From Malacoraja senta (Eukaryota), in contig CM075990.1 in assembly GCA_038087875.1 (NCBI GenBank), forward strand, positions 3,288,001-3,352,000: a stretch of 64,000 nt of DNA, in the 5' to 3' direction. Under the pieces are notes generated by a model. It had not been told where the DNA came from, searched no databases, and saw only the letters and a program-made list of their open reading frames with translations. The translations under genes were made by a program, and so were the position numbers. This document shows, one piece after another, positions 1 through 64,000 of the stretch. How positions within the stretch are numbered: the first letter of the stretch is position 1; each line of letters opens with the position of its first letter.

Positions 1-1210
1 AATTGGCTTGGTAAATGTGAAAATTGTCCCTGGTGTGTGTAGGACAGTGTTAATGTGCGGGGATCGCTGGTCGGCGCGGACCCGGTGGGCTGAAGGGCCC
101 AGTTTCCGTGCTGTATCTCTAAACTAAACTAAATTAAATGAATGAAAGATAAGCACAAATAGTAACGATGGTAAAGGAAACAGGCCCTTGTTAGATGTGT
201 GTCTATCTTCAGTTTCAACCAGCATCTGCAGTTCCTTCCTGCACACTTGTCCCCAGGCATGTCAGGTAGCACCTTCACCTAGAACATAGGACATTACAGC
301 AAAAGAACAGGCCGTTCGGCCCACAATGTCCATGCCGTACTCTATGCCAATATCATCTTGTATCTACCTTCGCATAACCTCCATTCCCTGCATATCCATG
401 TGCCTATCCAAAAGTCACCTCAATGCCACAATCGTATCTTCCTCAACCCCCACGCAGGTCTCCCCGTGACCCGCGTGGGTTTTCTCCGAGATCTTCGGTT
501 TCCTCCCACACTCCAAAGACGTACAGATATGTAGTTGCATTGGCTTGTGGTAAATGTAAAAATTGTCCCTAGTGTGCGTGTAGGATAGTGTTAATATGCA
601 GGGATCGCTGGTCGGCGCGGACCTGGTGGGCTGAAGGGCCTGTTTCCGCGCTGTGTCTCTAAGCTCAACTAAACTAAAATACGGCAGGATATAGATCAGG
701 CACACATACAATCGGCAAAATTGCAGATGGTGCTGTATTTTGCAAGGTCAAGTGTAAGTGGAGAGTATACAGTGAATGGGCCGAAGAGCCTGTTCTCGCT
801 CTGTATCTCTAAAGTAAACTAAACCTGTCTGTAATGGGGCAACCAGAAATGCCACCATCGTATCTGCCTCAACCACCACCATTGGGACAGGTGCATAGCC
901 AGGACCAGTTTTGAGGGATATGGGTCAAATGCAGGTGGGACTGGTGGAGATGGGATATGTTGGCCAATGTGGGCAAGTTGGGCCAAAGGGCCTATTTCTA
1001 CACTCTATGACTCTAATCTCCACACAACTCACCTTGATCTACACTGGCACCTGCTTCCACGTATTGTCTTTCCGCTGACTGGAGAGCACGCAACAAAATC
1101 TATTCACTGTACCTCGGTACACGTGACAATAAACTAAACTGAACTGAACAACGTCACACTCTGTAGTGCTAACCAGTCAGCGGAAAGACAATAATATACG
1201 ATACACGAAA

Positions 1211-2078
1211 GGGAGGAGGCGCTGTCCAGAACGGCTGCCTGTCCTGCAGCTGTCCGTTTTTTTTCCCTTCTTTTTTTATTATTCTTAGTACGTTGAGTGT
1301 GCAGTCAGGGGGCCTAATCTTTTTATGTGTGGGGGGTGGTGGGGGGGAAGGGGGAAACTGCTTTTCGAGTCCCTACCTGGTCGGAGGGGTTGCCTTCCTC
1401 CGAGCAGCGCCTTCGACCTGTCCTTGCAGCCTACCAGCGGGTCCTGGAGCAACGTTTCCCTGAGGGGACCTGGCCAGAACATCGGCTTTGGCGGCGGCAC
1501 AGAACATCGGCTTTGGCGGCGGTGCAGCGCTGGAGCGCTGTCGTGGAGCGGGCGATGCCTTTCCTGGGTCGCCGCGCTGGAACTCCAGTATACTGGGACC
1601 GCCGATGGGAACATCGTGGAGACGCGGTTCTGTGGAGCGGCCCAGCTGCGACGCTGAACGTTACATCCCGGAGCCTGGGATCTCTCGCTGAGATCGCCAG
1701 TGTGTGGAGCTCCGTCCGGCGCGGTCTGTTGGCTTGGAAGCCGCGGTCTCCAGTGGGAAGGTGGTCGTTCCTGGCACCCCAAGCCGCTGGGGGTTCTCCC
1801 GATGCCGGAGCACCATCACCCGGCGAGAACATCGGGCGCCGTGGCGGCGACTGTGGAGGCCTCAATAGGCCCGACTCTGGGTGGACAAGAGGATGGGGAC
1901 TGGACTTTGTGCCTTCCCCCACAGTGGGAACCACTGTGGGGGGATGTTTTTGTGTTTTGGTGTTGAACTTCTTTTTAATACTATGTTGTATTTTATTAGT
2001 GTGCTGTAAGGACATCTGAATTTCCCCTGAATAATGGGATTAATAAAGTCTAATCTAATCTAATCTAATCTAATCTAA
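1211..2078 (+). mobile_element. GC-rich non-autonomous retroelement (modular family A) with LINE-like tail
   Basis: GC head, T-rich tract, G-run+GAAAC, GC-rich body, hairpin 1916-1942, AATAAA and (TAATC)n tail; same layout at 33358, 34548 and 52493. Confidence 0.6.
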
Positions 2079-2284
2079 CCGAGCTGCCAATTAACCTACA
2101 AACCTGTACGTCTTTGGAATGTTGGGAGGAAACCGGAGCACCCGGAGAAAACCCACGCCGTCACGGGGAGAATGTACAAACTCCAGTGCCCGTGGTCAGG
2201 ATCGAACCTGGGTCTCTGGCGCTGTGAGGCAGCAACTCTGTGCTGTCCAAATGAAAATAAATTATACCAACCGCGCCTGCCTTA

Positions 2285-2616
2285 TGGCCCTGTCCCACTG
2301 TACGAGTTCATTCCAAGAGCTCTCCCGAGTTTAAAAAAAAATCAAACTCGTGGTAAGCACGGAGAATGAACGTAGCGGGTACGTCGGAGCTTGGGGACGT
2401 CTAATAGCGGCTCGTAACGCTAACAGCAGGTACTCGGGAAGACTCGCTAACGGCAGGTAAGCACGGGAAGACTCGGGAAGATTTTTCAACATGTGTGAAA
2501 AATGTCCACAAGAGCCCCGAGTACCGACGAGTGGCCATTACCGTAAATCTCCGAGTTGGAATCAGGGCAAACTGGGGAGAGCTCTTGGAATGAACTCGTA
2601 CCGTGGGACAGGGCTT
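2285..2616. mobile_element. PIF/Harbinger-type MITE (family 1)
   Basis: ~45-bp TIRs (GCCCTGTCCCAC.GTACGAGTTCATTCCAAGAGCTCTC), TTA/TAA flanks; close sibling at 7884-8202. Confidence 0.85.
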
Positions 2617-2962
2617 TAACATGATCAATATCCTCCCATTCACTGCAGGTGCACGTGCTTGTCCAAATGCCTCTTAAATATCACTATCATATCTGTTTAA
2701 CTCAACCACTCCGGCAGCACATTCCAGTCATGCTCCATGTTAAAAACATGCCTCAAACACCCCTTTAAACTTTCCCTCTCTCACCTTATACCTGTGCCCT
2801 CTAGTGTTTGACATCTCTACCTTAATAAAAATAATTTGACTGTCTACCCTGCCGGTGTCTCTTGTGATTTGATAAACTGCCGACAGGTCTCCCTCAGCCT
2901 CCGATATTCCAGGGAAAACTATCCAATTTTGTTCAAACTCTCCTTATAGCTAACACCTAACT

Positions 2963-3256
2963 GGGGCGGCACGGTGGCGCAGCGGTAGAGTTGCAGCTTT
3001 ACAGCACCAGAGACCCAGGTTCGATCCTGGCTATGGGTGCTTCTGTATGGAGTTTGTATGTTCTCCCTGTGACCACGTGGGTTTTCTCTGGGTGTTCCGG
3101 TTTCCTCCCACATTCCTAAGATGTGCAGGTTGGTAGGTTGATTGGCTTGGATAAATTGTCCCTTGTGTGTGGAGTAGAACTAGCGTACAGGCGTGGACTC
3201 AGTGGGCCAAAAGGTTTGTTTCCACGCTGTATCTCGAATCTAAACTAAACTAAACT
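2963..3256 (+). mobile_element. HE1-like tRNA-derived V-SINE
   Basis: A-box GGTGGCGCAGCGG, B-box GGTTCGATCC, V-domain (GGAGTTTG..TTCTCCC..GGTTTCCTCCCAC), CR1-type tail, (TAAAC)n. Confidence 0.9.
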
Positions 3257-3532
3257 GCCCTCAAATCCAGGCAGCATCCTGGAAATCCTCTTCCGCAAAC
3301 TCTCTAAAGCTGCCAGATCCTCCCTGTAATGTGATGATCAGATCTGCATGCAATACTCCAAATGTGGTCCAACCAATGCCCTATCAAGTGGCATCATGAC
3401 ATGCTGACTCTGCTACTCAATGCCCAGGCCAAAGAAGGCAAGCGTGCACAATGAAGATTATCCAAAGAAAGGGCATCTGTTGATGTACAGTCACAGAGTC
3501 ATACAGCATGGAAACAGGCCCTTCGGTCCTAC

Positions 3533-3732
3533 NNNNNNNNNNNNNNNNNNNNNNNNNNNNNNNNNNNNNNNNNNNNNNNNNNNNNNNNNNNNNNNNNNNN
3601 NNNNNNNNNNNNNNNNNNNNNNNNNNNNNNNNNNNNNNNNNNNNNNNNNNNNNNNNNNNNNNNNNNNNNNNNNNNNNNNNNNNNNNNNNNNNNNNNNNNN
3701 NNNNNNNNNNNNNNNNNNNNNNNNNNNNNNNN
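3533..3732. other. Assembly gap (200 N)
   Basis: Run of exactly 200 N; flanks are unrelated repeats. Confidence 1.
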
Positions 3733-4142
3733 AGGCGCTCGTTGGTCAGCCCGAGCTTTGTTGACCGGCCAACAGGGTGAGATGTCCGTCGGGGAATGTT
3801 GCCGACTGGCCCACTCCAGACTGCAGGAGTACGTGCTGAGGGACGCACTGAAGCTCGGTGCAGCCAACGCCAAGGCTCTGTGGGGGAGGACCACAGTCTA
3901 GGGTCCTTCCACTGCTGGACATTGAGGGGCAGAGTCCGGTGGGAAGACCCTTATTCAAGGGGCGGGATATCACCCCAGGGGGTCAATGGGTGGCAAGGGT
4001 GTGGGGCAAAATTGTGTAATTTGTTTAAACAGTATTGAATATATGTATAGCCTCCGAGAATGCTGGATGGATTTGCTTGCACGGTTCCTGTATTGTACAT
4101 ATTTTTAAGTTGAATAAAGTTTATTTATTTTTTTTTTTTTAA
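3733..4142 (+). mobile_element. Tx1-clade LINE 3' fragment
   Basis: Frame 3743-3901 reads WSARALLTGQQGEMSVGECCRLAHSRLQEYVLRDALKLGAANAKALWGRTTV*, resembling a Tx1-type ORF2 C-terminus, then 3' UTR with AATAAA. Confidence 0.7.
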
Positions 4143-4149
4143 AGGGACA

Positions 4150-5212
4150 GAGGATCAGGGAAACACAGCCACTCGATGGAGTGTCGAACCATCGGAACGG
4201 AAGATCCTTGAGTGGCCACACTCAAGACCCGGACCCGCGGATCGCCGCTTCAGGAGTGGAGCCAGCCGATCCGGTCCCTGCTCGGAGGACCCAGCAGACC
4301 ACCGGCCTGCAGGGGGAGCCGCCGAGCCGGCCCTCTGAAGACCAGAGAGCGGGAGGAAGGATAGAGCCGACAACGGCAGCGGACATGACCAAAGATTCTA
4401 TAGCGAGCAAGATAGTCCACTCGACGAAAATGACGTAGTACGGTCATGGGCAGATTCATGGGTAATTTAAGGCCCCATTTCCGTAACCGGCTTCCGTCTC
4501 CGCACCAAAGATCCCATAGGATACTAGTGTGGAGACGGAAGCCGGTTACGGAAACATCCTCGTAAAAATAAAAGTTACTTGGTAAAAATCTTCTCCTCAT
4601 TTCAGAATTTTAATTTAATTTATTAACACAAACTGTTCCCCCGCAACATTGATTACACTGCGAGTCGGGTCGGATCTGGTTACGGAAATGGATGAAAAAA
4701 AGGCCCACGTTCCGCTCCGTTGCGTACTACACGTCAGCCCATTGCATTTAGCAGGAGTGGTCTATCTTGCTCCGCTACAGGATCTTTGGACATGACGGGC
4801 CTGGAGCGAGGCCGGTGGGTGAGGAGAGGGAACCGGGGTCTGGCCCACCGCGCCCTCGAGGTCGGCTGCGGGAGGCTCCCACCCCTCGGGGAACCAAAGA
4901 TGGACCGGCGAGGAGAGGGACGTGGGTTCGCTGGACGATCCGGACGTCCAAGGGAAGGAGACGGCTGGAGGCCCTGCAGCAACCTGGGGCTCGCCTGGAT
5001 CGGGCCCCGCTCACAACACCTAGAGCGCGGACTGGACTCTGAAAATGGCACCAAAACACGGCACCTCTTGCGTGCGGGATCAGTGGACTATTTCTCTACA
5101 CTTGTTCATCGAGGATCGGGGTTTTGGCAATACTCTACTGGACTGTTTTCAAGAAAAATAATTTCATTGTGCACTTCACACAAGTGACAACAAAAGCACC
5201 ATTGACCATTGA
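4150..5212 (+). mobile_element. GC-rich non-autonomous repeat (family B) with LINE-like tail, interrupted by the P-like element
   Basis: Shares CCTGGGGCTCGCCTGGATC and an A(A/T)TGGC..CAAAACA(C/T)GGC block with 13440-13810; ends TTTCATTGTG..GTGACAACAAAAG(CATTGAC)n. Confidence 0.5.
4390..4788. mobile_element. Non-autonomous DNA transposon with 8-bp TSD, P-element-like (hAT not excluded)
   Basis: 33/34-bp imperfect TIRs starting CAAAGAT; perfect GACATGAC at 4382-4389 and 4789-4796. Confidence 0.8.
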
Positions 5213-6011
5213 AAAGCCTTTACTCTTTTTGTGGCAACTCCATTAATCCCATTTGCCAAGGCTTCCATGAATGAAACTACCAATTCAGGGAATTACTTTG
5301 GCCCTGTACCCTTGGAAAGTGGGTTTGAGAAGTTGAGAAATTCCAAACAGTCGGCCCAGATACTTTAGCCCTGTTATCAATGACATTTCCATCGTTGGAA
5401 AAAGGATCTGACTGTCTATGCTTGGAAACAGGCCCACGCCGACCATACATCTGCCAGACACAGTAGTTATGCCACTACTCATGAGGGGGAATATATCGAG
5501 GCCAATTAACCTACAAACTAGCACATCTTGAGCTAGATAGGGCTCTTAAAGATAGCGGAGTCAGGGAATATGGGGAGAAGGCAGGAACGGGGTACTGATT
5601 GGGGATGATCAGCCATGATCACATTGAATGGCGGTGCTGGCTCGAAGGGCCGAATGGCCTACTCCTGCACCTATTGTCTATTGTCTATGGTCTTTGGGAT
5701 GTGGGAGGAAACCGGAGCACCCAGAGGAAACCGACAGTCGCAGGAGTTCGTGCAAACTCCGCACAGACAGTACCTGACGTCGGAATCGAACCGGGTCTCT
5801 GGCATGGTGAGGCAACAGCTCAACTGCTGTGTCGTCCTACGGAATGTTAAATTTCCTGACAAGCGCATTGGCCTACTTTCAATGGTGAAAAGTGGTACCC
5901 TAAAGAATTTCACAGGACATAGAAAGGACCAGGCACTTCATCCGACATTATCCGTGCCGAACATCTCTGCCTGATCTACATGTTCCACACCAAGCCCTAC
6001 GTACCCATGTG

Positions 6012-6305
6012 TTTAATTTAGTGTAGTTTAGAGATACAGTGCGGAAACAGGCCCTTCAGCCCACCGAGTCCGCACCGACAAGCAATCCCCGCACATTAAC
6101 ACTATCCTACACACACTAGGGGCAATTTACACATACGCCAAGCCAATTAACCTGCAAACCTGTACGCCTTTGGAGTGTGGGAGGAAACCGAAGATCTCGG
6201 TGAAAACTCACGCAGGTCACGGGGAGAATGTACAAACTCCGTACAGACAGCACCCGTAGTCGGGATCGAACCCGGGTCTCCGGCACTGCAAGCGATGTAA
6301 GGCAA
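6012..6305 (-). mobile_element. HE1-like V-SINE, head truncated at the adjacent MITE
   Basis: Reverse complement of the SINE consensus, stopping at the MITE end at 6309. Confidence 0.9.
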
Positions 6306-6308
6306 TAA

Positions 6309-6872
6309 AGGGCCCGTCCAACTTAGGCGATCTTTTCGGCGACTGACGGCGAATGACATAATCGGAGCAGGTCGCTGAGAAAACGGCCACTGGACCCCCC
6401 CCTAGGACAAAGTCTACGACAATGTTTACTACACGCTACAACAACCTATCACATAGTCGACGTCAAGCTACGGCAAGCTACCGACAACCGGCGACCCATT
6501 AAGACGTCCATGTACGTCCACACAGGCGACAACCTACGACAACCAAAATCAACCTACGTCAACCCGCGACAAGCTGCAACAAGCTATGACACTGTCGGCG
6601 GCAACTGAAGACAATTCAGTCGCCGGTACCTGTCGCCGGTCGACGTAGTTTGACGTAGGTAGTCGCCAATGGAATTCACCGAAGTCAGCACCCGGCGACA
6701 ACCTACGTCATCTGGCAACAACGTACGACAGCGCCTTCGTCAGGAGAAGGAAAGCTACGACAAGCCCATGGTCGCCGACCGTCGCCGAAAAGTTTTGAAC
6801 ATTTCAAAATCCAGCGGCGACCAGAAAAACGCTACCACTCTTTGGGCGACTGAGGAGACGACTCACGACCAG
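6309..6872. mobile_element. Harbinger-type MITE (family 2, CGAC-rich), right end lost
   Basis: Left end AGGGCCCGTCCAACTTAGGCGA after TAA; body homologous to 43160-43580 and 61778-62323. Confidence 0.8.
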
Positions 6873-6907
6873 TATCAGATAAGCATCTCAGATACAGTTC
6901 GCATGTA

Positions 6908-7272
6908 ACATAGAAAGTAGGTGCAGGTGTAGGCCATTCGGCCCTTCGAGCCAGCACCACCATTCAATATGATCATGGTTGATCATCCAGAATCAGTACC
7001 CCGTTCCTGCCTTCTCCCCATATCCCTTGATTCCGTTAGCCCTAAGAGCTACATCTAACTCTCTCTTGAATACATCCAGTGAATTGGCCTCCACTGCCTT
7101 CTGTGGCAGAAAATTCCACAGATTCACAACTCTCTGGGTGAAAAGGTTTTTCCTCATCTCAGTCCCAAATGGCCTACCCCTTATTCTTAAACTGTGACCC
7201 CTGGTTCTGGACTCCCCCAACATGGCGAACATTTTTCCTGCATCTAGTGCTGTCCAATCCCTTAAGAATTTT
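6908..7272 (-). mobile_element. CR1 (HER1-like) LINE 3' fragment
   Basis: ORF 6993-7232 (ESRTRGHSLRIRG..FTQRVVNLWN..FKRELD) is a CR1 ORF2 C-terminus; CR1 3' UTR follows. Confidence 0.9.
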
Positions 7273-7883
7273 ACATGACATTAGCAGTAGTACACTGAGA
7301 CTGTATAGTCACCAGTTTGGCTCCCTGTTTCGGTCCCCAGTTGGTGTAAGTGCAGGATCTTGACCTGACCATGAAGGCCCGTTGTCATGGCGACGTTGCA
7401 GGGTCGGCCTGGCCAGCGTAACCGTCGGTGTTCTCAATCCGCTGTTCCACCGCTGTTTTTCCCCCTTATTTTGAAATTCAGGATTTTTCCATTGAGCCTT
7501 CCATCTATCAGAACAAATGACGGCAGTCTCGTTGACTTTTTGAAAAGTGACACGTGAATTTTTTTCCTTTCTTTGAATAAATCAGGTGGAAAACAATTAG
7601 CTTGCCGAGGCAGGAAGATGCTCAGTAACTCTTCGCAACACAGAAAACTTGTTGTCTGTGTGACAACAGAAATTATCATTTCACCACAAGTTAATTCATT
7701 CAAGTATCTAAGTACTGACTAACATATGTTTTATTAACAGCCCGGAAGCATGTGCATATCACAAATTATGATTCTCATTGTGGTGCTGTTCAGCGCTGAT
7801 CTAACATACAGTACCTGGGAGAGAGCGACAATATCTAATCCAATTAATCTCAAGAGTTACACTCTGTAATATTCAGCTGGAAA

Positions 7884-8202
7884 AAGCCATGTCCCACGGT
7901 ACGAGTTCATTCCAAGAGCTCTGTCGAGTTAAAAAAAATCAAACTCGTGGTAAGCACGGAGAATGAACGTAGCGGGTACGTCGGAGCTCGGGGACATCTC
8001 TTAGCGCTAACGGCAGGTACTCGGGAAGACTCGCTAACGGCAGGTCAGCACGGGAAGACTCGTGAAGATTTTTCAACATGATGAAAAATGTCCACGAGAG
8101 CCCCGAGTACCGACGAGTGGCCATTACCGTAAATCTCCGAGTTCGAATCAGGGCAAACTCGGGAGAGCTCTTGGAATGAACTCGTACCGTGGGACAGGGC
8201 TT
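7884..8202. mobile_element. Harbinger-type MITE (family 1)
   Basis: Same TIRs and body as 2285-2616. Confidence 0.85.
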
Positions 8203-8684
8203 AAAGGGTGTGGAGAATATTGATGAGGATGTTGCCAGGACTCGAGGGCCTGAGCTATAGGGAGAGGTTGGGCAGGCTAGGACTTTATTTCTTCGAGCAC
8301 AGGACGCTGAGGGGTGATCTGATAGAGGTGTATACATTAATGGGAGGAATGGATAGGGTAAATACTCCCCCCCCCCCCCCCACACACACACACTATAAGT
8401 CAGAAGGGTCTCAACCCAAAACATTACCTATCCAGGTTCTCCAGAGACCCTGCCGGACCCGTTGAGTTACTCCAGCGCTCTGTGTTCTTTGATTTAGGAA
8501 CATCAGCCAGCCATTGGAAAAATTATCGGTGATCTTTCCGATGCCGAATGGCCTGCAAAACCCCCCATGTAAATAGATATGATTTGGGGCACTGGCTCAA
8601 CCAGCTTCTCAAGGCCACAGATAGAACCATTCAAAATGGCGATAAAATTAAGGATGATGTCCTCAACAACTCTCACCAACTTCT

Positions 8685-9205
8685 GCAGCTTGCTTTGGGA
8701 ACAGCTCCATCCAAGCCCGCAAGAAACTGCAGAGAATTGTGGACGCAGCCCAGACCATCACACAGACCAACCTCCCTTCCATTGACTCCATTTACACCTC
8801 ACGCTGCCTCGGCAAGGCCAGCAGCATAATCAAGGATGTGTCGCACCCTGGCCACTCCTTCTTCTCTCCTCTCCCATCAGGCAAAATGTATAGAAGTGTG
8901 AAAACGCACACCTCCAGATTCAGAGACAGTTTCTTCCCAGCTGTTATCAGGCAACTGAATCATCCTACCACAACCAGAGAGCAGTGCTGAACTACTATCT
9001 ACCTCATTGGAGATCCTCGCACTATCTTTGATCGGACTTTTCTGGCTTTATCTTGCACCAAACGTTATTCACTTCATTCCCTTTATCATGTACACTGTGG
9101 ACAGCTTAATAATAATCAAGTATTGTCTTTCTGCTGACTGGATAGCACACAACAACAACTTTTCACTGTTCCTTGGTACACGTGGCAATAATCTAAACTC
9201 AAACT
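8685..9205 (+). mobile_element. Rex1/Babar-type LINE 3' fragment
   Basis: AQTITQTNLPSIDSIYTSRCLGKASSIIKDVSHPGHSFFSPLPSGK.YRS..RFRDSFFPAVIRQLN, plus 3' UTR. Confidence 0.85.
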
Positions 9206-9219
9206 CATACATCAAATTT

Positions 9220-9540
9220 GGGACGGCATGGTGGCGCAGCGGTAGAGTTGCTGCCTTATAGCGCTTTCAATGCCAGAGACGCAGGTTCGATCCCGGCTAC
9301 GGGTGCTTGTCTGTGCCGAGTTTGTACGTTCTTCCCATGACCTGCGTGTGTTATCTCCAAGATCTTCAGTTTCCTCCCACACTCCAAAGACATACAGGTT
9401 TGTAGATTAACAGGCCTGGTATCATTGTAAATTCAACCTAGTGTGTGTAGGGTAGTGTTAATGTGCAGGGATCGCTGGTCGGTGCGGACTCGGTGGGCCG
9501 AAGGGCCTGTTTCCGCGCTGTATCTCTAAATTAAACTAAT
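9220..9540 (+). mobile_element. HE1-like V-SINE
   Basis: tRNA head, V-domain, CR1-type tail. Confidence 0.9.
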
Positions 9541-11100
9541 TAAATAATCAGTCTGAAACGTTGACTATTTCCTTCGCTCCATAGATGCTGCCTCACCCGC
9601 TGAGTTTCTCCAGCATTTTTGTCTACCTAAACTAATGAAAATGTATCTGAACGCTGTGGATGGCTCGATTGTAATCATGTATTGTCTTTGCGCTGACTGG
9701 TTGATATGCAGCAAAAGCCTTTCACTGTACCTCGATGGTGAACGTGACAATAAGGCAAACTCATATTTTAATTCCGTGATCCCTGGCTATGGAGGTCTTT
9801 AACTGGCTTGAGGCTATGTTAACCAGTGCTGAAACATTATCTGAATTCTACCATCATGATCAATTACAAGCATCATAGTAAGTGGCAGCTGGGAAAACAT
9901 ACACAGGACCCAAACGAGAGGCCTGGGAGCAAGTGAAGGATTAACCAGATTAACAGTCATGGTGAATAAGCAAAAGAATTTTGACACCCAAATTCCACTG
10001 TGATATAAATAATTAACTCCAAACCTTTGCATATCATTTTCGTCCACTCCAACAAAGCCAATGTGTTCTCCAGCCTGTTCAATAAAGAAAACAAGACTCT
10101 TAACAAAACTGTGCCTCTGGCAACTCGATTCCACTGAGACCGGCAGGCAGGCAGTGGACTTGTTCTGTCGGAGGCTTAAAGCTCTCACAACCGGCTGGAG
10201 ATGAGACACAGCCAGAGAACAGTGTGAGGGAATAGACTGGGTGAAAGCACAGAGTCTTTGACCCTGGGTTAGGGGAAATCAAAGAGCAAGTGACATATTT
10301 TTAAGGTAGACAAAAGTGCTGGAGAAACTCAGCGGATGCAGCAGCATCTATGGAGCGAAGGAAATAGGCAACGTTTCGGGCCGAAACCCTTCTTCAGACT
10401 GATGGTGAGGTGAGGGGGTATATGGAACAAGCTGCCAGGGGAGGTAGTTGAGCAGGTATTATAACAACATTTAAACAACATTTTAAGGGGAGAGGGGCAA
10501 GATTTCACTGGAAAATGAGGGTTGACTTTTTCACACAGAGGGCGGGCGGTGAGTTTATGGAACGAACTTCCAGAAGAGGTAGTTGAGGCAGGTACTATAG
10601 CAACATTTAAAAGGCATTTGGAAAGGTACATGGATAGGAAATGTAGTTAATTGTAGTTTATTGTCACGTGTACCGGGGTACAGCACAAAACTTTTGTTGC
10701 GTGCTAACCAGTCAGCGGAAAGACAATACATGATTACAATCGAGCCGTCCACAACGTACAGATACATGATGAAGGGAATAACCTTTAGCACAAGGTAAAG
10801 TCCAGTAAAGTCCGGTTAAACTTAGTCCGAGGGTCTCCAGGAAGATAGATGGTGGGTCAGGTTGTTGACAACAGCTGGGAAGAAACTGGCCCTGAATCAG
10901 GGGGTATATGAATATTAGAGGGATATATGCCAGTGTGGGCAAATGGGACTAGCTTAGAAGGGTCATCTCGGTCGGTATGGATGAGTTGGGTAAAAGGGTC
11001 TGTTTTCATGCTGTATGACTCTACGATTCTACAACCTTAACAATGGTTGTTCAGGGCCAGCTGGTGGTCATGTGTCCGTTCCTTCTGATGCCTCCCTTGC

Positions 11101-11772
11101 TTTAGACTTTACACTTTAGAGATACAGCCTGGAAACAAGCCCTTTGGCCTACCGAGCCCGTGCCGACCAGCGATCACCCCGAACACGAGCACTATCCTAC
11201 ACACACTAGGGACAATTTTCAATTTTTCCAAAGTCAATTGACCTACAAACCTGTACGTCTTTGGAGTGTGGGAGGAAACTGGAGCACCCGGAGAAAACCC
11301 ACGAGGTCACAGGGAATATGTCCAATCTCCGTACAGACAGCACCCGTAGCCAGAATTGTACCCGAGTCCCTGGCGCTGTGAGGCAGCAACTCTACCACTG
11401 TGCCACCCCATTGCTGTTATATAATTTCCCGTGGCGAAGAGAAAGCATTTTCTTTCAAAGTTTTAGATTTAGTTTTAGAGATACAGCATGGAAACAAACC
11501 GTTCAGCCCACTGAGTCCACGCTGACCAACGATTACCTGTACACTAGTTCCATGTCATCCCAATTTTGCTTCTTACACACTAGGGGCAATTTACAGAGGC
11601 TGATTAAATAACAAACCTGTACGAATTTGGGATGCGGGAGGAAACCGGGGCATCCAGAGGAAACCCAGGCAGTTACAGGGAGAACGTGCAAACCCCACAT
11701 GGAAAGCGCCCGACGTCGGGATCGAACCCAGGTCTCTGGCCCTGTGAGGCGGCGGCTCTACCAGCTGTGCCA
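11101..11772 (-). mobile_element. Two tandem HE1-like V-SINEs (11101-11409, 11460-11772)
   Basis: Two reverse-complement SINE copies with B-box and V-domain. Confidence 0.85.
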
Positions 11773-11871
11773 TAGTGTACGGTAGATCAATCACAGGGTC
11801 ACATGATCATGCAGGACAGAAACAGGCCCTTCGGCCCACCGGGTCCGTGCTGACCAGCGATACCCGCATAT

Positions 11872-12248
11872 TAGACAATAGACAATAGACAATAGGTGCA
11901 GGAGTAGGCCATTCGGCCCTTCGAGCCAGCACCGCCATTCAATGTGATCATGGCTGTTCATCCCCAATCAGTGCCCCATTCCTGCCTTCTCCCCATATCC
12001 CCTGACTCCGCTATTTTTCAGAGCCCTATCTAGCTCTCTCTTGAAAGCATCCAGAGAACCTGCCTCCACCGCCCTCTGAGGCAGAGAATTCCACAGACTC
12101 ACCACTCTCTGTGAGAAAAAGTGTTTCCTCGTCTCCGTTCTAAATGGCTTACTCCTTATTCTCAAACTGTGGCCCCTGGTTCTGGACTCCCCCGACATCG
12201 GGAACATGATTCCTGCCTCTAGCGTGTCCAAGCCCTTAACAATCTTAT
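11872..12248 (-). mobile_element. CR1 LINE 3' fragment inserted into a V-SINE (11815-12490)
   Basis: ORF 11968-12231 is a CR1 C-terminus; (CTATTGT)n tail; SINE halves resume on both sides. Confidence 0.9.
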
Positions 12249-12521
12249 TATTAACACTGTCTTACACACACTAGAGACAAATTTTACATTTACAGAGCCA
12301 ATTAACCTACATACCTGCACGCCTTTGGAGTGTGGGAGGAAACCGAAGATCTCGGAGAAAACCCACGCAGGTCACGGGGGGAAGGTACAAACTCCCTACA
12401 GACAGCACCCATAGTCGGGATCGAACCCGGGTCTCCAGTGCTGCATTCACTGTAAGGCAGCAACTCTACCGCTGCGCCACTGTGACCACCCTTTTTCTGT
12501 ACTATTTCTATTTACCAACAC

Positions 12522-12552
<31 letters not shown>

Positions 12553-13439
12553 ACTGTCACCTGTATCGAGGTACAGACCATAACATGTTTTGGTGCATGC
12601 TATCCAGTCAGCGAAAAGACTACACATGAATTAAAATCAAGACATCCACAGTGTACAGATCCAGGATAAAGGGTGTAACATATAGTGCAAGATAAATTAT
12701 AGTTGTCCGATTCAAGATAGTTCAGTGTCTCCAATGAGGCAGATGGGAAGTGTAGGAAGGAACTGCAGATGCTGGTTTAAACCGAAGATAGACACTAAAA
12801 GCTGGAGTAACTCAACGGGACAGGCAGCATCTCTGGAGAGAAGGAATGGGTGACGTTTCAGGTCAAGACACTTCTTCAGAAGAAGATGAGAGGTCAGGAC
12901 TACCTGGTTGGCGAGAGGACAGTTCAGTTGCCTGATAACAGAAGTGTAGAAACTGACCCTGACTCTGTCACTTGGACTGAAGCCTGCTATGCCTTGCATG
13001 GTGGAGCAGCGGTAGAGTTGCTGCCTCACAGCGCCAGAGACCCGGGTTCGATCGCGACTACAGGTGCTGTCTGTACGGAGTTTGTACGTTATTTCCTACG
13101 ACTGCTTGGGTTTTTTCCTTGAGCTCCAGGTTAGTTTAGTGAAGAGATACCGCACGGAAACAGGCCCTTCGGCCCACCTAGTCCGCACAAACCAGCGATC
13201 CCCGCACACTAACACTATCCTACACACACTAGGAACAATTGACACTTATACCAAGCCAATCACCCTAAAAATCCTCTACGTCTTTGGAATGAAATTTTCA
13301 TCCCACATTCCAAAGACATGTGGGTTTGTAGGTTAATTGGCTTCTGGTGAATTGCCCCGTGTGTAGGATAGAACTAGTGTACTGGTGATTTACTGTCGGC
13401 TTGGACTCGTTGGGCCGAAGGGCCTGATTTCATGCTGTG

Positions 13440-13810
13440 TCTGAAGACTTGCTGGCTGAGGAACTGGGACCTGCCTGAAGGTTGAGTGGACCGTGTGACT
13501 GAAGATGTCGGACGCGAGGAGTGGGCCGGAGGGCGGGTGAACCGGTGTGATGCCTCCAGCGCCTTCAAGGTTGGACATAAGGATGGCCGAGCGAGTAGAG
13601 GAGAGGAGAGGGACATCGGTTAGTGGGCCAATCCAGTTAAAGGTGATGGAGGAAGGCCCTACAGGAGCCTGGGGCTCGCCTGGATCCGGAGCTGCTCCAG
13701 TAGACCGAGCACACGGGCCGATAGGACATTGGAATTGGCGGCAAAACATGGCGGCACCCGCATGTGTAATTATGCAAAAGGATATGACTTATAAAGCGCC
13801 ATTGAATGAT
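13440..13810 (+). repeat. GC-rich repeat, family B fragment
   Basis: 19-nt identity (13668-13686) to 4983-5001 and a similar downstream block. Confidence 0.45.
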
Positions 13811-14162
13811 TGAGGTGAATAAAATCATGAGGAGAATAGATAAGGTGAATGCACTGAGTCTCTTACCCAGAGTAGGAAAATCAAAAGCAAGAGGACGTAC
13901 GTTTAGGTTGAGAAGGGCAACATTTAATATGAGAGTGTGAATGTGAAGATTTAATTCAAACATGAGGGGCAACTTTTTCACTCTGGGGGTGGTGAATGTA
14001 TGGAACGAGCTGCCAGAGAAGGTAGTTGGGGCTGATACTGTAACAGCATTTAAAAGATACTGGGACAGGTGCATGAATAGGAAAGATTCAGTGGGATATG
14101 GGCCAAACGCAGGGAAATGGGTCTAACTTATAGGGCGGCACAGCGGTAGAATTGCTGCATAA

Positions 14163-15588
14163 AACCCCTGTCTCACGGTGCGAGTTGACCCACGAGTGAC
14201 CCCGAGTTTAAAACAAATTTCTCGTGGTAATCACGTACAATTAACGTAGCGGGGACGTCGGAACCCGTGGACGCAACTTAGCGACTCGTGGCGCTAACGG
14301 CAGGTACCCGTGAAACTTGTTAACTCTTGAAAAAATTCAAGCATGTTTAAAGTTTTCCACGAGTCAAATGTACTGTTGAAGTTAAAAATTTAAACTCGTT
14401 GTAAGAACGTAGTGGCCCGTGAGTTTACCGAAGTGACTCATGCATCTACCGTGGGCACTCTTTAACTCAGCGGGCAGGCAACATCTCTGGAGAGAAGGAA
14501 TGGGTGACGGGATGACGTTTCCAAATTTCTGCTGCGTCTTTGTGTTACTCCAGCAGGGAGGAGGGAGGGGAGGGGGGGGGGGGGTTGGGGTGACTTGGTA
14601 CGGGAGACAAGTGTACTGACTGTGTGGGCAGACACTTTGGTAGTGATTGCCCATGGGTTTCAATGTCGAGGACTTCATAATGCAGGGAGCATTATAAACA
14701 GTGGAGCGATTAACCCTGGAAAGGGGGAGAGACTTCTCTCTGAGTTGGACCCAGGAAACTGAAGCAGGAATTTTCTTGAGGTTATTAACGACAGATAAAT
14801 CAATGGATGGGAAGGGTTTGGAGGGCTATGGGCCACATGCAGGCAAATAGGACTACCCCAAGACGCCAACTCACCTCAACTCACGCCTGGGCACCAAAGC
14901 AGCTCAGGAGGCGAACCCTGAGCTCCGTCTCCCAACAATCTGATACGCAACTGACGTGAAAGAACAGCGGCTGTGGCCGGCCGGCACCCGGCATGGACTT
15001 CTCACACCCTCACACACGAAAGGTGTGTGCGAATAAACAAAAACAAGGAATAAAACCAAAGCCCGGCTTGAAAGACAACTAAAAATATATTCCGCTTAGA
15101 ACGAGCGTGGAGACATCCGTCCACATTCAAAGATTTCATCTCCCGTCTCCCCGCAGTGTGTAGACCTGGCAGTAAATTCAATTAAAATATAGCAAACCTC
15201 CGCTCGCTGGTCTTCTAACTACGGGATGCGTGTTTCAAACAAATCATAAGTATAACTGCTCTGGCACTGGACGGTACGCATTTTCCCTTTGTAGGTCACA
15301 TCAATAGATGCGGCCGCGCTGAATTATATCTTTAACTCAAAGCCGCAGGATGGAGATGTCTTCTTTAACACTGTTGCTTATTAAAACAGACCTTCATTCA
15401 CGGTTGGCTCAAGAGTAACTCGGGAGAGGAACTTGGAACATCGCAGAAATGACAAGTAAACGGCAAACTTAGTCATACTCGTGGGAACCCGGTTAAACTC
15501 TTGATCATACACTTGGAATCTCGTACACAACCACGAGACTTTCACTCGGTGTACCTCGTGGGTCAGCTCGCACCGTGAGACAGGGCTT
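14163..15588. mobile_element. Long Harbinger-type non-autonomous element with internal cargo, inserted into a SINE head
   Basis: TIRs CCCTGTCTCACGGTGCGAG.TGACCCACGAG; SINE head 14132-14160 continues at 15589. Confidence 0.8.
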
Positions 15589-16094
15589 TTACAGCGCTTG
15601 CAACGCCAGAGACCCAGGTTCGATCCCAACTCCGGGTGCTGTCTGTATGGAGTTTGTACGTTCTCCCCGTGACCACGTGGGTTTTATCCGAGATCTTCGG
15701 TTTCCTCCCACACTCCAAAGATGTACAGGTTTGTAGGTTAATTGGCTTGGTGTAAATGTAAAATTGTCCCTAGTGTGTGTAGGATAGTGTTAATGTGTAG
15801 GGATCGCATGGGCCTGTATCCACGCTGTATCTCAAAACTGAACTAAACTTAGAAGGGGCATTTTGCTCGGCATGGATAAGTTGGGCTGAAGGGCCTGTTC
15901 CCGTGCTGTATGACTCTATGACCATGATTCTAAATCAGAGCCGTTGCAATATACAGCATTGGCTGGAGAGACTTGAGGGTCTTTGGATGGGAGTGTGAGT
16001 GTTAGTGGGTCTTGCAACCCTCACTGGATGGTTACACGAGTCACAAGGCTGGCTACCAAGGGCAGCTGAGAAGCTTGAGTTTCAATATAAGACC

Positions 16095-16384
16095 TTCCAC
16101 TACTTGCAACCTCCGGCAACCACCTGCAACCTCCGGCAACCACCTTCAACTTGTATCGCAACCGGCTTCGACTAAAAAATTACCGATTTTTAAAACGGCA
16201 ACCTATTTTTAGTCGCGGCCGGTTTTGAATTTTTTGAATTAATCACCAGAACCTAGAAGAACCGGAAACCACTTTCGACCATTATGGAGACTGACGAAAA
16301 CCTCCGGGAACCGCACGGAAACGTTGGGTGGGGCGCAAAGTCTCCAGAGGTTTCCGTTCAGGTTTCCTAAGTGGGACAGGGGCA
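16095..16384. mobile_element. Harbinger-type MITE, right half only
   Basis: Ends AAGTGGGACAGGGGCA+TAA; GCAACC subrepeats; no left TIR seen. Confidence 0.65.
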
Positions 16385-17177
16385 TAACTCTACTCAATAA
16401 CCAAAAGTCTGTAGCCACCTTTTGCTCTGGGATTTTATTTCATTCACATGTTTAAACTATAATGTTTTATTCTTGATGTTTTAATGTTTTATGTTTTATT
16501 CTTAATTGTATGTCGTGTTGATACTTGCGAGCGGAGCACCAAGGCAAATTCCTTGTATGTGTACATATTTGGCCAATAAACCTATTTATTATTCATTATT
16601 ATTCATTATTTATTATTATTATATTTTGTAACTTTGTCGGATCTTTGCCGATTTTGTGTATGATACGCAAGACAAAGAATTTCACTGTGACATGTCACAT
16701 GCGATAATAAAGTATCGTTCATTCATCCATTCACTCTTGTGGGTGGAAAATGGAGCACATACGGTCACGGGGAGAACGTGCAAACTCCTCCCAGCAGTCA
16801 AAAGTCTTTGCCTTGAATACAATACACAAAGTATGTAAAGGGTCACTACGTAAAGGACACCGAAAGTATTAATTATAGCTCCGACGTCCCTCTTTGCTCT
16901 CGGCAGCCCCAAATGTCAGGTACATCTTTATTTTCAGTGGCCCATCCTCAGCTGACCGCCAGGACTCACGCTGACCGGGTCCTCACTGGGACGGCTCCGC
17001 GGGGCATTCCTACTGCGCCGCGATGTCAAAGATACTTCACTTTGGGGATACAGCGATGAAACAGGCCCTTCAGCCCACCGAGCGCACGCTGACCAACGAT
17101 CACCCCGTACACTAGCATTATCCTACACACTAGGGAGATTTTACAAATTTACGAAAACCAATTAACCTGCAAAGCTG

Positions 17178-18335
17178 AGGTAGACACAAAATGCTGGAGT
17201 AACTCGGCGGGTGAGGCAGCATCTCTGGAGAGAAGGAATGGGCGACGTTTCGGGTCGAGACCCTTCTTCAGACTGATATCAGGGGATACACAGATAAAGA
17301 AGTGTATAGATAAGGAGGTATAAGGTCTGTAAACAGGACCAAGGGAATGGAGATCGAGGAAAATGTAGAATAGATCATTGTTAGTTGGGACAAGTAACAA
17401 CAAAGCAAGCAGAGACAGCAAGACTGGTGGGTGAACTGGGAAGGGGAAGCGAGGGCTATTTGAAGTTAGAGAAGTCTATGTTCATACTGCTGGGGTGTAA
17501 ACTACCCAAGCAAAATATGAGGTGCTGTTCCTCCAATTTGCGCTGGGCCTCACTCTGACAATGGAGGAGGCCCAGGACAGAAAGATCAAATTGGGAATGG
17601 GAGGGGGAATTAAAGTGCTAAGCCACCGGGAAATCAGGTAGGTTAAGACGGACTGTGCGAAGGTGTTCAGCGAAACAATCGCCGAGCCTGCGTTTGGTCT
17701 CTCCGATGTAGGGAAGTTGACACCTTGAACAGCGGATACAGTAGATGAGGTTGGAGGAGGTGCAAGTGAACCTCTGCCTCACCTGGTAGGACTGTTTGGG
17801 TCCTTGGGTGGAGTCGAGGGGGGGAGGTAAAGGGACAGGTGTTACAGCTCCTGCAATTGCAGGGGAAAGTACCCGGGGAGGGGGTGGTTTGGGTGGGAAG
17901 GGACGAGTTGACCAGGGATTTTCGGAGGGAACGGTCTCTGCAGAAAGCAGAAAGGGGTGGAGATGGGAAGATGTGGCCAGAAGTGGGATCCATTTGGAGG
18001 TGGCCAAAGTATTGGAGGATTATATGGGGTGGAAGGTGAGGACAAGGGGGACACTGTCCTTGTTATGAATCGGGGGAGGGGGTGTAAGAGCAGAGCCGCG
18101 GGATATCGAGGATACTCTAGTGAGAGCTTCATCTAGAATAGAAGAGGGGGACCCCCGTTTCCTAAAGAATGAGGATATCTCCGATGCCTTGGTGTGGAAC
18201 ACTTCATCCTGGGCGCTGATGCGGCGTAGACGGAGTAGGGGATAGAGTCTTTACAGGAAGCAGGGTGGGAAGAAGTGTAGTCAAGATAGCCATGGGAGTC
18301 AGTAGGTTTGTAGTAGATGTCGGTCAATAGTCTGT
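17178..18335 (-). mobile_element. Penelope-like retroelement 3' part (RT thumb + GIY-YIG endonuclease + pseudo-LTR), degenerate
   Basis: TDIYYKPTDSHGYLDYTSSHP (RT C-term); FTCTSSNLIYCIRCSRCQLPYIGETKRRLGDCFAEH (GIY-YIG); frameshifted. Confidence 0.9.
17244..17271 (-). ncRNA. Minimal hammerhead ribozyme motif in Penelope pseudo-LTR
   Basis: CUGAAGA-A-GGGU(CUCG)ACCC-GAAA-CGUC, matching the minimal hammerheads known from Penelope-like elements; activity untested. Confidence 0.6.
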
Positions 18336-19271
18336 TTCTTTCTTACACATGCTACAAACCTGTGCGTCTTTGGAGTGTGGGAGGAAACTGGAGCACCCGG
18401 AGAAAACCCACACAGTCACATTTCATTTGTTTTTGAGATGCAGAGAGGAAACAGGCCCTTCGGCCCACTGAGTCCACGCTGACCAGTGATCACTCAAACA
18501 CTAGTTCTACCCTACACACTAGGGACGATTTACAGAAGCCAATTAACCCAAAAAAAACGCACGTCTTTGGAACGTGGGAGAAAACCGGAGAAAACGCCCG
18601 CAGTCACGGGGGGCAAGTTCAAACTCTGTACAGACAGCACCCAAGGTCAGGATCGAACCTGGGTCTCTGGTGCTGTAAGGCAGCAACTCTACCGCTGCAA
18701 CACTGGGCCACCAACTTATCAGGGATAAAGAAAATGACTCAGATCAAAGTGGGAGCAAAATAACCAAATGCCACTGGAATAATGTGAACCAATGCTATTT
18801 TATATTCATGGTTTATAACCTTTTTCTGACCCCAATATTCAAATGCAAATCACCTTATTATGCTCCCGTTGCTCTATACATGAGTCAATATTCACCAAAC
18901 ATAAAATGGACCAACATAGTTTCATTATCTTAATGATATCAGATTAGGATCCAACATCTTTAAATAAAAATATGTTCCGGCTGATTGTGAAGATAGAGTA
19001 ATATTCTGTCATAATCTTGTGATGTCTACAACAGGCAGTGTTTAGCAAAAGGCAGGACGGTTATTTTAGTTTGTTTTTTTTAAGTTTAGTTTATTGTAAC
19101 ATGTACCGAGTTAGAGTGAAAAGCTTATTTGTTGCGTGCTATCCAGTCAGCGAAGTGGGCTATACATGATTGCAGTCGAACCATCCATAATGCATAGTGC
19201 AATATAAAGTCCAGTGAAATCCGATTAGAGATAGTCCGAAGGTCTTTCGATTCGCAGAATCAACAGATTTA

Positions 19272-20049
19272 AGGGCCTGTCCCACTTGGGCGACCTAATC
19301 GGCGAGTTCAAAAGAGTTGTCTTCGACCTTCCAGCTCGAGGGCACTCGCCTGGAAAGCCTCGGGCAGGATCGGCCGTCTGCGTTGAAACCGCGAGCTGCA
19401 TCGACTGACGGACCGACCGACCGCACACACACAAACACATCGCAACGGCGGGGTCAGGAAAGCCGAGGAGCTCTGTCTGCGCGATGAAGATGAAGGTAAA
19501 ATGGCTGCACAGTAACGGTAAGTCCTTTAGAGAGTGCGGAGTAGGGGGGGAGAGAGAAGGGGACAGAAGGGGGGGAAAAGGAGAGAGAAGGGGAGAAAAG
19601 AGGGGGAGAATGGGGGGAGAGGGGGGGAGAAGGAGTGGAGACACGTTTAAGAAGTATACTTAAGTTTAGCAGGCATTTTATCTACCGGTTGGTCTTCCTT
19701 GGTCCTGAAAACTCCAATGAGCAAATCAAAATGCCCGGTTAGCGAAGGAGATTGCCAACGGCTGCCCTCGACTACCTGTAACTAAATAGCGACCCCACTC
19801 CACTGCACTACGAGTTAAAAAGAACCATGCCGACCAAATTTTACTCGGGAACATTTTTCAACATGCTGAAAAAATGTTCCGGGACCTAGCTGAGGCCGCA
19901 AGTATTCGGGAACTTCCCTCGAGCATGAAGGAGAGTTCCAGCTACCTCATAGGACCTCCTAGGACCTCGTGTCGACCATGCTGTGAGTTTGAGTCGAGGG
20001 CAAACTCGTCTAAACTGGCAGATTAGGTCGCCGAAGTGGGACAGGCCCT
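19272..20049. mobile_element. Harbinger-type MITE (family 3) with purine-rich tract
   Basis: TIRs AGGGCCTGTCCCACTT.GGCGACCTAATC; sibling at 25839-26947. Confidence 0.85.
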
Positions 20050-20440
20050 TAAGACTTTAGACTTCGGAGATACAGCGCGGAAACAGGCCCACCGACCCAC
20101 GGGGTCCTTGCTAACTAGTGATCACCCCATACACTAGGGATCATTTACAATATACAAAAGCCAATTAACCTACAAACCGGAGAAAACCCACGCAGGTCAG
20201 GAGGAGAAGGTGCAAACTCCGTACAGGCAGCACCCGTAGTCAGGATCGAACCCGGGTCTCTGGCGCTGTGAGGCAGCAACTCTGCCGCTGTGGCACCGTG
20301 CTGCCCTACTTGAGTTTAGTTCAGTTTATTGTCACGTGTACCGAGGTACAGTGAAAAGCTAGCTATTTTGTTGCGTGTTATCCAGTCAGCGGAAAGACAA
20401 TACAAGATTACAATCGTGCCGTCCACAGTGTACAGATACA

Positions 20441-20930
20441 GCAACATCACTCCGGCCAGACATGATCAGCACCTCCGAAGTGACAAAACAGCTGATCATT
20501 CTGGAGCTGACAGTGCCCTGGGAAGAGCGCATTGAAGAGGCTAGCAAGCGGAAACGCGCAAAGTACCAGGAACTGGTGGAGATGTGCCAGGACAGAGGCT
20601 GGAAGACATACTATGAGCCCAGAGAAGTGGGTTGCAGAAGCTTTGCAGGACGCTCACTCTGCAAAGTCCTCAACCAGTTGGGCATTACGGGGCTGGCAAA
20701 GAAGAGGGCCATTCAATCCGCAGGCGAAGCCACAGAGAAAGCCACTAGGTGGCTTTGGATTAAGAGGGCTGATCCGTGGGCGGTTGCTGCTGGGATGCAA
20801 GTCGGGGCTTGATCAACCCCGGTTGGGTCGCCTGGGCGAGGGTGTCTGATGTTGTGAGACCGAAACACCCGATGACCCCAGGTCACACCACTGAGGATGC
20901 GTCCCAGCGCATCTAGAAGATGTATCTCTC
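20441..20930 (+). mobile_element. HERO-like (R2-group) non-LTR retrotransposon 3' fragment with restriction-like endonuclease
   Basis: TSLRPDM..LIILELTVPWEERIEEA..RKRAKYQEL..PREVGCRSF..RWLWIKR (PD-(D/E) RLE domain), stop at 20812, structured 3' UTR. Confidence 0.85.
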
Positions 20931-21439
20931 ACACTACACTGTAAATGGCTCGATTGTAATCATGTATTGTCTTTCCGCTGACTGGTTAGCACGCAACACA
21001 AGCTTTTCACTGTACCTCGACACACGTGACAATAAACTAAAGTGAACTAAACAAAACTAAACTAAAGATCCGAGAGGAGATGAGGAAGAGCATAGTTAAA
21101 GCACAAAATGCGGCTGTTGGAGTAGAGGTTTAAGAGAGTGGAGCGGTTGTAATGAGTGATTGCAGATCCACTTCTGAGAGTCGCCAGGCCTGGGCACCAT
21201 GTTACTACAGGGCACGTTGTTTAATAAGGAAGCAGATGGGATCAATGTGTGCGGAGCCAGCCCATGCCAGTGGCTGGCATCAGGGTGACTTGTGCAGGAG
21301 GAGAGTAGGAAGCAGCCTGCAATCCCCTCTCTCCTCACCCCATGCTGGACATTGCTGAAAGCTCGTGGACGCTTGTAGCCCTTAGCCGAGACTCGCTGCA
21401 AGGCACCATATGGCCAAATAGCCTGCCAGCTCACCATGT

Positions 21440-21753
21440 TTTGTTCAGTTTAGCTCAGTGAAACAGCGCGGAAACAGGGTCTTAAGACCCACCGTGAGCG
21501 CCCAGACCAGTGATCCCCACACACTAACACTGCCCTACACACACTGGTGACAATTCTACATTCATAAATTTATACCAAGCCACTTAACCTACACACCCGC
21601 ACGTCTTTGGAGTGTGGAAGGAAACCGAAGATCTCGGAGAAAACCCACGCAGGTCACGGGGAGAACGTACAAACTCCATACAGACAGCACCCATAGTCGG
21701 GATTGAACCTGGGTCTCTGGCGCTGTGAGGCAGCAACTCTACCGCTGCGCCAC
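21440..21753 (-). mobile_element. HE1-like V-SINE
   Basis: Reverse-complement SINE consensus. Confidence 0.9.
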
Positions 21754-21779
21754 CTGTGTGGTTTATGAATGAACGGTGA

Positions 21780-22190
21780 CTTAGCTTAGTTTCAGTTTAG
21801 TTTATTTATTGTCGTTACATGTACCGAGGTACAGTGGAAGGCATTTTGTTGCAAGCTATCCAGTCAAAGAATAACGACCCTTGATTACAATCACGCCATC
21901 CACAGTACACAGATAAAGGATAAAGGGTATAGTGTTTGGTGCAAGGTACAGTCCGATTAAAGATAGTTCACAAGTCTCCAATGAGGAAGATGGGAGCTCA
22001 GGACTGAATTCCAGCTGATGAGAGGATGGTTCAGTTGCCTGATAACAGCTGGGAAGAAACTGTCCCTGAATCTGGAGGTGTGCGTCTTCACACTTCTGTA
22101 CCTCTTGCCTGATGGGAGAGGGGAGAAGAGGGAGTGGCCGGGGTTAGACTGGTCCGTGATTATGCTGCTGGCCTTGCTGAGGCAGCGTTA
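21780..22190 (-). mobile_element. Rex1/Babar-type LINE 3' fragment
   Basis: Reverse complement of the same family as 8685-9205. Confidence 0.85.
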
Positions 22191-22254
22191 ATTAGGCTTG
22201 GGCAAATTGCTGGTGAGTAAGAAGTACTTCGGAAACTAACCAGCGCAAGACAAA

Positions 22255-22491
22255 AGGGCCTGTCCCACTTGGCAATTTTTTCGGCGACCTCCGGCGTCAT
22301 ATCAGGGTCGCCAAAAGATTTTGAAGCATTTCAAAATCCAGCGGCGACAAAAAAAATGTTGCGACACTTCAGGAGACACCGTGCGTCAATACGTCATCAC
22401 GCCGCATCACGCCGCGACCTTTACGGTGACCTGATACGTCAGTCAATGATGCCGGCAGTCGCCGAAAAAATCGGCAGGTGGGACAGGCCCT
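22255..22491. mobile_element. Short Harbinger-type MITE
   Basis: TIRs AGGGCCTGTCCCAC...TTTTTTCGGCGAC with an extended imperfect palindrome. Confidence 0.85.
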
Positions 22492-23171
22492 TAAGTGCAT
22501 TTACCCTGTGCTCTCAAAGGTATTTTACACATCAACAATTGTGCTCTATTTACACCTCTTTGAGTGAGGAAGTTCAAGACTCATGTTTAATTAAAATATG
22601 TACTGACAATGGAACAATGAAATTCATACTTGCAGCAAAGTAATAGGCCTGTAACACAATACACACAGATAATATATAATAAACAAAGGATTGAAATTAT
22701 TATTAACCCTAAAACCCGTGCAGAGAAAATGTCCAATGTCGCTAATGCAACTGAAGAAAGTCCATAATTCATAGGTTAGTGCCGTGTAGTGTTCAAGTGC
22801 CTGGTTGTAGATATACTCTAGTAGAGCCATACTGCACAGAAACAGGCCCTTCGGCCCAATTTATCCATGCTGACCAAGATAGACACAGAAAGTTGGAGCA
22901 ACTCAGCGGGTCGGGCATCATCTGACTGGTCGCCTGTTCCGCTGAGTTACTCCAGCTTTTGGTGTCTATCTTCGGTGTAAACCAGCATCTTTGTCTGAAG
23001 AAGGGTCTCGACCCGAAAACGTCACCCATTGCTTCTCTCCAGAGATGCTGCCTGTCCCGCTGAGTGACTCCAGCATTTTGTGTCCATCTGCAGTTCCTTG
23101 CTACACATGGTGACCAATGTGCCTCAACTAACCTGGCCCCATTGACCATGTCCCAAGCACTTGTCCAAGCG

Positions 23172-23612
23172 AATGATGAGCGTTTGACTGCACTGGGCCT
23201 CAACTCGCTGGAGTTTAGAAGGTTGAGAGGGGGCCTCGTTGAAACGTACAGAATGATGAAAGGCATAGATAGAGTGGATGTGGAGAGGATGTTTCCACTG
23301 GTGGGAGAGTCTAGGACCAGAGGTCACAGCCTCAGAATTAAAGGGCGCTCTTTTAGAAAGGAGGTGAGGAGAAACTTCTTTAGTCAGTGGGTAGTTAATC
23401 TGTGGAACTGATTGCCACGGAGGGCTGTGGAGGCCAAGTCAGTGGATATTTTTAAGGCAGAGATAGACAAATTCATGATTAGAAAAGATGTCAAGGGTTT
23501 TTGGTGGAAGGCAGGAAAATGGGATTAGGAAGCAGAGATCAGCCATGATTGAATGGCAGAGTAGACATGATGGGCCGAATGGCCTAATTCTACTCCTATA
23601 ACTTGTGAACTT
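23172..23612 (+). mobile_element. CR1 LINE 3' fragment
   Basis: ERLTALGLNSLEFRRLRG..VGESRTRGHSLRIKG..NFFSQWVVNLWN. Confidence 0.9.
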
Positions 23613-24032
23613 GTCTTTTCTAAATGTTGTTGTAGTATCTGACTCAAATTCCCCTCTGGCAGCTCGTTCCATAAACCCACCACCCTGTTGTTGAGTGAAA
23701 AGTGGTTGGGAAGAAGCTATTCTTGAACCTGGTGGTCATGGTCTTCAGACTCTTATACCTTCTTCCTGATGGCAGGTGTGAAGTGAGAGCATGGTCAGGG
23801 TGGTGAGGGTCTCCGATGACGATGGCTGTCTCTCTGAGGCGACGCCTCCTACAGATCCCTTCGACAGTAGGGGAGGTCGGTACCGTGATTGTCCATTTTC
23901 CAAAGAGGTTTTCTCTGGGGAAGCGGAAAGCAAAGAGCTGGAAAGGCTCAAGGAAGAGGTGGCTGTGGGAGTTGGGCATTAGAACATCCTGTCACCGATA
24001 TGGTGTTGGAGGGAGTGAGAAATGCATCATCA

Positions 24033-24720
24033 GGGTGGCACGGTGGCGCAGCGGTAGAGTTGCTGCCTGACAGCACCAGAGACCCGGGTTCGATCCTGAC
24101 TACGGGTTTGTACGTTCTCCCTGTGACCTCGTGGGTTTTCTCCGGGTGCTCCGGTTTCCTCCCACACTCCAAAGATGTGCAGGTTTGCAGGTTAAATGGC
24201 TTTGGTAAAATTGTAAACTGTCATTAGCGTGTGTAGGATAGTGCTAGTGTACGGGGTGATCGCTGGTCGGCGCGGACCCGGTGGGCCGAAGGGTCTGTTT
24301 CCACGCTGTATCTCTAAAGTCTAAAAGGCCCGTCTGGGGAATATGAAGTGTGGGACTGGGATGGCCGGAACTCCTGGTGGGCGAAGAGACTGAGGTAAAT
24401 TTTAACTTTCCACACAAGCGGCTTGGTGGCGCAGCGGTAGAGCGCCAGAGAACCAGGTTCGATCCCGACCACGGGTGCTGTCTGTACGGAGTTTGCACGC
24501 TCTCCCCGTGACCAGCATGGGTTTTTTCCTAGATCTTCTGTTTCCTCGCATTTAACCTCCAAAGATGTACAGGTTTGGAGGTTAATTGGCTTGGTGTAAA
24601 TATTAAATTGTGCCTAGTGTGTGTAGCACAGTGCTCGTGGGGTGGGGTGATCGCTGGGGTGCAGACTCGGTGGGCCGAAGGGCCTGTTTCCGCACTGTAG
24701 CTCTATACTCTAAAGTCTAG
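24033..24720 (+). mobile_element. Two HE1-like V-SINEs (24033-24323, 24425-24720)
   Basis: tRNA heads, V-domains, tails. Confidence 0.85.
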
Positions 24721-25063
24721 GAAATAAGAAGCATAGAAATATAGACAATAGGTGCAGGAATCAGCCATTCGACCCTTCGAGCCAGCATGGCTGATCATCC
24801 TAAATCAGTACCCAGTTCCTGCTTTTTCTCCATATCCCTTGATTCCGTTAGCCCTAAGAGCTATATATCTATCTCTCTCTTGAATACATCCAGTGAATAG
24901 AAGTGAGGGACTTGGATGGCTGGAACTGGAGGGCAAAGAGACTGAGGTAAATGTTAACTTTCTACACCAGTGCAAATGGGTTGATAGTGACTCCTTTATC
25001 ATGTATCCCAAACGTTATTGCCTTATCATGTATCTGTACACTGTAAATGTCTCAATTGTAATA

Positions 25064-25734
25064 CAGATGTTCCTCGACTTACGATGCTTCAACTTACGAT
25101 ATGATGGCGCAAAAACGATACACATTCAGTAGAAACCGTACTTTGAATTTTGAATTTTGATCTTTTCCCGGGCTAGCGATATGCGGTACGACACTCTCAT
25201 GTGATGCTGGGAAACGGCAGCGAGCCAGTCAGCCACGAGTGTGAACAAGCGATACTCTACAGTGTACCGTGTTGCCAGCGTTTGTCGGATACACAGTGTA
25301 TTGTGTACTGTGTTTTTGCATCCCATCGTCTCTTCAAAACGCCCATCTGTGTCTCCTGCTTCTGGTGAGAAGAAGAAGAGGAAGGCGATTACTCTTGAGA
25401 TGAAACTCAAGAAAATTGTCCAGCGTGAAGGCGGCAAGCCAGTAGTGGCCATCGCACGTGAGTTAGGACTTTCGCAATCGACCATCTTAGAGGATAAGAA
25501 GCGAATCAGTGATGCGGTGAAATCGTCAGTATCGGTTAAATCCGCGGTCATCGTGAAGAAAAGAGCCGGGCCGATTGATGATGTGGAGAGTTTACTTGTC
25601 ACGTGGATGGAAGACCAGATACACAAGCGCATACCGCTTAGCCTGCTGTCGATCCAGGATAAGGCAAGAAGTCTCCTCAACTTTCCATATTTTCGATTTA
25701 CGATGGGTTTATTGGGACGTAAGTTGAGGAGCAG
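25064..25734 (+). mobile_element. Internally deleted Tigger/pogo (Tc1-mariner) transposon
   Basis: TIR CAGATGTTCCTCGACTTACG / CGTAAGTTGAGGAGCAG, TA flanks; ORF 25241-25759 has the CENP-B-type HTH (KRKAITLEMKL..VAIARELGLSQST..LLVTWMEDQ..IPLS..IQDKARSL), no DDE domain. Confidence 0.9.
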
Positions 25735-25838
25735 TATTGTCTTTCTGCTGAATGGATAGCATGCAACGAAAGCTTTTCACCGTACCTCGGTACACGTAAC
25801 AATAAACTAAACTGGACTGAAGGGGCACCCAGTCTTAA

Positions 25839-26947
25839 AGGGCCAGTCCCACTTGGGCGACCTAATCCGCGAGTCCAGAAGAGTGTCTTCGACCTTCAGG
25901 TTCGAGGGCACTCGCATGGAAAGCCTCGAAATGGATCGACCATCCGCGTTGAAACCGCGAGCTGGATCGACCGTCCGCATTGAAACCGCGAGCTGGATCG
26001 ACCGACCGCACACACACACACAAACACATCGCAAAGCCGGGGGCCAGGGAAAGCGAGGGAGCGCTGCCTGAAATTCACACCCGCGTTGAAGAAGAAGGTA
26101 AAATGGCTGCACAGTAACGGGAGGTCCTTTAGAGAGTGTGGGGGTGGGGGGTGGTGGGGGGGAGGGGAGAGAAGGGGAGAGAAGGGGAGAGAAGGGGAGA
26201 GAAGGGGAGAGAAGGGGGGGAGAAGGGGGGGAGAAGGGGGGGAGAAGGGGGGGAGATGGGGAGAGAAGGGGAGAGAAGTGGAGAGAAGGGGAGAGAAGGG
26301 GAGAGAAGGGGAAAGAAGGGGGGAGAAGGGGAGAGAAGGGGAGAGAAGTGGAGAGAAGGGGAGAGAAGGGGAGAGAAGGGGAGGAGAAGGGGAGAGAAGT
26401 GGAGAGAAGGGGAGAGAAGGGGGGGAGAAGGGGGGGAGAAGGGGGGGAGAAGGGGGGAGAAGGGGGGGAGATGGGGAGAGAAGGGGAGAGAAGGGGAGAG
26501 AAGGGGAGGAGAAGGGGGGAGAAGGGGGGGGAAGGGGGGGGGGAGACACGTTTAAGAAGTATAATAATGTTTTGCGGGCATTTTACCTACCGGTAAGTCT
26601 TCCTTGGTCCTGAAAACTCCAATGAGCCAATCAAACTGTCCGGTCAGCGAAGGAGATTGCCTACGGCTGCCCTCGACTGCCTGTAAATCAATAGTGACCC
26701 CACTCCACTGCATTACGAGTTAAAAAGAACCATGCCGACCAAATTTTACTCGGGGAAAATTTTTCAACATGCTGAAAAAAAAATTTCCGCGACCTAGCTG
26801 AGGCCGCGAGTATTCGGGAACTTTCCTCGAGCATAAAGGAGAGTTCCAGCGACCTCATACGACCACGTGTCGACCATGCTGCGAGTTTGAAGGTTGAAGA
26901 CACTCTTCTAAACTCGCAGATTAGGTCGCCCAAGTGGGACAGCCCCT
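25839..26947. mobile_element. Harbinger-type MITE (family 3) with expanded minisatellite
   Basis: Colinear with 19272-20049; TAA/TTA flanks. Confidence 0.85.
26140..26545 (+). repeat. (GGAGAGAAGG)n-type polypurine minisatellite
   Basis: About 400 bp of ~10-nt degenerate G/A units. Confidence 0.95.
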
Positions 26948-27764
26948 TTACAACTCTGCCCACTTGTCTCCAAGTAAAAATGGCAGAGTTGTGAAATGCG
27001 CTGGCTGGCTATCACCTGCCTTCAACGAGCGCACAGAGCCAAAAATCCACCCCGATCAATTTAATTTGAAAGCAACACAGGACAGGGCAAACTCACACGC
27101 AGGGAGAGGAGTGAAAGAAGTGCAAGAAAATAATGGCCCAGAAAATCTATTTAACCTGATATCATCTAAATTTTCTAGCTTGAAATATTTAATTGAATGT
27201 GGTTCCCAGGCACACTGTGTACCTGCTTGAGTTCCAGTTGTTTGGCACTTGAGTGACTTTGCAATAGTTCACCGACTTCTTGGAGCCATGAATGTGAGTG
27301 GTTCTCAGATGGTGCGGAGATATGGCCCTTCACTTTAAATGACTGAAACAAAAAATGAAACCCCTTGATATCTTTTTACTCTTTACTTTTAGATGCACAG
27401 AGACTCTTGCCCAGAGTAGGGGAATCGAGGACCAGAGGACGTAGGTTCAAGGTGAAGGGGAAAAGATTGACTAGGAATCGGAGGGGTAACTTTTTCACAC
27501 AAAGGGTGGTGGGTGGAACAAGCTGCCAGAGGAGGTAGTTGAGGCTGGGACTATCCTATCGTTTAAGAAACAGTTAGACAGGTACATGGATAGGACAGGT
27601 TTGGAGGGATATGGACCAAGCGCAGGCAGGTGGGACTAGTGTAGCTGGGTCATGTTGGCCGGTGGGGGCAGGTTGGGCCGAAGGGCCTGTTTCCACATTG
27701 TATCACTCTGTGGCTCTTCCCCTTTTAAGCTCCTGTCAGAACTCCCACCAAAACGCAAATGTTT

Positions 27765-28028
27765 TTTTCGAGATACAGCGCGGAAACAGGCCCTTCGGCC
27801 CACCGAGTCCGCGCCGACCAGCGATCCCCGCACACTAACACTACCCTACACACATTAAGGACAATTTACCTGTACGTCTTTGGAGGAAACCGAAGATCTC
27901 GGCGAAAACCCACGCAGTCACGGGGAGAACGTACAAACTCCGTACAGACAGCACCCGTAGTCGGGATCGAACACGGGTCTTTGGCGCTGTAAGGCAGCAA
28001 CTCTACCGCTGCACCACTGTGCCGCCCA
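27765..28028 (-). mobile_element. HE1-like V-SINE
   Basis: Reverse-complement SINE consensus. Confidence 0.9.
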
Positions 28029-28249
28029 CAAATGTCTTTGAAATGATGTTGCAGTCTCTGCCTCAACCACCCACTCTGGCAGCTCGTTCCAGATACCCAC
28101 CACACTCTGAGTGAAAAGCTGTGGGGGAGAAGGTATTCTTCAACCTGGTGTCGAGGTTTTCAGACTCCTGAAGACCTGCAGATCAGGGTGAGGTGAATTA
28201 GTAGAAACTGCTGTGAACACCACCTAGAAGGTGCAGAGAGTGGCGGTGC

Positions 28250-29172
28250 AGGATTCCCAAAACGTTAACTTGCAAGTCGAATCAGTAGCAAGGAAGGCGA
28301 ATGTAAAAACAGGGATGTAATGCTGAGGCTTTATAAGGCACTGGTCAGGCCGCATTTTGAGAATGGCGAGCAGTTTTGGGCCCCATATCTGAGGAAGAAT
28401 GTGTAGGAAGAAACTGCAGATGCTGGTTTAAACCGAAGATAGACACAAAAACATGGAGCAACTCGGCGGGACAGGCAGCATCTCTGGAGAGAAGGAATGG
28501 GTGACGTTTCGGGTCGAGACTGAAGAAGGCTCAGTTGTGTCATTAGGCTGTTCTCACCTGCCTGCTCAAGGTCGGCATGGTGGCACAGCGGTAGAGTTGC
28601 TGCCTCACAGCGCCAGAGACCCGGGTTCGATTCTGACCTCGGGTACTGTCTGTGCGGAGTTTGCGTGTTCTCCACGTGACCGTACGGGTCGAGACTGAAG
28701 AAGGCTCTCGACCCGAAATGACACCCATTCCTTCTCTCCAGAGATGTTGCCTGTCCCGCTGGGTTACTCCAGCTTTTTGTATCTATCTAAGGAAGGATAT
28801 GCTGGCATTGGAGAGGGTCCAGAGGAGGTTTACAAGAATGATCCTGGGAATGAGTGGGTTAACATATAATGAGTGTTTGACGGCATTGGGCCTATACTTG
28901 CTGGAGTTGAGAGGGATGAGGGGGAACTTACTGAGTAGTGAAAGGCCTGGATAGAGTGGAGAGGATGTTTCCACTAGAGGGAGAGTCTAGGAACAGAGGC
29001 CATAGCCACAGAATAAAAGGGCGTACCTTTGGAAAGGAGATGAGGAGTAATTTTTTTTGTCAGAGTGTAATGAATCTGTGGAATTCATTGCCAAAGACGG
29101 CTGTGAAGGCCATCAGTTGATATTTTTTATGGTGTAGATTGATAGATTCTTGATTAGTACGGGTGTCAGGGC
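28250..29172 (+). mobile_element. CR1 LINE 3' fragment interrupted (28401-28787) by an inverted Penelope pseudo-LTR pair
   Basis: LRLYKALVRPH..PYLRK | LRKDMLALERVQRRFTRM..SRNRGHS. Confidence 0.8.
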
Positions 29173-29600
29173 TTTCTGGTCCTATTCACAGGCTCCAGAT
29201 GGGAGCCTTTTTAAGAACATTTAATATGGAACTTTACTTTAGAATTTAGATACAGATACAGATAGAGGAATGGGCCCACCTAGTCCACGCGACCAGTGTT
29301 CACCCCGTACACTAGCTCGATCCTGCACACACTAGGGCCAATTTTACAATTTTGACCTAAGCCAATTAACCTACAAACCTGTATGTCTTTGGACATACAG
29401 GGTAGTGTTAATGCACAGACAGTACCCGAGGTCAGGATCGAACCCGGGTCTCTGGCGCTGTGAGGCAGCAACTCTACCGCTGTGCCACCGTGCCGACCTT
29501 GAGCAGGCAGGTGGGAATCAGTCTGATGTCACAACCGAGAAAGCGGCACTCCCTCAGATTGTGGGCCGAAGGGCCTGTGCCTGTGCTGTACCTTTCCAAG

Positions 29601-29922
29601 TTTAGTTTTAGTTTAGTTTAGTTTCGAGATACAGCGTGGAAAAAGGCCCTTCGGCCCACCGAGTCTGCGCCGACCAGCGATCCCCGCGCATTAGCACTAT
29701 CCTACACAAACCAGGGACAATTTGCTATTTTTTTACCAAGCCAATTAGCCTATATTCTGTACGTCTTTGGTGTGTGGGAGGAAACTGGAGCACCCGGGGA
29801 AAACCCACGCGGTCATGCGGAGAAAGTACAAACTCCATACAGACAGCACCCGTAGTCAGGATCGAACCCGGGTCTCTGATGTTGTAAACCAGTAACTCTA
29901 CCGCTGCGCCACCATGCTGCCC
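29601..29922 (-). mobile_element. HE1-like V-SINE
   Basis: Reverse-complement SINE consensus. Confidence 0.9.
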
Positions 29923-29977
29923 GTGTTCCGTGTTCTATGTTCTATCGCATTGAACGTCAGCATGGATGGTATACTAA

Positions 29978-30415
29978 AGGGCCTGTCCCACGGGCATGCG
30001 ACTCCATGCGGCAAGCATGACCTAACCGCAAGCGGGGGCCGTGCGGGGGCCGTGCGGAGGTGACGGGGCCGGTCCCACTTCGATCGCCGGAGCCGTATGG
30101 ATTGTGCGGAGCTGGCCCCGACATCGCTCCGAAAAACTGACACTGTTCAAAAATTCCATGCAGCAACGGCCTACCGCCTCGCAACCGCATCGAGGCCCTG
30201 CGCACCTCCTCGCCCCCGTATGCACCGTCTTGACGTCACTCGACCTCCGCGCGCCCCCCGCTTCCGATTTGGTAGCGCTTGCCGCATGCAGCCGCATGCT
30301 GGTGGGACCGGCCCTGTACGAGGATCACTCGACCTCCGTGCGGACCCCGCGCGGCCCCCGCTTGCGGTTAGGTCACGCTTGCCGCATGGAGTCGCATGCC
30401 CGTGGGACAGGCCCT
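29978..30415. mobile_element. GC-rich Harbinger-type MITE with ~85-bp TIRs
   Basis: AGGGCCTGTCCCACGGGCATGCGACTCCATGCGGCAAGC.. mirrored at the right end; TAA/TTA flanks. Confidence 0.9.
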
Positions 30416-31715
30416 TTAGGAGATCTCAACCCAGATCCTTTTAATTAAGATAGACAGGTCAGAATGAAGGGTCTTGACCCAAACGTCACCCATTCCTTCT
30501 CTCCAGAGATGCTGCCTGTCCCGCTGAGTTACTCCAGCTTTTTGTGTCTATCTTCGGTTTAAACCAGCATCTGCTGTTCCTTCCTACACCTTTTAATCAA
30601 AAGTTCTTTCACTGCATCACAGATGACAATGGACGACAAGAGATGAAAATAGAGATAGAGGCAGAATTCTGACAATGTACCAGCCCCATCACGCAAACCA
30701 ACTTCCCATTCGGCCCTTCGAGCCTGCACCGCCATTCAATATGATCATGGCTGATCATCCAACTCAGTATCCTGTACCTGCCTTCTCTCCATACCCCCTG
30801 ATCCCTTTATCCACAAGGGCCACATCTAACTCCATTTACACTTCACGCTGCCTCGGCAAGGCCACCAGTATTATGATGGAGCAGTCTCACCCCAGCGCGG
30901 AAACAGGCCCTTCGGCCCACCGAGCCTGCGCCGACCAGCAATCCCCGCACACTAGCACTATCCTACACAAACCAGGGGCAAGCGGTACAGAAGTGTGAAA
31001 ACGCACACCTCCAGATTCAGGGACAGTATCTTCCCAGCTGTTATCAGGCAACTGAACCATCCTATCAACAACTCGAGAGTAGCCCTGAGCTACTATCCAC
31101 CTCATTAGAGACCTTCAGACTATCTTTAATCTGGCTTTACTGGATTTATCTTGCACTTAATGTTATTCCTATTATCCTGTATCTGTACACAGTTGACGGC
31201 TCGATTGTGATCATCTATAGTCTTTCCGCTGACTGGATAGCACGCAACAAAAGCCTTTCACTGTACCTCGGTATACCTGACAATAAACTAAACTAATAAC
31301 AAAATATCAGTCTGGAGAAGGGTCCTGTCTGAAATGTCACCCATCCATTTCCTCCAGAGATGGAAGGGCAACATGGTGGCGCAGCGGTAGAGTTGCTGCC
31401 TTACAGCGCTTGCAGCGCTGGAGACCCGGGTTCGATCCCGACCTCGGGTGCTGTCTGTACGGAGTTTGTACGTTCTCCGAGATCTTCGGTTTCCTCCCAC
31501 ACTCCAAAGCCGTGCAGGTTTGTAGGCTAATTGGCTCGGAGTATGTGTAAACTGTCCCTTGTGTGTGTAGGGTAGTGCTAATGTGCGGGGGATCTCTGGT
31601 CAGCGCAGAGTCGGTGGGCCGAAGGGCCTGTTATCGCACTGTTTCTCTCCAAACAATACTGAACTAAGATGCTGCCTGACCCACTGAGTTACTCCCACAC
31701 TTTGGCCCACAGAGT

Positions 31716-32088
31716 ACATAGAAACATAGAAACATAGAAAATAGGTGCAGGAGTAGGCCATTCGGCCCTTCGAGCCTGCACCGCCATTCAATATGATCAT
31801 GGCTGATCATCCAACTCAGTATCCTGTACCTGCCTTCTCTCCATACCCCCTGATCCCTTTAGCCACAAGGGCCACATCTAACTCCCTCTTAAATATAGCC
31901 AATGAACTGGCCTCAACTACCTTCTGTGGCAGAGAATTCCAGAGATTCACCACTCTCTGTGTGAAAAAAAAAATTCTCATCTCGGTCCTAAAAGACTTCC
32001 CCCTTATCCTCAAACTATGACCCCTTGTTCTGGACTTCCCCAACATCGGGAACAATCTTCCTGCATCTAGCCTGTCCAACCCCTTAAG
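31716..32088 (-). mobile_element. CR1 LINE 3' fragment
   Basis: ORF 31816-32109 is a CR1 C-terminus; (CTATGTTT)n tail. Confidence 0.9.
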
Positions 32089-32925
32089 TACGTGCTGAGC
32101 GGCAATCACCCGCGCAGCGATCGTCTAATGGTCCACGATCTAAGGGAGCGCTGCACTCCTAGTTGTGAGTTGTGAGGAGGCCCCACCTTGCCAGCCATTA
32201 TTGCATCAGTCCGAAGAAGGGCCTCGACCCGAGACGTCACCCAGAGATGCTGCTTGTCCAGGTGAGTTCCTCCAGCATTTTGCATCTGTTATTGCATGTT
32301 GGTATTATAGACCCCCCCATGAGCGAGAGTGTCTGATGAACAGCCTAAAACTATCAATGCAGTAGACATTTCTTTCACCCTTCTTGCTGGTGTTAAGCAT
32401 TTGTGTACAGCAGGTCAAATTAAATCAACTCCTAATTCAAATTTAGTCTGAATTTTAAAAGCTCTGTATTAATAGGGTTTTACTCAGCATCTTTTAACTT
32501 GTTCCCTTAATTACATTACTTGTCCAATGCCATTAAAGATATCCGAGGAAAGCCATTTAATTATGCCCACATAAACAAGCACTGTCTCTCGGTTATGCCG
32601 AAACCTCGCACTTGCCAGTTCATACTTAAGAGCAGTCAATGATAATGAGTTGATTTCCTCCATGTATAATTAACTACATGCAGAATGATGCAGCAAAGGA
32701 AATATCTTGATGTACAAGTCTTGGTGATGCAAATTAAATGGTTTAAGGAGAGTTCCTGCTGGGACCAACACTAAAGAGAGATATTGCATGTTTCCTTACA
32801 TGTCACTCTGGGCTCTGCGCACGTTGGAGAACCAGGCTCATTATTTTCACTCACATGAAAATAATAAACTTAAAGGCAAAGGGACACCCCACACGTTCTC
32901 ATTAAAGCTTTCTTCCTCACTCCTT

Positions 32926-33215
32926 GGGGTGGCTCGGTGGCGCAGCGGTAGAGTTGCCGTGTCACATCGCCAGAGATTCAGGTTCGATCCTGACTGCGGG
33001 TGCTGTCTGTACGGAGTTTGTGCGTTCTCCCAGTGACCTGCGCCGGTTTTGTCTGGGATCTCGTTTCCTCCCACATATGCAGGGCTAATTTGCTTTGTAT
33101 AATTGTAAATTGTCCCTACTGTGTTTAGCATTGTGTTGGTGTGCGGGGGTCGCTGGTCGGCACAAATTCGGTGGGCCGAAGGGCCTGTTTCTGGGCTGTA
33201 TCTCTAAACTTGACT
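32926..33215 (+). mobile_element. HE1-like V-SINE
   Basis: tRNA head, V-domain, tail. Confidence 0.85.
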
Positions 33216-33357
33216 AAAAAAACGGAACTAAATTCACACACATCATGGTATAGTCTTTACAGGCCCTTTATCACATGACTGTTCGCTATGGCGATGGTGT
33301 CCACCATGATGGATTTGTGTTTGGTTTATTTTATTGGCATTGTTATTTTATTACCAC

Positions 33358-34118
33358 CAGGGGCGCCGGGGGAGGTGGCTGCCTTGCCGGCAGTATGTTC
33401 GTTTTTTCATCTTTTTTTAAATTTTTTGCGTTTGTTGAAAGTGTGTTTTAATGTTGCTCGGTTTGTTTTGTGTGGGGGAAGGGGGAAGGGGGGAGGGGAT
33501 CGGGGGAAACTTTTTTTCAGGTTCCTACCCTTCCCGGAGATGTGATCATTTTTTGGATCACTTTCTCCGGGCTCTCCGGCCTTCGATCAATGGAGCTGGA
33601 AGCCTCCTCGGACTATTGTGAGCCCCACGGCGGGGCGCGGACTTACCATCGGAGCTGATCCCTTGCTTGGGACCACTCTCTCCGTGACCACCGCGGAATC
33701 AACACCAAGGGCTCGCAGTCTTGGGAGAGGCCGAGTCGGGAGCTCCAACGCCGCAGAAGGTTCGTCCAGCCCCGACGCGAGGTTCGATCGCCCGGCGCGA
33801 GGGAGCTAACATCCCCCCGATGCAGGAGTTGATCGCCTCGACGCGGAGGGCCTGAACGCCGCCGGCTATGGGAGTCAAGATCGTCCCGTCAACGGGGGCT
33901 CGAGGCCCACGATCGAGGAAGAACTAAGGGAAAGGACTTGAACTTTATTTCGCCTTCCATCACAGTGAGGAATGTGGAGGAGTCACTGTGGTGGATGTTC
34001 ATGTTAAAATGTGTGATCTGTTAATTTTAATTGTATGACTGACCTGGCCAGTGAAATTCCTCATATGTTGCAAAACATACTTGGCGAATAAAATCTGATT
34101 CTGATACTGATTCTGATT
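33358..34118 (+). mobile_element. GC-rich non-autonomous retroelement (family A)
   Basis: Same modules as 1211-2078; hairpin 33956-33995; AATAAA + (TCTGAT)n tail. Confidence 0.65.
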
Positions 34119-34547
34119 GTAGTGTGTACCGAGGCACAGTAAAAAGCTTTTTGTTGCATCCTTTCCAGTCAACGGAAAGACTAGACTTGGGGGGCGGCAC
34201 GCTGGCGCAGCGGTAAAGTTGCCACCTCACGGCGCCAGAGACCCAGGTTCGATCCTGACTACGGGTGCTGTCTGTACGGAGTTTGTACGTTCGCCCCGTG
34301 ACCGCGCGGGTTTACACCGGATGCTCCGGTTTCCTCCCACATTCCAAGGACGTCCAGGTGTGTAGGTTAATTGGCTTCTGTAAATTGTCCCCAGTGCAGG
34401 ATACAACGCATGTGACTGTATGTCGCAGAGTCATACACCGTGGAAACAGGCCCTTCAGCCCAACCTGCCCACACCCACCAATATACCCCGTCAACACTAG
34501 TCCCACCTGCCTGCATTTGGGTCCACATCCCTCTAAACCTGTCCTAT

Positions 34548-35418
34548 ATGAAGTGGCGGCGCTGTCGTACAGCAGCGGCTCGCCTGCAGTCCGTCTGTTT
34601 TTACTTTTTTTGTTGTTTTCTTTTGTCCTGTTTCAGTTAAATTTTAGTTTATTGGGTTGTGTATGTGTGGGGTGGGGTGGGGTGGGGTGGGGGGGTGAAA
34701 CATGACTTTTGTCTCTTCCTTCGGGGGAATGCGACTTTCTTGTCGTGTCCCCCTTCTCTGCCTCCGTCTGCGCTGAGGCCAAAATGGCGGAGCTGCCGGC
34801 CTCCAACTCCAACTGCGAGCGACCGACCGACCTCGAGGCTCCGGAGGCAGAGCCAGGACTTACCAGCGCGAGGCTGGCCAACTTCGGGGCTGCGGTGGCG
34901 TTCCGGCGGTGGTGACCGAGGACACTGGTGGCGACCTGAATCCGGGGCTCGGCCGCGGGCCCAGTGGACGACATCTTCGGGAGCTCGCAGGTCACAGGTT
35001 GGTCACCTGATTTTCTGGAGCTCCCGCAACTACAGCTGCGTCCGCTGGACTGGAGGGCGGCAGCTTCGGCAGCTTCAGCCACCCCGGGCCGCGGAGTTTG
35101 AGCCGGCCCGTCGCGGAGCACGGATTCGGCCGCTGGACTGGCTTACCGTCGCCCGGTGGGGCCACAGCATCAGAAGCCTGGATCGCCTCAGCGCAGAGGG
35201 AGAAGAAAGCGGGAAGAGACAGAGACTTTAAGACTTTTGCCTCCATCACAGTGAGGAGGTGCCTGGTGAACTCACTGTGGTGGATGTTAATTTGTGTTTA
35301 TTGTATGTTTTGTCATTTATTATTATATGTATGACTGCAGGCAACGAAATTTCGTTCAGACCGAAAGGTCTGAATGACAAATAAAGGAATCTCTAAATCT
35401 CTAAATCTCTAAATCTCT
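34548..35418 (+). mobile_element. GC-rich non-autonomous retroelement (family A) inserted in a CR1 tail
   Basis: Host ..AAACCTGTCCTAT|CCATGTACCTG.. is split around it; hairpin 35242-35284; (TCTCTAAA)n tail. Confidence 0.7.
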
Positions 35419-36217
35419 CTATCCATGTACCTGTCTAAATGTTTCTTAAACATTGCGATAGTCCCTGCCTCAACTACCTCCTCTGCCAGCTCGCTCCTTA
35501 CACCTACCACCCTCTGTGTAATAAAGTTACCCCTCAGGTTCCTATTCATTCACATTAAACCTACGTCCTCTGTTTTTCGATTCCCTTACTCTGACCAAGA
35601 GACTGTGCATTTACCCGATCCATCCCTCTCACGATTTTGTACACCTCTATAAGGATCACCCCTCATCCTCCTGCACTCCAACCTGCTCAACCTCTCCCTA
35701 TAGCTCAGGCCATCGAGTCTTGGTAACGTCCTCGTCAGTCTTCTCTGCACAGTTTCCAGACATTGTGGGCTGAAGGGCCTGTTCCTGTGCTGTACTATGG
35801 TTAACACTATGTAAGGCATCGCCTGTAATCATGTCCACTTTCCAAGTCCTCTGCCTCCTCTTCTCAATCAGTCGACCCCAATCAGTTTGAAGAAAGATCC
35901 CAAGCCAAAACGTCACCTATCCATGTTCTCCAGAGATGCTGCCTGACCCGCTGAGTTAATCCAGCACTTTGTGTGTTTTTTTAATAAACTGGCATCTGCT
36001 GTTCCTTACGTCTCCTCTTCTCCGTTGCAGTTTGCTTCTATCTCTCTTGGTTGATTTAGTTTTAGTTTAGTTTAGAAATGCAGTGTGGAAACAGGCCCTT
36101 CGGCCCACCTAGTCCATTCCGACCAACAATCACACTAGTTCTATCCTAGACACCGGGGGCAATTTGCAGAAGCCAATTAACCTACAAACCTGCAACTTTT
36201 GCAATGTGGGAGGAAAT

Positions 36218-36590
36218 TTACCGAATAGTGAAAGGCTTGGAGAGAGCGGATGTGGAGAGGATGTTTGCACTAGTGGGAGAGTCTAGGACTAGAGGATCAT
36301 AGCCTCAGAATTAAAGGACGTACCTTTAGGAAGGAGATGAGGAGGAATTTCTTCAGTCAGAAGGTGGTGAATCTGTGGAACTCATTGCCACAGAAGGCTG
36401 CGGAGGCCGTCAATGAATATTTTTAAGGCAGAGATGGATAGATTCTTGATTAGTGCGGGTGTCAGGGATTATGGGGAGAAGGCAGGAGGATGGGGTTAAA
36501 AGGGAAAGGTAGATCAGCCATGATTGAATGGCGGAGTAGACTTGATGGGCCGAATGGCCTAATTCTGCTCCTATGACTTATGGACGTATG
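36218..36590 (+). mobile_element. CR1 LINE 3' fragment inserted in a minus-strand V-SINE (36055-36733)
   Basis: CR1 3' consensus; SINE halves on both sides. Confidence 0.85.
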
Positions 36591-37734
36591 AAACTGGAAT
36601 TTCCGGTGAAAACCCACGCGGTCACAGGGAGAAAGTTACAAACCCTGCACAGACTACACCCGAGGTCAGGATCGAACCCGGGTCTCTGGCGCGATAAGGC
36701 AGTAACTCTACCGCTACACCACCATGCTGCCCGGTGATGTGGATAGGCATGCATTGATGGGGAGATGTTTCACCCATTCAGTGCTTGCTCTTGAATTAAA
36801 ACATCCTACTTGACTCCTGTTCGCATGGATGAAGTTTATCCCCTTTCTCTTTAAACAAACTTAATCTCCACTTCAACCTGCGCTCTTGGTAAAGTAATAC
36901 CTCTTCAAAAATTATTTATATTAAAATGCAATAAAAAGCCAAGTATAAATAATCTCCAATGCCACCATGGTAAGGTGTATCAATGTTATACTCTAGCTCC
37001 ATCTCTAATAAGATAGTAAAAAACTTTATATTCCTCTTTAAAAATTAATAAGGTATTTTGGGCCTTATTATATCATTCTTTCACTCGTGTTTTAGTGGTG
37101 TGAGTCCTTTTATTACTCCCAATCATGATTAACTCGGTTTGATGAGAGTCAATATATCTCACCTTTACTGTTAAAATAGGATCGCAAGCCCCATAATACT
37201 ATTTTGAACTTTGATGTTGCGATGGTACACAAAAATGCTGGAGAAACTCAGCGGGTGCAGCAGCATCTATGGAGCGAAGGAGATAGGCAACGTTTTGGGC
37301 CGAAACCCTTCTTCAGACTCATAGTTCAGACTCATAGTTCAGACTTCAACTGATGTTGCGATTCCCCCATTGTATTTGGGGTGGCACGGTGAGCAGCTAC
37401 CTTGCAGCGCCAGAGACCCAGGTTCGATCCTGTCTTCATTTGCACGTTCTCCCTGTGACCGCATGGGTTTTCTCCAAGTGCTTTAGTTTCTTCCCGTGTC
37501 CCAAAGACGTGCAGGTTTGTAGGTTGATTGGCCTCTGTACATTGCCTGCAATGTGGATGAAAAAACTGCGATAACATTGAGCTAGTGTGAACGGGCGATC
37601 GATGGTCAGCGTGGACTCGGTGGGCCGAAGGCCTTTGATGCCATGCTGCCAGTCTAAACTAAACAAAATATTCTTAGTCGTAGTATCATACAGCACAGAG
37701 ACAGGCCCTTCGGCCCAACTCACCCATGCTGAAG

Positions 37735-38105
37735 AAATACGCAAAAAGCTGGAGTAACTCAGCGGGACGGGCAGCATCTCTGGAGAGAAGGAATGGGTGA
37801 TGTTTCGGGTCGAGACCCTTCTTCAGACTGAAAGTCAAGGGAAAGCAAAACGAGATACATAGACGGTGATGTTGAGAGATATAGAACAATGAATGAAAAA
37901 TATGCAAAAAAGTGACGATGATAAAGGAAACAGGCCATTGTTAGCTGTTTGTTGGGTGAAAACGGGAAGCTGGTGCGACTTGGGTGGTGGAGGGATGGAG
38001 AGAGAGGGAATGCCGTGGTTACTTGAAGTTAGAGAAATCAATATTCATACCACTGAATATTAGTAAGCTGCCCAAGAAAAATATGAGATGCAGTTCCTTC
38101 AATCA
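37735..38105 (-). mobile_element. Penelope-like 3' end / pseudo-LTR
   Basis: Homologous to 17178-17545 and 58737-59140; hammerhead motif 37799-37826. Confidence 0.8.
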
Positions 38106-38784
38106 GTGCTCCACCCTTCCTTGGTCAACTCTTGCTGGACCTGCTTTGTTCTGGCCTTTATCTTACCACCAGTTCCCTCCCCCCTCTTTCAGTCTGATGA
38201 AGGGTCCCAACCCGAAACGTCACCCACCTATTTCTCTAGGGATGCTGCCTGACCCATTGAGTTACTCGAGCACCTGGTGTCTATCTCCTGAATTGTGGGC
38301 TGCCAATTCCCGTCACAGTTGCTACCCGACCCTCTGAGTTCCTCCAGCAGTCTGCCTTTTGCAAATGGATGCCCTGTTGTCGGTGATGTTTGAGAGGTAG
38401 ATACCTGTGAGTACGTGACCTCCGACAACTGAATCATCCTACCATAACCAGAGAACGGTCCTGAACTACTATCTACCTCAATGGTGACCCTCAGACTATC
38501 TTTGATCAGACTTTGCTGGTTCTACCTTGCACTAAAAGTTATTCCCTTATCATGTATCTGTACACTGTAAATGGCTCGATTATAATCGAGTATTGTCTTT
38601 CCGCTGACTGGTTAGCACGCAACAAAAAGATTTTCACTGTACCTCGGTACACGTGACAATAAACTAAACTAAACTGGAGATAGACAGGACAAGCGGGACA
38701 GGCAGCATCTCTGGAGAGAAGGAATGGGCGACGTTTCGGGTCAAGACACTTGGACTTTGTGCATCCACAGTGGAATACAAAACA

Positions 38785-39076
38785 CAATAGACAATAGACA
38801 ATAGGTAAAGGAGTAGGCCATTCGGCCCTTCAAGCCAGCACCGCCATTCATTGTGATCATGGCTGATCATCCCCAATCAGTACCCCATTCCTGCCTTCTC
38901 CCCATATCCCCTGACTCCGCAATCTTTAAGAGCCCTATCCAGCTCTCTCTTGAAAGTATCCAGAGAACCGGCCTCCACCGCCCTCTGAGGCAGAGAATTC
39001 CACAGACTCACCACTCCCTGTGAGAAAAAGTGTTTCCTCGTCTCCGTTCTAAATGGCTTACTCCTTATTCTTAAAT
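38785..39076 (-). mobile_element. CR1 LINE 3' fragment
   Basis: ORF 38877-39083; close sibling of 11872, 44045 and 55290. Confidence 0.9.
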
Positions 39077-39644
39077 CCCTCATTCACAAAATTTAGTTTA
39101 TTGCTTATTGTCACGTGTGCCGAGGTACAGTGAAAAGCTTTTGTTGCGTGCTAACCACTCAGCGGAAAGACTATACAATATTTATAATCGAGCCATTTAC
39201 AGTGTGCAGATACAAGAAAAAAGGGGAAAAAACCATGAATAATGTTTAGTACAAGATAACGTCCGGTAAAGTCTGATCAAAGACAGTCCAAGGGTCTCTA
39301 ATGAGGTTGTTAGTAGGTCAGCACTGCTTCTTAGTTGTGGTAGGATGGTTCAGTTGCCTGATAACAGCTGGGAAGAAACTGTCCCTGAATCTGTATCTGA
39401 AGTACAGGAAAAACACGGGCATCAGGCAGCATCTGCAGAAGGAATAGACGGGCAAAGTTTTGGTTTGAGTGCCTTCCTCACTCTGAAGGATCCCGACCCG
39501 AAACATCTGCTGTCGATTCCCTCCTCAGATGACGCCTGCCCCATTGAGTTCCTCCAGCACTTTGCCCAAGACTCCAGCACCCTGCAGATCCTTCTGCCTC
39601 TCGACTTGATCAATGTCTGGAATTTTAAAGTCAAAAGTGAATGT

Positions 39645-40275
39645 CTAACAAGGGCAGGACTTACACAGTGAATGGCAGAGCTCTGGGGAGTGTTGTAGAG
39701 CAGAGGGATCTAGGAGTGCAGGTACATAGTTCCTTGAAAGTGGCTTCACAGGTAGATAGGGTGGTTGAAAATGCTTTTGGCACATTGGCCTTCATCGGTC
39801 AGAGTGTTGAGTATAGAAGTTAGGAGGTCATGTTGCAGTTGTATAAGACATTGGTGAGGCTGAATTTAGAGTATTGTGTTCAGCTCTGGGCGCCATGTTA
39901 AAGGAAAGATGGTGTTAAGTTGGAAATGGTACAGAGAAGATTTACAAGGATGTTGCTAGGACTCGAGGGTCTGAGCTACAGGGAGAGGTTGGGCAGGCTA
40001 GGACTTGGTGCACAGGAGGATGAAGGGTGCCCAGAGTAGGGCAATCAAGAACCAGAGAACATAGGTTTAAGGTGAAAGGGGAAAGATTTTATAAAAATCT
40101 GAGGGGTAACCTTTTCACGCAAAGGGTGGTGGGTATATGGAACGAGCTGCCAGAGGAGGTAGTTGAGGCAGCGACTATTGCAATATTTAAGAAGCAATTA
40201 GACAGGTACATGGATAGGACAGGTTTGGAGGGATATGGGCTAAATGTAGGCAGGTGAGACTAGTGTGGATGAGGT
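39645..40275 (+). mobile_element. CR1 LINE 3' fragment
   Basis: YTVNGRALGSVVEQRDLGVQVHSSLK..; SRTREHRFKVKG..FTQRVVGIWNELP. Confidence 0.9.
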
Positions 40276-40282
40276 ATATGTT

Positions 40283-40725
40283 CTCTACTTCTCTACATCG
40301 GTGAGACCAAGCGCAGGCTCGGCGATCGCTTCAATGAACACCTCCGCTCAGTCCGTCTTAACCTACCTGATCTCCGCACTTCAACTCCCCCTCCCATTCC
40401 CAATCTGACCTTTCTGTCCTGGGCCTCCTCCATTGTCAGGGTGAGGCCCAGCGCAAATTGGAGGAACAGCATCTCATATTATGCTTGGGTAGTTTACACC
40501 CCAGCGGTATGAACATTGACTTCTCCAACAGCAGATAGCCCTTGCTTTCTCTCTCCATCCCCTTCCCCTTCCCAGTTCACCCACTAGTCTTACTGTCTCC
40601 GACTACATTCTATCTTTGTCCAGGCCCCTCCCCTGACATCAGTCTGAAGAAGGGTCTCGACCCGAAACGTCGCCCATTCCTTCAGAGAGATGCTGCCTGT
40701 CCCACTGAGTTGCTCCAGTATGTCT
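40283..40725 (+). mobile_element. Penelope-like 3' fragment (GIY-YIG + pseudo-LTR)
   Basis: LYIGETKRRLGDRFNEHL; hammerhead motif 40644-40671. Confidence 0.85.
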
Positions 40726-40916
40726 ACCTGGGGTATATGTTGGTCAGTGTGGGCAAGTTGGGCCAAAGGGCCTGTTTCCACTGTGTGACTCTATGGCGAT
40801 ATGGCAATGTGGCTCCTCTGCGGAATGAGGACCTATTTAGAAAGGGTCTCTTACCCACATCTGGACAAACGTGCCTGATCCAGACATCTTCCTAAAAAGA
40901 AAACCTCGTGATTCAT

Positions 40917-41133
40917 GTATAAGAAGGAACTGCAGATGCTGGAAAAATCGACGGTCGACAAAAATGCTGGAGAAACTCAGCGGGTGAGGCAGCATCTATG
41001 GAGCGAAGGAAATGGGCAATAGGAAACCCTTCTTCGGGTCTGAAGAAGGGTTTCGGCCCGAAACGATGCCTATTTCCTTCGCTCCATAGATGCTGCCTCA
41101 CCCGCTGAGTTTCTCCAGCATTTTTGTCGACCT
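40917..41133. repeat. Inverted pair of Penelope pseudo-LTRs (palindrome)
   Basis: AAAAATGCTGGAGAAACTCAGCGGGTGAGGCAGCATCTATGGAGCGAAGGAAAT and its reverse complement flank a central hammerhead motif (41040-41067). Confidence 0.85.
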
Positions 41134-42089
41134 ACTGATTCATTCTTTTTTTTTGTTTCTCCAATCCCATAAATAACTGATGGCAAACAAGGAGACAAAG
41201 AGAGACTGAATGCCGAGGCAGGAAGGTCCCCTACAAAGTATTATACGACCCCCCCTTCTTCGAGCCGTGGAGCTGGGGAGATAGTCAGTAAGGAGCACTG
41301 GCCTCTGATCTTGCACCCATTAGCCAGGGATATAGATGATCGCAGGAACCGAGTTCGCTGAAGCCTCTGCTGTAAGGTGGCTGCGTCCGGAGATATAACA
41401 GTGGCCTTGATAGAGTGCACTTTCCCAGCCCAGGCCGCCCATTAACCTGGGCTCTGTACACTTAGCGAGGATGTGGGCAGTTGGCTTTAATCCTTCTTTT
41501 GTTTTACAACTGACCCTTTGGCTTACACACACATACCCTTCTGTATTCACTGCGGTTTATGGGCTGAGACCCCTTGGTTGCCGGGTGAGGGGGGGGTTGG
41601 GGGGTTACACCTCAAAGCCCAGGCCTCCAGGTTGAATGAACCAGCAGCCTGGCATCCGCCTTGCGATAATAGATATTTCTTCGTGAAGTCCCGCTACAAC
41701 AAGCAAAACCGCCGGTCAAGGGCCAGACGCCATAAATCCCAGAGTGTTCACAGGTATGCTCTTTTATTGTTTTTGGTAAAAGGAGGAAACTTTATTGATT
41801 TTTCTCTCTCTCTCTCTCTCCCTCTCCCACGGGCTCCAAACACGTACAGGACAATGATTAATGCTTCCCTTTGGAAAAAAGAAATTATATGAAATAAATT
41901 AAACTACCACGGCAGCAAATTGAAAAATAAGGATGCAAATGAGGTTTGAATACTTAATATCTTATGAAGAAAAATAGTCAATGAGGCCAAAAAATGATGA
42001 GGGTTTTCCAAAAAAACCCATAAATTGAACTCTAACGACTTAGTTGAGTTCGTCGTTGTTAACCATCATCGCTGATATTCATCGCAGCA

Positions 42090-42400
42090 GGTGGCGCAGC
42101 GGTAGAGTTGCTGCCTCACAGCGCCAGAGTCCTGGGTTCGATCCTGACTACGGGTGCTGTCCGTACGGAGTTTGCACGTTCTCCCCGTGACTTGTGTGGG
42201 TTTTCTCCGGGATCTCCTGTTACCTCCCACACTTCAAAGATGGGCAGGTTTGTAGGTTCATTTGCTTCAGTAAAATTGTAAATTGTCCCCTAGTGTGTGT
42301 GTGGGATAGTATTAGGGTTGCTGGTCGGCTAGAATCAGTGGGCCGAAGGGCCTGGTTGCAAGCTGTATCTCGAAGCAAAACTCAATTGAACTAAACTAAA
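42090..42400 (+). mobile_element. HE1-like V-SINE
   Basis: tRNA head, V-domain, tail. Confidence 0.85.
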
Positions 42401-42773
42401 TATAAGTCCCAGCCCGCAGCTGATAAATACTGAGCCTGGAGGAATAGTCAGCATTGTTTAGTTGATAGGACTCTTATTATGAGTCAGGTGGTTAAGGGTT
42501 CCAGACCCGATCCAGGAATTCAAGGGTTAATCTTACCATTGCAATGTCAAACTGATGGAGGAGATTGGGACATTAAGCTGATGGCTGTCTGTGCTGTGAG
42601 ATATATCACGGGAACTGCAGATGCTGGTTTACACCGAAGATAGATACAAAATACTGGGGGAACTCAGCAGGACAGGCAGCATCTCTGGAGAGAAGGAATA
42701 GGTGACGTTTCGGATCGGGACCCTTCTTCAGAGGGAAAGGTCTGAATCACTACTTCAAGAAAGAGCAGAGTTA

Positions 42774-43093
42774 AGGCCCTGTCCCACTTTCCAGAGTTAC
42801 TCACGAATTCCCCTGAGTTTTCCCCTTGATTTGAACTCGGGGAATGTCGGATAATGTCGGTAGCGAGCTCGGAGGAGCCCGAAGATGTTTCGTAGCGGCT
42901 CGTAATGCCAGCCGTAGGAACTCGGGGCATCAGGTAAGTCGGGACGTTTTTTCAACATGTTGAAAAATGTCCACGAGTTTAAAAAAATAGCCCCGAGTAC
43001 CTACGAACGGCTATTACCGTAATTCTCCGAGTTCGAACCAAGGGGAAAACTCGGGAGAGTTTGTGAGTAACTCGGGAAAGTGGGACAGGGCCT
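42774..43093. mobile_element. Harbinger-type MITE (related to family 1)
   Basis: TIRs AGGCCCTGTCCCACTTTCC.GAGTTACTCAC; TTA on both sides. Confidence 0.9.
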
Positions 43094-43159
43094 TTACTCT
43101 CCCTGGTATAAAACCAGAGGTTGCTGGAAATGTTCAAAGGGTCAGTCACAGGAGGGTAA

Positions 43160-43580
43160 ACGGCCTGTCCCACTTAAGCTATTCTTTATACGACTGCCGG
43201 CGACTATCTTAGTCGAAGTAGGTCGCCGAAAAACTGGCGACTGGACCCCCCCTTCGTCATAAAATTTGAAATAGAATCATTACTTTAACAACAACAAAAA
43301 AACGAAGTCAGCACCGGCAACAACCTACGTTAACATGGCGACAACTACAACAGCACCTACGTCAGGAGAAGTCAAGCTACGCTCATTGGCGTCAAACCCA
43401 CTGTCGCCGACTGTCTCCGAAAAATTGTCAACATGTTGAAAATCCAGTGGCGAGCAGAAAGACGCTACGACTCTTTGGGCGACTGAGGAGACGACTCACG
43501 ACCATACAGGCGACACCCCTGGCCACCATGTGGCGACAGCCTGTAGTCGCCTAAAAAATAGCCTAAGTGGGACAGGCCCT
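43160..43580. mobile_element. Harbinger-type MITE (family 2)
   Basis: TIRs GGCCTGTCCCACTTA.GCTATT; TAA/TTA flanks. Confidence 0.85.
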
Positions 43581-44044
43581 TTAGAAAGGTTTAGAAGGAT
43601 GTGGGCCAAATGCTGGCAGTAGTTGAGTTTCTTGTCACGTGTACTGAGGTACAGTGAAAGGTTTTTTTGTTGCGTGCTAACCAGTCGTGTTCATACGTTC
43701 ATAAGTGATAGGAGCAGAATGAGGCCATTCGGCCCAGCAAGTCTACTCCGCCATTCAATCACGGCTGATCTATCTTTCCCTTTCAACCCCATTCTCCCGC
43801 CTTCTCTCCATAACGCCTGACACCCGTACGAGTCATTACGAGTCAGCAGAAAGGCTGTACATGATTACAATCAGGCCGACAACCGTGGACAGATGCATGA
43901 TAAAGGGAGTATATAATGGTGTGGATGGGGCATCTTGGTTGGCACAAACTGGGTGCAAGTTAGGACGAAGGTATGAGTTTATGACTCTACGAATGAGAAA
44001 AACATTTAATATTTCATCAATGGACTGTTTTTGCTGTAAAGTCG

Positions 44045-44475
44045 ATAATAGACAATAGATAATAGGTGCAGGAGTAGGCCATTTGGCCCTTCGAGCCAGC
44101 ACCGCCATTCAATGTGATCATGGCAGATCATCCCCAATCAGTACCCCGTTCCTGCCTTCTCCCCATATCCCCTGACTCAGCTATTTTTAAGAGCCCTATC
44201 TAGCTCTCTCTTGAAAGCATCCAGAGAACCGGCCTCCACCGCACTCTGAGGCAGAGAATTCCACAGACTCACCACTCTCTGTGAGAAAAAGTGTTTCCTC
44301 GTCTCCGTTCTAAATGGCTTACTCCTTATTCTTAAACTGTGGCCCCTGGTTCTGGACTCCCCCAACATCGGGAACATGTTTCCTGCCTCTAGTGTGTCCA
44401 AGCCCTTAACAATCTTATGTGTTTAAATGAGATCCCCTCTCATCATTCTAAACTCCAGAGTGTACAAGCCCAGCT
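44045..44475 (-). mobile_element. CR1 LINE 3' fragment
   Basis: ORF 44177-44401 is a CR1 C-terminus. Confidence 0.9.
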
Positions 44476-45077
44476 GCTCTGTACAGATAAGGTCAAAGAT
44501 AGACACAAAGTGCTGGAGTATCTCAGCGAGTCAGGCAGCATCCCTGGAGATAAAGGATGGGTGATGTTTCGGGTCGTAACCCTTCTTCAGACCCAAGGTC
44601 GGAACCTCAGAACTCGAGTTCTTCAGACTCAGGTCGAACCTTCATCTACAGACACCTTTCAGGAAGAGGTCCCTTCACATTATTGATAAAGTCATTCATC
44701 TCGCTGAGACATTAATTCTGTCCAGATCGCAACCCAAAACATTGACTGTGTATTAGTTTCCGCAGATGCAGCCCTGCTTGTTAAGCTCTTCGGGGTAATG
44801 GAGTCAAGGGATATGAGGAGAAAGCAGGAACGGGGTATTAATTTTGGATGATCAACCATGATCATATTGAATGGCGGTGCTGGCTCGGAGGGCCGAATGG
44901 CCTACTCCTGCACCTATTTTCTATGTTTTCGATGTCTATATTTTCTATTTCCTCCAGAAGTTTGTTTTTCACTCCAGAGTCCAGCATCTCTAGCTTCTAG
45001 TGTCTACATTTACGCTGTTTCTGTCTCCACTGATGCTGCCTGACCTGCTGTGTGCTTTTCCACCATTCTCTGAGCAA

Positions 45078-45380
45078 GCGGCACGGCGGCACAGTGGTAG
45101 AGTTGCTTTCTTACGGCGCCAGAGACCCGGGTTCGATCCTGACTATGGGTACCGTCTTTACGGAGTGTATACGTTCTCCCCGTGACCGTGTGGGTTTCCT
45201 CCGGGTGTTCCGGTTTCCTCCCACTTCCCAAAGACTTGCAGGTTTGTAGGTTAATTGGCTTCTGCAAATTGTAAATTGTCCCTAGTGTGTAGGATAGAAC
45301 AAATGCACAGGGATCACTGGTCGGCATGGACTCGGTGGGCCGAAGGGCCTCTTTCCAAGCTGTATCTCCAAACTAAACTA
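45078..45380 (+). mobile_element. HE1-like V-SINE
   Basis: tRNA head, V-domain, tail. Confidence 0.9.
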
Positions 45381-45769
45381 ATATTGACGCAAAATGCTGG
45401 AGTAACTCAGCGGGACAGGCGGCATCTCTGGAGAGAAGGAATGGGTGACATTTCGGGTCGAATCCATTCTTAAGATTGTCTCGACCCAAAACGTCACCCA
45501 TTCCTTCTCTCCAGAGATGCTGCCTGTCCCGCTGAGTTACTCCAGCATTTTATGTCTATCTTCGGTTTAAACCAGCATTTGCAGTTCCTTTTTACACAAC
45601 TGAACTAAGATGTCAGACTGACACCTCATCTTCCTCTTTCTTCAATGATCTGAACAACATTTCCACTGCTGCCAAAACTGCTAAGAGATAAACTGGATTT
45701 ATTACTGTTTGTGATATCTTGCTGCTCACAACTTAGCTCTCAGTTCACCAACATAACAAGCGACTTGGA

Positions 45770-46152
45770 CGACCTCATTGAAACGCACCGAATAGTGAAA
45801 GGTCTGGATAGAGTGGATGTGGAGAGGATGTTTCCACTAGTGGGAGCGTCTAGGACCAGAGGGCACAGCCTCAGAATAAAAGGACGTACCTTTAGGAAGG
45901 AGATGAGGAGGAATTCCTTTAGTCAGAGTGTGGTGAATCTGTGGAATTCATTGCCACACACGGCTGTAGAGGGCAAGACAATGGACACTTTTAAGGCGGT
46001 GATTGCCAGATACTTGATTGGTAAGGGTGTCAGGGGTTATGGAGAGAAGGCAGGAGAATGGGTTGAGAGGGAGAGATAGATCAGCCATGATTGAATGACA
46101 AAGTAGGTTCTATGGACAGAATGGCCTATTTCTGCTCCTATGACTTATGAAC
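45770..46152 (+). mobile_element. CR1 LINE 3' fragment
   Basis: DLIETHRIVKGLDRVDVERMFPLVGASRTRGHSLRIKG. Confidence 0.9.
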
Positions 46153-46624
46153 TTGTAATTTCTTTCTTCCAGATGTGATGATGGAATCAAAGTGCAAACT
46201 CGATTTCCTCACAGCCTTTATTCCTCCCCTGGCCTGTCCCATCAACCAGAGTAGGCGGGTCAACTTGCATATGGAGGGACACAACGGTACAAGAGGCAGA
46301 CCAGTACACACTTGGCACACCTTCCCCAGCCAACAATGGGCCATTGTGGACTCCACCCTTCCAGAGGTCATCTGTTGCTGGCCCTGTTTTGATCTGGTCT
46401 TCTCTATCGTTCAGCCTGACAAAAGGTTCCGGCCTACTCCTTTTCTCCAGTGATGCTGCCTGACCCGCTGGGTTTCTCTAGCATTTTGTGTCTATTCCTG
46501 GTGATCCAAGAAATGGCCCTGGGATCTTGGTCTCCTCCATCTCCCGACCTGAGACATTGTTGACCGCGTCGAGTGTCAAAGGCTTTGTATCTCCGTCCTT
46601 ACACCATGCCTGGCTGTGGATGCC

Positions 46625-46965
46625 CCTCAAACTGTAGAGCATCTGGACAATGCAGCTCACCCCCTCCATGACACACTGGTCAACCTGAGGAGCACCTTCA
46701 GCAACAGACTGGTTCCACCAAGATGCAGGACAGAACGCCACAGGAGATCCTTCTTCCACCTTGGTGGCCAAAACGGTGGGGCTACCAACTGACACTCCTC
46801 CCCTTCTGACTCCCCTCCCCCCCTCCCCAATCTTTGCACATCCCCAATCCTTTCCACTCATCACTATAATTTCATGTTTCATGTATCTTGTTGTGTTTTA
46901 CCACTGTTGGCAGATCAATTTCCCTCATGGGATAAATAAAGCTCTATCGTATCTCATCGTATCGA
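46625..46965 (+). mobile_element. Rex1/Babar-type LINE 3' end
   Basis: DNAAHPLHDTLVNLRSTFSNRLVPPRCRTERHRRSFF; AATAAA + (ATCGT)n. Confidence 0.75.
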
Positions 46966-47009
46966 CCTTGTGTGCACAAATAAAACACAACGGTGATTCT
47001 ATCCACTAA

Positions 47010-47684
47010 AGGGCCTGTCCCACTTACGTGTCCTTGGCATGCAAATTACTCGACCTCGTGGTCGCGTGAGGCGCAGGGCATCGTGTGGCCGCGCGGGGCC
47101 GGTCCCACTGAGAAGCGCGGAGGGGTACGTAGTTGTGCGCGACATCGCGCGGGGCTCCGAAATTTTTGTAGTGGACGAAATCTTCACGCGCCAACGGCCT
47201 GTCACGGAACTGACGGCCAAAGTGGGACAGGCCCAAGACCCTGGCGCGACGCAACGTCTCACCTCCAACAGCGGCAGAAGCAGGCAAACGATCACCAAAC
47301 TCGGCCTGGGGCTCACGGCCGTTGCGGATCCGGATCCACCCCCACTTCTACTCCCAGAGCGGGGCCAAGAAAATTGAAGATAGACACAAAATGCAGGAGT
47401 AACTCAGCGGGACCGGCAGCATCTCTGGAGAGAAGCAATGGGTGATGTTTCAGGTCAAGACCCTTCTTTTCAGACTGAAGAAGAGTCTCGACACGAAACA
47501 TCACCCATTCCTTCTCTCCAGAGATACTGCCGGTCCTGCTGAGTTACTCCAGCTTTGTGTCCATCTTCAAATGATGTCACGCGCTCCAGACGGCTGTGCG
47601 GTCGAATGAAGTCGCGCGCAACCTTCGCGGGACCATCGCGGCTCATAATTTGCGTGCCAAGGACACGTAAGTGGGACAGGCCCT
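47010..47684. mobile_element. Harbinger-type MITE containing an inverted pseudo-LTR pair (47376-47570)
   Basis: TIRs AGGGCCTGTCCCACTTACGTGTCCTTGGCA.GCAAATTA; TAA/TTA flanks. Confidence 0.9.
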
Positions 47685-48111
47685 TTACACAATGCATGGT
47701 CCATTGTCATATATATCACATTTCACTGGCATGAGACTTCATCTGCATCTCCATCACACCCAGACCTAGCGATCCCCATGATCTCGGGTTGGTTTCCGAT
47801 CACCACTCTCCACAAACTGTCAGTGAGTCATACAGCATGAAACCAGGCCCTTCGGCCCAGCTTGCCAACACTGCCCAACATGTCCCACTTCCACTGGTCC
47901 CACCTGCCTGCTTTTGGCCCCTAACGCTCCAAAACTATCCTATCTATGTACCTGTATAAATGTTTCTTAAGCATTGCAATAGTCCCTGCCTCAACCACTT
48001 CCTCGTAGAGGTTGGTCCATTCAACCACCTCCTTTGTGTAAAAAAAGTAACTTCTCAGGCTGCCACTAAATCTTTCCTCCCTCACCTGAAACCTGTTTCC
48101 TCTAGTTCTCG

Positions 48112-48672
48112 TTTAGTATAGTTTATTGTCATATGAACCGAGGTACAGCGAAAAGCTTTTTTTCGTTGAGTGTTATCCAGTCAGCGGAAAGGCGATACAT
48201 GATTACATTCAAGCTGTCCACAGTGTATAGCTACAGTATAAAGGGTATCATGTTTAGTACAAGATAAAGTCCAATAAAGTCCAATTAAAAACAGTCCGAG
48301 GGTCTCCAGTGAGATAGATGGTAGGCAGGACCGCTCTTTGTTTGATGATAGGATGGTTCAGTTGCCTGATAACAGCTGGGAAGAAACTGTCCCTGAATCT
48401 GGCGGTGTGCGTTTTCACACTTCTGTACCTCTTGCCTGATGGGAGAGGGGAGAAGAGGGAGTGACCGGGGGTGAGACTGGTCCTTGATTATGCTGCTGGC
48501 CTTGCCGAGGCAGCGTGAAGTGTAGATGGAGTCAATGGAAGGGAGGTTGGTTTGTGCGATGGTCTGGGCTGCGTCCGCAATTCTCTGCAATTTCTTGTGG
48601 TCTTGGATGGAGCTGTTCCCAAAGCTTGCTGTGATGCATCCTGATAAAATGCTTTCCACGGCGCATCTGTCT
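48112..48672 (-). mobile_element. Rex1/Babar-type LINE 3' fragment
   Basis: ESILSGCITASFGNSSIQDHKKLQRIADAAQTI..YTSRCLGKASSIIKD. Confidence 0.9.
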
Positions 48673-48804
48673 TGTATGAAGTACTAAAATCAGTCTTCAG
48701 AAAATTATACACGTATTCTAACGATATATTCATGACGTATTTAAGGGAAAGTTAAATAAGAGAAAGAAAAAGACGAATATACAATTGGATGAAAATAAAG
48801 AGTG

Positions 48805-49785
48805 GGCAACCTCAAGGCTGCATGCTCAGCCCCCTGCTGTACTCACTCTATACCCATGACTGCGTAGCCGGACATAGTGCGAACTCCATCATCAAGTTCG
48901 CCGACGACACCACTGTTGTTGAACAAATCACAGATAGTGATGAGTCAGAGTATAGAAGTGAGATCGACCGATTGACCAAATGGTGCCAGCACAATAACCT
49001 GGCTCTCAACACTAGCAAAACCAAGGAACTGATTGTGGACTTTGGTAGGGGAAGGATGAGGACCCACAATCCTGTTTATATCAATGGGACGATGGTGGAG
49101 TGGGTCAAAAACTTCAAATTCCTGGGCGTGCATATTTCCAAAGATCTTTCCTGGACCCAGCACACTGATGCAATTATAAAGAAGGCACATCAGTGCCTCT
49201 ACTTGCTGAGAAGATTACGGAGATTCGGCATGTCAAAGAGGATTCTCCTGAACTTCTACAGGTGCACGGTAGAGAGCATGCTGACTGGTTGCATCGTGGC
49301 CTGGTTCGGCAACTTGAACGTCCAGGAGCAGAAAAGCACTGCAAAAAGTTGTGACCACTGCCCAGTCCATCACCGGCTTTGACTCCCATCATCGAAGGGA
49401 TCTATCGAAGTCGCTGCCTCAAAAAGGCGCCCTACATCATCGGAGACCCACACCATCCTGGTCACATGCTCATTTCACCGTTGCCATCAGGAAGAAGGTA
49501 CAGGAGCCTGAAAACTGTAACGTCCAGGTTCAGGAACAGCTCCTTCCCCACAGCCATCAGGCTATTAAACACAACAACGAATAAGCTCCGAACTGCAATA
49601 GACTATTATTATTATTGCACTATAGTTGTTTATTTATTGAGTATGCGTGCATGTGTATATATACGCACTGAACTTTTTTTTTTCTCCTGTTATGTACTAT
49701 GTTTACATCCTGTTGTACTGCAGCAAGCATGAATTTCATTGTCCTATCTGGGACACATGACAATAAAACTCTCTTGACTCTTGAG
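48805..49785 (+). mobile_element. Rex1/Babar-type LINE, RT domain to 3' end (5'-truncated, frameshifted)
   Basis: PQGCMLSPLLYSLYTHDC..IIKFADDTTVV..WCQHNNLALNTSKTKELIVDF..FKFLGVHI; frameshift near 49335; tail (TCTTGAC)n. Confidence 0.95.
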
Positions 49786-51561
49786 ATAAACATTGTCCAA
49801 TCCATCTATTTCTAAATGATTATTTGTCTCAAAGAGTTAAAGAAAAAGAATTCGACTTTAGACTTTACTTTAAACTTTAGAGATACAGAGTGGAAACAGG
49901 CCCTTCGGCCCACTGTGCAATCACCTTGTAGCACCATCCTATACACCAGGGACAATTTACAGAAGCCAATTAACCTACAAACCTGTATGTCTTTGGAGTG
50001 CGGGAGGAAACCGGAGCACCCGGAGAAAACCTATTTGGAGAACGTACAAACTCCGTATAGACAGCACCCGAGTTCAGGATCGAACCCCGGGGGTCTCTGG
50101 CGCTGTGAGGCAGCAACTCTACCACCTGGTGATTCTGAGCAATGAAGCTCGGGAACGATGAAGGTTCATGCAGGGGCCTTGGGAGCAGCGATACTTTATT
50201 GAGGGCCGCGAGCCATAATCCATTCCCAGCGAGAGATCTGGGCGCAGTCTGTGACAGTTCGCGAGAAGGAGCAAGGTTATCATTCACACGCGTTTCAGCG
50301 CAGCAATAAATATGGTCACAACTTTTCCTTATTTATAAAGTGTGGTCCATGCTTAATTAGCATCAGCGCCCAGCCTCACTGAATGAATTGACTAGGAAGA
50401 GCGGCACTCATGCAGTAAGGTTGTTTGAAGGTTGTATTTAAAGTAACATTGGAACAATTTATTGGGAGGTTTACCCTTCATTTAGGCTCAGCTAAACTTG
50501 ACTGCAGACTGCTTGATGAGGCATTGTCAGGGGAGATTTATTCTACAACCATATTGGACTATACATCACTTGGAAGTGGTTTATGAGGCATGGATTCTAC
50601 AATACTCTTTGAAATAAGGGCAGGATAAATATCTGCTCATTGAATGAGACTTTGGTGGCCGGTGGAGTACTGGGTATTCACTGTGGCAGAGCGGAGCCCT
50701 GTGGCAGGGACTGACGGTGAGAACGGGGTCAGGCCACCTGACGGAAGGAAGGGTTAAATAGTCTGGGATTTGGGGAGCTCGCGTTACAGAGGTCGCCGGG
50801 GAGCTGTGTTCCAAACCCAGCCAGTCGGAAAATGCTGGCACTGCCACGAATCTCCATGCGGTTTCCATCCAACTTCGTGTGGGTTAGAGGCCGACCTCGA
50901 CGACTCTGGGTTGTGGAGAGGGCATGGTTAACGTCTGAGAGCACCCTTCCCATTCTAATTACTTGCCAAGGCATCCGATTTCACTTTGTGAAGAGAGGTT
51001 TGGAACAGGACAAACGCAGAACCTCTGTGCATTTACACGCTGAATGAGTTTATGGTCCCCAACAGTAGGAATCCTAGAGATGACTGGGTAGTCGCATCAT
51101 GGGTGTCGGGAGGAACTGCAGATGCTGGTTCAACACCAAAGAGAGACACAAAAAGCTGAAGTAACTCAGCGGGACAGGCAGCATCACTGGAGAGAAGGAA
51201 TGGGTGACGTTACCTTCCTCTCAACCCGAAATGTCACCCATTCCTTCTATCCAGAGATGCTGCTTGTCCCGCTGAGATACTCCAGCATTTTGTGTCTATC
51301 TTCGGATTGTCCCATCAGATTTAGTTTAGTTTACTGTCACGTGTACCAAGGTACAGTGAAACGGTTTTGTCGCGCGCTAACCAGCCAGCAGAAAGACAAC
51401 ACGATTACAATCGAGCCATTTACAGTGTACAGATACATGATAAGGGAATACCAACTGAGGAGTGTTTGATGGATCTGGGCCTGTAACGCTGGAGTTTGGA
51501 AGGATGAGCGGGGGGCGGGGTTGAGCGTAGATCTCATTGAAACCTATCAAATAATGAAAGG

Positions 51562-51806
51562 TGTGGCGGCCCCTGGTGGTGAGCCACGCGCACTGCAAAC
51601 CCTCGGCTCTGGAGGGGCGAGTCACGTGTCTTGGTGACGGAACGTGCAGGTCACGAGGCTCCCCTGGGGGTTATTTAAGGTCGGGAACGCCCGTGCCTAG
51701 GGGTGTAGTATGGAGGTGTAACGATAGTTAACATAAAAAATTTACCTGCTGGACAAACTTCGTGTCCCACCTCATTCTTGGCTGGACAGCTTCGAGTCCC
51801 TCCTCA
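51562..51806 (+). mobile_element. Gypsy-type LTR (245 bp)
   Basis: TG..CA ends with imperfect inverted termini, TATA-like TATTTAA 51672-51678, polyA-like CATAAA 51732-51737, tRNA-Trp PBS 1 nt downstream, AAGG TSD. Confidence 0.8.
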
Positions 51807-51807
51807 A

Positions 51808-51857
51808 TGGTGACCCCGACGTGATCCGAACATGCAGCCTTCTGATCTGGAGTCAGA
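51808..51857 (-). pseudogene. Retrocopy of mature tRNA-Trp(CCA) nt 27-76 (extended primer-binding site)
   Basis: Minus strand reads TCTGA CTCCAGA TCAGA AGGCT GCATG TTCGGAT CACGT CGGGGTC A CCA: anticodon arm (CCA), T-arm, acceptor 3' strand and CCA of vertebrate tRNA-Trp. Confidence 0.9.
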
Positions 51858-52492
51858 GGCCTCAAAGGCCTGGATAGAGTTGACGTGGAGTAGATGTTTC
51901 CAGTAGTGGGAGAGACTCGGACCAGAGAGCTCACCATGACAATAAAAGGGTGCAGTTTTAGAATATGAGGAGGGATTTCTTTGGCCAGAGGGTGGTGAAT
52001 CCGCAGAATCCATTGCTATAGATGGTGGTGGAGGCCAAGTCAGTGGGTATTTTAAATGCAGAGGGTGGACTAACAGTAGGATTGCAGCCTTACAGCGCTG
52101 GAGACATGGGTTCCATCCTGACTACTGCCGCTTGTCTGTTCGAAGTTTGTACATTCTCCCCGGGATAGCTGGTCAGCGCAGACTCGGTGGGCTGAAGGAC
52201 CTGTTTACGCGCTGTTTCTCTAAACTAAACTAAACAGAGGTGTTAGGTTCTCGATTAGTAAGGGCTTCAAAGGTTACAGTGAGAAGGCAGGAGAATGGGA
52301 TTGAGAGGGAAAGATAGATCAGCCATGATCGAATGACGGAGCAGTCTTGATGGGCCAAATGGCCTAATTCTGCTCCTGTGTCATGGTCTTACAGTCTCAT
52401 GGAATCATCCACAAGTGGACAGCGTGAGGAAAGGGACATTCTGGTCAGTGTGGGCAAGTTGGGCCGAAGGGCCTGTTCCACGCTGTATGACT

Positions 52493-53122
52493 ATCATAAT
52501 CATACTTTATTAGTCAAGTATGTTTTGCAACATACGAGGAATTTGCCATACAGTCATATCAATAATAATAAACAGGACACACAAAATACATTTTAACATG
52601 AACATCCACCACAGTGACTCCTCCACATTCCTCACTGTGATGGAAGGCGAAAAAAAGTTCAATGTCTTCCCTTCTTTGCTCTCACGCGGTCGGGGGTTCG
52701 AGCCTTCTGTTGACGGGGCGATCTTGGCTCCCGTAGCTGACGGTCGGGCCCTCCGCGTCAGGGCGATCAAGCTCCTGCATCAGGAGGGATTCTCAGCTCC
52801 CCTGCGCCGGGTGATCGGACCTTGGGTCAGGGCTGGTCTAAACCTTCTGCGTCGTTTGGAGCTCCCGACATCGGTCTCTACCCGAGACCTGGAGCTCCTC
52901 GATGGTGAAATCCGCAGCGTCGATCCCAGGCTAGGGTTCGGCTCCGATGGTAAGTCCACGCCCCGCGGTGGGGCTCAAAGTCAGTCCCGAGCAAGGGTTC
53001 CAGCTCCATGACGTTAGGCCGCAAAGCGACCGGTGATACGATCCGGAAAACAATCGCATCTCCGCCGAGATAAGAGATTGAAAAAAGTTTCCCCCGACCC
53101 CCTCCCACAAACCAGAGAACAT
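52493..53122 (-). mobile_element. GC-rich non-autonomous retroelement (family A), 5'-truncated
   Basis: Reverse-complement homologue of 33358-34118 including the hairpin (52605-52643) and tail. Confidence 0.7.
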
Positions 53123-53811
53123 GAACTCTATGAAAGCAGGGACAAGTTAGAACCAGTCATGGTTTGAAGTCATGTTGCAGCTGCATAAAACCTTGGTTAG
53201 GCTGCATTTAGAATATTGTGTGCAGTTCTGATCGCCCCATTACAGGAAGGATGGGGAGATTTGTGGAGGGTGCAGAGAGGTTTACCAGAATGCTGCCAGA
53301 ATTACAGGGTACTAGCTATAAGGGGAGGTTGGACAAACCTGGATTGTTTTCTTTGGGGAGTTGGAGACTGAGGGGAGACTTGATAGATTACAAAATAACG
53401 AGCAGCACAGATAGAGTAGACAGCCAGAACCTTTTACCCAGGGTGAAAATGTCAAAGACGTAAGGGGATGCGTGTAAGTCAGAGGGAGAAAGCTTAAAGG
53501 AGATATGCAGAGCAGATTGTCTACACAGAGAGTGGTGAGTGTCTGGAACATGCTGCCAGGGGTGGTGGTAGAAGCAGGTATTGTCTATTATCTATTGTCA
53601 GATACAATAGTGGGGTCTACCATTTTATCAGATAGGCACGTGGATATACTTTGCCACAGACGGCTGTGGAGACAAAGTCAATGGATATATTTAAGGCAGA
53701 GATAGATGGATTCTTGATTAGTACGGGTGTCAGAGGTTATGGTGAGAAGGCAGGAGAATGGGGTTAGGAGGGAGAGATAGATCAGCCATGATTGAATGGC
53801 AGAGTAGACTT

Positions 53812-54157
53812 TTTTTTAATATATTTTTTATTAGAAGTAAGTACAATTGTATACAATCATATTTTCATAATACATTTTACGTACAGCTTCTTATTTTTTA
53901 ATTTTGTAATAAAGAAGAAAAAGAAAAAGAAGTTAGATAATGAAGAATAGAAAAATGTGAGATATATAGTGTGTGAAAAAGAAAAATAAAGAGTGAAAGA
54001 AGAAAGTTAAGAAATAGAAAATAGAAGAAAAAGAGTAAAAGAAAAAAAGAGAAGAAAAAGAAAAGAGAAGTAAGGAGATCGTATTTATTATCTTGACCAT
54101 TCCTCACCCAGTCACGGATTAGCTTTTACACTTGTGTTGCACCATATGTTTCCAAAA
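53812..54157 (-). mobile_element. 5'-truncated L1 3' end with 11-bp TSD, inserted in a CR1 tail
   Basis: AGAGTAGACTT at 53801-53811 and 54158-54168; AATAAA + oligo(A) on the minus strand; start resembles the ORF2 end at 63720. Confidence 0.8.
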
Positions 54158-54823
54158 AGAGTAGACTTGATGGGCCGAATGGCCCAATTCTGCTCCTATC
54201 GCTTATGACCTTATGACCTTATGATATGGATGGAATGGCAGGATATGGAGCACATACAGTATAGACAGAATGAATTAGTTTAACTTGCCATCATGTACAG
54301 CACAGACATTGTGGGCCAAAGGCCTGTTCCTGTGCTGTACTGTTCTATGTTCTATAGTTCTATGTATGCACAGCATTCAGGGGAGTGAGCAGATGGGAGG
54401 CGTAACTTAACCAGATATTATAATAGAAAGGGTGAGCGTAGTATGTAGCAACACGGTTTATAAGTCCATAAGTTCTAGGAGCAGAATATGGCCATTCGGC
54501 CCATCAAGTTTATTCCGCCATTCCATACCCTGCCTGCTAATTTACTTGCCTAATTATCTCTTAACCATTATTGTCGTGGCTGCTTCCACCATGTTCCTTG
54601 GCAGTGTGTTCATCATCGACCACTCTCTGCTTAAAAAATTTGCCTCACAAATCTCCTTTAAACATTCCCCCTCTCTCCATGAATCCATACCCTCTAGTAT
54701 TTGACATTCCCGTCATGGGAACCATTGTCCTCATCTATGCTTCGCGTAACTTTAAATACTCCTAACCGGTTGCCTCTCAGCCTTTATCATTCCAGGCAAA
54801 ACAAGTTTGTCCATCCCCTCAGT

Positions 54824-55150
54824 GGCGCGGCATGGTGGCGCAGCGGTAGAGTTGCTGCCTTACAGCGCTTGCAGCACCGGAGACCCGGGTTCGATCCCGA
54901 CTACGGGTGCTGGTCTGTACGTAGTTTGTACGTTCTCCCCGTGACCTGCGTGGGTTTTCTCCGAGATCTTCGGTTTCCTCCCACACTCCAAAGACGTACA
55001 GGTTTGTAGGTAAAATTGGCTTGGTATCAATGTCAATTGTCTCTAGTGTGTGTAGGGTAGTGTTAATGTGCGGGATCTCTGGTCGGCGTGGACTCGGTGG
55101 GCCGAAGGGACTGTTTCAATGCTTTATCTCTAAACCAAACTAAACTAAAC
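54824..55150 (+). mobile_element. HE1-like V-SINE (full length)
   Basis: tRNA head, V-domain, tail, (TAAAC)n. Confidence 0.9.
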
Positions 55151-55289
55151 CCTCGTTATAGCTAATACTCTGTAATCCAAGCAACATCCTGGTGTGTGCA
55201 GGAAGGAATTGCAGATGCTGGTTTAAACCGAAGATAGACGCTGGAGTAACTGGAGTAACGAAGATAGCTGGAGTAACTCAGCGGGTCAG

Positions 55290-55535
55290 ACAATAGACAA
55301 TAGACAATAGACAATAGGTGCAGGAGTAGGCCATTCGGCCCTTCGAGCCAGCATCACCATTCAATGTGATCATGGCTGATCATCCCAATCAGTACCCCGT
55401 TCCTGTCTTCTCCCCATATCCCCTGACTCCGCTATCTTTAAGAGCCCTATCTAGCTCTCTCTTGAAAGCATCCAAAGAACCGGCCTCCACCGCCCTCTGA
55501 GGCAGAGAATTCCACAGACTCACCACTCTCTGTGA
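55290..55535 (-). mobile_element. CR1 3' fragment inserted into a Penelope pseudo-LTR (55195-55850)
   Basis: Pseudo-LTR sequence breaks at TCAGAC and resumes as GACAGCATCTCTGG. Confidence 0.85.
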
Positions 55536-56677
55536 GACAGCATCTCTGGAGAAAAGGAATAGGTGACGTTTTGGGTCGAGACCCATCTTCAGACTGAGAG
55601 TCAGGGGAGAGGGAAACGAGAGATATGGACGGTGGTATAGTGAGATATAGAACAAACAATATGCAAAAAAGTAACAATAAAGAAAACAGGCTATTGTTAG
55701 CTGTGGGCTAGGTGAAAACGAGTTACAGACAACGAAACTCACCAGGACGACAGAGAAACTGGTGCAATGACTAGGGTGCAGGAGGAACGGAAAGAGAGGG
55801 GATGCAAGGTTTACTTGAAGTTAGAGAAATCAAGATTCACAGTGCTGGGTGTGAATCTGGTGAACCTTCTGTTGCACCCTTTCCAAAGGCTCCAAATCCT
55901 TCCTGTAATGTGGTGACCAAAACTGCATACATGTTTTAGATAGCTGCAACATGACTTCCATTCTTAATACTCAATGTCCCAACTGTTGAAGCCAAGTCTT
56001 CTTGACCATACTACCCACTTATATTTCTATTTACAGGGAGCTGCAGGCTTGGACCAAAAGATGCCTGTGTGTATTACTACTCCTATGAATGCTCCATTAC
56101 TGTCAGCTTTCCTTTGTCCGAGGCTCATACCGAAGATAGACACAAAGTGTTGGAGTAACTCAGCGGGTCAGGCAGCACCTCTGGAGAAAAAGGATGGGTG
56201 ACATTTTGGGTCGGAACCCTTCTTGAGACTGAAAGCGGGTGGGGGGGGGGTCAATTGGAGGTAGGAAAAGGCCAGAACGAATCAGGGCCGGCAACAGATG
56301 ACCGAGGAAGCAGTGGAGCCCACAATGGCCCATTGTTGGCTGGGGTAGCGAGTCCGAGTTAAAACACGGCCACAGAGCCAGAGAGCAGGAGGAATCACAG
56401 AGGGGGAGCAGTGAGAGAGTGTGTTGCTGAACTCCAGTCAGAGAGAGGAGGAAAACCTCTTGAAAGTAGGCACACCTTGAGGAGATCTCACGGTGGAGTA
56501 GACGAAATGTGGAAGGAACTGCAGATGCTGTTTTATCCCGAAGATAAGTACATTTTGTCTGCTCCACTGTGAGATCCAGCACTTTGTCTATCTTCTGTCT
56601 GCCATCCTCTATGTTTGACCTCCTAAAATGCAACCCTTCACACTTGACTAGATTATTCTCTCTTGTTTGAATAAAAA

Positions 56678-57260
56678 ACTGCTGAGGCTTTATACGGCAC
56701 TGGTCAGACCACATTTGGAGTATTGTCAGCCATTTTGGACCCCTTATTTGAGGAAGGATGTGCTGCCGCTGGAGAGGGTCCAGAGGAGGTTTACACGAAT
56801 GATCCCAGGAACGATTGGTTTAACAAACGATGAGCGTTTGACGACGCTGGGCCACTACTCGCTGGAGTTCAGGAGGATGAGGGGGGAACCTCATTGAAAC
56901 TTACCAAATATTGAAAGGCCTGGATAGAGTGGATGTGGGGAGGATGTTTCCACTAGTGGAAGAGTCTAGGACCAGAGGGCACAGCCACAGAATTAAAGAA
57001 CGTACCTTTAGAAAAGAGGAGGAAATTCTTTCGTCAGAGGGTGGCGAATCTGTGGAATTCATTGCCACAGAAGGCTGCGGAGGCCGTCAATTAATATTTT
57101 AAAGGTGGAGATTGATAGATTCTTGATCTGGGGTTAAGGGGAGAAGGCAGGAGAATGGGGTTGAGAGGGAAAGATAGATCAGCCATGAGTGAATGGAGGA
57201 GTAGACTTGATGGGTCGAATGACATAATTCTGTTCCTATCACTTATGAACTTATGAACCT
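56678..57260 (+). mobile_element. CR1 LINE 3' fragment
   Basis: LLRLYTALVRPHLEYCQPFWTPYLRKDVLPLERVQRRFTRMIPG. Confidence 0.9.
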
Positions 57261-58089
57261 TTGGGATCCCAGTTCTTGGAACGCCGGAGGATGAGGAGAG
57301 ACTTGATAGAAGTATATAAAATCATGACAGGCATAGATAGGGTGGATCTGGAGGACATAGATCAGAAGATGGGTCTCGACCCGGAACGTCACCCATTCCT
57401 TCTCTCTGGAGATGCTGCCTGTCCCACTGAGTTACTCCAGCATTTTCTGTCTATGATAAGGTAGACAGTCAGAACCTTTCTCCCAGGGTGGACATGCCCA
57501 ACACTAGGGGGCATGGCTATAATGTGAGAGTGGTAAGTTTAATGGGGAGGTGCGGGGCAAGTTTTTTACATCACCTATTCATGTCCTCCAGAGATGCTGG
57601 CTGAGAGGCTGAGTTACTCCAGCACTTTTGCCCTTTTGTGTAAACCAACCTCTGCAGTTCCTTGTTTCTACTCTAAATCCTTTTCTCTGTTCCCTTCACA
57701 TGAAGCCAACAATTTTGGCCAAATCTATTGATTCTTCCCCAACATCTTTTGTGGGTCACTGTCAGGGGTTATGGGGAGAAGGCAGGAGAACGGGGTTGAG
57801 TGGGAAAGATAGATCAGCCATGATAGAATGGTGGAATAGACTTGATGGGCCGAATGGCCTAATTCTGCTCCTATAACTTATGAACATGAAATATCATTGA
57901 TTTTTTTCTAATTAGCCCTTAAAAGGTACCACATTTCACATTGCCCTGCCTTCCTCCTTTCCAGTTTTCTTCCCTCCCCTCCTATAATCAGTCTAGAAAA
58001 GGATTCCAACCTGAAACATCACCTGTCCATGTTTTCCTGTCATTCCGTCTGACCCGCACAGTTACTCCAGCACTCTGTGTCTCCTTTTG

Positions 58090-58652
58090 CAAACCAATCT
58101 GCCACAGCCAATGATGGTCCAATTCTACACGGCCATCGTAGAGTCTGTCCTCACCTTCTCCATCATGGTCTGGTTTGGCTCAGCCACCAAGCACGACATC
58201 TGGAGGCTGCAGAGAATCGTCCGGTCAGCCGAGAAGGTTGTTGGCTGCAACCTTCCCCCCAATCGACGAACTGTACACTGCAAGGGCCAGGAAGCGAGCG
58301 GGTAAGATCACCTCTGACCCTTCTCACTGTGGCCACAAACTCTTTGAATCACTTCCCTCTGGAAGGCGACTCCGGACTGTCAAACCCGCCACAGCCAGAT
58401 ATAAGAACAGTTTTTTTCCACGAGCAGTAGCTCTACTCAATAACCAAAAGTCTGCAGCCTCCTTTTGCTCTGGTATTTTATTTCATTCACAGGTTTCAAT
58501 TATAATGTTTTATTCTTAATGTTTTAATGTTTTATGTTTTATTCTTAATTGTTTACTGTATGTCGTGTTGTTACTTGCGAGCGGAGCACCAAGGTAAATT
58601 CCTTGTATGTGTACAAACTTGGCCAATAAACTTATTCATTCATTATCATTAT
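58090..58652 (+). mobile_element. Rex1/Babar-type LINE 3' fragment
   Basis: NLPQPMMVQFYTAIVESVLTFSIMVWFG..LPSGRRLR..TARYKNSFFPRAVALLN; same tail at 16388-16620. Confidence 0.9.
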
Positions 58653-58736
58653 TAAACCTCCTTGACCCCACATTTCACTTTCCCACACTGGAGGTGCTGC
58701 ATTAATCAAAATTGTGTAAACACACCCTGCAAAGAG

Positions 58737-59510
58737 ACACTGAAGATAGACACAAAATGCTGGAGTAACTCAGCGGGACAGGCAGCATCTCCGGAGAGAA
58801 GGAATGGGTGACGTTTCAGGTCGAGACCCTTCTTCAGACAGGTTAGGGATAAGGGAAACGAGGGATATAGACGATGATGTGGAGAGATAAAGAACAATGA
58901 ATGAAAGATATGGAAAAAACTAACGATGATAAAGGAAACAGGCCATTGTTAGCTGTTTGTTGGGTGAAAATGAGAAGCTGGTGCGACTTAGGTGGGGGAA
59001 GGATAGAGAGAGAGGGAATGCCGGGGCTACCTGAAATTAGAGATATCAATATGCATGCCACTGGGCCGTAAGTTGCCCAAACAAAATATGAGACGCTGTT
59101 CCTCTAATTTGCGTTTAGCCTCACTCTGACAATGGAGGAGATCTAGGACAGAAAGGTTGGTGTGGGAATGGGAAGGAGAATTAAAGTGTTTAGCAACCGG
59201 GAGATCAGGTAGGTCCAGGCGGGCTGAGGGAAGGTGTTCAGCGAAACGATCGCCCAGTCAGCGTTTGGTCTCGCCAATGTATAAGAATCCACATCTAGAA
59301 CAATGGATCCAGTAGATGAAGTTTGAGGAGGTGCAAGTGAACCTCTGCCTAACCTGAAAGGACTGTCGGGGTCCCTGGACAGAGTCGAGGAAGGGAGGTA
59401 TAGGGACAGGTGTTGCATCTCATGTGGTTGTAGGGGAGGGGGTGGTTTGGGTGGGAAGGGACGAGTGGACCAGGGAGTTGCGGAGGGAACGGTCTCTGCG
59501 GAAGGGTGGG
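58737..59510 (-). mobile_element. Penelope-like 3' fragment (GIY-YIG + pseudo-LTR)
   Basis: Homologous to 17178-17945; FTCTSSNFIYWIHCSRCGFLYIGETKR. Confidence 0.85.
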
Positions 59511-61121
59511 AAAAGACACTGATCCTGCCTGAGCTTCGACGGCTGCATTGCCTGTTCTGGTTGTGTTATCGCGCAGCGAGCTGTCTCTGTTGATGGGAAG
59601 TCTGTATTGATCAATGTAGTGGTGTCTGCATGAGACACGGTTACATTTTATACTTTCCAGTCACTGGGTAGAAATACTATAACCTTTATATAATGACGTC
59701 AACTTAAATGATATGTAGGAAGTTTCCTGGCCATTGGCACATTGATTTTGCATGTGTCTGTGTTTGTAAACTAATGAAGGACGACTTAATCAATTTTATT
59801 GTAAACCACTTCAGCACATTGTGGGGAAATTTGATGATGGCCCATTGACACTGGGACCTTGAAAATACAATCACCGCTTGGTTGAGCAAAGAGTGTGTGG
59901 GAATGAATATGTGTCTACAAGATTGGGTGCCAGCCTGGCTAAAGTTGCATTCACGTTTGCATGGAGATGTGCAGATTTCAGCTAAGGTTCGGGATTAATA
60001 TATTGCCACGTACACCGAGGTACAGTGAAAAGCTTCGCCCAGGACCAGTCTCACCCCCCCCCCGTCCCCCCCACCCCCCCCCCAGACTCTCCCTCTTCTC
60101 CCCGATCGCCCATCAGGCAGGAATGAATGAACGATCCTTTATTGTCACAGGGCAGCTAGGTGCAGTGAAATGCTTTGTTTGGCATGCAACTGATGCAATG
60201 CACAAGTGTTGCCACGTGTTGGCGCCGACAATGTTGCTAAAGTACCGAACACTCCTGTCTACTAACTGCCACCGCACGTTACAGCTGACCTCCCCCCCCC
60301 CCAATCCCCCGGGTTTGCAGTGGCCCCTCCACGCCGGGACCCTCGTTGCGCTCAGCAGTCCCTCACCTCCTCGGGTCCCTTTTTCTCGCGACGGCTCCCC
60401 GACAGGCCCCTCCATTGCTCTCATCGGTCCACCCCGCTCTCATAGAAACCCGGGTGTCGGGCGCTGAGAGGCAGCAACTCTACCGCTGTGCCATTGTGCT
60501 GCCCCACACCTACAGCCGAGTTACTCCAGCATTTCGTGTCTACCTTCGCTATCAACCAGCATCTGCAATTCCTTGTGTAAGATAGAACTGCAGATGCTGG
60601 GTAAAAGATGGAGTCTGAAGAAGGGTCTCGACCCGAAACGTCGCCCATTCCTTCTCTCCAGAGATGCCGCCTGTCCCGCTGAGTTACTCCAGCTTTTTGT
60701 GCCTATCTGCAATTCCTTTCCACACAGATTGCATTTACAGTATTTGCATTCGATTTACTGTATCTTTTTTCCCAATTAACTCCACAGGAGTGGGTTAGTC
60801 TTGCAGAGCCCAGCGTCCCATGATCACACAGAGGGAAATCAGTCAGGAATACTTGACATTACTGCCATCCATCAACTCCCACTGGAAATGCATGTGCATG
60901 TTGGGGAAAGATTCAGATACTGAGCCGGCTGCCGAGAAACTAGACCGAGTGTGCTGGGTTTCAGACCACCATCCCATCTAAAGTCAACTTCACAGAGAGT
61001 AAATCACATTCCCAGTCGACCTGGAAGTCCAATTAGGCAATGGTTTTGTGAGTCTACTTGTGACCCATCTTCGGTGTGAAGTAGTTGCCCCTCAGATCTT
61101 TTCTCCCTCAACTTAAAACTT

Positions 61122-61402
61122 TGGGGTGGCACCCTGGTGCAGCGGTAGAGTTGCTGCCTCACAGCGCCAGAGACCCGGGTTCCATCCTGACTACAGGTGC
61201 TGTCTGTACGGAGTTTATACCTTCTCTCTCTGACCTCATGGGTTTTCTCCGGGTGCTCCGGTTTCCTCCCACACTCCAAACACCTGCAGGGTTGTAAGCT
61301 AATTGGCTTCTGCAAATTGTAAATCGTCCCCAGTGCGTAGGGTAGTGCTAGTGAATGGGGGCGATCGCTGGCCAGCGTGCTCTCGGTGGGCTGTATCTCT
61401 AA
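61122..61402 (+). mobile_element. HE1-like V-SINE
   Basis: tRNA head, V-domain, partial tail. Confidence 0.85.
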
Positions 61403-61777
61403 TGGTTAAATTCTCAAAGACCGGGGTGGGACAAGTCTTTGATTATGTTGCCTGCTTTTCCGAGGCAGCGTGAAGTCTAGTTGGAGTCAAATGCTAGAGT
61501 AACTTAGTGGGGTCAGGCAGCATCCCCGGAGAAAAGGAATCGGTGACGTATCGGGTCGGGACCCTTCTTCAGACTCAGTATGGGGCAGTCTGGTCTTTGC
61601 GATGGACTGGGTTAGATGTGCAGTACTCTGCAATTTCTCACGGTCTTGGGCAGAGCTTTTCCAAAACAGAACACCCTACTTCCCAGGACCCTACTGTTCA
61701 CCCTCCCATTGCCCTTTCTAAATAACAGTACAATATTGACAGCCCAACAGTTTTCAGAGACTTCCCAATGTGGCTAA

Positions 61778-62323
61778 TGGAACTGTCCCACTTAGGCGAT
61801 TTTTTTCGGCGACTGTCGGCGACTGTCATAGTCATGGCAGGTCGCCGAAAAAACGGCGACTGGAACCACCCCCCCCTACAACAATGTCTACGACAACCTA
61901 CCACCTAGTCGACGTCAAGCTACGGCAAGCTACCGACAACCGGCGACCTGTAGGACGTCCACCTACAACCACACCTACAACAACCTACGTCCACCCGCGA
62001 CAAGCTACGACAAGGTAGGATAATTCAGTCGCCGGTACCTGTCGCCAGTTGACGTAGGTAGTCGCCAATGGAATTCACCGAAGTCAGCAGCAGCAACAAC
62101 CTCCGTCATCCTGGCGACAGCACGTACGTCAGGCTACGATCATTGGCGTCAAGCCCACGGGCGGCGAAACGTTTTGAACATTTCAAAATCCAGCGGCGAG
62201 CAGTAAAAAGGTACCACCCTTTGGACGACTGAGGAGACCATACAGGCGACACCCCAGCGACCATGTGGCGACAGCCTTGTTGCCTGTAGTCGCCTAAAAA
62301 ATCGCCCAAGTGGGACAGGGGCA
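61778..62323. mobile_element. Harbinger-type MITE (family 2)
   Basis: TIRs CTGTCCCACTT.GGCGATTTTTT; TAA on both sides. Confidence 0.85.
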
Positions 62324-63059
62324 TAAGAATGAATCTCTCCAAGGATCTGGGCACTTTCTTCCCTCTCTTCCCACAAGGTCCAACTTGGTCTGGCCCTTGG
62401 GATTTATCCACCTTAGTGCTTGTCTGTACGGAGTTTGTACGTTCTCCCGAAGGTAGACACTAAAATGCTGGAGTAACTCAGCGGGACAGGCAGCATCCCT
62501 GGAGAGAAGGAACAGGTGACGTTTCAGGTCGAGACCCTTCTTCAGAGATGAGTTACTTCAGCATTTTGTCTCGACCTTCGATTGAAACCAGCATCTGCAC
62601 TTCTTTCCTGCACAGTTTGTACATTCTCCCCGTGACCTGCATGGGTTTCCTCCGGGAAGCTCCAGATTCCTCCCACATTCCAAAGACGTACAGGTTTGTA
62701 GGCCAATTGGCTTGGTATAATTGTAAATTGTCCCTAGTGTGTGTAGAATAGTGTTAGTGTGCGGGGATCGCTGGTCGGCACGGACTCGGTGGGCCGAAGG
62801 GCCTGTTTCCGTGCTGTATCTCTAAGCTAAACTAAACTAAACTGGTGCAATTTTAAACTGCCAATAACTCCTCTTTGGTCATTTTAAACCAAAGAAAACT
62901 GGAGGATGGTACATGTATTTCTTATCATGTATCTGTACACTGTAAATGGCTCGATTGTAATCATGTACTGTCTTTCCGCTGACTGGTTAGCACGCAACAA
63001 ATGCTTTTCACTGTACCTCGGTACACGAGACAAATTAAACTGAACTGAACTGTACTGTT

Positions 63060-63188
63060 ATTAAGAAGGGCCGCAAAGAGACGACAGGGAACTACAGGCC
63101 GCTGAGCCTGACAACAATGGTGCGGAAATTACTGGTGGGGATTCTGACTGACAAGATCCGCCAGCACTTAGATAGACAAGACTGATTG
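63060..63188 (+). mobile_element. CR1 RT N-terminal fragment
   Basis: KKGRKETTGNYRPLSLTTMVRKLL..DKIRQHLD (NYRP.SL motif). Confidence 0.75.
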
Positions 63189-64000
63189 GGAACAGTCCCA
63201 AAAGATAGATGGGAAAAGTATCTGATGAATACACATAATTGTTCCATTAATGCAAGACATAATTTAATTCAATTTAAATTATTACATAGACTATATTATT
63301 CAAAAACGAGGTTGAATAAATTTTACCCAAACGTCTCTCCCAGATGCGATAAATGTTTGTTTCAAAATGCCAATATAACACATTCATTTGTAGGATGTAC
63401 AAAGTTGAATACATTTTGGAGCGATATATTTGATATATTTACAAAGCTCTTCAAGTCAAGAATAGAACCTAATATGGAATGGATTATATTTGGAATAATA
63501 TTAGAAGATAGCAATTTAAACAAAGACCAGAAAGTATTCTTTAATTATGGGTTAATAATTGGAAAGAAATTGATACTTAAATTTTGGAAAAATACAGCTA
63601 TACCAACTATTAAAATGTGGATTAGGAATATGACGGACATAGCACACCTTGAAGAAATGAGACTCCGCCTAATAGATAAATATGACCAATTCTTAAGGAG
63701 TTGGTCCCCTTTCATCGACTTTTTGGAATCATGTTGATGCAGCAGTACCGTAAAGATTACTGATTTCAGATCAGGTCGTGGATAGATTTACATCTCCAAA
63801 CAAAGATTTGAAAATTTCTTTTTTAAGGGTCTTTTTCTCCTATTTCTACTTTCTATTTTTTCTTTTCTTATATACACACTTCACGTTTTTCTATTTTCTA
63901 CTATTTATTTTTCCTCTTTCTTTTCTCTATTTTTTTTTCTTTCTTTCTTTTTTATTTTTTACCTCCTTTTCAAAAACATAAAACTAGAGGTTGTACATAG
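63189..64000 (+). mobile_element. L1-clade LINE: ORF2 C-terminal zinc-knuckle region and T-rich 3' UTR
   Basis: IQFKLLHRLYYS..SPRCDKC..ITHSFVGCTKLNTFW..LILKFWK..PTIKMW; stop at 63737. Confidence 0.9.

Follow-up and report, generated by a model that had tools for sequence, protein, structure and literature searches.

A single LTR joined to an antisense tRNA-Trp copy in Malacoraja senta, and a recurrent class of probable over-extended plus-strand strong-stop products

The window analysed here is a 64,000-nt stretch of the Malacoraja senta assembly GCA_038087875.1 (contig CM075990.1, positions 3,288,001 to 3,352,000, forward strand). At 51558-51868 the order is AAGG, a single LTR, a spacer A, a 50-nt complement of tRNA-Trp (51808-51857), GGCCTCA (51858-51864) and AAGG again (Table 1). 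This anatomy had been proposed in the original prediction from the letters of the DNA, and all of its coordinates were reproduced, as was the match itself: against a genomic tRNA-Trp gene (L033) with CCA appended, the tail shows two mismatches in 50 nt, one at 51826 (position 58) and one at 51833 (a CpG). The host repeat, labelled CR1 in the original prediction, is presumably CR1-like. Its uninterrupted copy within the window was said to display the empty site and does hold a single AAGG, and the target-site duplication (TSD) is therefore real. A solo LTR was rejected because 58 nt separate the end of the LTR from the right TSD, and neither Rfam nor ARAGORN gave a match at the locus. Elsewhere in the window, a minisatellite with a 10-nt unit occupies 26134-26556.

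Table 1. Features of the tail-bearing LTR insertion and its comparator in the window
Feature	Position	Strand	Remark
Left target-site duplication, AAGG	51558..51561	+	Occurs a single time at the empty site, 56889-56950
Single 245-bp LTR (TG..CA) of a probable tRNA-Trp-primed Ty3/gypsy family	51562..51806	+	
Spacer A, 1 nt, between LTR and primer site	51807..51807	+	Paralogues have 1-2 nt spacers
18 nt complementary to tRNA-Trp 76-59, with the CCA that the genes lack	51808..51825	+	
C opposite tRNA A58, putative m1A58 misincorporation	51826..51826	+	Genes have A58; C in 13/43 independent tails
Tail from read-through, complementary to tRNA-Trp 57-27 except for a CpG-type change at 51833	51827..51857	+	
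Junction base opposite G26	51858..51858	+	Differs in another organism's contig; origin uncertain
GCCTCA, identical to the 6-nt LTR terminus of the family; provides the CA end	51859..51864	+	6/6 closest paralogues
Right target-site duplication, AAGG	51865..51868	+	
Comparator: uninterrupted host-repeat copy	56889..56950	+	Carries AAGG once

The insertion looks both real and old, since a public short-read contig, from a run that is possibly the source sample, covers 51771-51994 with no letter differences and one gap, and since the right junction is covered by contigs of two other organisms. One of these, from organism C, is ortholog-like (51740-51937, 23 differences, no gap); the other, from organism A, spans 51834-52001 with 7 differences. 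At the left junction, a contig of organism C extends 30 letters to one side, one short of the 31 required. The tRNA match had been thought to end right before G26, and 51858, opposite position 26, is indeed the first base off the match to tRNA-Trp; because organism C differs from the window at 51857-51858, carrying A at 51858, the end of the tail is certain within one base and falls at 27 or 28. The terminal match to the end of the LTR is present as described earlier, at 6 nt rather than 5. This terminal piece is only 6-7 nt in all and partly matches the target site too; longer and unambiguous returns to U5 are present in sibling events.

Among 351 candidates for the family of the window's LTR, 40 were scored, the 39 other than the window's being 74-89% identical. 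Long tRNA matches as a normal part of the family, the circumstance against which the original prediction had set its own reading, were not encountered: a long tail is found in none of the 29 other family LTRs examined, and in seven of these ordinary leader begins after a primer-binding site (PBS) with about 15 nt of match to tRNA-Trp. Since ordinary copies match for only that length, the full 18 nt at 51808-51825 are likely tRNA-templated. A further five of the 29 are solo LTRs with exact 4-bp duplications and several, preceded by a polypurine tract, are 3' LTRs, such that paralogues occur as 5' LTR with PBS, as 3' LTR and as solo LTR. The features of the window element (a TG..CA LTR with a short TSD, in a family that has a 5' PBS and a 3' LTR preceded by a polypurine tract) point to a derivative of a Ty3/gypsy LTR retrotransposon, with the reverse transcriptase (RT) placement taken from siblings and not from the window's own family. 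The RTs of two sibling tail-bearing elements, L072 and L211, are closest to Ty3 (E 3e-37 and 6e-42), against E 4e-5 and 4e-16 for gammaretroviral-type RT entries, and the gag of the window's own LTR family had no Pfam match. By primer type and TSD length, the Trp-primed elements may be CsRn1-like and those primed by Leu or Ser Mag-like. Identification of the insertion as a TRIM or as Helenus was rejected, as there is one LTR, the tail lies outside it, and a search of the genome found neither a second copy with the junction nor an amplified family.

The genomic tRNA-Trp genes speak against a templated change at position 58. ARAGORN identifies L033-L036 as tRNA-Trp(CCA) genes, none of which encodes the 3' CCA, and A58 is present in 5/5 other tRNA-Trp gene-like loci. 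A G58, which had been named beforehand as evidence against misincorporation, was sought among these five gene-like loci and not found, with the qualification that the assembly holds only 4-5 tRNA-Trp genes and variants may be missing. A genome-wide search for Trp tails, with a pattern that carried N at 58 and allowed up to one mismatch, returned 57 matches against 0 for a control pattern. Removal of 3 genes, 6 surplus units of an array, 3 duplicates (L050, L069, L103) and 2 ambiguous 23-nt cases (L095 and L104, which may be ordinary leader) left 43 independent tails on 21 LTR-end clusters, all of them from the pattern that leaves 58 free. Opposite 58 these read T in 28, C in 13, A in 1 and G in 1, and thus 15/43 are miscopied, compared with a background of 20 mismatches in 1,156 at non-CpG columns. 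The change from T to C occurs in 13/43 tails at 58 and in 0/288 at other T columns (Fisher p 5e-13), which lends statistical support to the predicted misincorporation at m1A58. An analogous denominator for Trp primer sites (838 matches, control 86) was unusable, about half of the 100 listed being a variant likely from another repeat.

The ends of the Trp tails are also non-uniform. Position 38 is reached by 14 tails, five of which end there (p 0.018 against positions 36-30); another five end at 27-29 and 0/43 go past 27. Most of the others end at 40-46, for which no single modification accounts. Position 57 reads T in 22/43 tails where the genes found have G57, while the CpG partner of this column is changed in 2 and T occurs at the same column in 5/85 Leu tails. 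This is unlike symmetric CpG decay, and the simplest guess is an A57 variant missing from the assembly. Two further observations concern unusual tails. At L080 (G000:C4264, about 6800-7150) seven tandem 52-nt units, each consisting of LTR end, PBS and tRNA-Trp tail, lie within one AGCC duplication, and position 58 is correct in 7/7 units. Short overruns of about 19-24 nt that rejoin at leader or internal sequence were seen at L027, L078, L095 and L104, three with C at 58.

The phenomenon extends to other primers. A generic tRNA pattern gave 95 matches (control 16), most being tRNA-derived SINE or chance and nine being Leu or Ser tails, and an exact 35-nt CCA-bearing Leu pattern gave 345 matches (control 0). 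Exact 18-nt Leu primer sites number 1,415, and the 345 (24%) that carry at least 35 nt of copied tRNA are a share of surviving sites and not an error rate, because intact elements likely lose the PBS through solo-LTR formation; one-LTR products cannot shrink to solo LTRs and would therefore be enriched among the primer sites that survive. Sequences were obtained for the first 90 of 100 listed among the 345, of which 85 are independent and fall on 32 LTR-end clusters. Opposite 58 they read T in 48, A in 22, C in 13 and G in 2, a miscopied fraction of 37/85 over a background of 3/295, and the spectrum of errors differs from that of the Trp tails (C13:A22 in Leu, C13:A1 in Trp, p 4e-4). Many of the tails that read 58 correctly (28/43 Trp, 48/85 Leu) may have come from unmodified primers. 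In the smaller Ser-GCT sample, C stands at 58 in 3/6 tails versus 0/8 genes. The insertion is a unique copy and at the same time a member of a recurrent class that many families have made independently from at least three primer types; of the two original alternatives, a one-off and an LTR-tRNA family, it is neither.

The Leu tails also record events deeper in the tRNA. Most end away from 37 and 26, in the variable arm; 11 reach 38 and only 3 of these continue beyond 37. Among 12 Leu-CAA read-throughs chosen for length (L220 was left out), position 37 is miscopied in 8/12, with A in six, G in one and T in one, the correct C standing in four. Though three Leu-CAA gene copies contain introns of 30-31 nt between 37 and 38, the Leu-CAA tails cross the anticodon in spliced form, and the template of these tails was therefore a mature RNA. 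At L142:1506-1592 a complete intronless tRNA-Leu(CAA) copy with CCA lies directly behind an LTR and reads 58, 37 and 26 correctly. By eye, this copy is followed by sequence resembling an integrase core, and ARAGORN calls it a tRNA-Leu gene. Several other observations were made on Leu and Ser tails. At a variable-loop C of Leu-CAA, the 31 tails passing beyond read A in 18, gene-like G in 9, T in 3 and C in 1, a mixture that could be due to m3C or to a variant gene that the assembly lacks. Three dispersed copies (L183, L185, L200) have a common Leu tail and junction and represent an amplified tail-bearing element, for which no second LTR was found within 1.5 kb. A single Ser-GCT tail, at L138, ends just before position 32, presumably an m3C site in Ser tRNAs. 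The Leu tail of L190 extends by a few bases that resemble the end of the Leu-CAA intron, possibly from an unspliced primer and possibly by chance.

Beyond the tail, the sequence may take one of several courses. A return to the last bases of the LTR followed by a TSD is present in 5/43 Trp events (the window's own, L037, L065, L068, L080) and in 1/85 Leu events (L194, 5 bp); the TSDs called automatically at L049 and L067 are artefacts, of a microsatellite and of flanking LTRs respectively, and were discarded. Many other tails run on into gag/pol, with RT, RNase H or integrase sequence after the tail in several, and others into host DNA, several of them passing there directly with no CA end or TSD; at L071 the host repeat resumes at a 3-nt microhomology. 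One element, L074, has two LTRs that are 92% alike within an ATCT duplication; between them lie the PBS, the tRNA tail and a short stretch of the 3' part that includes a polypurine tract, so that a single mis-transfer has here given a TRIM-like product. For 68 of 128 junctions the DNA downstream has a paralogue available for comparison, the donors being 68-97% identical. At 17 of these 68 testable junctions there is microhomology of at least 3 nt, compared with 5.1% expected under a two-sided null (p 4e-8), and 31 of the 68 have no microhomology. Two junctions are more complex: at L042 the tail to position 38 is followed by an inverted leader piece and then by U5 with an ordinary PBS and leader, as if several jumps had occurred in one molecule, and at L067 a tail-bearing LTR end lies within inverted LTR and internal sequence, resembling auto-integration.

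There is good reason to think that these observations share one origin. The template was a mature tRNA, because CCA is present and the intron is absent in the Leu class. The copies stand at a fixed position behind the LTR, their landing sites vary, and a subset has ends of the type made by integrase. The layout is that of over-extended plus-strand strong-stop DNA, which runs from the start of U3 through U5 and then, beginning with CCA, along the complement of the mature primer. Errors and ends cluster, as a positional pattern, at canonical modification sites (errors at 58 and, in Leu, at 37; ends before 37 or 26), which are the usual sites of m1A, m1G and m2,2G, and we infer modification to be the cause. 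The window holds an LTR with an antisense copy of mature tRNA-Trp that very probably arose when strong-stop DNA overran m1A58, mis-landed and was inserted by integrase. A Ty3/gypsy RT engaged in plus-strand strong-stop synthesis would pass position 58, either misreading m1A or working on an unmodified primer, and the extending cDNA would then stall or jump further along the tRNA. An over-long 3' end could not pair beyond the PBS and would re-prime at another site of the minus strand, in many cases where 2-9 nt of microhomology exist. Deleted elements would result if that site lay in gag, RT, RNase H, integrase or the 3' region, and the form LTR-tail-LTR end, as in the window, if it lay in U5. 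Insertion of the product by integrase is suggested by the TG..CA ends and the exact 4-bp duplication. The CA end that the original prediction had the product acquire is present; its source is best read as a jump back to the end of U5, one landing place among several.

An alternative that accepts the same read-through origin is that the element integrated with its tail, an internal part and a second LTR, and that a later deletion removed what lay between the tail and the end of the 3' LTR. Tail and LTR end both have GAGTC just before the window junction, a two-LTR mini-element with a tail and a TSD does exist (L074), and the insertion is old enough to be common to other organisms. This history is nonetheless unlikely: six events end about 6-25 nt from the LTR terminus with the TSD intact, which is a narrow target for random deletions, and the seven U5-PBS-tail units of L080 within one TSD fit a jump back to U5. 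Less likely again, and doubtful for the window, is direct capture of the strong-stop duplex, with integrase joining the left end and host repair patching the tRNA end with bases of target or LTR. The junction motif AGGCCT is also present in the target, and the siblings that pass from tail to host with neither CA end nor TSD, together with the resumption at L071, are as this process would leave them; for the tail-to-host subclass it may be correct. It leaves to chance the window's CA end and exact 4-bp TSD, however, and cannot account for tails that continue into gag or pol; the A of organism C at 51858, if ancestral, also points to a match with the LTR end and none with the target.

The remaining explanations dispense with read-through at each locus. 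The tails might be ordinary inherited internal sequence of one or a few families, the changes at 58 being family SNPs or tRNA gene variants. One Leu tail family does have three copies among the 90 fetched (L183, L185, L200), the small number of tRNA-Trp genes (4-5) allows for missing variants, and lentiviruses carry a short primer over-extension sequence (PMC13191261). Yet the LTR-end clusters that bear tails number 21 for Trp and 32 for Leu, ends and junctions differ among the tails, one cluster can hold more than one letter at 58, ordinary family copies lack tails, and the wrong letters at this position are of three kinds in two tRNA types, so that this reading is already largely refuted and very improbable. 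That a LINE reverse transcriptase placed tRNA retrocopies beside existing LTRs, in a genome rich in LINE- and SINE-like repeats, is refuted by the fixed position and orientation of the tails, those checked having their CCA 0-3 nt after an LTR-type end, being antisense with no poly(A), and matching each family's own primer.

With over-extension followed by mis-landing as the preferred account, a known error of reverse transcription is here preserved at genome scale, and in a form more general than first proposed. Gypsy-rich animal genomes may well, on balance, hold a fossil tRNA-seq library of germline m1A58, m1G37, m2,2G26 and possibly m3C in hundreds of datable insertions, as well as a route to new elements. 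If so, overrun would generate tRNA-bearing non-autonomous elements and intronless, CCA-encoding false tRNA genes, these Ty3/gypsy groups would transfer tRNA-templated plus strands as yeast Ty3 does not, and error spectra would differ between element groups. Past germline tRNA modification would become testable from DNA alone, including in species that have no RNA data. The tails provide in vivo data on how LTR RTs behave at modified bases and on where a failed second strand transfer lands, in contrast to reviews that hold long primer read-through to be non-integrating and Ty1/Ty3 primer sequence never to be inherited. They are also a trap for annotation, as one overrun product was called a tRNA-Leu gene by ARAGORN.

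Precedents exist for individual parts of this process. Faulty plus-strand transfer anchored at the PBS was reportedly described by Pulsinelli and Temin in 1991 as a source of deletions in retroviral vectors, and Colicelli and Goff are said to have reported in 1986 an MLV circle with a tRNA between the LTRs; these were reportedly single clones from the laboratory, unlike the natural germline class and modification footprints described here. The literature searched, which leaves out most subscription and pre-2000 papers and repeat-database entries, gave no description of such footprints in a class fixed in a genome. During plus-strand strong-stop synthesis in HIV-1, RT ordinarily halts at m1A58 of its primer, and minor over-extended products (P1-P5) reach 55/54, 37 or the tRNA's 5' end (Fukuda et al. 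2021, PMC8599865; review PMC13191261). According to these sources, products beyond 54 cannot be integrated (PMC8599865) and only those ending at 58-54 are active (PMC13191261). The HIV-1 overruns are known as intermediates in vitro and in cell culture, whereas those described here belong to Ty3/gypsy elements and number hundreds of fixed genomic copies, some with TSDs. In yeast Ty1 and Ty3, the first plus-strand product copied from the tRNA is a dead end and primer sequence is not inherited (PMC5371799, PMC7472051). As in yeast Ty3, the first plus-strand product includes a stretch that a Ty3/gypsy RT has copied from its primer tRNA; the difference is that here, at least in aberrant products, the tRNA-templated sequence is inherited.

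Helenus TRIMs are LTR elements with tRNA-derived sequence, and their animal copies make 4-bp TSDs (Kojima 2024, PMC10886601). Their tRNA-like part lies inside both LTRs, is proposed to be a Pol III promoter and is attributed to a SINE insertion (PMC10886601), whereas the tRNA part found here is the primer itself, placed beyond the LTR as an extension of the PBS. The footprints find their closest counterpart in tRNA-seq, in which RT errors and stops are described at m1A58, m1G37, m2,2G26 and m3C (PMC4787781, PMC8062790, PMC11417395), and in zebrafish tRAM-seq, where the errors sensitive to demethylase lie at positions 58, 37, 26 and 32 and at a C of the variable loop (PMC11417395). An m1A followed by A gives a low template-sense C signal (Hauenschild 2015, PMC4787781), and the tails of the window species are alike in this, with cDNA G at 58 in 1/15 Trp errors and 2/37 Leu errors. 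Unlike the laboratory libraries of tRNA-seq and mim-tRNAseq, however, the signature described here was written in vivo and is fixed in the genome.
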